A stretch of 64,000 nucleotides of DNA from positions 1,240,001 through 1,304,000 of the forward strand of contig NC_134036.1 of assembly GCF_964204645.1 (NCBI RefSeq). The letters are read 5' to 3'. A program made the translations under genes and the position numbers. The first letter of the stretch is position 1, and each line of letters opens with the position of its first letter. Shown here in pieces: positions 1-64,000 of the stretch. The notes beneath the pieces were generated by a model. It had not been told where the DNA came from. It saw only the letters and a program-made list of their open reading frames with translations, and did not search any database. This DNA is from Tubulanus polymorphus. Its lineage: Eukaryota; Animalia; Nemertea.

Positions 1-1069
1 TTATTAGTAAATGATCGCAATTTTACTGAATCGACGAGCTTATTCTTCTGGCATATAGAATGTAGCTTCATCAAATGAGTGAACAGGTTGTACTTCTAGT
101 ACTGTTAGGAGGTCAACTGATATTATTAGAAATTATGAGTTTTCGGTACTGGTACTAACTTCATTAGGTAAATGGATACAGTCAATGTAGAAATAAAAGT
201 ATCTATAGAGGAGCCAGGAGTTGATACGCAGCGGGAGCCGAGTAATTACAAATAAATTATTAGTGATTAGGTAGAGATGAAATTTCTAATTATTTATAGG
301 GATAGTGACTCTGGCTGAACATTATATATATTTTATATATATTTCAAATTATCCTCAAAGGGTCTTATAGTGACTATGGTTATTATATATATTGTATCTA
401 TAAAACTCTATAAAAGTGTGGAAAGCGTAATGAAGTCGTCATTTTCGAAATTTAACGTCACTCAACGTTTTAAACGCCAACGCTCAACGTCTTCCCTCCC
501 GTAAAATACCCCATCGATAAAACCCTCCCAGGTGTTTGCGTTTGATTCTCTTTGTTTTAATCCGCGGGTAACTAATCCACCTCGCCCGGGGGCTACTACG
601 ATGTTAAATGATGAAGGGATTTATCAGGGAGTAGAAATTAATCCAGGATTGCGGTTTCGGTTAAGCCAGTTGGTGGCGATATAATGCCAGTCCTTACCAA
701 CGTTCAACAAGCATTTTGATCAATAATTCGGCTACGTTTCATTGTTGCAACGCTGTATACTGTTGCAACCGGCAGTATTGTTGACGAAAACACGGAAGAC
801 ATTAGGGGATTTATGAAGGCGGTCATCTTTTTCTGGCAGTATCTATGTATCACTGTATCAATTAAATCTGATGACGTCAGAGAGGGATCTATAAGGACGA
901 GATTTTTATAGGAAGTATCTATAATACGATGATAATAGTAATGATATTTATTTACAGTCCATTACATAAAACATCTCCAACAGATTTTACAAATTCACAA
1001 AACATAAGACAATTGACAGATATATAAAATATTACTCAATTAAATAGAATTCAAACAGTTGCATCAGAT

Positions 1070-1375
1070 AAAAATCATTTGTAGCGCTCATTGAATAGGT
1101 GAGTTTTCAATTGCGAACTAATAAGGGACGATAAGACTGTGGCAAAGCATTCTTAAGATAAAGATCATTTATTTTCCATTTTTTCAAGTTTTCAATTGCG
1201 AAATAAAACTTAAGGGAAGATAGATCGAGCATCGACTGTGGCAAAGCATTCCAAAGGCGGAGAGCTACCACCGCAAAAGCTCGAGAGCCATAAAACTCTT
1301 GGTGGTATCTTGGTTCAAATAATTTAGTTGCCACAGTCAAACGCGTGCGTCTGGAAGGTGTACGAGTAGTTAAAT
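1070..1375 (-). mobile_element. 3' fragment of a non-LTR retrotransposon (L2/CR1 type), degraded, with partly duplicated end
   Basis: ORF 1107-1340 contains YGSRAFAVVALRLWNALP, matching the G.RAF...AP.LWN.LP motif at the C-terminus of L2/CR1 ORF2. The gactgtggcaaagcattc and ttcaattgcgaa blocks each occur twice. Confidence 0.6.
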
Positions 1376-1455
1376 GTGTATCTATCTATACTCGGGAGAG
1401 CCTTATCAGTTTTATCCAAGTATAGGATTTATAAAGACAGCCTTAAGCTAAACAA

Positions 1456-1656
1456 AAATGATAACTTGTTTTTCCGCAGCGGCCGGGTCATTTTTGTGAA
1501 ATATGATAAAATTTGTAAACAATTCATTTCTATAGCGACCGGGTCTGTTATGGTAAAATTGATCACGATTCCAAAAAAGTATAATGTACAGGGTAGATAG
1601 GCGGCCTGTCGGGTCAACTTTTAAACTCAGCAGAAATTAGAGACGAGGTATCAATT
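1456..1656 (+). mobile_element. MITE family A copy (~200 bp, TIR ~AATTGATACCTTGTTTCTC)
   Basis: Degenerate inverted ends. Homologous copies at 11239-11525, 27950-28225 and 33665-33865. Confidence 0.65.
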
Positions 1657-2049
1657 TTTTGCCTTATTTTCCAAAACTCGTCGGTTCGCTATGTTGCAAT
1701 ATGATATGATAGTGATTCCTGCTCTCTGGTTTATGAATTACGTCGTGTATCGATTCAATAATTGAGTATATAATTAGATAATGTGTTTTGTTGTGCAAAC
1801 AAACGCTGTAACCACGGGTATAATAGTGATTGTTGTAGTGAAGCACATCTCGAAAATGAGATTAAATCCACAAAACATTGTGTCGGAACTGAGTCAACAG
1901 TTAAATTATAGGCCGTAACTATGTGGATAGGGCCGGGGTAAGATTAATAGACCCGTAAAAAGGCCATAACTATAATGTGAATAGGGCCGGGGTAAGATTA
2001 ATAAACTCGTAACAAAGCCGTAACTACCAGGGAATGGGACGTTTTGGTT

Positions 2050-2285
2050 AGAAACTGGACCCAGAGTCAAATTTAACCCACACAACCGTGGAACTCAATC
2101 CCAGTGTCGAATTAAACCCACGCAACTGTAGAACTGGATCCAGAATCAAATTAAGCCCACATAACTGTGGAACTACTGGATCCAGAGTCAAATTAAACCC
2201 ATACAACTGTGGAACTACTGGATCCAGAGTTAAATTAAACCCACATAACTGTGGAACTGGGTCCAGAGTCAAATTAGATCCACAT
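2050..2285. repeat. Minisatellite, 42-45-bp unit, ~5-6 copies
   Basis: Repeated gtggaact(act)ggatccagagtcaaattaaacccacataact. It is preceded by a two-copy ~65-bp repeat at 1910-2030. Confidence 0.9.
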
Positions 2286-3360
2286 GATTTCGCAATTTAG
2301 AAATAACGAGATGCAATCTATGAAGGTGTCGATTAAACAGTTTGAAATAGGTGTTAAATAATTTCTACGACGTGTGAAATTGTCAATTATTGAAAGCAAG
2401 AAACCGCGATTTGGCATTTGTGTCAAATCAATTATTGCTTCTATCAAGTGTATTTAAGATGCACCTAGTTATTGAGTTATTACCGAAAAATAACAGGTTT
2501 CAGTCCAGAGTTAACTCTAAACTCACAACACTCAAGCTGTATTTTGTATTTTTGATGAATATTTAGTAAAGCAATCGCCCAATTGGTCCACGAATTTTAT
2601 TATTGCTAACAATATGCTTGTTGTATCAACTTGAGGGTTTACTAGGAGTTCATTACTGGGTCCAATACTGGGTCCAATACCACAACAATAACAATTTAGT
2701 TTGAATTGTAGTTTTGTCGACTATCGACTGGTTAACTCTTAACCAACGTCTGAGCAACAAACACGAGAATTGTCAGCCTAAAATAGGGATGACACGTGAG
2801 CTGTTAGGTATCCCCCGAAATGAAATATTTAAGCGAATTTGTCATAATCGTGGAAATTTTATGTCTATTTTTTTTACATTTAAAGGATGATTTCGAAAAG
2901 AGCCCTGTCATCGCGGAGCAAAGGTTCTTTTTTAGTTTTTTTAAGATGAAAATTTAAATAATTAACTTCGGAAGTAAAGTATAAGTTAATCCTCTTTCAC
3001 AGAAAGAGTATTAACTTATTCAATGAATCAACGATGAGACTTAATCACTTGGGGTCCGATTTCATATATAAAAGTTATCTAAAATTCTCCTACTATTGAT
3101 AGTACACATCAACAAAAGTTGAAATGTATTTTTTGCCTTACCTTACTTTGTATTTTATTCCCTGTGAAATCTCAAATTATCTCCCACTATAGTTCAGATG
3201 GGTCCTCTCTCAGTCACTCTCTCACGCCGCAGTTTTGAATTCGCAGATGTTGCTGCTGCTGCTACTGCTGCTGCTACTGACGTGGTACTTATAGGGGCAA
3301 CAAACACAATATGATAATTGATAATTCTACAGCTGATTTTATAATTCACCCATATCCATT

Positions 3361-3422
3361 TCTGTCTTTCTCTTTCTCTCTCCTCTCTCTCACTCTCTCC
3401 TCTCCTCTCACTCTCTCTTCCC
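3361..3422. repeat. CT-rich microsatellite
   Basis: Degenerate (CT)n, with a GCT run at 3251-3278 nearby. Confidence 0.8.
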
Positions 3423-4217
3423 AAGTCTGAATAACAGAACGATAAAATAATAGGTTTTGAATAAGTGATTATTCACGACATAAAAATGTCCAAAACCTTA
3501 AACGAAAAAAACCAGCGACCAAAGCAGAATAAAAACCAGATTCTCATTTTCCACATACCTTGTTTTAAATCCTACATGTATTCCAAAAATACTGTAGACT
3601 TCAATTCTAATTGAAGTAAAAACATCGGTTATTTCCGTGATACACCCTTAAAGTGTTTTTTAATATTTAATAGTAGTTGGATAAACTATATATATCGTAG
3701 ATTTTAGTACATAAAGTTCAACAAAACAAATATATGGTACAATACCCGACGCGGTCTTTTGAGGGGTCACTTTATTTCCACGTGCGTGCATATTGCTTAG
3801 AACCGCCTTACAATAAACATATTAAAGCCTCGTATAGGTTTGTACTGGTAAATACAAGCCCTCATTACGTATTGTCGCTTCGTTCTGACCTGTCCTCAAT
3901 TTTAATACTTAAAATATCACAAATCCCCGAGAACGTTTTAACATGTCAATATATGAATGGTGGTCGAATTGAACTGTAAACACTATGCACGGGACAGAAT
4001 TTTACCAAAAATATACACGATCGTATTACAAAATACCAGTGAACTCGAATGAAGCCTCCCTAATTGAATTGCTGTTGTAGTCAATCCATATTTTCAGCGA
4101 GGACACCAATATTAAAACTCAACCGTTTTAAGCTTTACCCCGTTAACGAAACGAAACCATTTATCCTTGATTTATTTTCGATTAAACATGTCAAAACTTG
4201 TATCGTTTATACCGGCG

Positions 4218-4357
4218 GGCGACTTTGGGGGAGGACAAAATAAGATGGGTACGGCAGATTTTGGGGGAGGAAAAACTAAGATGGGTACGGCAGACTTAGG
4301 GGGAGGGCAAACTAAGACGGGTACGGCAGACTTTGGGGGAGGACAAACTAAGATGGT
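4218..4357. repeat. 36-bp minisatellite, ~4 copies
   Basis: gggtacggcagactttgggggaggacaaactaagat repeated in tandem. Confidence 0.9.
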
Positions 4358-4699
4358 TACACGCCTACGCTCACAGCTATAACTCATTACTCTCCTTTCG
4401 CACGATCAGTTACACCTTGTAATTAATTACGAAGCCTTGGACTGAGTCCACGTTACTGTTGTAGATTTATATTTAAGTCTGTGTTGTTGCTGTTGACGCT
4501 TGTGTATTTGAAGAAAGTAATCACCAGGGAAGGAGAGGGAGAGTGTTATATAAATGTCGTTTGGTTGAATTTATAAGTGGTCTTTGATTAACAGCGTTAT
4601 CGCGTATCTCACACGTTACGTAGCTTTCTATTGTTTGAGTGAGGCAAACGAATCGAATATATTAGTTTCTTATTTCGTGTAAGAGCCTCGGTCCCGACC

Positions 4700-5902
4700 G
4701 CTTTTGGAAAGTGTATGTGTTGGAGTGGATGGTAACTTTCTGAATGCATGGATTGATGTGCTTCAGTGCATGCCATCTTCTGGATTGATTGGCTAATTTC
4801 GGAATCCTTGCATTGATGTGCTTGAGTGCTTGGCAACTTTTGGATTGCACGGCAACTTTTGGAATGCATGGATTGATGTGCTTGGTTGCATATGGTATCT
4901 TTCGGAAATGTTTGAGTGCATGGCAATTTTCGGAATTGCTTGATTGCATGGCAACTCTTTGGATGCTTACATTAATGTGCTTGAGTGCATAGCAACTTTT
5001 GAAATTGCTTGTGTGCTTGGCAACTTTTGGATTGCACGGCAACTTTTGGAACGCATGGATCGATGTGCTTGATTGAATGGCATCTTCCGAAAATGTTTGA
5101 TTGCATGGCAACGCTTGGAATTGCATGAGTGCATAGAAACATTTGGAATTGTTTGAGTGCATGGCAACTTTTGGAACGCAAAAATGATGTGTTTGATTGC
5201 ATGGCAGCTTTTGGAATGCTTGCATTGATGTGCTCGATGGCATGGCATCTTTCGGGATTGCTTGAGTGCATGGCACCTTTTGGAACGCATGGCAACTTTT
5301 GACATGCTTGCATTGATGTGCTTGATTGCAGGGCAACTTTTGGAATTGCTTGAGTACATAGCAACTTTCGGAATTGTTTGATTGCATGGCAACTTTTGGA
5401 ATGCTTGCATTGATGTGCTCGATGGCATGGCAACTTTCTGAACTGTTTGTTTGCATGGCATCTTTTGGAATGCATGAATTGATGAATGCTTGATTGCATG
5501 GCAACTTTTGGGGTGTATGGCAACTTTTGGAATGCATGAATTGATAAAGGTTTGATTGCATGGCATCTTTCCGAATTGCTTGAATGCATGGCAACTTTTT
5601 GAATGCTTGCATTGCAATTTACATGTTTGCGAGGTAATGCTTGTTTGATTGCATGGCAACTTTTGGAATGTATGAATTGATAAATGTTTGATTGCATGGC
5701 AACTTTTGGAGTGTATGGCAACTTTTGAAATGTATGAATTGATGAATGTTTGATTGCATGGAAACTTTTGGAGTGTATGCCAACTTTTGGAATGCATGAA
5801 TTGATAAAGGTTTGATTGCATGGCATCTTTCCGAATTGCTTGAATGCATGGCAACTTTTTGAATGCTTGCATTGCAATTTACATGTTTGCGAGGTAATGC
5901 TT
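4700..5902. repeat. Complex satellite built on ttgattgcatggcaacttttggaa, with a higher-order 260-bp duplication
   Basis: Dozens of (t)tgcatggcaac(t)ttt cores. 5521-5642 is repeated essentially exactly at 5781-5902. Confidence 0.9.
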
Positions 5903-6656
5903 TGAGTTTGTATGTTTATGTGCTTAGTATTTTTTTTTCCAAATCATAGACTTAGTGTGTGCGGTATCTTTCTAAGATAGGGAAAAAGAAAATTTCTGTT
6001 TATGTTTTGATTCAGAACACGTTGAAATTGTCTTTCTTGGCCTGACATCCATTAACTGCTGTTTGAAACGTGTTAATTACCGATTCTAGAAATAATATCC
6101 GCGTCAACACACCGAGTTACACAGACCGACTGAGTGGAGACAGTGAGTGGAAACGTAGTGAGGAAACAGAGTGTGGATAGTAAACCGTGCCGTTACCTTA
6201 GTGAAAGCCACTCACCGGGCTTCATTAGTATCAACAACAAGAATTATCAATTTTACCCGATTATACTGAAGAAAGCTTATCACTGTATTTCAAGGTTTTC
6301 AATTAGATTTTACTGAATATTTTCCCTGAGATTTGCGATAGCGATTATCTGATATTTTTGATAATATGCATGTAAATCAAGGTCACTCGATAATGATAAT
6401 ATCGATAGAATAGAAAGATGGAAAATTATGAAATATTGTTTTAAGATAAAATTCCGGACAAACCTGTGAGGTAAGGCTTAAAGGACAAGCTCATATTCAT
6501 ACTGATATTTTGAACACATATTTGATAACTATGATAACGTTGGGTTGGAGTCATCCCTTTAAGTAGCAAGTTTTTTTTTATAAGTGTGACTCGAGCCCTT
6601 AGGTATAGAACTTAACCAGCGACTTGTTGAATAGTATATTCAATATTTGTTTTTAA

Positions 6657-9287
6657 CCCTGGGAAGCCCAAACCATCTTATAGGTCTCAGAAAAATATTT
6701 GCAGCTAGTGAATAATACATCAGCATGCCAGCTATCAGAATCTAGTGATTTTTCCAGCATCCTCTGACCTTGACCTACTTTTCCAGACTGGGTCATATAT
6801 GACCCAGTGGGCTACAATGACATAAAATGTTTAAAAATATAAATCAAGCCAAAGTCTTAAATTAGATAAATCATCACTTTATTACAGCTCAATTTCTAAC
6901 ATGATACTCTTTGTAACAATTTCTGCGCTCATTGAAGCATAGGGGAATGTTACATTTTTCACATATGGTATCGGTCTTCAAACTGCAGATAGGGCAGCGA
7001 CCCCGTTTTTCTGCTTTCTGTGGCCAATGGGCTAATTGATCGTATCTTCCATCTAAGCTAGGTTTGATGCGTACCATCTTCGCAGGTACAGGGGAAGGAT
7101 CACCAGCAGTAGATGGCCGACCACGCTTCCTTCGCATTCCAACTTCAACTAAGCCATGTGCGATTTCTGCTTGAAACTGCCTAAGCCTGAGAATAGACTT
7201 TTCCGGTGTGTTATGCAATCTGGAGTCACGTTTATAAAGTAACCAGGCATTTATGACCGCAACACTGACAAAATGCCAGAATAAAATAGTATACCACCTA
7301 CGGGTTCGAAACCTAAATTTACTGTGTGCTAAATAGGCATCTAAAATATCAACCCCTCCCATAAAAGAATTATATTCCTTCACAAGAAACGGCCTATTGA
7401 CATCACGAAAATCATTCCTGGCTTTGTCCCACCTACGAGCTGCCTCAATAGGCTCAATACTGGAACAGGTTGTAATAAATGTTACAGACTTTGTGTCTTG
7501 CCAGCGTAGACACATCACTTTCTCAGTATTCTCCACACGAAAACTATGACTTCCACGCCCCTTCGCTTTCAATTCTTTCTCGGAAGGCAAAGGGCAATTG
7601 CCAAGTCTATTTGCCCTTGCTGTACCGGTGTAATAAAACCCAGAAGTCAGGAGTTTTGTAGCCAGTTGTACAGAGGAGAACAAATTATCTGCAAAAATTT
7701 TATATCCACAATTTTTTGACAAGGTTTCACACAGTTTCATCACAATGTTACCAGCTATACCGAGTTTCTGATCATAATCATCACCTTTCTCAGCGCCTTT
7801 CCCTTGATATACCTCAAAATCATAACAGAAACCACTGTTGTCACACCTACACCAGATTTTAAACCCCCAAGGGTGTGGTTTATTTTTGATATATTGCCTC
7901 ATACCACTGAACTTGCCCTTATAGGGCACCATTTGCTCATCAATCGATAGCTGCTGGGGAGGAGTAACCAGACGGCAACGATCCCTAAACATATTTATCA
8001 ATGGACGAAGCTTCCACAGCTTGTCCTTCTTATCATCATCGCACACGGCATTGTTATCTACAAAGTGAATATATGCAATCAAATTTAAAAACCGATTCCT
8101 GGGCATAACATCGGACACTTGGGGATAACGGATGTAGGTGTCCCAGTACATACGGACACTGTTCATTTGAACTAAGCCCATACGCATATAAATCCCAAGT
8201 AAAAGTTCGATTTCCTTCTCATTAGATACATCTACCAGCTCCTATTTTCTGAGAGCTATACAAGTTTGTATTGTCTACAATCAATTTTATCATGTCCGAA
8301 GTGAAAAAGCGACGAAAATACTCTAACGGAGTTTCAGTTACTCCTGTTGGATCTGTCGGTTCAATATTTGTCCCAGTAAAGTTCACAACAGGTACAACAA
8401 AATTAGACTTTGACCAAATATACCGCCGATTTATACCCTGACCAACGCCAGCCATCTGAGCCAATGGAATGTCATCATCAGAATCAAAGCCTTCACTTTC
8501 ATTTTCATCGCCTGGAAATTCATCGTCATCGCTTTGTTGTGAAGCAGCAGGTTGCATGTCTTCATCGTTGTAATCATCGGGGTCTGGGAATTCATCATCA
8601 TCATCATCATCACTCTGTTCATCATCCCCAATATCACTGTCATCCGCTGTAACCGCATCAATTATTTGGTTCAGACTCATACATTTACGAGGACGTTCCA
8701 TTGTATTTGATGTCGATGACAATGGATGTCAGAATCTGAAAAATAAGATCAGTAATTTAATCATAAATGTTCTCTGATAATGCTGAAATTCATTTAAGTT
8801 AGATGATTTATTGATACAAACCCTTGGAAGAAAATCGTGAATAAATTTATAAAAATTTTTATTTTCATATCACCATGACTAAGGTTGACATTTCATCCCA
8901 GTGGGTCACATATGACCCCACCAAAAAGCACCGGTTTGTTTGAACACACGGATATGTAAATCAGAACTGTCACTGTTGCTAGACATTCTTTATAATTTAT
9001 TTTTTCGAATTATCACTTGTAAATAAGCTTTACATACCTTATTTGAGTATAAATTGTCGAACACAAACTGGCCTGACCATCCAATTTTCAATTCATGGGC
9101 GCAGCCATTTTGTAATGAACAAAGTTGTTACAAGATGTCGCCACAATCTTGTTACCATTGGGTCATATGTGGAACATCGGGTTGTAGGTTCAGTAAAAAT
9201 AGTAAAATGAATGGAAAATTAACATCTCAAGTTCCCAGGGGTACCCAAATGAGGTGGGTCACATGTGACCCACAGGGCTACCCAGGG
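6657..9287 (-). mobile_element. piggyBac DNA transposon, full length (2631 bp)
   Basis: TTAA at 6653-6656 and 9288-9291. TIRs CCCTGGGAAGCCC and reverse complement CCCTGGGTAGCCC (12/13 match). Internal transposase present. Confidence 0.96.
6889..8701 (-). pseudogene. piggyBac transposase (PGBD3-like), one frameshift near 8222-8230
   Basis: N-part from ATG 8701 (acidic tail, TPLEYFRRFFT, NTNLYS) stops at 8222. The other frame continues SNEKEIELLLGIYMRMGLV and carries the DDD triad (SIDEQM, FADNLF, MGGVDILD) and the C-terminal Cys-rich domain RCPIC..CEKC..LC..NCYKEYH. AATAAA on the minus strand at 6878-6883. Confidence 0.92.
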
Positions 9288-9880
9288 TTAAAGAATTCCC
9301 GAACGTTGCTATCGAGCAACTTGCGAAATATCCATAACGACATGATTAGTTGATAGATAAAAAAGTGTTGTTGGTGTGATTGTTGGCGGGAGGCGTTAGT
9401 TAGGTGGGCTCTATCTGACAAATCCGTTTGACACGACTCTGCTGATGGATGAGGCTTCCTCCTTTAGCGGGAGACAAAAGTTCAGAGAGACAAATTGTGA
9501 TTAGATGTCAGGTCTAAACTAAATGTACAGTAAAAGTAGTTTATAATGCTCCCGTGGGGGCCAATGGAAAATTTGGTAGCGTTATAAAGAATGGTATTTT
9601 CGAATTTGAGATTGAGCAATTTTTTGTGTGAAAAATGTTGGCATTAAGAAAACAGCGGCATTAAACAGGATGGCCGCGTTATAATGGATCTGACTGCATA
9701 GTCCGCTAGATGGCGGATGTGAATATCGTACACGTATATTCTTCTGATTGTGACATTTTGCTATCTGTTGTAAACCCAATAAAATCCGCTAGATGGCGGA
9801 TGTGCATATCGTACACGAGTCTACCATTTATAAAAAAATAATTAAGCCAATTCGAAAATTGTTATTGGAGAAGAAGACTC

Positions 9881-10010
9881 TGGCCAAGTGCTCAAAAGTT
9901 GGTTAAAGATAACCGGCCGTTAAATACCATAGTAAAAATGAGATTTCAATTGATACCATATCGACTATCCACTTGTTAACTCCAACCAACTTTTGACCAA
10001 CCGGCCCCTG
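9881..10010. mobile_element. MITE family D copy
   Basis: Inverted ends tcaaaagttggttaaagataac / gttaactccaaccaacttttga. Related copies at 26677-26885 and 47940-48051, fragment at ~2715-2760. Confidence 0.65.
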
Positions 10011-10304
10011 TAATTTCACGTAGCATAGAAAACAGAAACTCGATCTAGAATGACAGGAGCAAGAGTTAAAGTTCGTTTATCAGAGTCAAATACCCTTTTT
10101 TCATTGGTCCCAACAGTCAAATTATAAAAGGACAACCATTCGATGTCGGCGCTGTGACAATGTATAGAAAATCCCATACTGATATAACGCCAAGGTGAAG
10201 TCTAAAAATTTACTTTCTAATAATTCATTGATTCGTCGTTTCGACTATAACCTAATAGTCATCTTCCTTAGGAATGTTGTGATTTGAATGTACAACAGCT
10301 GCTC

Positions 10305-10424
10305 AAAACTCGGTTCTTAAAAAGTAGTCTTAATCATAGGGTTTGTCATAAGCTGTTAGAATAGCTTTATAACTAAGATGGACTATTCTTAAGTCTAAGT
10401 CATGACATTAGAACCGGGCCCCAG
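10305..10424. mobile_element. MITE family B, degraded copy
   Basis: Ends in cttaagtctaagtcatgac...accgggccccag, as in the copy at 23461-23604. Confidence 0.5.
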
Positions 10425-11238
10425 ATGGTTTACTTTAACCATATCCTCAGGAATGTAGAATCGATAGATTATTAGCTTTGAGGAAACTTTTCGGAATTCA
10501 TCTTCCTCATTTTTATAGAACGTCTCTACATATATCGTCAGAACACAGACACCAATAGTTTTCAAGAATACTCGTGCTGTAAGATTTTTAACATTATTTT
10601 CAGTAGAGCCGTAATCTCTATTCTAAACGACATTTATTGTGAACAGACAAATATAAAGATAATTCCTGAGAGACCTGATTTTCATCGCTAGTTTGGCGCT
10701 TATACTACGTCTGCGCTGGCTGGGGATATAACTATTACTATTTGATTAAGGAGAATTCGCGAAATTAAACCCGCGTCACGATTTCAAGTCGTTATTTTCC
10801 CAATCAGTGTCGGTGGCGTCACCTATTGCGTAAATACGCGGAAGGAAAGCAGACGATAAATTCAGTTTTATCTTCCTCGAGATAAAGAGCTGATATGTTT
10901 TTATCCCGTGTATTTGACGAGGAGTCGTTAAAGGGGAGAGGGGAAAGGGAGGAGGGCGGTTGGGTGTTGAGAGGGTAGCTCGACAAGATTTATCGGTTTA
11001 TTAATGGATATGACTTTTTCCTACGACACGAACTTTGGATGATTCTGCCATGAATTGATCTACATTTTTTTTTCAGCAAAGTGAATTTTCAGTTTCGTTT
11101 TTTCGTTTCCTTGTTCGAATTTGCAGACATCAATCCGTAGTTGTGTAGTTTCTCTGTGATGGGGAGAGAGAATAAGGTGACTTGTAGATTTCTGATATCT
11201 GCTGATATGCGAACCCACTAATATGATGCTGTTTGGGC

Positions 11239-11525
11239 TAGAATATAATTGATACCTTGTTTTTCGTAATCGGTCGGGTCGTTTTTGTAAACTGCGGTGA
11301 AATTTGTAATCGGTTAATTTCTATAACTGCTGGGTCTGTTATTGTTAGCTTGATCATGATTTAAATCCGTTGACCCGACCCTGTACATTACTCTTTTTGA
11401 TATATCATGATCAATCTAACAATTACAGAACCAACAGTTATAGAAATTAACTGATTATAAATTTTATTGCACTTTACGAAAGTGACCCGGCCGATAAGGA
11501 GAATCAAGGTAATCATCTTATTCTA
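11239..11525. mobile_element. MITE family A, two copies fused in opposite orientation (long imperfect palindrome)
   Basis: The ~120-bp arm 11239-11360 is mirrored by 11404-11525. Confidence 0.75.
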
Positions 11526-12860
11526 GTTTAATAAGCTATTTAAACGTAAACAGTATTGTGGTTTAACCAATCGAAACCTGAACCTTCTAGATTTTGATAA
11601 AGTTCTTATCCTGAACACAAAAATAAAAACCAAATCCTCTTTTATTTATATTTAGAGTAGAACAGTAAACTTGAATTTTTATTGATCCAAAAATAAACAA
11701 TAAATATCTCTTTTTTTGAAAAATAATTTTCTTTCATTATTAAAAACGTCAACATGTATTTTATATTTTTGTATATTATTATTTTATATTAAAAAAATTG
11801 TGTTATCACAGATTTTAACTTTTAACTAGAAATATTACTTTGTCTATTTACAAAATCACAGAATATATTCGGATCTATCTTGGATCATGTTTCCAATCCT
11901 AATCGTTTATTGCATTTCATTTAAGTAGGCTCGTGATAATTAAGACCCAGATTTTGTGCATCTAAATGAGAATTTCTAAAAATTGACCCTGGAATATGAT
12001 AGTTAAAAACAAAAACTATCTTGATTCCAAGTTTAGCCAAACTATTGTCAACCGTATCTCAGTATGTCGGTTATAGATAACATTAAAACATTCAAAAAAT
12101 ATCACAGAATATTTCGGGTTCAGATCTCATAAACTAGGCACTAATTCTAATCCCAGAGATATTTGCTTCCATGGTAATTAGCTTTAGTGTAAGGTTATAT
12201 TTATACCTAGTTTACGGAAATTTCACCCTCAGCAGTTTTTCTAAAAAAAGAAATTAAGTTAAACGAAAATATATAAAATTCATATCTTAAATTACAACAA
12301 CGAAATGCAACCGAAAGTGCATTGATATCCGATTTCCGAACGCCACTTGAAACCGCCGCCATTTTTTGTTTTCACCGCCGCGACGGTTACTACCGGTCGT
12401 TATTGTTGCGTCGGTAACTGTATCACTATACGGTAACGAAAGTTTATATCGAAAGTGTTTCTGGATTAAGAAGTCGTGCTGCGAATCGTTTTTACACTCC
12501 TCGATAGGAGACGACTTCTTAGAAAATGTAAGATGACCGAGTTTGCGCGCCCAATGTCCGTTTTGTGGTTTGTGTCTTTGTCGAGGCAAAATTTCATGTC
12601 TAAGGTCAAGTGCTCGATCAAATTAAGATCTAATTTCTTATATCGAAGATCTTTTGTTTCGGAAAACTTTCCCACGACAATTCGTTCAGACAGTTGAAAT
12701 CGTAAATGTTATATCGTATGTCTCTCAGTCCGTAGATCTTAAGTCCGATATAGATCAAATCGTAGTTCGAATATCTTATATGCTTATGGCACGATATTCG
12801 AGATTCGAGGTCTCCGAAGCGTTCTCCTTGGGAGAATTAATGAAGTTTTTGACTAATATT

Positions 12861-13091
12861 TCACAAATTCGTATCGACTGCTGAAGTAGGAGGTGTCTCG
12901 CCCCCCAAGTTAACACCGCCACCTGCACTGACACCGCCACCTGCACTGACACCGCCACCTGCACTGACACTGGCGCCCAAGTTGACACTGCCGCCTGCAG
13001 AGCCGCCTTGTTGTTTTTTCTTGAAAATAGCCTTCAATTTATCGCTCAATTTAGACCCTGTGCTCGAGTTCGACCCACGACGTTCTGAATC
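12861..13091 (-). CDS. Terminal coding exon of AHNAK-like gene (DSERRG...AVDTNL*)
   Basis: Acceptor tatttatttcag|GAT in phase 0; contains an 18-bp VSAGGG repeat. Candidate minus-strand AATAAA signals at 11678-11683 and 11641-11646. Confidence 0.8.
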   Translation of the reverse strand, partial: DSERRGSNSSTGSKLSDKLKAIFKKKQQGGSAGGSVNLGASVSAGGGVSAGGGVSAGGGVNLGGETPPTSAVDTNL

Positions 13092-16000
13092 CTGAAATAA
13101 ATACCGAAATAATGAAACAAATTTAGAACTAGGCAAAATTTCAAAAACAATACCGAAATTACTCAAAATGATAAAAAATAATATTGAAATGACAATTCTA
13201 AAAAATCTTTCGAAATAAATTGACGGTTGATAAAGTTTTTTTTTTCAAAATTAAATCAACACGCAAAAGTCGATTGTGTGGAGTGGGTGTAATTGGCTTT
13301 ACCTCGTTAAATAGATCAGAGACACCTGGCGGACTCAACGTGAACCCTTCCGTCACCGAACTCGATCTCCGTACGGCTGTGTTACTCTCGGTCTCGGTCA
13401 CCGTCGCTGTCTTCCCATCATCAGCGCCACCTAGGCGGCCATCTTGTTCTGTATCGATTCCGATCCCTTCTGGTATAGAAATCGATCGATTCACTCCGGG
13501 TATTCCCAGTTTATACGTTTTCGAGCGATGTTTATTTTTTCCCACCGTCGAGGTAGCCGAGAGCGAAGCCCCGGCCTCTAATCCGTCGACCATCGATTTC
13601 GACCTCTTGATTTTCATCCCTTTTAACTTAGCGATTAACCCCCCTCGATGTTTCCTGCCTTTTCCCGCTGATATTCCGTCCATCATTGACTGTGATCGGT
13701 TGATATGGACGCCTTTGTTGCCTTCAGTATCCAGGGTAACGGCTCCGCCGAGGAAGCTTCCCCCAGCGGCGCCACCTATTGGTATATCATCGACAAGCGA
13801 TTGGGACCGGTTTAAATGTATGCCCTTCACTTTTTTGAATATGTTTGGTTTTTTCGACGTGTTCGAGGGAATATCGTCCGGACTAGTACCACCGCTGGTG
13901 CTGCCATCTGTCAGCGGTGATTGAGGACGCTTCGTTTTCGAACCCTTGATTTTGGCCATTAGGGCGGCGCCACCGGTGCGTTTTTTGCTCGGTTTCAATT
14001 TTAAGTCTGGTGTGGATATCGACACGTCTTGCCCGGATAACTTATCGATTTTCGACCCTTGTTGAAGGTCTGTAGGCGACTGTGTCGAAACCGCAAATTT
14101 CGGTAACTTGACGTCGCCATGGAGATCATGGCTCGTCAGATTATCGTCGTTCTCTCTATCGCCGTCAGATGTCGCTGTATTACCCTTCACTTTAAATAGC
14201 TTTTTCGTTTCGAGCTTGAAATCGTGAAACTTTTCTTTAAATCCCTTTTTCTTCTTCCTACGTTTTTTGTTACTGCTACTCGCCGCTGGGGCGGCGTCCA
14301 TGTCGATAGCACATGCGCCACCAACCGGATTGGCCCAGTTCTGAGCGTATCTATCTTTTAAATCAGCGTTCAAATCCGTTGGACCGTTCAGCGTAGCGTC
14401 GTTTACACCAGCACTGGCAGTTAAACCGAGGTTAACTCCAACTCCTGGTGTTTCTTTCACTGTCAGGTTATCGCCGCTGTTCTCGCTGCTGACGATACTA
14501 TCAGCGTCCAGATCGGTCGTTTGTATTCCGGAGAACTTATTCTTTAGTACCGTCTTCAGATCCAAGGAGGCGCCACCGTCAGCACCACCGACACCGGCGG
14601 CGGTTTTCAATTTTCCGAACGGATTTTCGAAAAACCATTTTTCGTTTTTGATCACGGTGTTGACCGAGTCCGAGTCCTCGGCCGTATCGCTGCCGTTGTC
14701 CGGGTAGATTTCCAGTTGAGCCCGTTCCTCTTCGAATTCACCGTTCGAATCGTCGTCCAGTAAATTCGTCATGCTCTCCGACAGGCGAGATTTATCGTCG
14801 ATTTGCTCCTCCAGTGATTTCTCCATCGTCACCTCTCCTGCGCCTCCTGTCTTCAGTTTGATATCCGCGGTCAGAGCTTTCAATCCGTCCCGGAAGAAAG
14901 TCTTCGTCGTGTCCAGTTTGTCGCTGATTCCTTTCATTTTGTCTTTTAGCGCGAAAGTTTTGTCGCCACCGTCGACACTTTCAAATTCCAGCTCGTCAAC
15001 GTCTTTGATTGTTGCCGTTTTCAATTGTGGAACAGCAACATTTGGGGATTTGACATCGCTATCAACTGTTCCCACATCTGGAGTTTTCAAATTAACTTTT
15101 CCCAACTCTGGAAGTTTCACGCCGATTTTTCCTAAATCTGGTTTTCTGACATCTACTTTTCTCGAATCAGCTTTTGCGAATTTTGGCAACTTAACATCAA
15201 CATTTCCCAATGCTGGGTCGACTCCTGCAATGTCCGGCTCACCGATAACGGAATCAGTAACATCTAATCCGTCGATACTAGTGTCAACGTCCATTTCTAC
15301 ATTACTCGGCACCGTGCCAACTTGAATTCGTGGAGTTTCGAGATTTGGAAGGCCTTTGGTTTCCAGATCCCCAATATCGCTGTTTATATTCAGATTATCG
15401 CCTGCGCTTAGTTCAAACGGCAATTCTAACTCCATTCGAGCGATTTCCGGTGCTGGGCATGTGACCTTCGCCTTTTCGGTCACATCCAGTTTAGATTCAA
15501 ACTGATCTCCAGCTCGCGTCGATTCCAACATTTGCAAGGCGTCTACCGAAGCCGGTAGTTTCAGATCCTCTTCGCTAGGTGTCGCCACAGCCTTGACCAT
15601 ACTGAATCGATCAACCATACGACCCCAGATCGTCTGCGTGTCTCTGGAAGGTGATTTCGCCCGGATTTGTTCCGTTGCCTCCACCGTTTCGGGAGTTATT
15701 TCTCCCATGTCGTCGAAAGTCGGATCGTTATCGGATAACCTTCTCAGACGATCGTTCAGTTTGTTTTTCCACGAGACTAGCGATTCGTTTTTATCCCGAT
15801 TGTTGACTCGCAGGTCGAACTTACCGCCAGTAGCGCCATCTACACCGATGTAACCGGTGGCGGCGCGTGGTGGCTGAATATTTAGGAATCCGGAACTTTG
15901 CGTGAAATCTTCCTCATCGTCTCCGAACACGTTATCAGATATATCTATCTCAGGTGGTGATATGATCGAGTCGAATTTTCCGACATTTTCGAAATTCATA

Positions 16001-19000
16001 TCGTCATCAGTTTCAATATTGATGTTTGGAATATTTTCTGTAATCGATTTCGAGTTAGCTCGTAGATCAAGTTCCCCGCTTGGTATTTGGACATCAGGAG
16101 GGATAATATCTTTCCCCAATCCTGTAGTAGTTCTGAGATCCAGTTTCCCAAAACTGGGAACTTGGACACCAGGTTGGATATTGTCTGTACCAAATCCTGA
16201 AGTTGCTCCGAGATCCAGTTTACCACTGGGAACTTGGACACCAGGTGGGATAATGTCTGTACCCAAACCTGAAGTTGCTCCGAGATCCAGTTTACCAAAA
16301 CTGGGAACTTGGACACCAGGTGGGATATTGTCTGTACCAAATCCTGTAGTTGCTCTGAGATCCAGTTTACCACTGGGAACTTGGACACCAGGTGGGATAT
16401 TGTCTGTACCCAAACTTGATGTTGCTCTGAGATCCAGTTTACCACTGGAAACTTGGACACCAGGTGGGATAATGTCTGTACCCAAACTTGAAGCTGCTCT
16501 GGGATCCAGTTTACCACTGGAAACTTGGACATCAGGTGGGATATTGTCTGTACCAAATCCTGAAGTTGCTCTGAGATCCAGTTTACCACTGGGAACTTGG
16601 ACACCAGGTGGGATATCGTCTGTACCCAAACTTGAAGTTGTTCTGGGATCCAGTTTACCACTGGGAACTTGGACACCAGGTGGGATATTGTCTGTACCAA
16701 ATCCTGAAGTTGCTCTGAGATCCAGTTTACCACTGGGAACTTGGACACCAGGTGGGATATTGTCTGTACCCAAACCTGTAGTTGCTCTGAGATCCAGTTT
16801 ACCACTGGGAACTTGGACACCAGGTGGGATAATGTCTTTCCCCAATCCTGTAGTAGTTCTGAGATCCAGTTTACCAAAACTGGGAACTTGGACACCAGGT
16901 GGGATATTGTCTGTACCCAAACTTGAAGTTGCTCTGGGATCCAGTTTACCACTGGGAACTTGGACATCAGGTGAGATGATGGCTGTACCCATTCCTGATG
17001 TAGCCCTGAGGTCTAGTTTACCAACAGGAAATTCGCCAACTTCCCCAGACACATTAACATCGGGTATTTCCACATTTCCGAATATGTCTCCTATGTCAGT
17101 GTTCATCGTCCCACTCGGAAAATCGATTCCAAAACCTTTTGAAATAACATTCTTGGCTTTATCTTGTATCTTGTTGTTCGCAGCAATTCCTGCATTGCCA
17201 TCGGTTCCTGGTAAACTAACGTTTAGCGCAACACTGTTCAATTTGCCCGGCTCATCAACATCCGACCTGCTGTCCGATCCGTCGTCCAGATCTGAACTCT
17301 TATTCCCTCGTTTCTGCTTACGGTGCCTTCTCGGGGACAAACCTTTGAAGCCGCCTTTTAGTTTATCAATGAAACCAGTCTTTTTCGTGAAACTCGCATC
17401 CATCGTGTCATTAGCGACGTCTGGTGACTGGATTTGTAACGAAGGCACGTCAGCCGTACCGTCAATGTTTACGTTAGGTGTTCGGACGTCAAGGGAAGGT
17501 GCATCGGCATCGAACGAAATGATATTGTTGTCACCAGATATTTTGATACTTTTTTGGGGAACATTTGGCCTAACGTTAGCTAGCCCATCATCCAATCCAC
17601 CACATAAATCGATGTTGTCTGACATACTGGTTTGACTTAGTCGGATGTCCTCTATATCAAAGAACTGATTAGCGTCGACTGAACCTGTAATTTTATCAGG
17701 TATATTCATGTCGACTGTCTGATTAGGGTTGGTCGTATCGATGTCGGCTTCCACGTCAATCCCAAGAGAGTGTCGGCCTATGTCAGGTAGTCCTACCTGT
17801 GGCATCTTTGTTGGAGCATTAGGAGTTTGAAAGTTATCGGATGATTCGATTGCCACCGCTTTCAATTCACCAGGACCCCCCACGTAGAAAGCTTCTACAG
17901 AGTTCATCGGTTTGGCGTCCAGGTTCGCCGCATCTGGCAGGTTTACGTCGGCGAGTTGGTTTTGTAACTTTGTCTGTTTAGCACTGACGCCAACAGCTGG
18001 AGTATCCACATCATCAGCTCCCTCTATTGCAGCCATTCTCAATTCACCATGGCCTCCTACGTAAAACGCTTCGGCAGGATTCATCGGTTTAGCTTCCATT
18101 TGAGCAGCATGTTGCGGATTCGGATCCACGAGATGTTTTTGTAACTCTGCATTTCTAACATCGATTTCTACATTAGGAGCATCAAAACCGACAGAGGCAC
18201 CAACTGGCGGGGAATCCTTGTCATTATTTTTGTTCCACTCGTCCTCGAATTTCGATATCGTTCGATCTTTGAAATCTTTGATCTTATCCAGAAATCCCAA
18301 CTTTTTCGAACCGCCGCCGCTAGACGTCACTGCAGCCGTGTTCGCCGGGACATCCACGGCGGGGATTTCGACTTTAGGAGTACTGGTACGCGGGAATCCA
18401 GCATCGGGAAAATCGGCACTAACGGGTGAACTGTTAGCGAGTACGTTCTGTTCGAAGTCGATACGTTCGGAGAATCCGGAGTCTCTCATCTGCTCGACGT
18501 CATCGTCCAAATTTCCAGAATCGTCTAAATTCACTTTGACCTTTCGACCTCGTACGTCATCAGACCCGTCAATTTTTAATTTAGGAAACGCCATTTTAAC
18601 TTTATCAACGTCATCAGGATCGAAGTCGCCGACAACATTCACATCAGGTGAACTCATCACTGAATCTGGTCCGGTCTGTTTTCCGTATTCCGTAGAATCC
18701 GGGCCGACCTGTATTCCGTATTCGGCCTCCAACGACGCCTGGTATTCGCCTAGAAGTTTCTCATCGTCACTTGCATCATCCTTTCCTTCATCCTTTTCCG
18801 TCGACCATCTCGGCATCCGGGAAGTTATGCTGTCCAAATTTCTTTGAAATGCGGCCGGAATTCCGGAGATTCCCGAGCGATTCGTGTTGACGTCGGCAAT
18901 TTCCGGTAACGAACTGAAGTTCTGAGCCACCTCAACACGTCTGCTGGCCGCGAGTCCGCCGGTATCTCCCCGTAGATTTAAACCCACTCCGCTCACGTCG

Positions 19001-21580
19001 CTTTCCACTGAATACGTACCGAAATGATCCTCAACGTCGACCGACCCGACATCAGGTGTGGTCGGCACCTCGTTATCGGTGTCTGAGTAACCCGATACAT
19101 CATCGACGCCGTTTAGAACACCATCGTCTGCGCATGCTTGGAAAATGTTTTCCATGGCGACGGCCTTTTTCACGAGCCCTGTAAAAAAACAAGCAACGAC
19201 CGTTTTAGGAAGTGTAGTTCACTGATTGCAAGCCGCCCTTTAGAAAATGAATTTTGAACAATCTTTTTTCTTGAAAATTGAAACTAGATCAAGCGTTGAC
19301 ATTGTATTTGGTGTATGGGGCGCCCCCTTATGGTGTAATTCGTAAGCACGTTTGTTAAGGAATACATACTTGGTCGTTCGTGGTCTTTGTCCTCGTCGCA
19401 TTCCGAATCGGAAGTTCCCACGTAGTTGTTATCGTCGTATCGCGAATCTATGTCCGGTGCCGATTCCGTGGCCGCACCCGAGTTTTTGCGGACCATTTCC
19501 TCGAAAACCTCTTCATCATCGTCAACACCATCGATTTCGCTATCGGTTACAAACTCCGGCAATTCGATATCGTCATCATCATCTTCATCATACGAGAAAT
19601 CGTCGAACGTAATCGAGTAGTCTCCGTCGTCGTCGCCAGATGTCACTGCTTCCAGCGTATCGTCGTCCGATTGGTCGAACGCAGGTTGACCCAATTCTAA
19701 TTGGTTCACGGTTTCTAAATTGATCACGTGTTCGCCGTCTGCGTCGCTGACTGTGATGTTCAGAAAATCGTCGTCATTCGGATCAACCTCTGCTGTTGTT
19801 TGTATCTTCTGCTGTTGTTGCTGTTCAGTTGTCTGAACGTCGTCTTTACTGAATAGACCTGTGTCGAATATCAAATATTCGATCATTTCATACGTGTAAA
19901 TCGTTAGATTTTCGAATTTCGTCTAATGCCATAAGACTTTCGACATAACTTTTCATCATTCATAATTTTGGAGATTTCTAAGTTTTGTTCAAATAATTTA
20001 AGGAATCCAAATTTAGATAAATTTTTCATTAAAATTTTTGAAATTTGAAATCAACTGCTTCTCCTTTTTTTTACCTTTGAATTTTCCGAACAGACCGATG
20101 TCGCTATTGTTCCGTGTTAGCGTCGGCTCAGATTGGGCTGTCGTCGTTGCCGGGGTTACTTCGATTAGCGACCTTCTTTTCTCATTGTTGGACGACGTTT
20201 CCGGGAACTTGGGAATTTTCAGATCCACGTCGGTTTTCAGGTCTTCGTTTGAATCTTTGAAGCGAAAAATTCCTGGAAAAGAATCGTATGAAATTCAATA
20301 ATCTAGAAAATTCGTTGCTTGGAAAACAATTTACTTCAGCTTTGGATTTATTTCATTAAATTTTTTGTATGGCGAATTGAGAATGAGCTAAGACTGTTTA
20401 ACATATTGGTATCGAATCAATAGGACTAGGCTTAGTTTGGTCTTGTGATTGAGGGTGGTCGCAACTGGTGTTTTAGCACTGGATGTAATATGCTTAGCCT
20501 GGTCGGGTTATCAGGCCCAACTTTGAAGTTTGCTTCACCATCTGGGTCTATATCAACAAACCTAATAAATAATCTGACGAAAAAAATTGGCCCATTTCGT
20601 CCTCTAAAGTAAGATGATATTCTACCTTTAAACTTGTCGAAAATTCCAACTTCGTCATCGCTATTAGCATCAGTGGCGACACCTGGTTGTATTTCGCTGA
20701 AGCTCGAATAACGTGTTCTATCAGTTGCTGCGTCCGGTGTTGCAGTTGCTATAGTTTCACGCTTATCCATCCCCACAGCATCCGTATCATCCTCAGTAAC
20801 CACTGTAACATCCACCTCAGCTGCCAGAGTTGGTTTGTTAGTTTTATCGACGATATTGATTGGTTGTTTCTCGTCCACGTTGTTTTTATCGTCTGTCGCG
20901 TTTTTCAGCAGTTGTTTGTTTGAAAGTCCGGTAAAATTAAAAAATCGATCAATTAAATCTGGATCTTTGCCCCCCTCAACGTTCTCCTCATTTTTATCGT
21001 CATTATTATCCGTCACTACGGCAACAACGTTATCGGTATTGTTGATAACGCTGTTGCCGGTTGACCTCTCTCTTCCACCGCTTCTGATTGCTAGGTCCAT
21101 CGGTTCCAGCTTCCCAATCTCTTGCGGCTGCTTAGCAACGCCGTCTGGTTGCTGGGCAACCTCTTTCGGATTCGCAGCAACCGTATCTGGCTGTTTGACA
21201 ACCTCTTGTGGTTGCTTAGGGACCTCTTGCTCTTTGTTGCCACCGAATACCCCTCGTAACCGGTTGAATAGCCCGCCAGATGGCGCTGCTGCTGCTGCTG
21301 ACGATTCGGGCAGCTTGCCTTCGATGGATATTTCTGGCTTCTCGTATTCGATTCCGACATCGATTCGCTTCGGGCATTCCTCGCTTGCCGGTGCTGGTTT
21401 CGATGGTAGCGACGCCTGTTGGATGATAACGTCGTCCTGGTTCGGCTTCTGGTCTCGCGATTTCTTGAAAATGTTCGGAATGATTTTAAAGATGGCGCCC
21501 TCCTCCTCGTCGTCGTCGTCATGGTGATGATCATTGTCAGTGTTTTTGTAAGTGGGGAAAACCGAAAAGGTTTTGTCCAT
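12861..21580 (-). CDS. Giant acidic, intrinsically disordered AHNAK/periaxin-like repeat protein, ~2582 aa, 5 coding exons
   Basis: Exons 21580-20626, 20272-20075, 19858-19370, 19178-13303, 13091-12861 total 7749 nt, joined by GT-AG introns with consistent phases 1,1,1,0. Motifs DLKIPKF and DVKLPKF recall AHNAK-type repeats. The family assignment is tentative. Confidence 0.85.
13303..19178 (-). CDS. Coding exon 4 of AHNAK-like gene (5876-nt giant exon)
   Basis: Acceptor tttttttacag|GG; donor GAG|gtaaag. Overlaps the 1991-aa ORF almost entirely. Confidence 0.9.
16078..17022 (-). repeat. Coding tandem repeat, 13 x 72/75 bp (GKLDLRATSGFGTDNIPPGVQVPS[F])
   Basis: Counted from the translation; three units carry an extra Phe. 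Confidence 0.95.
19370..19858 (-). CDS. Coding exon 3 of AHNAK-like gene (very acidic)
   Basis: Acceptor gacacag|GT; donor CCAA|gtatgt. 489 nt. Confidence 0.8.
20075..20272 (-). CDS. Coding exon 2 of AHNAK-like gene
   Basis: Acceptor ttttccag|GA; donor AAAG|gtaaaa. 198 nt, frame preserved. Confidence 0.8.
20626..21580 (-). CDS. Coding exon 1 of AHNAK-like gene (MDKTFSVFP...GIFDKFK)
   Basis: Acceptor ttttcag|GACA ATG at 21585/21584; donor AAAG|gtagaa at 20626. Confidence 0.8.
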
Positions 21581-23436
21581 TGTCCTGAAAATATAGAATA
21601 TGGAAAACGAAATTTTACTGAAAGTTTTTGAATTCAATGGCCGTGGAAAAACACGAAATGATGGCGGTTTCATCAGAAAAAATGGCTTCTCCCGTGTATA
21701 TCCCCCAATGACGCAATCAAACTGTCGCTTTCTAAAATATCCAAATTATTTTCGTGAACTGTTTCCGACTGTTTCGACCTAACTTAGCCGTCGCTGGTTC
21801 TTTACAAATCGTCGAATAATCTTTCAAATACTTTTTCAAAATAGAGAATGACAATATAGATTGTAATGACGTAGTTAATGATGCCATATTTTTCACACAA
21901 AAGAAGTAAATACCCGTAATTAAGTTTTTTACGTATGTTATGTGAAGTTTATTTACTTACGGCGTTCACCACTCTCGGAATATTTATAAGCGTCGTATTC
22001 GCGTACTGTGTATGCCTTACATTATTACGAATAAGATAATTCGGAATTTTGAACGTGGCTCGATTTCATTCAAGCATTTAAAACTCGCTTTATGTGTATA
22101 TAGTACTATTATCTAAATACCTCCTAAATTACCCTGGTCGCTCTTCGGGCCGCGCGCGCGGCTTTTCGTTTGTCTAAACAAATTTCGGCAAGCAGCGGAT
22201 TAGCGCGGATTATTGTTAATCCGTCGACTGTGAACGGGATTAAAGTACTCGTCGTTGGATTAACGTTGTAACGCATTCCGACGACGGGCACTCCTTAATT
22301 ACTGGGATTATTGAACGATTAGTGATTATAACGTTTTTATAGACGCTTTCACGGAATATGGCCGCCTCCATAAACCCCCCTAACTCAATTGAAAATAAAT
22401 TGAGTTGAACCCGGGTTGTAGTTAATCTAAAAAGTAATCTAGGAATTAACCCTCTTGTAAAAAGATAATTGGCGTTATTTCACAAATCGTGTGTCCAGTA
22501 AGTCGGGGCCATCGTGAAATTAATCGTATCGGGATGTTTGTTGAATTCAGTTGGTTTTAAGCATTAAGAGGAGAGTGGTCCAGTTTTATATAACTGCCAC
22601 CCAGCCGTTCACAGTTCAATGAATTATGTAAAATGTAAATGACCCCAAATCTTAAGGTGAACACCACTCTTCAGTTGTACGCAGTTTAAAGAATTGTATT
22701 AAGACAATTTTTGAATGGCCCTTGGCGTGGTCAGCACTGGTCAGTTCTTAGAAAGTCACTCAGTCAGCCCGTCAGTCAGTCAGCCAAATCCAGGTCTCCA
22801 TAAACCCAGGGTTCGACCGGACCCATTATACGGGTCAGTTCACACGCCGATTTTATAAGAAGTCGCTTGTATAATAGTTTTTCCTTGGAATCGATTCTAA
22901 GGCTCTGATCCGTGAAAAAAAGTAGTTTTAGTTTTAGTCGAGTCGGTCGATCTTTGTGCCTCGGCGCAGAAAAGTTAAAAAAGCCCCTGAAGGTCCGTGT
23001 TTCGGTTTTCTGGCAAACAAACAACAAGTTCACATGTACCGCAGGTGTTTCCAAGTAAAACCAGCCCTTAGTGGAGTAGGCGATGGCAATCGTGATGGAC
23101 AGTTCCTCTGTTAGAATAGATGACTCTTTGAGCTTTCAACAGTATAAAGACGATGTTCAGATATGTTACATATTATGTTATATTTCTCAGTGTTTCTGCC
23201 ATAAACCAGTAAGACCAACTCTTAGTTAAGAGTGGTGACGAATGGCAAACGTGAGGCAGAGTTCCTTTGTTAAAATAGATGACTATTTGAGCATTCAACA
23301 GTATAAAGACGATGTTTAGACGTCTGGTCATTCTCAATACCGTCGTGGTCTTATGAATATCCATAAACTCAAAACCATTGTCATAATCTACTTTTTTAAA
23401 ACGCAGAAAAATCATAAACCATTGTTGCTACATTGA

Positions 23437-23765
23437 GCGAGGGATGTGGGCAAGTGGTTCCTGGTGCCAGTTGCACAGTCGTGACTTAAGTCCAAAAGTG
23501 GTCTTAAATCTTAAGACTGGTCTTAAGTTGTTAGATTGGCTATAGAACGAAGTTGGTCTTAAACTGGTCTTAAATCTAAGTCATGACTATGCAACCGGCC
23601 CCAGGGGATAACTCTGGGAAGCCAGGTCGTGGGCTTGAACCCCTTACGTTACCGTAGTGACCCCAGGCAAGACAATCATCCTCATTGCCTCTCTTCGCCC
23701 AGAAGGTACCCGGTCCGATAGATTACTTCTGAGCGCCTAGAAGCTGCACGGATGTTCCTGATGAA
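23437..23765 (+). mobile_element. tRNA-derived SINE relic (CORE/Meta-like body) interrupted by a MITE
   Basis: A-box-like tgggcaagtggt, B-box-like gggcttgaacccc, body gtgaccccaggcaagacaatcatcctcattgcctctct. A second copy sharing tctgggaagccaggtcgt lies at ~39355-39490. Confidence 0.5.
23461..23604. mobile_element. MITE family B (TIR CTGG(G/T)GCC(A/G)GTTGCA.AGTC.TGACTTA)
   Basis: About 28-bp inverted ends with internal actggtcttaa repeats. Relatives at 10305-10424, 24707-24931 and 55903-55961. Confidence 0.8.
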
Positions 23766-24706
23766 TGATGGTTATGGGCGGGGCGTAATAATACTAATTT
23801 TATTGGAAAGTGTTGTTGTACATTGTAGCACTGTGTAAAGGATACTATAAAAATTATACCATAGAGATATCAAACCAAAACAAATTTGAGTTTTATAATT
23901 TTGGAAAACAATTGAAATTTGTACTATTTTTCGGGTCCAGAAATTTTGTTGGACCATAAAGATCATAGATGTTGAGAAGAGTTCCTCTAGGTCCTTGGGC
24001 TCCAGGGCCCAGACCAAAATCGAGAAATCAATATCTGAATATCCTTTTGGCACGAAAGATCCAAAACGCAGTGCGTATTTATAACGCTAGGTGGAGCCAC
24101 ACGCGCGCGTATGCGTCGTCGACAGAAGACGGCGATAAGAAAATTATTCAGATTCTATCGTTTGCGAAAAGGAAAATTAATTTCGCTGAAAATTTCTCGC
24201 TTCACTGATACACGTCACATTCAATCTCGTGTTGCTATTAGTAATAATATCGGTAATAAATGCAAATTCTGATTGCACAGATGGAGTAGACGAGAGGTGG
24301 ACGGAGGGAGGGATAGAGTCTAATTTCAATTTCAAGTCGTCGTTTGCCCGAATCGTCCTTATCTAGTTCGGTAATTTCCGGAACGATGCCCCCCGACTGT
24401 CGTTTGTGATTAGTTTTCGTAGTCTTCCGACCAAATGAGATTTTAATTCTGATAACTATGATAACTTTCTTCGGTAATAATTTATACTCTCTCTCGATTC
24501 AGAATATTCCAGCATCAACCGTTAAATGTTCAACTGATAATTTCATTCTTATGCAGGGCCTCTGTTGGCTATTGGGTTTGACTTGAGAGATTTTGATATT
24601 TTAGCGGACCAGCTGAGCAGGACATAAGGCATGTTATATGAAAACCCTGCCCACTAAGGTTAAGATTTGCTCAAGATAGCATTCCCCACTCTTCCTATTC
24701 TAAGTA

Positions 24707-24931
24707 TGGGGCCCAGTTGTACGGGCATGGCTTAAGACCAACTACTATAACTGGTCTTAAGTTACACCTTAGTTCTATTTTAAACTATTAAGACTGGTCT
24801 TAAGTTATCAGATTGGCTAATATTCAGACCAGTCTAAAGGTCTTAAGTTATTAGATTGGCTATATTCAGACCAGTCTAAAGGTTAAACACCAGTTTTCGA
24901 CATAAGTCACGTACAACTGTGCAACGCGTCC
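24707..24931. mobile_element. MITE family B variant with internal tandem duplication
   Basis: ggggcccagttgtac...ctgtgcaacgcgtcc ends; ggtcttaagtta..agattggcta..ttcagaccagtctaaagg duplicated. Confidence 0.65.
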
Positions 24932-25043
24932 GGGGCTGGTTTTATAGACTGGTATTACCTTTAACCCGCGGGTTAACTCCGATCGAAAATGAATTGAGTT
25001 AGCCCCCGGGTTAAAGGTAATACCTGTCTATAAAACCGGGCCC
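24932..25043. mobile_element. MITE family C, 112-bp hairpin element
   Basis: 48-bp arms (ggttttatagac.ggtattacctttaacccg.ggg.taactc) with ~5 mismatches. Related fragment at ~22370-22430. Confidence 0.8.
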
Positions 25044-26029
25044 ATGGTTTAATAACTCAAAAAAATGATTGCACTCAATGTATGAATGGAAGGTTTAAGG
25101 CTACAAGCTGCACTTACCGATGCGACCCGACGTTAGAGGTCCATTTCGAATTCAGCCATACGTCCGCTGACCAGGATCATCGGCACGACCAGAATTACCA
25201 AAAATATCATAACAACCAACATTTTCAGACCAGTGTATATACAACAGGATCTTCGTTCTCTTCTCAACAAACAGCTGGCCTGGTCTAAGCGCGGTTCCTG
25301 CCTGTCTCAGTGACGACTGCTACCGATACAATGCAAAGACCCGAGTTTGTGTGATCTTGAAATGCCTTGGACGAGAACGTGTTCGCTTTGAGAGATAGGT
25401 CATTCAATAAAACGTACAAAACCTGCACTTAGGATTTATTTTAAGATTTTAAATACATGTGTACTGGTTAATAGATTCACGCTCGGCTGCGCTGGTGTCG
25501 TCCTGTTAACAGATAGATTAGCCATATTGTGACGTCAGGACGTGGTAACGGGCCAGCAGGGGTTTATGGGTTTGGGGGTCGCGGCACTAATGACGTACGT
25601 TCTCGGAAATACTGCACGGCCCGCCGACTAGACTCAACGGGTTTAGAGAGAGTTCGTAAAAACGCTTGGCTGAATAAACAGTGGCGATCGCGGGGGTTGT
25701 AACGAGGGTTTAACCGTTCATTGTGACAAGATTAGCAGGATTTGTTTTAGTAAATTCTGTATAATTGTAAATTGTACAACGTCGTGGGGGGTCGAGTTGG
25801 ATCCAACTTGAATTTGTGATTGCCGTGCTTGTGGTAGAAATTTTTGTTGCATAATTTTATTTTTGTCTCCGGATGAGGTCCAGTACCCATATTATTAGTT
25901 GATATTGTGAGTAAAATCTAGCTCACAACTTTCGTGAATTCGGTCCTTTGCGTCTTGTTAGAACGAGTGAATTATGAGCGAGGACTTTAGAAAATACCTG
26001 GTGTAATTAAAGGTATCAGAAAAAGTGTA

Positions 26030-26112
26030 TGGAGAACCCGGGCATCGATCCCGGAACTTCCACCAGGTTGAAACAGAAAATATGAAGTTAAAAAAATCTG
26101 AGCTAGTGCCCC
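26030..26112 (-). pseudogene. tRNA-Ala pseudogene with its central part replaced
   Basis: 5' end GGGGCACTAGCTCAGAT and 3' T-arm/acceptor CCGGGATCGATGCCCGGGTTCTCCA are retained. The 3' D-arm and anticodon arm are replaced by ~38 nt of unrelated sequence. Confidence 0.8.
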
Positions 26113-26202
26113 GATCTGTAGTTCCCTTGTTATGTTACATCTGGGTGTCCGGTCTTGGTGCGTCTACCTAACTATTGTAGGGTTTGACAAAAAAGATTGC
26201 CT

Positions 26203-26275
26203 TGGAGAACCCGGGCATCGATCCCGGTACCTCTCGCATGCTAAGCGAGCGCTCTACCATCTGAGCTAGTTCCCC
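26203..26275 (-). tRNA. trnA: tRNA-Ala(AGC)
   Basis: GGGGAACTAGCTCAGATGGTAGAGCGCTCGCTTAGCATGCGAGAGGTACCGGGATCGATGCCCGGGTTCTCCA; cloverleaf, G3:U70, A73, T-run terminator downstream. Confidence 0.97.
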
Positions 26276-26350
26276 TGTCATAACATCGCCTGGTAGTCAC
26301 AAGTTTGTCTGTCCTCACTAAATGTTGGGGTTTGAACAAAACAATTTGTA

Positions 26351-26423
26351 TGGAGAACCCGGGCATCGATCCCGGTACCTCTCGCATGCAAAGCGAGCGC
26401 TCTACCATCTGAGCTAGTTCCCC
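26351..26423 (-). tRNA. trnA: tRNA-Ala(TGC)
   Basis: Identical to the AGC gene except position 34 (loop TTTGCAT). Confidence 0.96.
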
Positions 26424-26676
26424 TGTTGGCATTGACCGCCGTGACGCGTGTCTGGGTACTGATGACCGCATTTAGGGAATAGAACGCATTCTAAGATCTC
26501 GTGTGGCCTGGAACTACCTACGTATTTCCATCAGCTTTTAATGGAAGTGCTGATAACGAAATATCTCAGGTGAAGCACTGAACACAATATGTAAAGTGTT
26601 GACGATCATGGAAGAAATATCGATTATCCCTAGTAGGTTTAGACTGCAGACCCTAGTCTGTTAAAATTTATATTCC

Positions 26677-26885
26677 CGGGGTCGCAGTGGCGCTAAAGTT
26701 GGTTGAAGATAACCGGCGGATAAATACCATGTCCCGGTTCCACTGTTGGGAGTTAAAATCATTTTATTTTCGTTGTTTTGAATAACGTCGGTCCTGTTAT
26801 TTTCCATAAACTTTCAATTGTCGCTACTTCATTCTATCCGTTTGGTTAACTCTAACCAACTTTTGACCGACTGCAGCGCCCCCTG
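26677..26885. mobile_element. MITE family D copy with ~70-bp internal insertion
   Basis: aaagttggttgaagataacc ... ggttaactctaaccaactttt inverted ends. Confidence 0.6.
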
Positions 26886-27319
26886 TATGGACTGTTGCAT
26901 GAAAGTTGAGTGCGTTGTCGGAAACGTTTTAGAAATTGTTGTTCTTTTCTGAAATCGACTGTGACCATGGAACGCAGGACGTTCCACAACACGTTTGCTG
27001 TTGTCTCGTGTCGTGTGTCGTGTGTCGTGTGTCGTGTGTCGGTCTATACTTGTGAAAATATATCCAGTCATTTTTAGTCGAAGGATTCGAGGTCAAAACA
27101 AAGTTGTAATTTATGGTTTGCGACTTTCTTTGTCGTTGGTCCTGTTTGACTCTAATGCCAACGGCATTCTCCTTTTTTTAGGTCAATGTATTATTTGAGT
27201 TTTTGTTTATGAGACCCATTTTTAATGCGTCCTCGAAGATTATATTGTTCTATTCGAACGTTATAAATAATTTTCTTCGTGATAAATATCTTTATATTTT
27301 CGTAAGTGGAATTTTTCCG

Positions 27320-27720
27320 AAGGGAGAGGGATAGGGAGGGGAGAGGGAGAGGGAGAGGGAGAGAAGGAGGGAGGGAGGGAGAGAGGGAGAGAGATGAGAG
27401 GGAGAGAGGGGTAACTATGTGCCAATACCAGCTGCAGAGAGAGAGAGGAGAGGGAGAGAGGAGAAAAAGAGAGTGGAGAGAGAGAGAGAGAGAAAGGGAG
27501 CGGAGAGAGAGATAGGGAGAGGGGAGAGGAGAGGAGAGAGAGAGGGACAGGGAAGGAGAGGGGGAGGGAGAGAAGGAGGGAGAGAGGGGGGACAGGGAAT
27601 GAGAGGGCTAGCGAGAGGAGAGAGGGGCATGGAGATAATGGAGAGCGAGGGAGAGGTGGTCGAACGGATCGGAAAGAGGAGAAAGAGAGAGGGAGAGGTC
27701 GGATGGAGAGAGGTGCCTAA
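27320..27720. repeat. GA-rich polypurine low-complexity tract
   Basis: Degenerate (GA)n/(GGA)n. A (tcgtgtg)n run lies at 27004-27041. Confidence 0.9.
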
Positions 27721-27949
27721 GGCGGGTTTGGGAAAGGATGGCTAGTTCTAAAAAAACCATCATGATTCAAACAGTCTGTTGTAGACAGTGAGTCTGTCTC
27801 GTCATATTTCGCCACGATGGATGGATTATCTCTCAAAATAAACTCGCGTGATTAAATATCGGGCCAAATCTGGCGAATAATTCCGATAAACTCCGCGCAT
27901 GGCACAAAATGACATCCACGCAGCATAGCAAATAACAGATCAGGATTTA

Positions 27950-28225
27950 CCGGGTCAAACCGCAAAAATAGAATTTGTAATCAGTTCATTTCTACAACTG
28001 CTGGGTCTGTTTTCACCAAGAACCTTAGTTTCTGATGTACCACTGGGTTATTTGGGATCGTAGAGCGACGGAGGTGGAGACAAACACTGCCAGGACTTGG
28101 TGAAGCTATGTTATTGTTAGCTTGATCATGATTAGAAAAAAGTAATGTACATAATAGATAGGCTATACGGGCTGGGTCAACTTTTAATCAAGCCCAGCAG
28201 AAACGAGGAGAAACAAGGTATCAAT
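27950..28225 (+). mobile_element. MITE family A copy with a nested ~93-bp element (28012-28104, ends TTCACCAAG/CTTGGTGAA)
   Basis: The host sequence ctgggtctgtt|attgttagcttgatcatg is split by the insert. The insert end resembles 60560-60600 in reverse. Confidence 0.65.
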
Positions 28226-28754
28226 CTTTAACCTACAGATTAATGAGACGACTGGGAACCGCGGGACCGTATTAGTTTTTGGCGTCGTTCGCTGAGGTCA
28301 CTGTGAAATAAAGCAGAAGGTCAACAGTCATAATTCATCACTTTCGAACGCAACATCGTTTTTTGTCGTCGATTTTCACGGTACCGTCTCCTATACGGTT
28401 TACCTGTCGTCTGTCGCTAATCAGATTCAACCGAATCTCATCTCGTCTGCTCTGCGTCAACCGTATTAACCTCGTTCATTTATTTTTCGACGACTATTTT
28501 CGCCCCGTTTTTTTTTTCTTCTATGAATTTCTGATTTTATTAATCTCTCGCGCAGACGACACAGGTCCGCTGATACTCAATAATAACTAATTGACTATAA
28601 ATCATTGTTACCAGGGGGACGACAACAATGTGTGAATCTACGTCATTAGTTTTCAGTGCGTGAACATTTTTTGTCATTCTCTCACAGAATTTCATGTCTT
28701 TCGACGTAGCTGGTCTCTCAGTGGTGTCCTACTGATTCCACTTCACCAGAATGC

Positions 28755-29092
28755 TTGGACATCAACAGCCTGAGAGCTCTCCCTGTTCAGCTGGTATCTC
28801 GTCAAGCCCTTGGGCAGCCTCAACACGTCCCCTGAACTTTTGGACATCAACAGCCGGAGAACTATTTAGCTGGTATCTCATCGAGCTCTTGGACAGCCTC
28901 GACACATCATCAGGACGTTTGGACATCAACAGCCTGACAACTGTTCAGCTGGTATCTCAAGTCCTCGAACAGCCTCGACCCGTCATCAGGATATCGTTTG
29001 GACATCAACAGCCTGAGAACTATTTAGCTGGTCATCAAGCCCTTGGACAGCCTCGACACTTCACCTTGACGCTCGGATATCAACAGCCGAGG
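28755..29092. repeat. ~79-bp tandem repeat, four full copies plus a partial fifth
   Basis: ttggacatcaacagcc starts at 28755, 28840, 28919 and 28998, with a variant at 29073. Confidence 0.85.
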
Positions 29093-29732
29093 AAATCCAC
29101 TTCACACTTGGACACAGAGACTGAATAGGGTCGTGGGGCATCACTTGTGGATCTTGGCAAATCATTGAGATCCACCCACCAATGTAACAGATATCACTGA
29201 CAATCTACAGACATACTGCTCCAACAGACAGAAGCTTCCATCAATCACATGGCATTGAAAGCTAGAGATACCTTGAGAGATGCACATCAACACGGCTACT
29301 GCAGATAACGGCCATTAATTCACGCGTACAATATTTATATATGTACATGTACATATTTATGGCTCTTAGGAAAGACATTGTTGCATAAAATATAGATTGG
29401 ATACAAATAAAACGTATTAATGGAGATAGATTTACGGTCGGACAATGGAGGGCAATAAACGAATATTATAATCAAACGTATATTTCAACTCCTGGTTTAT
29501 TTAACAGTGCAGTAAACCTTGCCTTACCGGGACGTTGCCAATTCTGACCTGCGACACTACAACTGGGGCGCAGACAACTTTGACATGACATGTGTGACGA
29601 TAACTGGGGAATGTACAATTCTGACCTGTGTCACTACGACTGGGACCAAAAGTACAATTTTCTGATAACAATTGTCTGTAGTTTCACCTTGATCTGTCCT
29701 CACTGAATGTCGGGTTTGACAAAAAGAATAAT

Positions 29733-29805
29733 TGGAGAACCCGGGCATCGATCCCGGTACCTCTCGCATGCTAAGCGAGCGCTCTACCATCTGAGCTAGT
29801 TCCCC
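29733..29805 (-). tRNA. trnA: tRNA-Ala(AGC)
   Basis: Identical to 26203-26275; T-run terminator downstream. Confidence 0.97.
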
Positions 29806-29884
29806 AGACATACTATGACCATGTTTTCTCACGCGGGCCTGTTCTCACTAAATGTCGGGTTTGGCGAAAAAGAATCTAAAGCTA

Positions 29885-29957
29885 TGGAGAACCCGGGCAT
29901 CGATCCCGGTACCTCTCGCATGCAAAGCGAGCGCTCTACCATCTGAGCTAGTTCCCC
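29885..29957 (-). tRNA. trnA: tRNA-Ala(TGC)
   Basis: Identical to 26351-26423. Confidence 0.96.
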
Positions 29958-31581
29958 TGTCCATACACTGACTAGTGTGACGTGTCTCGAAAATATAAAC
30001 TAAATGATTTTCTGATTTTCAAATTAATTTTGTGATCCATGGCAGTTTAACGAACTTTCCTATTGTCGTCAGACCGATCTTGCTGCGCTTCCTGCAGTTT
30101 GACCGAGTATCGGTGTTGCGGGGTCATAATAGCTGGGACATAACATTTCTACAAATCAAAATAATGCCCAGTCGATTCTACTGAGGCATTGAAATAATTG
30201 TAGAAATCAAATGTCAAATCTGGTGTCTTTTTTGGGGACACACATTCTCGAGAGAAATAGTAAAAAAACTTCTTCTTCTGGCGCCAGTTACTTTCCAATC
30301 AATAACCGATAAATTCCCACCGATTTCGAAGAATCGCGTCGCGCTCATTCAACAATACGCGTCGGTTATATTTCCGTAGTAACACAGTAACGATATACAA
30401 CGACTATTTAAATCATATCGATAACGATATTTCTGATATTTCCGGCTGATTAAATATCTGATATTTCACGTCTGCCGTTTCAGCCGTTTGAGCGCCGTCA
30501 AAGACAATACGTGCGCGACGCATTACTGTTTCTCGGTATTCCGCCGCGGGGCCTTCTCACTGCGCTGTACTCACGCTCCGCAGCGCATTAATACATTATT
30601 AGTCCGTCTGAAATGTGATAAATGTTTCGATCGTTGATACGAGCGAGATTAAACGAGATTTAACGACAATTGACGAGACACGACAATTATGTACCTATTT
30701 AAATGAAGTATATTTACAAAGCACACGAATTTCTTCCGGTTTCGATGCCCGTTTCCGTTTTCGAAGCTGTAGTCGCCATCTTGAAACGGAAACGCCACCA
30801 TCTTGAAAAAATTACTAAATTTGATTTAAAAACATGATTTGAAGTGGTTTTTGTTGCGCTGCTTTTTTGTGCACATTGTATTTCGAAGGGGGCGCCACCT
30901 GTAAATAATTACACAATTCACAAAACGATACCAACAAGGTTTACATTTTTTTGGCACTAAATTCTTAAAGCTTCATTCGTAATTTGGCAACAAATGAGGG
31001 GAACACTATTATAGGCAATGTCACGTGGTATCGATCGGTTTTATTTCGCGGACGTCATCCATTTTTTTTCTCTCCCCACATCCGGTTTTGATTATAGGTG
31101 GGTTGGATTCCGGCATCTCAATCCGGATGTGGAACATCCGTTTTTTAGTGAAATCCCATACAATTATCATCGGTACTTGGTGATTTACGTCTCACGGTTA
31201 CGAAGTGTCACATTAATTTTCTCGACTCCGAGATCAAAGCGTTCTTCGACTCTGCGCGGGTATTAAAGTTACGAAGCGTAAATTTGAAACCATTTGACGG
31301 GTCTCCGGTGACTAGTAGACGATCTTTCAGACCTTAAAAAGATTATCAGGAATTTTTGATATGAATACAAGAGGAGTCGCCTTACCTGCAGAGACTGTTA
31401 GAATGATAGTACAGAGTATGGTGTCCATGTATGATCAGATTCAGGAACATCTTCAGCATTGACTGTTTATCCGGAACAGGCACTCAAATCGAAGAATTGA
31501 ACCGAGGGAGGGTTGGGGCGGGGACGGGGAGTTCATTACCGCGAGTGATAGTTAACTTTCAGATGGACTTGTCCTCGTTGT

Positions 31582-31920
31582 CAGAGAAGAGAGAGTTGGG
31601 AGAGAGGGTGCGAGAGAGAGAGAGGTAGAGATAGGGAGAGAGGAGAGGGGAGAGGATAGAGATAGGGGGAGAGGAGAGGGAGATGGAGAGGGAGAGGGAT
31701 AGAGATAGGGAGAGAGGAGAGGATAGAGATAGGGAGAGAGGAGAGGGAGAGGGAGATGGAGAGAGAGAGGGAGAGAGATATAGGGAGAGAGAGAGAGAGA
31801 GAGGGGAGAGAGGGAGAGAGTGGAGAGAGGGAGAGAGATAGGGAGAGAGAGAGTTTTAGGGCGAGGGGGAGAGAGAGGGGGCAAGGTGAGAGATAGAGAG
31901 AGAGGGGAGAGAGGGGAGAG
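31582..31920. repeat. GA-rich polypurine tract
   Basis: Degenerate (GA)n with gatagagatagggagagaggagag sub-repeats. Confidence 0.9.
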
Positions 31921-33519
31921 GTGATCAGCACTTTAATTCCTCGAACTAACCGGTTTATTCCCTGTGTTGTCTGCGACAGTGGAGCGTGGTTCCACTAGCA
32001 GATCGTTTCTATTTGTTAATCAAAGCTGTGATAACGCTTTGGATTTATTTAGCTTGAATTATTCAAGCCTCTCCTCTTCACTCTCCTCTTCACTCTCCTC
32101 TCACACAATTTAGTCTCTAATCGAACTAACGGTTTGTTCGGTGTCAACAAACATAATCATTAGCGCGCGCCATCCGAGCCAAGGTCGACTGGGGCTGTTT
32201 TGTATATTGTACACTGTGTTACTAATTATTTGAATTTCCAATTTAACGACATCCAGCAAGCGTTTATTTGAAATTCAAATTTAACGGTTTCGTTACCGAT
32301 TTGCGTAAAACGTGTTTTTAAACCTAGTTGAACCTGAGTTTATTATGGAAATACAAGCTAATATTGGAGAGTTTGATTTTTCTTCCCGGAATTATTGCAT
32401 TCACCATTAAAAGCTATTTTCCTGTGACCAACAGATTGGGGGGCTCGGAATTTGGGGTCCAAAATATCGAACCTTGAATCAAACAGATTCTTTAGTATTA
32501 AATCGAAATAAATGAATTTGGAAATCACATATCTGTTGCTGGAAACAATACATTGGGAGGCTTGATTTTGAAATGAGAATTTTGAGAACAAAATGTCTAT
32601 TTTGAACCGAGAATTTCTCGTACAAACACGAGGTACATATTGGATATATGTGTAACGTGCAATTTGGCGCCTGCCGCAAATTTTCCACTTTTAACTAATT
32701 TTTATAGATTGAACGAATCGGCGCGCGATCAATGTTCGGCGCTTCATCGTGTCTTTATAGCATCGTCGGTTACTCCTAGATTAGATTTATGTGTTTACCC
32801 GTTTAGTTCGTGTGGAGTATATTGTAATAAAACCCGAGAGTAACTCTTACTCCGATAGTTTATCGCGTCCTTATATCGGCGGAGTGATTTATCTATGGGG
32901 TGTGGTGCGGTTTGAGGAGGGGAAGTTTTGATTAGATTCCTTTGTTTTGTTGATAAGATGAATTTCCTGTTTTAACACGGGTTTAACAGTACAGCGGAAC
33001 ATGAATTATTTCTATCGGACAATTTCGAGTTGGCTGCGTCCTTCTATGGTATCATCAAATTATCAGAGTTTTTGAACCTTATAACTACGATCTAGAGAAT
33101 ATTATTCTGAATGATTATCGAGTTTTTCTACTGGATAATTTCCAGTTGGCGGTCGCCATTTTGTTCTTTTTATTTCCGTACAAAATCTCTAGAGGAAACA
33201 CAACGCGAAGAGTCGAAACAATTTGACAGAAAGGCTCGAAAATTGATACCTTGAAACACCTTTTATCATATAAACAGAGGAAGTAGTTCTAAAAATCAAC
33301 AAGCGGTTCCAATCTTGGTTGATTTTTTACTTTAATAGTAGTTTGTGACATTTGAAATGAATTTGGAATTCCACATTAGCTTAGCCCAGAAATTCTACAT
33401 TTTTTTCGCAGGCGTCAAATAATTTTCTAAAATTAATTTTCTTGTTTACTTTAATAGTAGGTTGTGAAATTTGAAATGAATTATTGTAACCTGATATTTG
33501 AAATAACTGAAAATGAAGC

Positions 33520-33640
33520 TCAGGACTAATGTTCCACTGCTACGAGTTGACTTTGCTTCCTATGAGTTGAAATCAGTTCATTTTCAATTACTTCAACTCT
33601 TAAGAAGCAATGTCAACTCTAAACCATGGATTCGAGCCCA
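33520..33640. mobile_element. Small hairpin MITE
   Basis: Arms gagttgactttgcttcctatgagttgaa / ttcaactcttaagaagcaatgtcaactc. Confidence 0.6.
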
Positions 33641-33664
33641 ATAACGAGTGAGATAAGGACAACA

Positions 33665-33865
33665 AACTGATATATTGTTTCTCTCATTTCTGCTGGGCTC
33701 AAAAGTTGACACGACTGGCCGCCATTCTACCCTGTGCATTACTTTAAAACAAATCATGATCAAGCTAACAATAACAGAACCGGGAGTTGAAGAGATGAAC
33801 TGATAACAAATTATAATGCATTTTACAAAATGGACCGGCCGATTTGGAGAAACAAGGTATCAATT
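33665..33865 (-). mobile_element. MITE family A copy
   Basis: Reverse-orientation homologue of 1456-1656, same 201-bp length. Confidence 0.7.
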
Positions 33866-36800
33866 CTATTCTACCACAAATATCATCATATTTTAGTGGG
33901 TTTTTATCTTAGCCTGAGCGACAAACGGACAAACGTGAAAATACGGAATGTGCAACCACAATTCTCGCAACTCGCTAGAAAAGGGTTAACACTCATTCAC
34001 AGTCGCCCGGGGTCGATTCAAATTTCATTTCCTATCGGTGTTAAGCGTGAGAAGAACGGGACGGCTCCGAACGATCGATCGATACCGCGGGCTGCCGGTA
34101 AACCGCACACGCGTGCGCGAGCGAGCGAGCACGGTGCGCGTCAGCGGTATCTTTAGTTAATAGCTCTTCTGTACGACTGAATTCCCGCGGGGGTCTCCAG
34201 AAGAGGATGATTCGCGAGCTGGGAAAAGACAATAATGTTGTAATAATTTGATTCGCGAACGACTCGACTCGTCGTTCATATTACGAGATCTGATGATTTT
34301 TTTTTTATCCGCCAGTTTCAAAGGCATCGGCGGCAGCGGCGGTACGTTTCAGTCGGCATTTAAACGGCGAGTCGTAATAGTGATACGGGAACAAATATTG
34401 CCGACGCGTTCGTATGCGTAATCAGAAATCATTTTTGGACATTTTCGTTTATGTGAAGTTAAAATCTTTAAATTTCGTCTCATGGTTTAGAAAAAAATAT
34501 GTATACGAATATTGATCCTGTATGGCGGATAGAAAACCGTTGAATCGCGTCCTCTCCCCCAGTTCGGTTCCTACAGCTAGTTTATGTAATACCGGCGCCT
34601 GCTGGGGGTTCGCTCTCTTATCGGAGCTAATTAGTATCGATTTCTATTGTTACGTATTTTTACGATACAAGTAACGTATACGTTATCCAACAATTACAAC
34701 TGTTGTAGTAGCTATGAAACCTAGAGACGCTTACACTGTTGGCGAATGTGAAGAATTCTGATGATCAATGATACATTGTAATACTACAATGATTTACATT
34801 ATAGTATTTAGCAGACGTTAAGCGGGCTGCAAAATGTAACGCTGGATTCTATTTTACGTTGAACTCGATGGTGTAATTGCTAAATTGGTAACAACATGTT
34901 TTCAATGAGGACAAAAATTCAAATTTAACCGTTTTTTAAACTTATAGACTTTTCCATGAAACTTGAACCTCACTGCGAAACCGTCCATATTTTGATCTTT
35001 TGAAATTTAACCGTTTTGCGCGACAATTCAATCTGTTTTAAGCTTGTCCAATTGTCTCACTAGATCTTCGTCTAAAAGAAGTTCCTTTTGTATTAATATT
35101 GTGAAGACATGATTTAGGCGTTTTCACAATTCGAGAGGTACACGGTCTTAATACGAACCCTGAAAATACCCCCAAAAAAACTTTGTGTCCACGCGAGTCG
35201 AAAATGTGTTAGCCCCCAGTTAGAATTCGATCTCAAATCAACAACCGATGGAATCTGAAAGATAACAAAAGAGTCTACTTTTTACTCAAATTGAATTGGA
35301 GAAGCAAAGACTATAATACATTTCATTACATTTCTAGAAATTTGAATATTGTTTCTATGCCATTTAACGGATAGTTTTTAATCGCCCAACAATGGCCCCG
35401 ATGGCTTTTGACAAGCCCACGCGTGATTATAGGAGCGTCTTCGAAATCAGGTTTTAAAGTTTTTTCCAATTTCTGTCTCAAGCCACAACACGAACTCGTA
35501 TTTCTTCAAAGTCGTCTGTGGCACTTTTAACGGAATCGGATCCGTTTCGATAATATTTCAACACCTCTGAAGTTTTAAATTACGCACTTGACTTTTTTGT
35601 CCTTTTAAAATTTGAAACTTCCTCTTCAAACGAGGTGTATTGTTGCTAGGATTTTTTGTACCCGTAGGTTGTTAAGGAAACGCATCAAACGCTCTGATGT
35701 AATCTGATCGTTTGTCAGAATGGGGAAGTTTCATTTTTGTTAAAAAAGTTCTTCCAATGTATTTAAAGTAATTCTCCCCTGAAAAACAAAAAAAATTCAA
35801 ATTATATATAGATATATTTATTATACATCTTTCCCAAAAATTCTTCGTTTGGTTGACATGTGACTTTGGATTTTTCATTAAGAATCCCTCTTCATCGCAA
35901 CCGATTCAAAATAAAGTTTATTCAGATTCAAGTCTTACTTAAAAGTGAAATTTGAATTCGGCGGAATGACGCACCGACCGTTACGGGTTCCGGAGTTGTG
36001 TTAGATATGCGATGCGCTGGACAAAGCGCATGTCGACTCGAGTCACGGGGAGTCAGTCAGATACATCGTTTGGCAGCGGCAGCAGCAGCGACAGCGACAG
36101 CGACAGCAGCAGTGGTATTACTTACACTACTTATCTGTGGCTGACGTTACAATATTATCATCATATACTCCGTATAATATATTTATAACGTAAACTGACT
36201 GAAAATCGGTAACATGGATTCAGAATTCGGGGTTCGAACCTGAACATTTGAGACGCGTAATACGCTTATAATAGCAGATGTTACCGTTTCTGAAAGTGAT
36301 TTGTCGTGATGCGATTTGTCCTGCGAGATAAATCTATTCTATTTGGGAACGTTGACAGTTTCTAACTGCGCGTTTTCCGTCGTCGTTGCCAACGTATATA
36401 CCGTCGACGTTACTTTACGTTAACGCTAGCGACGTAAAGTAACGTAAGAGTGTCTCGCGCTGTGAGATCGACCGTCACTTTTAACATCGCGAACAGGCGT
36501 CCGACGAACAGACGATTGAGTCGTCTGCCGAGAGATTTCTGCCGTTAATTTTGTCGTGAGTTTAAAGAGGATTTTTATATTCTTGATTGACGATTTTTTT
36601 TCGAAATCGTTAATAAGCGCGAGCTGTAAAACATTGGAAAATTCTTATTGGCACCGAGCCAAGAATAAACGTTGTTTAGTGCCACCGGACCCGTTTGTTG
36701 TCGGTGCTTTTGAACTTTAAATTCGGTTCAAATTTCAACGATCCAAATTTTGTTTTTGGAATCAAAATCTCCTCGAATTGATATCAGCGTACAACCCGTT

Positions 36801-37649
36801 ACAGCGGCATCGCGGGGGATTTTATTGTTCCAATACCAATTAGTGAATTAATTAATTAATTTGTCGAACAGAGTGTATGATTAATTAGGGATGATAATAA
36901 CTTATTATTGGCACCGAGTCAAGAATTAACGTTGCTTAGTTTCGCTGGAGCCGTTTGTTGTCGGCGCTTTTGAATTTCGAATTCGGTGCGAATTTCAACG
37001 GTCAAAATTTAAGTATACTAACGTGTTCGTTCATCATTCTCCAGTTCATTCGCAATCGGAACTTTTTCGAACCGAGATATCTCGATAAAACTGTTTATAG
37101 CGCCAACCATTCGTTCCTGAAAACACAAACAAACGACTAAATCCGGTGAAACATTTTTTTTCGAAGCGGCGGCAACAACTACGAAAATATAAGCATATTT
37201 CGCGTGGTCGTTATTTTCGCGTGGTAGATATTTTCGCGTGTTATATGCGTCGTTCTCGCGACGGGAGCTGTGTCGGTGCGCGCGCGCGTGTGAGAGAATT
37301 TCGAAACAGAGTGATTGTGTATTCAGGAGGGATAGCGCGAGTAACCAGGCAGCAGGGTCAACAACAAAGGCGGTTCGTTAACGGAAACTAGAAGTTTGAA
37401 ATAAAATTAGATTATTTAAAAATCTAACCGAAGCTCGCGGAGTTTAGGGGATTAAAATTCCGAATCCGACCCGTTTTTCATAAATATTTAATTGATTTTG
37501 AGCCGAATCTTTTTTTGTGTGAGCGGCTCCGACAATTTTGAATTTCGTAGAATTTTCGGATCGCGCGGAATAAGACGCGTTGGTAACCTCCCTCTCTGTG
37601 GGTGACTCTCACTCACTCGCGTTTCTCGGAAATCAACGTCAAGGCAACA

Positions 37650-37935
37650 ATGAAATCCGTTACCACTACCCATCGGTGTCGCCGAGCAACGACGGATTCG
37701 AGCGTCGATAATGACGTGGACGACGACGTAACAATGGAACGAAGAAAGTTTTACGCGAACTTGACGACGACGACGACGACGAATTGCGTAACGAATATCC
37801 GGGAACCAGTCTCGTCAGCGCGTAACAACCGGGAACCAGTCTCGACCAGGTTCCGCGGTCTGCAGTTGTTAACGATGAATTCGTCGATGATATTTATAAC
37901 GTTGTTATTGGTAATTAGTGCGACTCAATCGCAAG
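37650..37935 (+). CDS. First coding exon of a probable secreted or cell-surface protein (signal peptide exon)
   Basis: In-frame ATGs at 37650, 37734 and 37875. Ends ...MNSSMIFITLLLVISATQSQ followed by a strong phase-1 donor CAAG|gtaagc. CpG-rich promoter-like sequence at 37200-37330. Downstream exons not identified. Confidence 0.6.
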
Positions 37936-38773
37936 GTAAGCTCACACCACGATCCCGATAGTGTTTAGAATAATTGTGTTTCATCTCAGGGTTGGAAGAA
38001 TCCGAATTATGTATTTTCGTCCTTTTTCAATTACTACATGTGTCGAATTAACAGTTGAGAAGATAGATATGACTTTGGGCCGAAGGAAACCTGCGAAAAT
38101 AGCCCGGATGTTTTAGAAATCTTTTTGGATATTTAGGCATGTTTTTCTGGTAAACGCAAGTTCTATTTGGCTTTTAGGCGAGTTTTAAAAAGTTTTTGAG
38201 GCGAGTTTTTCCGTCGATTAGGCGAGTTTTTCTCTTCGAATATAATCGATGGGCGGGAGGGGTTTCAGGGTCGGATACTATTTTCACTTTTCGATCATCG
38301 GGGGGAAATATCGAATTTGATAATGCGCCCCCGAGAAAAATCTGGAAATAAAAAAAGAAAATGAAGCCTTTGGATGCGAAAAAAATGTAAAATAAGAAAT
38401 TTTAACGTAAAAAATATAGCCGCAAAGCAGCCATAATGGGTTTCAGCATTCGGCATAATCGGTCATCTTGTATGTGTTTCGTTTTACATTCATCTAATTC
38501 TAGTTCAATATTCATCTAGGACGCCTCCGAGTTAAATATTCATCTTATTCTAGGACGCTTCCGAGTCAGATTGGACCCCTCCGATTTTAGTATCATCTAA
38601 TCCGATTTTAATATTATCTTATTCTAGGACCCCTTGAAAAATCAATTCATCCTTTATTCTCATCTAATTCTAGGAAGTTCCGCTGTAAGAACAAACTATT
38701 ATTGTCGTTTCCAATTTAACAATAGAAATTGTACCCTATCAGTATCTATGGTAATATTATCCGCGGGAGATTG

Positions 38774-39151
38774 TTTTTGTAATGGCAGACGATAACTGCT
38801 GGTGACTGTAAAACCTCTCAGTTGGCTCCAATTCTCCTTCCGATGGCATTGAATTCAATACTTTTGTTTTTTTTCGGAGGTTCAAGTTTGATATCAATTT
38901 AGTTAGATCGACGAATCTTTTTTCGTTGTTTATTGGCGCGAATAGTTGTTAGCGCCAGATGGTTTTTGTAATGGCAGACGATAACTGCTGGTGACTGTAA
39001 AACCTCTCAGTTGGCTCCAATTCTCCTTCCGATGGCATTGAATTCAATACTTTTTTTTTCGGAGGTTCAAGTTTGATATCAATGTCGTTAGATCGACGAA
39101 TCTTTTTTCGTTGTTCATTGGCGCGAATAGTTGTTGAGCAGCGCCAGATGG
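38774..39151. repeat. Recent ~189-bp tandem duplication
   Basis: aatggcagacgataactgctgg starts at 38781 and 38970; the copies are nearly identical. Confidence 0.9.
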
Positions 39152-39184
39152 CGTTGAATGTTGAAATTTCCTTCCCCCAGGAAT

Positions 39185-39250
39185 CCTTATACTGTGGTCG
39201 GTTGGATGAAAGTTTTTTTCCCAACGCGATTCGGTTGATTAAGGATCTTC
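39185..39250 (+). mobile_element. Tiny 3' remnant of a Rex-Babar/L2-type LINE
   Basis: Translates as CGRLDESFFPNAIRLI, similar to the terminal T.R...SFFP.AIRLLN motif. Confidence 0.4.
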
Positions 39251-42200
39251 CTAAAAAACACAATTGTTCTCTTGGAACCGTCTGTGCTCTTTCGGTCGGC
39301 CAGGGGATGGTTTTACCAAAGCGACTCCGTAATCCCCGCCATCCAGAGCGTTCGATTCTGGGAAGCCAGGTCGTCGGTTCGTACGCCGTTTATTGCTCTC
39401 TGGCTAGGCAGTGTTGCACCCCCTACCCAGGAGTAAATGGCGTACCCAGCCTCTGTTTATCTGTTAGTGGAAAACCTTCCGAATGAACCCTCAAATCGGT
39501 AGAGACTGTAGTTGCCGGGGATATGTAATATTTAAATGAGCTACAGCTAACACGGAAACCGAGCGAGACGAAATGTCGATTAAATGTAAAACGTCTAGAC
39601 CTTGAAACGACGAAAATAGGTTTGAAAAACATGTCTCCAAATCACTGGACGATTTGAGTCTGATTTGAAATGTAAAATTCCTCTCTTTCCGATACTAATT
39701 TGCATAATAAGACAGTTAATGACGTCATCCGCATTTCGAAACGGAATAGGATTTATGTGTATGTATATGATACATAAGAGCGACAAAATGATAGAGAAAA
39801 CGATACTGAAAGATTTCCTGGGGAAAATATCCCGTTTCATTATTGTTTCTTGATCATCCTTAAACTAAGTTCTGTCTCTAACTTATGTAGGACTTAAATG
39901 ATAAGTAATGATTATGATTATGATTAATGATATGTAATGACTGGTATCATTGAGCTAATTTCTCTTAATTATAATTTCTTTTGATCATAAACTTCTGTCG
40001 GACTTCAACTCCATAGCGTCGTGATAGTAGTATTGTCTTCTCAGCCTACCTCGCTAACTGGGGCTGCTGGTGTGAAGGTCTAATTGACCCTTGCCCCGAC
40101 GAGAGACAGCTGTTGGTGTGGAGATCTAATTGACCCTTCTTGCCCGAACAAGAGACAAACATTGAACTACTTTCAACTGAACCGGGAATGATTGAATGAT
40201 TCCCCGCTCACTGTTTGCGATGGTGAATTCAAACACTTGCTTCATTATCCCGGTCGGTTCGCCCTCTCAAACCAGGCGAGTCGACTCCTGGTTCATTCTC
40301 TCCAAACATGCGCGCCTACGATTGAAGTTTCGCGGTTCCGTTTACGAGGATCTCCTCACATTGAAGTAGTAGTTACACTATCTCTCATAATTACATCGAG
40401 TTCATTATTCCGATATTGCTGGTCGGGGGATACTTTACATTCAAGAATCAGTTTTACAAATACGTTGAACTTGTTAAGCCATTCAATTTCTTCATTCATT
40501 CATATATGAAATTCAGAATTTGATGAGTTTTTGTTTTGCCGTGTCCTGGCCCCTAAACTTATGAACCACTGGATACGACACGCTTGAAATTTGTCTAAAA
40601 TGGTGGCATCAATATCATTAGTGATGGCTAAATCAATATCACTGCTTTGCGGCTATTTTTAATTTCTTCATCATTCAGGTTATATGAAATCTAGAAGTTA
40701 ATTAGTTGTTATGACCCTCGATCTTTTATGAAACACTGGTTAGATAGGACGCCCCTGAATTGTTCGTCCTATCCGTTAAATATCATTTGATTTTCATCTA
40801 AAATTTTGAAGTTAGTACGTCTTTGTTTTGCTGGGTAGTGACCCTAAAAGTTGTATGAACCATGGGATAGGACACGCCTAAAATGTGTGTGTCGGCATAA
40901 ATAGTAAAATCGATATCGTAATGGCTATATCATTAGTTATAGCTGCTTCGCGGCTATTTTTAATTTCTTCATTATTCGGTTTTATCTGAAATCGATTTAA
41001 GAGATACTCGTGAATAAATTGATACGAAAGATACCCTCATCTGAGGACAACAATTAAAACCGTTTAACGAGCTATGAACTTTTTTCACACGCCATAGTAA
41101 CAAGCAACCCGTATAGTAGAGTAGTATTCCAAAAATCGATATAGAGAGGTTGTATTTCTTTTCAAACGTTCGTTTATTTGGGAGAAAGAGACCACTTTAT
41201 TCATTCTTAATTCATTGAGTTCCCGGTCGAATCGCTTATTAAGGCAAAACTCTCCCCTTATCGTCTGCGCGCGCGCCCGTAATCGTCCTACCTTAAGGAC
41301 TTTGAATTAGCTCTAACCGCAAACATACATCGTCGACCCGTAACAAATTAGCGGCACATTAGTTAGCGAGTGAGCAGACGATAAGTGTTTCGTGAGAGGG
41401 GGTAATTAATGTGTATTCGCAGGCAACAGAGTTCCCGATTCGATAATCTCTTCAGAACCAGATTACCGACCCGACCCGACCGACTACAAATTATATCAAA
41501 AGCCATAAATATACACATTATGCATATTTATCGTCATTGAGTCGGTTAGTGAAATATCATTCATTATTGGACCACTTGAGTATCGCCGAGATTCGGTAAA
41601 TCCGGTCTATTGAGCGAGGTCACGCGCGTCGGCAATCCGCTGACGCAACAATGAGTGCGGTTGTTGGTTGCTGTAGCTACGCGACCAGTGGCGACCAGTG
41701 GCGAGAATGCTATAATAGTAGTAATAATAATCGCGTTTGGCCGTTTTTATTACGAGTAGATTCGAATTTCGAATATTATATAAATCTTAACGGACGCCGT
41801 AACGGTCGTAAAATACGAACTAACGGCGATTCGATTCGGTCGTAAAATCGTATACGTGCGTCGCATATACAGGAAATAGTCTTTCTTCGTTGGACTGGTT
41901 CCCGCGGTTGTCGTGGGAATTGACCGTTGCTCCGTGCATAGGTGCGGTGACCAGTCAAGCGAATATAATTTTACAAGCGAATTTATGATTTCCAAATCGC
42001 GTTCGATGCGATCGATGAAACGTAGATAGAATCTGATTGTTTTAACGGCGCTGATTGTTGAGTTACGACGCGTAATACACGACGTTTCCCTCAGGCTACA
42101 TACGCCAACCTACGCCTGTTTTGTGTAAATGTTTTATGTAATTTGTTTTCGGATTTTGCATTTCGAAATGGCTGGGGGAGGGGGGGGGGGGTTCTGTATC

Positions 42201-44325
42201 TTGCCGTTTTTGAAAGCTCTCTTACTTATTAGCGAGTTCCGTCTTTCATTACGAATGTTTTAGTTCGAATTTGTCAGCGCGAAAGTAATCAAATATCCTA
42301 GATGAATTCTTTGTAAAATTTTGTAAAATTTATTCGCGAATGGTTTCGACGTTCAGAAGTTCCGTTTGTAAAAAGCCCCTGGGGCGCTCCGGTTCCACAG
42401 TCGCGCGCTCGGCAATAGATTCATAACCGAATTGGATTATTTTGACCTTCAACCTTCCCGTACTTTGAGGAATAATAAAATCAGTGATGTGTGGGTAATA
42501 TTGCTGCTGCTGCTGCTGTTGCTGCTGGTGTGACTGCTGGGTCATCCGTTTAGTTTGAAAAGGGCAACAATACTCGACGCGAGGTCGCTAAGTGAATGTT
42601 ACCGTACGACCGCATTGTTGAGAGCTTTTATTCCAAGTTGATCCATATTTCCAATATTCATTCATCACTTCCACAACACGATGATTCACTGGAGGAAAAT
42701 GTCGAGAAATTTTCGCAAACTTATAATCGAAAAGGAAATGTCCGATATTGAGAGTAAGAAAAAGCTGGTAACGTTTTAGGAATTAGGATTCATTACATAA
42801 AAAGCTGAAAGGTATTGACAACGACTTTTTCAGTTAATGAGAATAGGACAAACGGGACGCATTGGTAGAGTTTCAAACAATGCGCGTGGGATGCATCGAA
42901 CTTATAAACACTATTTTGGCATATTTAAGAAACCTTTTTTTCTACGTTCTTTTCTTCGCTTAGCAACGGTAACAATGGGAGAACTTCGACATAGACAGGT
43001 TTTACCAACGAATTTTAATTATATGCCATTTCAGTCACCAACAACAAGTTAGAATACTAGAGCGAAAAGAGTGAATTGATGATTTAGAAAAAAAAAAACA
43101 ATGCGTGGTTCGTAACCCTCTTATTTCTGTAGTGACTGTAGTGAACCTGTAATCGTCTGAGATCGTATCACGTATCGCGTTAGTCTAACATTGTTAGTCT
43201 CACGTAACTCGCCGTTTGCAGGTGGCAAAAAATGACAACGATTTGTTATCGCCAACCCCCGTTATAAAATAAGAGCTGAAAATGAAGAGTAACTAAACCT
43301 GGACAATGCAAAGTTTGAAGAAGGAAAAGAAGTAAAAAGAAAGAAAAATAGAAAATCTCATTTCAGGTTTGAAGTCGTGTTTCAGGTTTGAAGTTAGCGA
43401 AGATAACAACAATAAGAAACGATACCGTGGAAATTAAGACTTTTCGATAGTGTTACTCAACCTCGTGTAAGAAGACATTGCGAAGTTTGTTTACGTTTGA
43501 ATGTCAAAAATATTAAGTCTATCACATAGCAGACTTTGAAAATACGAAAGCCCACGTCGAAGTGCTTCATGCAAATCAAAACTTCAAAACTTAGTTAACT
43601 TTGATCATACACATTTCTTTGCTCCCAGTCTTTGGATTGCTCTACTCAAAAACATTCGACATGAGCCCGACTTGGAAAAATTCAAAGGACTCCTAAAAAT
43701 ATCATACCTGTTTACTGGATTACTTTGAAGCGCCTTCGAAAACTGAATCTAGTAAAATTTTCGCTGTACGAATAAGTTTTCATCGTCATCGTCATCATCA
43801 TCATTATAGATGAAGATTGACTGAAGTTAATCTCTCTTCCTAATCCTAACCCCAGAGTAAGGTGTTCCTAACCATGGTAGTAGTTGCTATAGCAAAAAAA
43901 CAGAGAATAAGCTGTTCCTAAAAATGTTGTAGTTACTACAGCAAACAGTGAGTAGAACAGAGTAAGAACGTAAGAAATCCCGTATCGCCCATAACGATTC
44001 ATGAAAATCATCAGTGGTTTTAATCTTACGTAAAAACGATACTTTGAAAACTTTTTTGTTTCATCGACATTATTGCGTCAAAAAATAAACGTTTTCCTTT
44101 CCACGGCGTTCTTCTATCATTGTTTCACCGCCGTTTTCAACGCGCTTAGCAACAACGTTATTATCTTTCAATATTGTCGTCGACGTAATAATCACGTGTG
44201 ATGATATCACGTTGTTTCCAAGCGAGCGAGCGTTGTTGCGTTTGTTGTCTTTGAACTAACGTTCGTAATTCAAACATAATAAAAACCGTTATTTCACTTT
44301 ATTCTAATATCTAATGCCGCAGAGA

Positions 44326-44430
44326 CGGCAGCAAATGCGGTGGCAGCAGCAGCGGTAGCAGCAGCGGCAGCGGCAACAGCAGCAGCAGCGGCGGCTACAG
44401 CAGCGGCGGCAACAGCAGCAGCGGCAGCGG
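44326..44430. repeat. (GCA/GCG)n trinucleotide repeat
   Basis: About 30 degenerate GCN units. Confidence 0.85.
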
Positions 44431-44698
44431 TCCACATGGCCGATATGATCTGTATAGACGAATTTGAGCAAGTTTCATGTGCTCCTAAACTTCTTAGAGA
44501 CCGATCATTTATATTGACTTATATGTGGATGATTTGAAGACTTAGCATTTACTTTTGCTAGCTATTGAAGCATAACTTCAGGTTGGTTAAGGAGTTTTAT
44601 TTTCAATTGGGATTGGTTCTATCTATTCCAGGAAAAAAAAACTTCTCAAGAAACCTGTTTCATCTAACCAAAGAATGTTCGAAGAATGGTCGAAAGTG

Positions 44699-44915
44699 TC
44701 CCCTCTCCTCTCTCCCTCTACATCTATCTCTCCCTCTCCCTCTCCATCCTCTTTGTCTCACCTTCCTCTCCCTCACTCCTCTCTCCCTCTTTGTCTCATA
44801 TTCCTCCCTCCCTCTCCCTCCTCTTTGTCTCAGCTTCCTCTCCCTCCTCTCTCCCTCTTTGTCTCATCGTCCTTCCTCCCTCTCCCTCCTCTCCCCTTCC
44901 TGTCTTTCCCTAACT
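44699..44915. repeat. CT-rich polypyrimidine tract
   Basis: Degenerate (CT)n with ctctttgtctca sub-repeats. A similar tract lies at 47490-47630. Confidence 0.9.
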
Positions 44916-47900
44916 CTCATTAACGATACCCCAAAATCCTCCTTTGCAAAAGTAAAAAAATGTTCTTTGTTTTCCTTTTCTTTCCCTGTCCTTCCTCTCT
45001 CTCCTATCGAAAGCTTCCTTAAAAATATGAAACAATGCGACTGGAAAACAATCTCAGACGGAATTAAGATACGCGACGTCGTTTACTCGAGTATCGAATA
45101 TCGAACTAAATCCTCTTAGACTTACAATTTAAGACTTACGACGTAAACGAGAGAGAGAGAGCGTACTTCAATTTTATTTCTTTAACCGTATTGGGTTTCA
45201 AAAGAATGGCCGGTCTTTCATTTGAATATAGACGCTATTCGAAAACGGACAAAAATTGGTTTTGAATCAACTCGCTTTTTTTTGAATGGATCGGAATTTG
45301 ATATCGTTGAAGAGACCTCCAGCTAGTAATCGGATTTAGTCTTACTATGTATTAAATTATGCAAGACTTGGAATATCAGGAAAGATGGCGTAGTTATTTT
45401 GAAGTATATTTGAAGTAGAATTTCGTTCGTCTAACTTTTGACGAAGACTTCTATTTCTACATGTTCGGTTTCAATCGCCGATACAACAATGTCGACCGTT
45501 TTTCTGTGGTCGTCTGGTTCGAAAGCAACAATGTCGATCGTTGTTGGAATTTTATAGCTTTTACTCGAAACAACAAAATCTATCTTTAACTTTTGTGAGA
45601 TTCGAAAAGCTTTTGAATTTTCTTCTTGATAACAATAACGACGGTTAGATTTATAAGTGCAATATAGTTAATTTAATTGTTTTTTCTAATGTTAAATACT
45701 AAGCGCTTTTTATTGAGAACCTGTTTTTTTAAACAACAATGTCGACAGTTTATTGGAACCGAAATTCAAAAAAGCATTCGAACTAAAACGTTCTATTCGA
45801 CACGACTGGCCGCACCGGAATTCTCAATATCCTCGGTGAATTTCACGAGCGAAAGAACGGGAAATTCGATTTGAAAGTTTCTTTGAAGAAGATCAAAAAG
45901 GCAGTTGAGCTGTGGCGAGAGACGAATATCTTTCAATTTCTCGGGAAAAAAACTAAAACGCTCGCACACAACCTGACACCGACTTATTTCTGTTTAGTAA
46001 TGAATTCTATTTTAGAAAAAAATCGTGTTTGGAATGCACGAACGCGCGTCCCTGTAACCGTGGAGAAAGGGAGGCAATCATCTTCAATTGAAAAACGACG
46101 GTTAAATTTAAAATGTTATCAAACGAATTTTCTCCAGCAATTTGAATACGTGTGTTCGCGTACGGGCTAAAACGTCTCGTCTGCAGCTCTGTGTATCATC
46201 GCGGACAGAAATACGCAAATTTCTCCGCTGCGCGTGGGGGGGGGGGGGGGCGGTGGGGTTAATTTGATATGTAAATTTATGCGAAAATCGATTCGGCACC
46301 GATTGTTGGACGCTCTCGAAAAGGTATCCCGTAGCAACTGAATTCGAATTTCATGTAGAATCTGGCTATGACTGATTTTTCATATATATTCTTTTCTGAA
46401 TCTTTGATCGGCTGCTGGCAATGATTGGAAATCGAAATAAAAGCTATAAGGATATTATACGATAGATCGTCTGCCGAGGGTCTAGTTTCACGAAGGGATT
46501 AATTCCGAAATCAATTTATCAATGATTAGATACAGATTATAGATTTTAGAACTGACCTCTTCACTTATGGCACGTGAAAAATTTCAAGAGGCTTGAATGT
46601 TCCTAATTTTTACTCACGTGTTATTTTCGCCGATATCATGCTTTGCATAGGGCTAAACCGATGATATCTTGTTTCTGCTAATCGGCTTGGCCACTTTTGT
46701 AAACTGCAATAACTGAAATTTGGACCGAGTCAATTTGAGCGCAGCAGAAATGGGAAACAATACATATTCCTGCACATCGTAATGAGGCTGATCAGAGAGG
46801 CAGTTGAGGTCATGGTTTTGGAATGAGGCTGAATAAATTCTGAATAAACGATAGCTAGTGAGGAAATCGTAATAAAAAAGAAACAAAAAGTTTGACGAAA
46901 AATCCATACATGGATAGTATTTCCAGTTTCACGACTTGGCGTTTTCGACAAATCACGGGTTTTGTGGTCGTCGATGAACACGTGGGCGCGTCGTTGTACG
47001 TATGAAGTTTGTTCGCTCGCGGTTTGGGAGAAAATTAAACACGCGAATTTGAGAACGGTAAACTGTAATTGTATAGCCCCGCAGAGATTTAGTGAGGGCT
47101 TCGGGAGGATGTTTACCGTCTGTTCCCGGTGCCCCAGTGGTCATCTCTATTGAATGCGAGTTCGGTTCCTGGTCGTCGTAAGAACAATGAAAATGTATGA
47201 TATTTAAGACGGTCAGTTCGACCTCCTCCAGATCTCTGAATCCCTCGGTTGCATCTATCCAATCTCTTTTCCTCACCCTCCTTCTTTTCATTCGCCTTCT
47301 TTGTCCCTACTCTCCTGACCCACTCTCCACTCCTATTCCTTCACCGACAGGCGATAGACCAACTCATTGTTACGCCGCATCAGGAAATATCGCCGCTATA
47401 TTACTCAGGCTATCGGGTCCCGTGTGGGTTTCTATCACATAACAAATCTACGCCGTGGATATCACGCGGTATATGTGATAAAAAGATATTCTCTCTCTCC
47501 TCTCTCTTCTCTCTTCTCTCTCCTCTCTGCCTCTCTCCCCTCCCCCCTCTCTCCCCCCTCTCCTCTCCCTCTCTTTCAACTCTTCTCCCCCTCTCCCCTC
47601 TTCTCTCTCTCCCCTCCCCCTCTCCCCATTTACTTCTATTAAGATACTATAATATCCAATAATAATGATGATATTGTTTGCTGTTTGATGGCGTCAGTGA
47701 CATTCCTATTCCTCGGAGACCCGTTATCGAGAACTCATTCACTATTGATCAATGGAATAGATCTACGACCCCTTGTATCTAGCCCCGCGCCGCTCGGCTG
47801 CTCCGCTGATAACAAACCCACTGGTAACTATTCCAGCTATCGACGCTCACGACTGATAAGTCGTCGCGGACATGATAAACCACGTGTAATTATTTTTCGA

Positions 47901-49699
47901 GTCAAATTCTCGCGTGGATTAAAACGTCTGGGACTCTTGAGCCGGAGTTGCTGAAAGTTAGTTAAAGATAAACGGATAAATACCAAAGTAACAATGAACG
48001 TTTAATTCTCACTATGTCAAGTTAACCAACTTTTCAGCAACTGCAGCCCCTGTCCCTGCTGCAAAATTTCAATATCGTTAAGTGCTCGAAATACAAACAG
48101 TTCAAGTAAGAATGTGGTAATAATTCATGATTATTAGAAAGCGCTTCAAACATTAAAACCAGCGCCAGGAATTTGATGATGTGGGATTTGTGAAAGCAGC
48201 CATATTTTTCTTGCGTTGTCGATTATCACTGTAATGGAGCCAAGGATCAGGGGGAACCAATCCTAAAATAGCATTCAGAAGGCAATTCCTCCGTTATTTT
48301 CTAACAGAAAAAAACAACAGTTATGACAGTGACGCCGTGAATTAGAAGGCTATTTATTTACATATGAATGATATAAACATGTCGGATCTTCGGATAAGTG
48401 CTAGACAGAACAATCACAACATCAAATCGATTCGATGATGTCATAGGTGGGATTTGTACTAGCCGCCATTTTTTCTGGAACACCGTATTCTATATCTCAA
48501 TCGACACATCAGTAATTGGGAGATTTGGCAGACATTTTTTTTTTCTGATAGCGTCAGATGATATGTAAATAGACAAACTAAGCAGCCATTTTGGAAAGTT
48601 TTAACATTAAGGCAACAAAATGATTCCACGTTGGTATTGCACATACTCTGACCAGTAGTAGGTCTCTGGAGCTTTGCCAACTTCTCAGCGAGTCGCCTGC
48701 GCTTCGAAGAAATGCCCCTTAAGCTCCGAGACCTGCGTCACACAGCCGAGTCCGTCCATCGTCTTTGTCTTTGTTGTTCTTGGACGATGTTCTTCCAGAA
48801 TCAAATACATATTAATTACGCCATTGTACTGGTGAGTTTGATCGATAGCGCGTGCTTAGCCTTCGCGAGAGCTTCTCATTTGCATATACGATATCGATCG
48901 ATACGACCGTTAGATTTCGAAAATTCGTATTCCCGACGCGCGCCCGTTAAACCGCTCGCATTGTTGAATTAACTAATGGATCGACCGCTTTTACCGAGCC
49001 GGATTGTTGCTCAATTAATTTAGTGCCGAATTACGGGCCGAGTATATAGATCCTTCTAATAAAATAAACACGATCGGTCGATTGAAATACTGGTTCGTCT
49101 GTCGGTTTGTTCCGATAATGGCCTCCGTGATCGGTTTCATTTTGAATGAAACTCGCGCCCGGTTTTCGAGAGCTAACGAGAGTTTTATGTAAATATTTGA
49201 ATTATGACCGTTAATTAGCACATGCGTGTAGCGACAGAAATAGTAGTAGAAGTAGTAAAAGCAGACCGCAGAAAGTTTGCAAATATTTTCAGATTATTGA
49301 ATTTTATTCATAGTTTTAGATCCGCATGAAAGAAAAATCTTTTTGAAAACTTCCTTTAAGCCACATTTTTAGCATATTTGACCATTTTCCCAAAATAATG
49401 ATTTTTGGAAATCATTTATCGGTGCCTTAAGTATTTTTCAATTGAAAGTTTTCAAAGAATCAAACAGATTAATTGTCAAGTTGTCATATTTTTCCGAAGG
49501 AATTGGAAACTACAGCCTTTCAATTGATAGTTTTCAAAAAATCCACCTCAAATGTCCAAATTAAGCAGAAAACATTAAGCAAAAAGCTGATTAAGTGAAT
49601 TACAAAGCATTGTTCATTTTTTGGGATTCTGCCACGACCCCCTAAAAATTGCCCGAAAATTTTCCTAAATTGATTGAAACTTGACATTGGAAAAAATAC

Positions 49700-51330
49700 C
49701 AAGGTATGTCTGATGAAGTATTCTGTTCTGAGAAATGAACCTATTAAGTATCAAGTAATTCCAGACAAAAGGTTTACTGACATGCCGTATCTTTAGAATG
49801 TCTTTTCTAAAGAAATTACTAAAAGAAAAAGCCAAGTTGTGAAGATATCGAATTTCATTTTACGGCAGGACAATACAGAAGGATTGAATCCGATGCTTAG
49901 GAAGGTGGTGCTACCCACCCGATATCAGTAATTGATTCTAGGAAATTCAGACTATCGTCCTTCAATGCAAACAAGTGTGAGTTATTACGAAAAGGTCAAG
50001 ATTACTTTTGTAAAAGTCAAGATCGATTTTGTCCAGGATGCTGAACTTGTGGTTGTGCCATTGGAACTTGAAGAGGCGACAAAATGCCATTGGAATACGA
50101 TGCCTTGTTGAAGACCAAAACTAAAAGCGAATATTTAAGACCACAACGAGGCTGAATTTGCTGTTAGGGACAAACAACAGTCCAGGAAGGTTAACTATTC
50201 CATTGAAACCCGAAGAGAGGAATTATGCCATTTAAATCCGATGCCATCTCTGAAGATGCTACACTGCGACCAGCAAATTGAAATCTGAGGCAAGAAGATG
50301 TTGCACTTGATGACAGTAATACGAAACTCAGACCCAGAAAGATGTGGAACTTGGGGATTTACAACAAACAAAAATCTCTGAGACAAGGATATATGGAAAT
50401 GGACATGCAGTGATGGGAAACCCGGTGGGAGGCTGACAGACTTGGACGACAGAGCTATCAACATTAAGTCATTGTGAATGCTAACTTGAAGGTGGATTGC
50501 GTTAGACTGGGCCAAAAGAAGGAAACAACGTCATTGGAGAAAATTCAATCATAGAGGACTTGGACCAACAAAGCCTCTTAACTACGTTCATACAACGTTT
50601 TTATGTTGAGCATATTTTCTAATGGCAAATGAAAGTGAATTGAAAGAATATTTATCTATTTAATGCAACCTTCAAGACGAGAACGTCTCAAAATCTGTGA
50701 GTTGTGGGACTTTTGACTTCAAATGGAAGAATTTGACTCAACATCCCGAATTGATGGAAGAGACTTTAATTACGAGCGCCACCAACCCAACGTTCTTCAC
50801 TAAACCTAAGAGGAGGACTCACTATACATTTCGTCCTATCTTGTCCGGACTAATGATACTTAATTAATGCATTTTGGAAGACTGCCATTTATTGAATGCT
50901 ACCTTCAAGGACTCGAACCCCCACCAACACAACGTCCTAAACAAAGAGTATTTTCTTCGAAGAAGGTAAAGAACTTGGATTGGAAGAATGCCATCTATGC
51001 CACTTTCAAGATAGGAGGTACGTATCAAACCTGTAGGTTGTAAGACCTTGGACAAACGACACTTCGAATCGATTGGAAAGACTACCACCGGTCTTTGTAG
51101 TGTAAATGGGAGGAAAATATCCGCGACCTAAATGAATCGAAAGAATGCCATCTACTTTCAAGGGGATGATAATATGTGATACTTGAGGCAAGATGGAAGA
51201 TGCCTTGGACCGGCAACAGAATTTCTTTGAATCAATATGAAAGACTCGATCTACTAGGGTTCTAAAGGAGGAATGTTTTCCGATGCCAGCTTGGAGGAAG
51301 GTGTTACACTTGGAGTGAGATTTTTGATAA
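49700..51330 (+). mobile_element. Heavily decayed LTR-retrotransposon (Gypsy-like) relic
   Basis: Purine-rich, CpG-poor, coding-like but full of stops. RKVVLPTRYQ*LIL...YYEKVK..F resembles the integrase H2C2 region. Purine tract ggaggaagg is followed by TGTTAC at 51302. Confidence 0.35.
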
Positions 51331-51899
51331 GCGAGAGATTTTGACCGGTAAAACACAAATCTCTGAGACGTGTTTGTAAGAGAGAATACGTCCAGCCACC
51401 CGTCCAGCAGACGACCGATGCGTCTCTTACTGAACGTGCGCTGGTGGCAAAACGACATGTAGCATGAAATTCGTTTTACCGGACGTCGCTTGACCGGACA
51501 GACGATCAATCACTGCCGCCGTCGACCTGCATCCCGATAAAATAAAACTATAGATAATGCATCATCCCACTCTCCCCTTCCCTCTCCCTCTCTCTGATCT
51601 TGATCTCGGCCTGTTGCTCGATCATTACTCAATATCTGAACACAAAGAATGATTTGTCATTAGTCGAGTGGACGCGCGTGAGGCCAAACAAAACAATTTC
51701 AAAGACACTGAATTGTTTTACAATATTTGACGAGGATATACGATGAATTTAAGCCATCCTTTCTCTGTATTTATGTACGACCACTTAAATTTTAATGACG
51801 TTCGTTTTCCTTTGAGGTTTCTGATTGGACTATTCCGCTTGGACTGGTTCTAGGAATGTGCTCACTCCGTGGTAGTATCTTAATTAGCTTCTTAACAAC

Positions 51900-52365
51900 T
51901 AAAATTTAATGATGTCATAGGGTGATTCATGGTAGTGACCATTTTTTCTCGAAGTGTTGATATCACCGCATAGAGTCTATTTTTAAAATTTTGATGATAT
52001 CATAGGGGGCTTTGTGGTGGCAGCCATTTGTTCGGGAGATGTCAAATTGATGATGCTATAATGAGATTTATGGGATTAGCCAATAAGCTTTCGGTTCTAT
52101 ATCAACATTCATTTGAAGACGTCACAGGGGAACTAATGCGCGAGACTCATTTTTTTTTGGAATTGTCCACATAATTATTGAGATTGATTTGATGATGTCA
52201 TTGGGACATGTTGGCGACGGCCATCTTGTCTGCAAGAGTGTCTATATCGCCACATCGATGAAAGGGATATTTAAGGACGGCGCCATCTTTCTCTGGAAAA
52301 AACATCCCTCTTTACCACTTGTTAATGTCATTGAGGGATTAACGATGGCGGCCATGTTTTCATGA
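51900..52365. repeat. Degenerate ~80-bp tandem repeat (tgatgatgtcataggg...ggcggccatcttg)
   Basis: About 6 diverged units. Same family at 795-910, 48170-48215 and 48430-48480. Confidence 0.6.
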
Positions 52366-55300
52366 TGCGTCTAGGTGCATCCTATTAGCGCAGAAACTAT
52401 AAAATATCGATAAAATAGACGTAATTGATGATAACCTCTTTACTTCAGGTGTGTAAGTGCACTGAATATAGAAGCCTGGAGTTATTACGCGTTAACGTTA
52501 GTGACATGTCGACGACGGCGGCGGCCATTTTGTTTTAGTGCGCCGTTAAAGGAAATAGCCCGGTGAAGAATGAGGCTATAAAATGGTTGTTATATCCGGC
52601 AATGTAACTATTTCTGCGATACATTACTCACTTACACTGATAAACTACACATCCGCTGATAACTATTCGTCATTCGCTCTCTATAATGATAATCAGGATT
52701 TTTTGACCATACGACAAAATGTGTTTATCGATTATTCTAATGATTATGATTATTTCTTATCATTCATCAGGTTCGAATCCCAGAAAATTGAATTTTTTCT
52801 TTTTGTCTAGGAAATTTGTATTATCTGCTTTAATGTTCTATTGTTATTGCGCAGCTACGCAAAAAAAATCCGTTTCATTCGGTAGAAAACGTTAAAGTTC
52901 AATTTCTTAGTATCCTTCAGTTCAAAAGTGAACGGTACAACTTTGCAGAAAACCCGTAATCGCTGCTTTGCGGCTATATTTATCATTCATTCGTTTTGTC
53001 TTATACTGATTATTCAATGATTTCAATCTGATCAAAATTTGAGGATGGAGGATTCCGCAGCTATCAATTTATACATGTAAAAACCCCTTATCGCTGCTTT
53101 GCGGCTATATTTATCATTAGTGTCTTTCTGTTTATATAATAATTTGTTTATTTAATATTGAAGTATCTTTATATTTGATGAATGAACGAAAGAGTAAACG
53201 ACTTTAAACTGAAGAAGGGTAGCAGAAACTGCACCCGAAGTATTTCTATTACGTTGTATTATCAAGTAAACCGATTACATCTTTCGAAGATAGTAAATAG
53301 ATTTTACATTCATAGTTTCATCGTTGATTATTCAAACAATAAACAAACAACCGGGCAAACATCATCTGATTTTCTGATGGTCTTCATCATCAGATCCCAT
53401 CCGACCAGAGTCCATCACAAACTTGCGAACTAATTGATATACACGCAGAGATTCCTATCTCTGATTCCGTGATCGGCTGCCGCTGCCGCTACGGAACGCT
53501 ATCTTACTAATCGACATTTAGCGTACCGCTTAATCCACACACAGCAATTGATTTCCTGATGCGCAGCAACGACGGTCTCAACAGCAGCGTTGAGTCAACG
53601 TTTAAACGTAAACGTTATCTAATCCACCAATAATGAATCGTACGGAACGTAAGCGTTCGTTCTAACGTTTAGATAATGTAAAACTAACGTAAAACGCCTA
53701 TCAGCAGACGATATAAGCCTACAACGTATTTTAGCGTTGTACATTTTTTTTTTCAAACGCTGCTTCAATAATGAAAGTTTTAACGGCGCTCGGGAACGCT
53801 GTTGTCAACGCTTCCGAACGTTTTTAATTATACGATCGTTGATCTTCCAATTATAGATGGATTTAGAGCATAATCCGGTAAACTATATTATTCTGTGATT
53901 ACTAGAAGCCTTTTTAGTCACACCGAATTAGTCCGGAAATTTCCGGGCATCAGCGAGTGTTTTAAAATATTCTCTACATAAAACAAAAAATTTAAACCGT
54001 TTTCATTCTTGGAGAGCTTGGTAGTGAGAAGTAACCTATGGTTACGCGATAACAATTTAGCTTTTTAGCTTTAGTTTTTAGCTTGAATTTGATTTTTGAA
54101 TATTCAAAACCGGCGTTGGCCCCTCCTAATCTCTTTTTATTTTGAGTTGACACTTTTCTGTCACTAGCTAGTTGTTCATGTGCGAGCTACCATCTAAATT
54201 CACTATTTATGTTTATCGCATATATCGGTTACTACATATTTTCGACAACAATTCAAACCGTTTTCGAAAGCTAGGATTTAAGAGAAAAAAACGTTAGTTT
54301 CTTTTTGTCATGTCGAAATCGTTTCGATTTTCTCACAACAGAAGCGACCGAGTAAAATACAAAACTCCAGTGAATAGATATCCTATGCGAGGTACTGGTC
54401 CTTACTTCGGCTCGTAACATCCATTAGCTTAATAACAATACCCGACCTACTATATCTCGGCGAAGTCGGCGAAGTCGGCGAAGTCGGCGAAGGCTTTTGA
54501 ATGTAAATTCCATTACGTTCTGGAGAAGGAGATTATTGCTAGCTTGCGCGTAAGTGACCGACGAACACATATCATCGTCTGCATCGATTCGCGGCGAAAG
54601 TCAATCTCGTATCTACCGGTTTAAGTCTGATAAAGGCCTCGCTTTTAAAAGCCGTCGCATTTTTAAAGCGTTGTGCCGTATGATAGGGAAGGCGTGGCTC
54701 GATAGAAATGTCAATCAATTACAGAAAAAATTAGGTGAACAATTGAATCGGTTGCGTTGGTGATTTTTATAGCCGCATTTACAACAACAATGTTGGACGT
54801 TAACCGGTTTCTTTTGAATCTCGATTTGAGAGGCGGGAGTGGGCGATCGTGAGTATGACCTATTGAAAAAAGAGGTAAAAGCAATTCAAGAAACAGATCC
54901 GGTCTAGAGTGGACATTTTTGAACGTACCACGTCGACGCGTGGCAGTAGACAAATTGATCTCCGGCGCTGCGGTCTATCGTGAAGAACGACGACGACTTT
55001 TTTTTTAGTTACGACGATGGCTCGGGTTGAAGTTTTACATCCGTCAGAGATTAAACGGTCGACGCGCGTTTAGATTAGCTTGAAGAGGTTTTTATAGAAT
55101 TAACTCTCAGTGTTTATCGTTGGCAAAACACATCACGCGAACTAATGGCACTTCAGGTATGCGCACGCGCGTGTCCACATTTCACTAATCCGACGCCGAC
55201 TGCCATCGCGTTTCTATCAGCCGGGTGATGAAGATTATACGATATGATTTTTGGAAGTGTTAAAGATGTTTTGAAAGTGGAATAATCTTTCCCGATACTG

Positions 55301-56054
55301 GGTTCTAGAACCAGTGCGGTAGTGAGGAATGATTATTGAATGATTATCTCAGTAATAAGATAAAAACCACTATGTACAATTTGAAAGAACTTCAAAATCA
55401 TTTTATAGCGATCATTTTCATATTTGATTTATCATTTGATAGAGAATTATGCAATTAATCTCAAGAAATGTGACAGTTCTTCACAAGCCGTCGGTCATCC
55501 CCTCAGGTACCAATAATAGAAAGGTCTCATGTTCCTCAGTCTTGTACTGCAGAGCAATTCGTTAGATTGGTTATAGAAACGAAATGGTCTCATAATCCAA
55601 GTAATGACTGACCTCAGGATAATCCAGTTACCTGATGATGTGATATAGAAATCCACAGAAAAATTGACTATAGTGTAATTCATTACTAGTTGATGATTAT
55701 GATGATTATTTCTGATACTAATGATGATAATGATTTTTGTCAGATATCTTTTTACAATATGATAATAATTATTTACAGATGAAATTACAAATTTTCTGAT
55801 AAATTCGTCGCGTGTTCAATAAGGCACATTGTAATATGTTACGTAATAATATGAACGAAAGTAACATTCCATAAACAGGTTCTAAAACACGTCACATTCC
55901 CCAAGTCCAAAAGTGGTCTCAAATCTTAAGGCTGGTCTTAAGTCTAAGCCATGACTATGCATTCTTTCACTTTTAAAAATCCACATATTTTGACTATCTT
56001 TGTATTGAATCCCGAATGAAACACGTTATATCATGTTGGATTAAAACCGGGTGT

Positions 56055-59000
56055 TTATTGTGTTCCAGTGAGTACAGTGTTTATATTATAAACTCGCAGT
56101 GAGTCCGTTTTATTACTGTTATCCCAGTGACGGATAACTACAGTGTTACTGTCACACACTTTGTGTATTTCACCTGTATCACTGTCTGCAGAGTTCAATA
56201 CTATGCGCGGGTGATCTATAAACCCCTCATCATTATATCTCATACTAATCACGGCTCCTTTGTTACCAGTCCCACAGTTTACCGATAGTAATACATGGTT
56301 ATCATTGATAACACATGGCTGTCCCACAAGTGGGTTAATTGTTAGTCCGGAATCTTTCACATTGATAGAACTGACCAGTTCCGCATCAGCTGTTAGATAG
56401 AGTAATCTTTCTGATCTATCACAGTATACAAACATGCGTCCCCGTGCGTCGACATCGAAACTGTTGATATAATCATACTCTCCATCCGGGAGCTGATATG
56501 TCTTCACACGGTCTCTATCAATTAAACTGTTTACAGGGTTTTCTAGTAAACGTAAAACACGAACGTCTCTACTTGACTGAATGTAAATATTGTGACCGCG
56601 AATGACTAGTGTTCCACACCCAGACACAATATCAGTGACATCTTCCTCTAACACTTTGTCCTGATCTTTATATTTTCTCAGGAAGAGTTTCTCGTTTTTC
56701 TCCACGACTACAAACAGGTGACCGTTACTATCTGTATCGAGTCCTAGTAAACAATCATCACCATCACACTCTATATATCTCTTCATTACATTATTATCAT
56801 CCATGTAATATATATCACTGCACTCCCATCCCGCACATATTATACGTGACTGTTGACCCGTCTGCTCACCAGGTAATGACGTCACTAGGTTAGGTGAGAA
56901 GTCTGTCTGAACCTGTTTACTGATCGTTAATGAATCAATGACGTCACCAATGAAACTCTCCACTTCATCCATTCTCCATATGACGTCACCAATAGATATC
57001 TCCAATTTATCTATTCTCCCTTTGACATCATTGATTGTTCTTCCTGTGACGTCATCGATAGTCTTATTCAGTTTTACTTCCAATGCTTCAAGTTGTTGTT
57101 CAGTACAGCACCGGTTCAGCCTCTCTTCAAGTTGTTGTTCAGTACAGCACCGGTTCAGCCTCTCTTCAAGTTGCTGTTCAGTACAGCACCGGTTCAGCCT
57201 CTCTTCAAGTTGTTGTCCAGTACAGAACCGGTTCAGCCTGTCTTCAAGTTGTTGTTCAGTACAGAACCGGTTCAGCCTCTCTTCAAGTTGTTGTTCAGTA
57301 CAGCACCGGTTCAGCCTCTCTTTAAGTTGTTGTTCAGTACAGCATTGGTTCAGCCTCTCTTCAAGTTGTTGTTCCGTACAGCACCGGTTCAGCCTCTCTT
57401 CAAGTTGTTGTTCAGTACAGCATTGGTTCAGCCTCTCTTCAAGTTGTTGTTCCGTACAGCACCGGTTCAGCCTCTCTTCAAGTTGTTGTTCAGTGCAGAA
57501 CTGGTTCAGCCTCTCTTCAAGTTGTTGTTCAGTACAGCATTGGTTCAGCCTCTCTTCAAGTTGTTGTTCAGTACAGCACCGGTTCAGCCTCTCTTCAAGT
57601 TGTTGTCCAGTACAGAACCGGTTCAGCCTGTCTTCAAGTTGTTGTTCAGTACAGCACCGGTTCAGCCTCTCTTCAAGTTGTTGTTCAGTACACCATTGGT
57701 TCAGCCTCTCTTCAAGTTGTTGTCCAGTACAGCACCGGTTCAGCCTCTCTTCAAGTTGTTGTTCAGTACAGCATTGGTTCAGCCTCTCTTCAAGTTGTTG
57801 TTCCGTACAGCACCGGTTCAGCCTCTCTTCAAGTTGTTGTTCAGTGCAGAACTGGTTCAGCCTCTCTTCAAGTTGTTGTTCAGTACAGCATTGGTTCAGC
57901 CTCTCTTCAAGTTGTTGTTCAGTACAGCACCGGTTCAGCCTCTCTTCAAGTTGTTGTCCAGTACAGAACCGGTTCAGCCTGTCTTCAAGTTGTTGTTCAG
58001 TACAGCACCGGTTCAGCCTCTCTTCAAGTTGTTGTTCAGTACAGCACCGGTTCAGCCTCTCTTCAAGTTGTTGTTCAGTACAGCACCGGTTCAGCCTCTC
58101 TTCAAGTTGTTGTTCAGTACAGCATTGGTTCAGCCTCTCTTCAAGTTGTTGTTCAGTACAGAACCGGTTCAGCCTCTCTTCAAGTTGTTGTTCAGTACAG
58201 CATTGGTTCAGCCTCTCTTCAAGTTGTTGTTCAGTACAGAACCGGTTCAGCCTCTCTTCAAGTTGTTGTTCAGTACAGCACCGGTTCAGCCTCTCTTCAA
58301 GTTGTTGTTCAGTACAGCATTGGTTCAGCCTCTCTTCAAGTTGTTGTTCAGTACAGAACCGGTTCAGCCACTCTTCAAGTTGTTGTTCAGTACAGAATCG
58401 GTTCAGCCTCTCCTCAAGTTGTTGTTCAGTACAGAACCGGTTCAGCCTCTCTTCAAGTTGTTGTTCAGTACAGAACCGGTTCAGCCTCTCTTCAACTGTG
58501 TCTATAGTGCGCTTCAATTGAGAGAATTGATTTTCTAAATTATCATGAAACAGTTTAACATTGTCAATTAGAGAATTAAGACGTTGATCAATGTCTGGTT
58601 GAACTGTTCGCGCTTCACTGATCGGTACAGTGTTAACTCTAAACACGTATTCGTTCCCGTGACGACTAGCACCGATCACAAGACCTGAACCTATTGATTG
58701 CGGAGATTGTTGAAGTCGTGATTTGTAGATTTCACACATTTCTTTAATTTCACATTTAACGATAAACACGTGATTCTGAGGTTGATGATTGAACGGGATC
58801 GGATGATTCGGTATCTCCACACCAGAGGGCGCATCTCTCCATTCTAATTTCACCTGAAATAGAAAACGACATTTTTATTTGACTCTCACCTCGAAGTGGT
58901 CACCCGTCTAGTATCACACGCGCATGATGATGAAACAAGATGAGAATTACAGATTCTTACCTCATCAAACGGCATCATCTGCACCGCTATTACGTGACCT

Positions 59001-59239
59001 GTATAGATGGTTTTTAGTTCGTGTTTAATAGCAGCCTCTAATTCTTCACACCACAGAGTTATATCAAGTTGTAATATATTTCCATCCGCAGTTATTCGAT
59101 CAGATTCCAAATTAAACAACGGCTGATAAAAGTAATTTTGTATCGTTCTGTACTCATTATCCTGATCGGACCAAACGGTAACGCGACGTCCTTTGAAAGG
59201 TACGGAAATCTCGAAACGATCCGGATTACTTGTAGCCAT
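56055..59239 (-). CDS. Uncharacterised 1025-aa protein: N-terminal globular domain, Cys-rich 13-aa-repeat coiled coil, C-terminal beta-propeller (NHL-like) domain
   Basis: Exon 59239-58961 (gtcaacATGG, 93 codons, donor GAG|gtaaga), 107-nt intron, acceptor tttctatttcag|GTG, exon 58853-56055 (932 codons plus stop). Blade-like motifs GLDTDSNGHLFVV and SFDVDARGRMFVY. Confidence 0.88.
57090..58493 (-). repeat. Coding minisatellite, 36 x 39 bp (EERLN[RQ][CF]CTEQQL)
   Basis: Exactly 1404 bp with no indels. Confidence 0.97.
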
Positions 59240-61539
59240 GTTGACCGTCAGTAATTAACACCAGAAATGAACTGAATGCGGTTTGGGCGTAGAACAGTCA
59301 GGTGATATTAGTCCCAAGGTCTGATTCTAATCGCGGTGACCTGTCAAATGTCCAGATTGCAGTGACTGGTAGGTATCTTAAATCATGGCCCCGATTATCA
59401 GATCTTGTGACGCAGTGGTTTTGTCTCGGGTAAATATTATAGACACATATAAATGGTTTCTCTATGAACTAGATAACGTCAGTAATCAACTCAGGTGTTT
59501 AATAAGAACAGTCACGTGATATGTCCAGGGTCTGATTCTAATCGGTGTTCAGACCCCTTTCTCATATTTCCTGAAGCACTTTTTTTGTCGAAATACTTTG
59601 AAAAGACAGAAATAAAATTGATAACGAGATTTCCAAGTTCGACGTGCCCACTTGGGAATTATCTGAAATCTAAGATCTGAAAGCCTGTCCTGAAAATTAT
59701 CAAACTCAGGCCAGGAATCCACCAACCTGACATCCGTATGACCCGTACTTTTCTGCTCAAAATCATACAGTCTGAATCTATGCCATCAGGCGGGTTGACG
59801 GTCGCGTTCGCTTTTCACCTAAAGATAGCCATCAGTCGGGTGGTGGAAGGCCGTTAAAATTCATGAATGAGGCGTTCGAATCCCGATACAACTCAGATGT
59901 TGTCAGTTATCACCTCGAGATAAATTTCTATTCGCGATGAAAAGTTTGTACACAGTCCACCCGGTGAAAAACTGGACGCTATTTACGTGTGTCACCAAAT
60001 CATAGCGTGAAAAGTGGGTCTAGTGAAAATGTTGAGAAATTAAACCTTAGCAATTTCTAGGTATTTGAGCTTGTGGCAAACTGAAGAATGATAAATTAGC
60101 AGGCTTGGGCGTCGTCAGGTGGTACCGAATTTTTTTGCTGGAATAATCTTCGTGGGGGGGGGGAACTGATAATCTAGAAGATAGCACTACCCCAGGTGCT
60201 GTACCCTGGATCCGCGCCTTAACCTTCGGCCGAATAAATATAGTAGCCGTGTATCGGGGTTTTTTAACCGTAGATTTTATTTTCTTTATACAGATGAGCA
60301 TGAACATAGATTTTCCTCAAATCGTCCGATCCAATTAAACGATTGTCTATTTCCACTTGACTTCAGGTGGCCTAGTTCAGTTATGATAACAACTATTTTA
60401 TGATTTTATGTAGGTTGGTTATCTAACATTAGAAAATAGATATTTTCGTGCTTTGCTGGTATATCTGAGGTATGTTTATTTCTCCTATCGGTTTGGTGAA
60501 ACTTGATTTCTGGTTTTTTTTTTAGTCACCGTGATTTGAGAGTTTCGCAGAAATCTCCTCAGTGTCTGAGGTAAATCAGACACTAAGGTTCTTGGTTAAA
60601 TCAACCGGCAGCTCCTTGGGCACTCTTTGCGTATTAGGCACCTCGGGCAGCCTGTCCGCGTCTTGGGCATCTCCGAACCGTAATCTGCCATATCAAAGGT
60701 TGCACAAAACCCACAATAATAAGAAATAAGAGCTAATTGTTTCTTACGGACTTTTCGGGTGCATGGATCGATTCCACCCCCGGTCAGAGACAGAGTTTAT
60801 TTGGTTCTTGGTTTCGGATGCAGCTATCTACGTTCAGAGCCAGAATTTATTTGATATATGTACCAGAACACTTTGCGGGTTCTTGGTTTAGGGAGCATTG
60901 TTTTTACCTACGGACTTTTTTTTTACATATGTATATAACACTTCGTGATGTATGAGCTATCGCCACTTCTCTGATCCCATAGAACACTGATTTTCAATCC
61001 AGTGACGTCGAATCGATGACAAGACGAACGATTTTCACGAATTCGGAAAATGTTGCTTTTTATTAGAAACAAAATATAATAACGCCTCTCATTTTATCGA
61101 TTATCATATTGTAAAAACCTTGCAGAGCGCTTACGATATGACGTATCGGGATCTGCTACCTGTGATTGATGCTCGACTCGATCGGGATTGACAACCCTCG
61201 CGTGCCGCAGCCCACTCGTCATCCATTTCGTCGACGAAAGTAGAATTTTACGAGTGATAAATAAATCTCGTATTTTGACAGATGAAGAAAGCGCTTGAAG
61301 CAGCTGCAGTCTAATTGTAAAACAGTCGTTAAATTCTTGGTACTGCTTTTAGTGTAAAACCGATATCGCTGCTTTGCGGCTATATTTAGCATAGTTAATA
61401 TCAAGGTCATTCGATAATGAGATTATTGATTAAGATGATTAAGGTTATAAGATGTTTTTTATTCAATAGATGAATTCCATGACTTTCAATATTTCGCGCG
61501 GGTCGCAATTTAAAGCGGTCTTTAATCGTAAGGTTGGTA

Positions 61540-62010
61540 TTAAGGTGTAAGATTGCCTTTAGAACCTAAATCAATTTAGACTGATCTGATGTTGTTAGAT
61601 TGACTTTTCAGCTAAAATGAGCTAAAAAAATTAACTCTGGTCTTAAGTTGTTATTGAACCAAAATGAGTTTAGACCTGTCCTAAGTTGTTAGATTGATTA
61701 TAGAACCACAATGAGCTTAGACTGGTATTAAGTTGTTAAATTGGTAATAGAACCCAAATGATCTTAGACTGGTCTTAAGTTGTTAGATTGGTTATAGAAC
61801 CAAAATGAGCTTAGACTGGTCTTAAGTTGTCAGATTAGTTATAGAACCAAAATGAGCTTAGACTGGTATAAGTTGTTAGATTGGTTATAGAACCAAAATT
61901 AACTTAGACTGGTCTTAAGTTGTTAGATTGGTTATACAACCAGAATAAGCTTAGACTGGTCTTAAGTTGTTAGATTGATTATTGATCCAAAATCAGTTTC
62001 GACTGGTTTT
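61540..62010. repeat. 47-bp satellite derived from the interior of MITE family B, ~9-10 copies
   Basis: Unit ttagactggtcttaagttgttagattggttatagaaccaaaatgagc (for example at 61764 and 61811). Confidence 0.88.
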
Positions 62011-62929
62011 AAGTTTTCTTAATGATTAAGATAAAGTTTATAGAACTTATAATATAGTTTCACTTAAACATTGGTCTTTAAATCTAAGCATCTGTAGATG
62101 TGGACAAACATATTAATGGACGTTAAATTCTTAATTGGAATTTTTCCTGCTGACACTATTTTATCATCCCTATTCAAATAGTCGTCTAGACACGTTTTCG
62201 TGTCGGCGTGAGCCTCGGTTTGATTTCTCGTCGAACGAGATACCTGATTTTTGATCGGTTAAAAATCCACGAATCGTCACGAATCGAAGGACATTTCATT
62301 ATCTAAAAGCCATTATATACTTTCTGATGTGGACCTTAATCAATCTGCGTCCCGGGCATAAACACGACACGTTGTTAAAATGGATTTAATATATCGCTGA
62401 AATGTCATTAAACTGTCTTGATATTGAAAAAAATATTCCCAAATGTTTTTCACTAATAGATTTCAACGATTCAGTAAAATTGTGATTAGTTACTGATGAC
62501 GACCTTCTCGTTCTCAATAACTTCAACGATTCAGTAAAATTACGATTAGTTAAAGGGGATTGTATTCTAACGTCTTCCTCCCAAGGCTGATTCTTGACCA
62601 CATGAAATAGTCCATAGATATGTTTGCCGATTGTACGTCATTGGCAAACTGCCCGAGGCGGCTGCAGTCCTAATGCACGTCACCTGGACCAAAAACATAC
62701 CCGATATCGAGCCGTGGCTGTTAAAAGACTTAACAAGTCACATTCGGAAAAAAGAATCCATTTTCTATCCGTCTAACAAACCGTAGATAGTAATGGATTG
62801 AGGAAGGGGCGGTTGCGAATAAAGTCGAATCCAGCGCAACAGTGAGATCCGTTGAGGTGACATTGTGTGTGATAAGGTCAGTTTCGAGTGCCTCGAGGGA
62901 AAATAGAATACCAGCCTTTAGATACCGCC

Positions 62930-63600
62930 AGGTGGCCATTATTTATTTACGTGATATTTCAGATTTTAGAATGATATCTAATTGAATTTCGAATTTTCGG
63001 TTATTTTAGATTAAGTCTAATTGACAGATTTGTGGCCATTTTGAATTTCATGATTTATCGTATGCTTTTTAAGTTACATAGGTTCCTAACTTGTTTTATT
63101 ATTACTGGCGTAAAGTCTAAATGACTATTTTGCGGCCGTATTGCAATTCATGTTATTTTAGATTTTAGAATGATACCTTAGCAAAGTCTATATGACTGCT
63201 TTGCGGCTGTATTGAATTTCGTGTTATTACGTATGCTATATTTTAAGTAACATGACATTTCAATGGTATCCTGTGTTGTAGAAATTAGACACGCCTAATT
63301 GCGTTTATATAACGTGATAAACAACGCAATATTTTGTCTTTCGACGCGGTGTCATTGGGTGTCACTTTAATAAAGCATAAGTGACTGCTTTGCGGCCGTA
63401 TTGAATTTCGAAACTATTATATATCTAGTCTCGGATTTTCCATTTTTTTTCATAGAAATTTGAGTCTAAAAAGGCTAGAATTACTTTGGGATCTTATTCG
63501 TTTCTCTGTTTTCATCCCGCTTCACTTTCATGACACTTCGTAATATTTATGTCATCATGCGTTGGCGGCCATATTGAGTTTCGATGATATATATTCTTAA
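62930..63600. repeat. Degenerate repeat with g(c/t)ggcc(a/g)tattgaatttc cores, probably a non-autonomous element interior
   Basis: About 6 cores, at ~62932, 63033, 63132, 63203, 63392 and 63564. Confidence 0.55.
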
Positions 63601-63782
63601 TTTCTAAACGATTTTGGGAGAGAGCACGCGGTCGAGATTTTCTGAGAAAAACGTCAGAACTATTTATTTTCATTATAGAAATACTTTTTTACCTAAATTT
63701 TCACTTCATAAGATATGATCAATGCTCAATCATTGATAACGCCTAGCGGCGGAAGAGTAAGATGGTATTCACGGGATTAATA

Positions 63783-63962
63783 AATCACGCCATCTTGTGG
63801 ATGAGTTAACATTCTTTAGTTAAATAAATGAAGATTGATCACGCCATCTAGTGGCGAAATAGTTAATATTTTCGAGGTAATTAAATTAAGATAAATCACG
63901 TCATCTAGTGGTGAAATAGTTTATATTTTTGAGATAGATGAATCACGCCATCTAGCGGTGGA
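63783..63962. repeat. 47-57-bp tandem repeat carrying atcacgccatctagtgg
   Basis: Four cores at ~63785, 63838, 63895 and 63942. Confidence 0.75.
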
Positions 63963-64000
63963 AAAAGTGGTAATGGAGGTTATCAACTCGTGGCGGGTAT

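Follow-up and report, generated by a model that had tools for sequence, protein, structure and literature searches.

The window analysed here, a stretch of 64,000 nt of the Tubulanus polymorphus genome, carries on its minus strand a gene of two exons (93 + 932 codons) with an intact reading frame. Its features are given below, with the evidence on which they were placed where this applies.

58886..59239, minus strand: open reading frame with the start ATG
58961..59239, minus strand: exon 1, 93 codons from the ATG, first half of the N-domain (ORF and sequence)
58854..58960, minus strand: intron of 107 nt, GT..AG, phase 0 (splice signals, a contig and the paralogue junction)
56055..58853, minus strand: open reading frame of 932 codons plus stop
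58614..58853, minus strand: start of exon 2, second half of the N-domain, which has ~170 aa in total (AF2 model of the proxy P0002:1-178)
58494..58592, minus strand: pre-repeat heptad coiled coil of ~33 aa, with L4 of the first unit at a (hydrophobic spacings)
57090..58493, minus strand: 39-bp coding array for 36 x 13-residue units EERLN[RQ][CF]CTEQQL, with 59 Cys (TRF and in-phase cutting)
56919..57089, minus strand: post-repeat coiled coil of approximately three 14-residue (two-heptad) units plus linker (sequence)
56058..56903, minus strand: predicted C-terminal six-bladed NHL-type beta-propeller of 282 aa (AF2, VIA-align and Foldseek)
56055..56057, minus strand: stop codon TAA

An earlier note on this DNA had described an intact two-exon gene encoding, in this order, an N-domain, a coiled coil, the repeats, a second coiled coil and a propeller-like head, and both the gene and the order were borne out. 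The frames are open, the splice signals are in place (donor GAG/GTAAGA at 58960 and acceptor TTTCAG/GTG at 58854), and an in-frame stop lies 6 codons 5' of the ATG. The exon junction (...MMPFDE/VKLEW...) is common to the annotated paralogues. With regard to splicing, which the note had proposed to check, one public contig (run X4, 142 nt, depth 272) skips precisely the 107 nt of the intron, whose ends read CT..AC on the plus strand; with its 2 mismatches this contig possibly derives from a close paralogue, and the run kinds (RNA or not) are without record. As also claimed, there is no signal peptide, nor a TM segment, the maximum 19-residue Kyte-Doolittle mean being 0.79. The two exons were analysed separately.

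The TRF analysis of the array revealed a 39-bp unit in 36.2 copies (57086..58495) with 93% matches and 0% indels, and cutting in phase gave exactly 36 units, which span exon-2 residues 121-588 (468 residues). The frame stays open through the 1,404 bp without a single indel, and the domains at both ends are intact. Residues L4, N5, C8, T9, Q11, Q12 and L13 are invariant in the 36 units, variation being found only at positions 1, 2, 3, 6 (R/Q), 7 (C in 23 units, F in 12 and W in 1) and 10 (E/G). The 4-3-6 spacing of the hydrophobic residues, already pointed out in the earlier note, proved correct when the sequence was re-examined. At the DNA level the units are near-identical, and there is a 9-unit block duplication. 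Units 14-20 recur as units 23-29, one of the signs suggesting that the array would expand and contract by unequal exchange. Given the near-identity of the units, recent amplification or homogenisation accounts for their conservation no less than selection does. The array is the longest of this unit in the genome. Searching the PDB sequences with six units retrieved no significant match (best E 0.25), and an Atlas feature search with the stalk returned low-recognition repeat proteins only, which was uninformative. The open reading frames seen on the plus strand across the array are by-products of the repeat.

Heptads flank the array on both sides. The hydrophobic spacings leading into it run ...4,3,4,3,4,3,6, and past the last unit L13 starts a heptad run with 3-4 spacing. 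The post-repeat 14-residue unit reads DV[IK]GR[IM]D[KE][LV]E.S.IG and, according to our own reading of the a and d assignment, its heptads bear mainly Ile/Val at both positions. In work by Harbury from 1993, Ile/Val at both a and d reportedly favours trimers in GCN4 variants. In the paralogue P0001 the post-repeat 14-mer is expanded ~30-fold.

We have compared the stalk with the beta-layers of alpha/beta coiled coils, whose published register is abc-βββ-efg-hijk (Hartmann et al. 2016, PMC4786415). According to this work, a canonical layer needs the equivalent of 2 or 6 extra residues inserted into heptads (period 9, 13, ...), comes after a-b-c or e-f-g, and then runs into e-f-g. Positions β1 and β2 are hydrophobic, with β2 small (A and V are named), β3 is D/N/T/S and N-caps the helix that follows, g is D, E or Q, and e is K/R, broadly conserved (PMC4786415). 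Single cases of a 13-residue spacing between layers are reported there for MPN010 (2BA2) and for the prophage tail fibre 2C3F, together with the warning that beta-layer sequence patterns are common among coiled coils (PMC4786415).

The stalk of 13-residue units fits five of the six motif rules. Its period corresponds to 3.25 (13/4) or 4.33 (13/3) residues per turn, which is outside the 3.33 to ~3.9 of helical coiled coils, and it is kept exactly across the 36 units, without indels. Position β1 is the C, F or W of position 7 in the proportions given above. At β2, Cys is found throughout the array (36/36 units) and in 150/151 paralogue units (arrays likewise cut in phase), Cys being absent from the residues named in the rule. 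T9 and Q12, at β3 and g, are present in 36/36 units each, and in 149/151 and 144/151 paralogue units, respectively. The layer is also in phase with both flanking heptad segments, with L4 at a before it and L13 after it. The exception is position e, where 32/36 units have E10 and the other 4/36 have G, versus the canonical K/R; one may speculate that R6 at α3 pairs with E10 across chains. The variation between units is confined to positions that the beta-layer model predicts to be exposed or tolerant. Thus, of the heptad-plus-hexad register put forward in the earlier note, the placement of [FC]-C-T-E-Q-Q-L in the register of MATKDD-type layers was retained, but βββ-efghijk-abc is the more exact description and e is Glu. 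Such a fit supports, but does not prove, that the stalk is a beta-layer alpha/beta coiled coil.

Two prokaryotic proteins offer the closest points of comparison in this respect. MPN010 of Mycoplasma pneumoniae (DUF16, 2BA2), the solved structure nearest to the stalk, is a homotrimer whose two beta-layers follow each other at a distance of 13 residues, in the arrangement βββ-efg-hijk-abc-βββ (PMC4786415). In the comparison with MPN010/2BA2, RYVTHKQLDEKLKNFVTKTEF aligns with RFCTEQQLEERLNRFCTEQQL, and phmmer placed both 2BA2 beta-layers onto the FCT of two successive units, with an E of 0.52 that is not significant as homology. MPN010 is bacterial and has one 13-residue period, versus 36 in the T. 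polymorphus stalk, and carries Val at β2 and Lys at e, where the latter has Cys and Glu. Tcar0761 of Thermosinus carboxydivorans (DUF3782, 5APZ) resembles the T. polymorphus protein in its long run of identical short units, its N-capping layers and its heptad flanks (PMC4786415). It is prokaryotic, however, with 14 copies of 9 residues instead of 36 copies of 13, and its layer motif is [aliphatic]-A-T-K-[polar]-[DE], with Ala at β2. The invariant N5 of the T. polymorphus unit, at b, is without explanation in the beta-layer model.

The AF2 model of the C-terminal 282 aa contained 24 strands arranged as six blades (pLDDT 88.9, pTM 0.88). It aligned with the NHL domains of Mei-P26, Brat and TRIM3 over ~240 aa at ~3 Å (VIA-align Z of 22.8, 22.6 and 21.7, respectively), so that the propeller-like head of the earlier note is now a predicted six-bladed fold matching NHL domains. 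Sequence identity to these domains amounts to 9-14%, or 12-15% according to Foldseek, unrelated six-bladed propellers reach nearly the same scores (within ~2 Z), and the Pfam NHL repeat had no match on the propeller. The succession of a coiled coil and a six-bladed NHL-type propeller is shared with the TRIM-NHL proteins (Brat, Mei-P26, TRIM2/3/71; Z 21.5-22.8), from which the T. polymorphus protein differs in being without RING or B-box and in having no Pfam family on its N-domain. The NHL domains of Brat and Lin41 are RNA-binding.

For the N-domain, we have used residues 1-178 of the annotated paralogue P0002 as a proxy (residues 1-93 identical, 2 differences in the exon-2 part). The AF2 model showed a beta-rich fold (pLDDT 84.8), for which Foldseek found no match in the PDB (best E 0.05) and an exhaustive VIA-align search retrieved generic beta-sandwiches, with a best Z of only 6.2. 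The ESM Atlas gave TM <= 0.42 in the shape search and nothing usable in the feature search. One match was obtained in BFVD, an uncharacterised Medusavirus protein, and therefore no function could be drawn from it.

The propeller has 91 matches in the T. polymorphus genome, ~45 of them full length, in tandem clusters. Across this family of ~45 or more copies the array varies from 0 to 36 units. In 22 other loci it counts between 1 and 28 units, in exact multiples of 13 aa; most paralogues have 3-15 units, P0002, P0004 and P0005 being among those with a naturally short array, the annotated P0006, on another chromosome, has ~29, and P0017 is without any stalk. Some paralogues carry this propeller fused directly to a caspase. 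With dN/dS at 0.3-0.7 in the propeller and 0.2-0.5 in the N-part, the family copies are under selection. Neither a profile search run exhaustively on 1.84 billion representatives nor word-indexed searches found relatives beyond T. polymorphus. All the relatives retrieved are labelled "uncharacterized protein" and come from this species, which supports the proposal of an undescribed animal family.

The gene is a real member of a Tubulanus-restricted family, and we consider it about an even chance that it encodes a cytosolic modular rod with a trimeric alpha/beta stalk and an NHL-type propeller. Such a rod would be composed of the ~170-aa N-domain, a parallel coiled-coil stalk and the six-bladed propeller, the stalk being most likely a homotrimeric alpha/beta coiled coil. 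Each unit would provide ten helical residues (E10 Q11 Q12 as efg, L13 E1 E2 R3 as hijk, and L4 N5 R6 as abc) and a three-residue beta-layer, [F/C]7-C8-T9, in which C8 would point toward the trimer axis and T9 would cap the next helix, with the chains swinging 120 degrees at each layer. The stalk would then form a stiff rod, roughly 60-70 nm in length, in which the layers of cysteines number 36. For the rod length, ~1.5 Å per residue is to be expected. With regard to function, we infer a cytosolic trimeric spacer or sensor rod. More tentatively, the rod may keep three propellers at a fixed distance from three N-domains, and the propeller may serve as a module for ligand binding or clustering, because in paralogues it is joined directly to a caspase; the family could then have its role in cytosolic sensing or in the signalling of cell death. 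A large, fast-turning, species-restricted family, with an N-domain or a caspase on the same propeller, matches the pattern expected of invertebrate innate-immune or cell-death sensors.

The array may instead be a tolerated, fast-changing spacer (a kinked or continuous helix in an antiparallel, TRIM-like dimer, a single helix or a flexible segment) whose fit to the motif is coincidental, a possibility that we take seriously but find doubtful. By fold, the propeller is closest to the TRIM-NHL proteins, whose coiled coils are antiparallel dimers of fixed length. Position e is acidic, not basic, and stalkless paralogues such as P0017 indicate that the array is not essential to the family; the frequency of beta-layer patterns in coiled coils (PMC4786415) would also agree with a coincidence. 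However, a continuous helix cannot keep a hydrophobic seam at a strict 13-residue period, and 4/13 hydrophobic residues are too many for a charged single helix. The mainly beta-branched a and d residues of the flank, as we have assigned them, disfavour dimers, and the spacer also leaves the concurrence of five motif rules with both flank registers to chance. If the stalk were an ordinary or disordered spacer, the locus would represent only a coiled-coil/NHL-like family that is specific to one lineage and whose coding minisatellite is unstable. A further reading concerns the size of the array. It is the longest in the genome, versus 3-15 units in most paralogues, and its near-identical DNA units and block duplication would suit a recent runaway minisatellite, neutral or mildly harmful, in a paralogue that may be little used or decaying. 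In the same direction, the exact product of the 36-unit gene is missing from the database proteins, although the length range searched covered its size, and the spliced contig is not assignable to the 36-unit copy. We regard such a runaway as quite unlikely, given the uninterrupted frame and intact end domains, the ~29 units of P0006 on its different chromosome, and a dN/dS versus the nearest paralogues of 0.2-0.5, not 1.

A very improbable reading is that of a galaxin-like, secreted and disulfide-linked Cys-rich matrix protein. It arose from the Pfam analysis of both exons and the C-domain, in which Galaxin_repeat (PF24748) scored 93.9 bits against a cut-off of 28, the remaining matches being weak and repeat-driven (ANAPC2, DUF445). 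The stalk does share with galaxin-like repeats CC dipeptides ~13 residues apart. However, PF24748 proteins are secreted and G/Y/N-rich between the CC pairs, whereas the T. polymorphus protein has no signal peptide and differs in inter-CC sequence, composition and predicted secondary structure, and the propellers of some of its paralogues are fused to a cytosolic caspase. In the genuine galaxin-like genes of this genome, CC pairs recur at intervals of 13-15 residues, separated by G/T/S/N-rich segments, and the identity to the stalk, which is E/Q/L/R-rich, is only ~20%. Since these genes differ from the stalk between the CC pairs, the match was attributed to the CC spacing alone and the Galaxin_repeat identity was rejected as an artefact.

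Repetitive beta-layer fibres are rare and so far known mainly from prokaryotes and phages, as a structural curiosity; the natural runs known are short, and the 13-residue period is known only as single instances. A trimeric alpha/beta rod in a cytosolic animal family would thus extend this fold to metazoans. In its fullest form, which we consider unlikely, the stalk would surpass in length all natural alpha/beta coiled coils known (36 layers versus 14 in Tcar0761), with a thiol ladder that binds metal or senses redox, coupled to caspase-wired propellers, and with a minisatellite-tuned length and gene-converted units. If this were true, it would be the first alpha/beta coiled coil in a cytosolic animal protein, and each layer would bring between three (C8) and six (C7 + C8) thiols to the trimer axis, in a ladder of trigonal thiolate sites. 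Rod length would in that case be set by minisatellite dynamics, while gene conversion would keep unit identity across chromosomes. A cysteine-lined core would be of interest for metal-binding or redox-responsive protein materials, and the family would offer natural length variants for biophysics, with 1, 3, 4, 5, 8, 13, 15, ~29 and 36 units.

The stalk gene lies on the chromosome-scale contig C12 of the Tubulanus polymorphus assembly, within positions 1,240,001-1,304,000, and has the following organization on the reverse strand:

Exon 1, minus strand: from the ATG at 59239, 93 codons, ending at the donor GAG/GTAAGA.
Intron, minus strand: 107 nt, phase 0, splice signals in the sequence.
Exon 2, minus strand: from the acceptor TTTCAG/GTG at 58854/58853 to the TAA at 56055-56057, 932 codons, frame kept.
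Stalk array, minus strand: 57090-58493, exon-2 residues 121-588, 36 units of 13 residues cut in phase, consensus EERLNRCCTEQQL.

An in-frame stop lies six codons 5′ of the ATG. The intron predicted in the earlier note was matched by a 142-nt contig of sequencing run X4 (depth 272), which skips exactly 107 nt and has CT..AC ends on the plus strand. In this run, depth was 6-43 in the intron vs 270-440 in the exons; none of the runs covering this stretch is on record as RNA. As the spliced contig carries two mismatches to the window copy, a close paralogue may be its source. The contig establishes splicing of the family at the predicted junction, which NCBI models of paralogues also use, and does not demonstrate expression of the window copy. 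Neither a signal peptide nor a membrane segment was found in the protein, every 19-residue window being too weakly hydrophobic, in agreement with the signal peptide-less product initially proposed.

Tandem Repeats Finder returned a 39-bp unit in 36.2 copies, with 93% matches and no indels, at 57086-58495. Together with the in-phase cutting, this made the previously reported count of 36 repeats exact. L4, N5, C8, T9, Q11, Q12 and L13 are invariant, while position 7 is C in 23 units, F in 12 and W in one, position 6 is R (25/36) or Q (11/36), and position 10 is E (32/36) or G (4/36). Units 23-29 copy units 14-20, synonymous variants included, which points to the duplication of a nine-unit block and to probable array growth by unequal exchange. 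The array is the longest of this 13-mer in the genome, followed by one of ~29-30 units on contig C7 (paralogue P0006). The consensus of arrays on other chromosomes (loci L002-L030) is the same as that of 57090-58493 or one to two bases off, with 0-2 base differences against ~4 synonymous differences expected per unit. Because this near-identity coexists with a propeller dS of 0.47-0.64 between those paralogues and the window copy, it suggests that the arrays may undergo interlocus gene conversion or homogenization, or nucleotide-level constraint. Synonymous changes do occur in the single-unit copies L014 and L018.

Helical coiled coils tolerate ~3.33 to 3.9 residues per turn; in parallel trimers, two- or six-residue insertions interrupt the helix with a beta-layer of three residues (Hartmann et al. 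2016, PMC4786415). With a strict 13-residue period, the only possible values are 13/4 = 3.25 and 13/3 = 4.33 residues per turn. Neither falls within these limits, so the array cannot form a continuous coiled coil. In the canonical layer, β1 and β2 are hydrophobic, with a small β2, β3 (D/N/T/S) caps the next helix, g (D/E/Q) returns the hydrogen bond and e is usually K/R; the layer comes after a-b-c (or e-f-g) and always runs into e-f-g (PMC4786415). With [F/C]7-C8-T9 read as βββ, E10 Q11 Q12 become efg, L13 E1 E2 R3 hijk and L4 N5 R6 abc. This spacing is that of MPN010 (2BA2; YVT-HKQ-LDEK-LKN-FVT in Table 2 of PMC4786415) and of one interval of the prophage tail fibre 2C3F (same table). When six units were searched against the PDB with phmmer, 2BA2 was among five weak matches (E 0.52), both its layers falling on FCT of two successive units; at this E-value it is an analogue, not evidence of homology.

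The two flanks also agree with the beta-layer register, since the heptads preceding the repeats (spacings 4,3,4,3,4) bring L4 to position a and the L13 of the last unit opens a heptad run spaced 3-4. In the heptads following the repeats, a and d are both occupied mostly by Ile/Val, by our own assignment of these positions. In GCN4 variants, such a core promotes trimers rather than dimers. Across the 36 units and 151 units of 22 other loci, variation fell on β1, where both F and C are allowed, and on sites predicted to be exposed. Several points speak against a beta-layer: Glu occupies position e, the register gives no reason for N5 never varying, and coiled coils often show patterns of this kind (PMC4786415). 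In addition, with DNA this similar from unit to unit, conservation of the units is a poor guide to selection. The register proposed in the earlier note fits the period, the 2BA2 spacing and both flanks and departs from the canonical layer at e, and we give a trimeric alpha/beta coiled coil about an even chance.

The stalk also scored 93.9 bits with Pfam Galaxin_repeat. Genuine galaxin-like ORFs of this genome (G000:C2:28550000-28551523, C11:7249090-7251003, and others on C9, C4 and C10) have CC pairs 13-15 residues apart, are G/T/S/N-rich and share ~20% identity with the stalk. As the CC spacing is equal and the composition different, the match was taken to follow CC spacing alone, and this assignment was rejected, the stalk protein also having no signal peptide.

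The C-terminal 282 residues were modelled with confidence (pLDDT 88.9, pTM 0.88) as 24 strands. Foldseek ranked the NHL domains of Brat, Thin and TRIM2/3/71 at the top, and VIA-align gave Z 22.8 for Mei-P26, 22.6 for Brat and 21.7 for TRIM3 (~240 residues, ~3 Å), which bears out the suggested propeller-like head. Because designed and bacterial six-bladed propellers score within ~2 Z units of these matches and Pfam detected no NHL repeat in the domain, the model is safely described as an NHL-type six-bladed propeller, a wording that does not establish membership of the NHL sequence family. For the N-domain, the modelled sequence was residues 1-178 of the annotated paralogue P0002, whose residues 1-93 are identical to exon 1 and whose next ~85 differ at two positions. 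The model (pLDDT 84.8) is beta-rich with three helices and had no convincing structural match in the PDB or ESM Atlas; BFVD supplied the sole significant match, an uncharacterised protein of Medusavirus stheno (E 4.6e-6, TM 0.59 by query, 13% identity).

The propeller matched only "uncharacterized" T. polymorphus proteins in an index of 5.8 billion clusters. A profile search run exhaustively against 1.84 billion representatives gave 14 matches (10 with E <= 1e-30), whose named members are all from T. polymorphus. With no description of the family found in the papers searched, these searches are in line with the undescribed animal family envisaged before. The genome holds 91 propeller matches, ~45 of full length, in tandem clusters on contigs C12, C8, C6, C11, C7 and C40. 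Relative to its paralogues, the window gene has dN/dS of 0.3-0.7 in the propeller and 0.2-0.5 in the N-part, with dS from 0.13 (nearest copies) to 0.64 (copies on other chromosomes). N-domain and propeller are common to the paralogues and the stalk is the differing part: absent from P0017, a long coiled coil of the ordinary kind in the distant paralogues P0019-P0021, and built from 1 to 28 copies of the 13-mer in others, where the array length in residues is divisible by 13 in every case. A 14-residue repeat of two heptads (DVIGRVDKVEKSTG) occurs in ~3 copies in the window gene and ~30 in P0001. Two propellers share one open frame (<=2,257 aa) in P0001, G000:C11:8502480-8508674 and C8:759982-762726, with ~30 copies of DVIGRVDKVEKSTG between them as a second expandable stalk module. 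In P0019 (residues 225-260), the single ancestral unit corresponds in position to 13 residues reading AQSTSQDPTREEL; by eye, this is a helix break that contains a proline and precedes T-x-x-x-L, with the offset seen in [F/C]-C-T-E-Q-Q-L. Paralogues P0008, P0013, P0014 and P0016, on C8 and other contigs, have an N-terminal linker and propeller followed by a C-terminal caspase domain (Peptidase_C14, E 3e-67 in P0008). The QACRG and SHG motifs are present in P0008 and P0014, and the active-site region of P0016 is degenerate.

These results show that the protein is modular and apparently cytosolic, and that a coding minisatellite, widely different between paralogues, sets the length of its stalk. 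As a parallel trimeric rod, the array would span ~60-70 nm at ~1.5 Å per residue, plus ~14 nm of flanking heptads, and would keep three propellers apart from three N-domains. More tentatively, the direct fusion to caspases in some paralogues suggests that the propeller might serve for binding or clustering; the family might then act in cytosolic sensing or cell-death signalling. Speculatively, the β1/β2 cysteines would line the trimer axis in each layer, with a possible role in metal binding or in a response to oxidation. Repetitive beta-layer fibres have been described in prokaryotic and phage proteins, and mitochondrial DUF1640 proteins contain single layers (PMC4786415). If confirmed, the stalk would be a known structure type with new features (13-residue period, Cys core, 36 layers, animal and cytosolic), placing an alpha/beta coiled coil in an undescribed protein family.

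The window further contains:

19284-19886 and 20432-21673: ORFs neighbouring the 1,991-aa frame, no family matched.
13198-19173, minus strand: 1,991-aa open frame, no Pfam family matched.
16087-17023: 72-bp tandem repeat, 12.9 copies, inside the 1,991-aa frame.
6889-8187, minus strand: 432-aa ORF with a full PiggyBac-type transposase domain (DDE_Tnp_1_7, E 3.7e-72).
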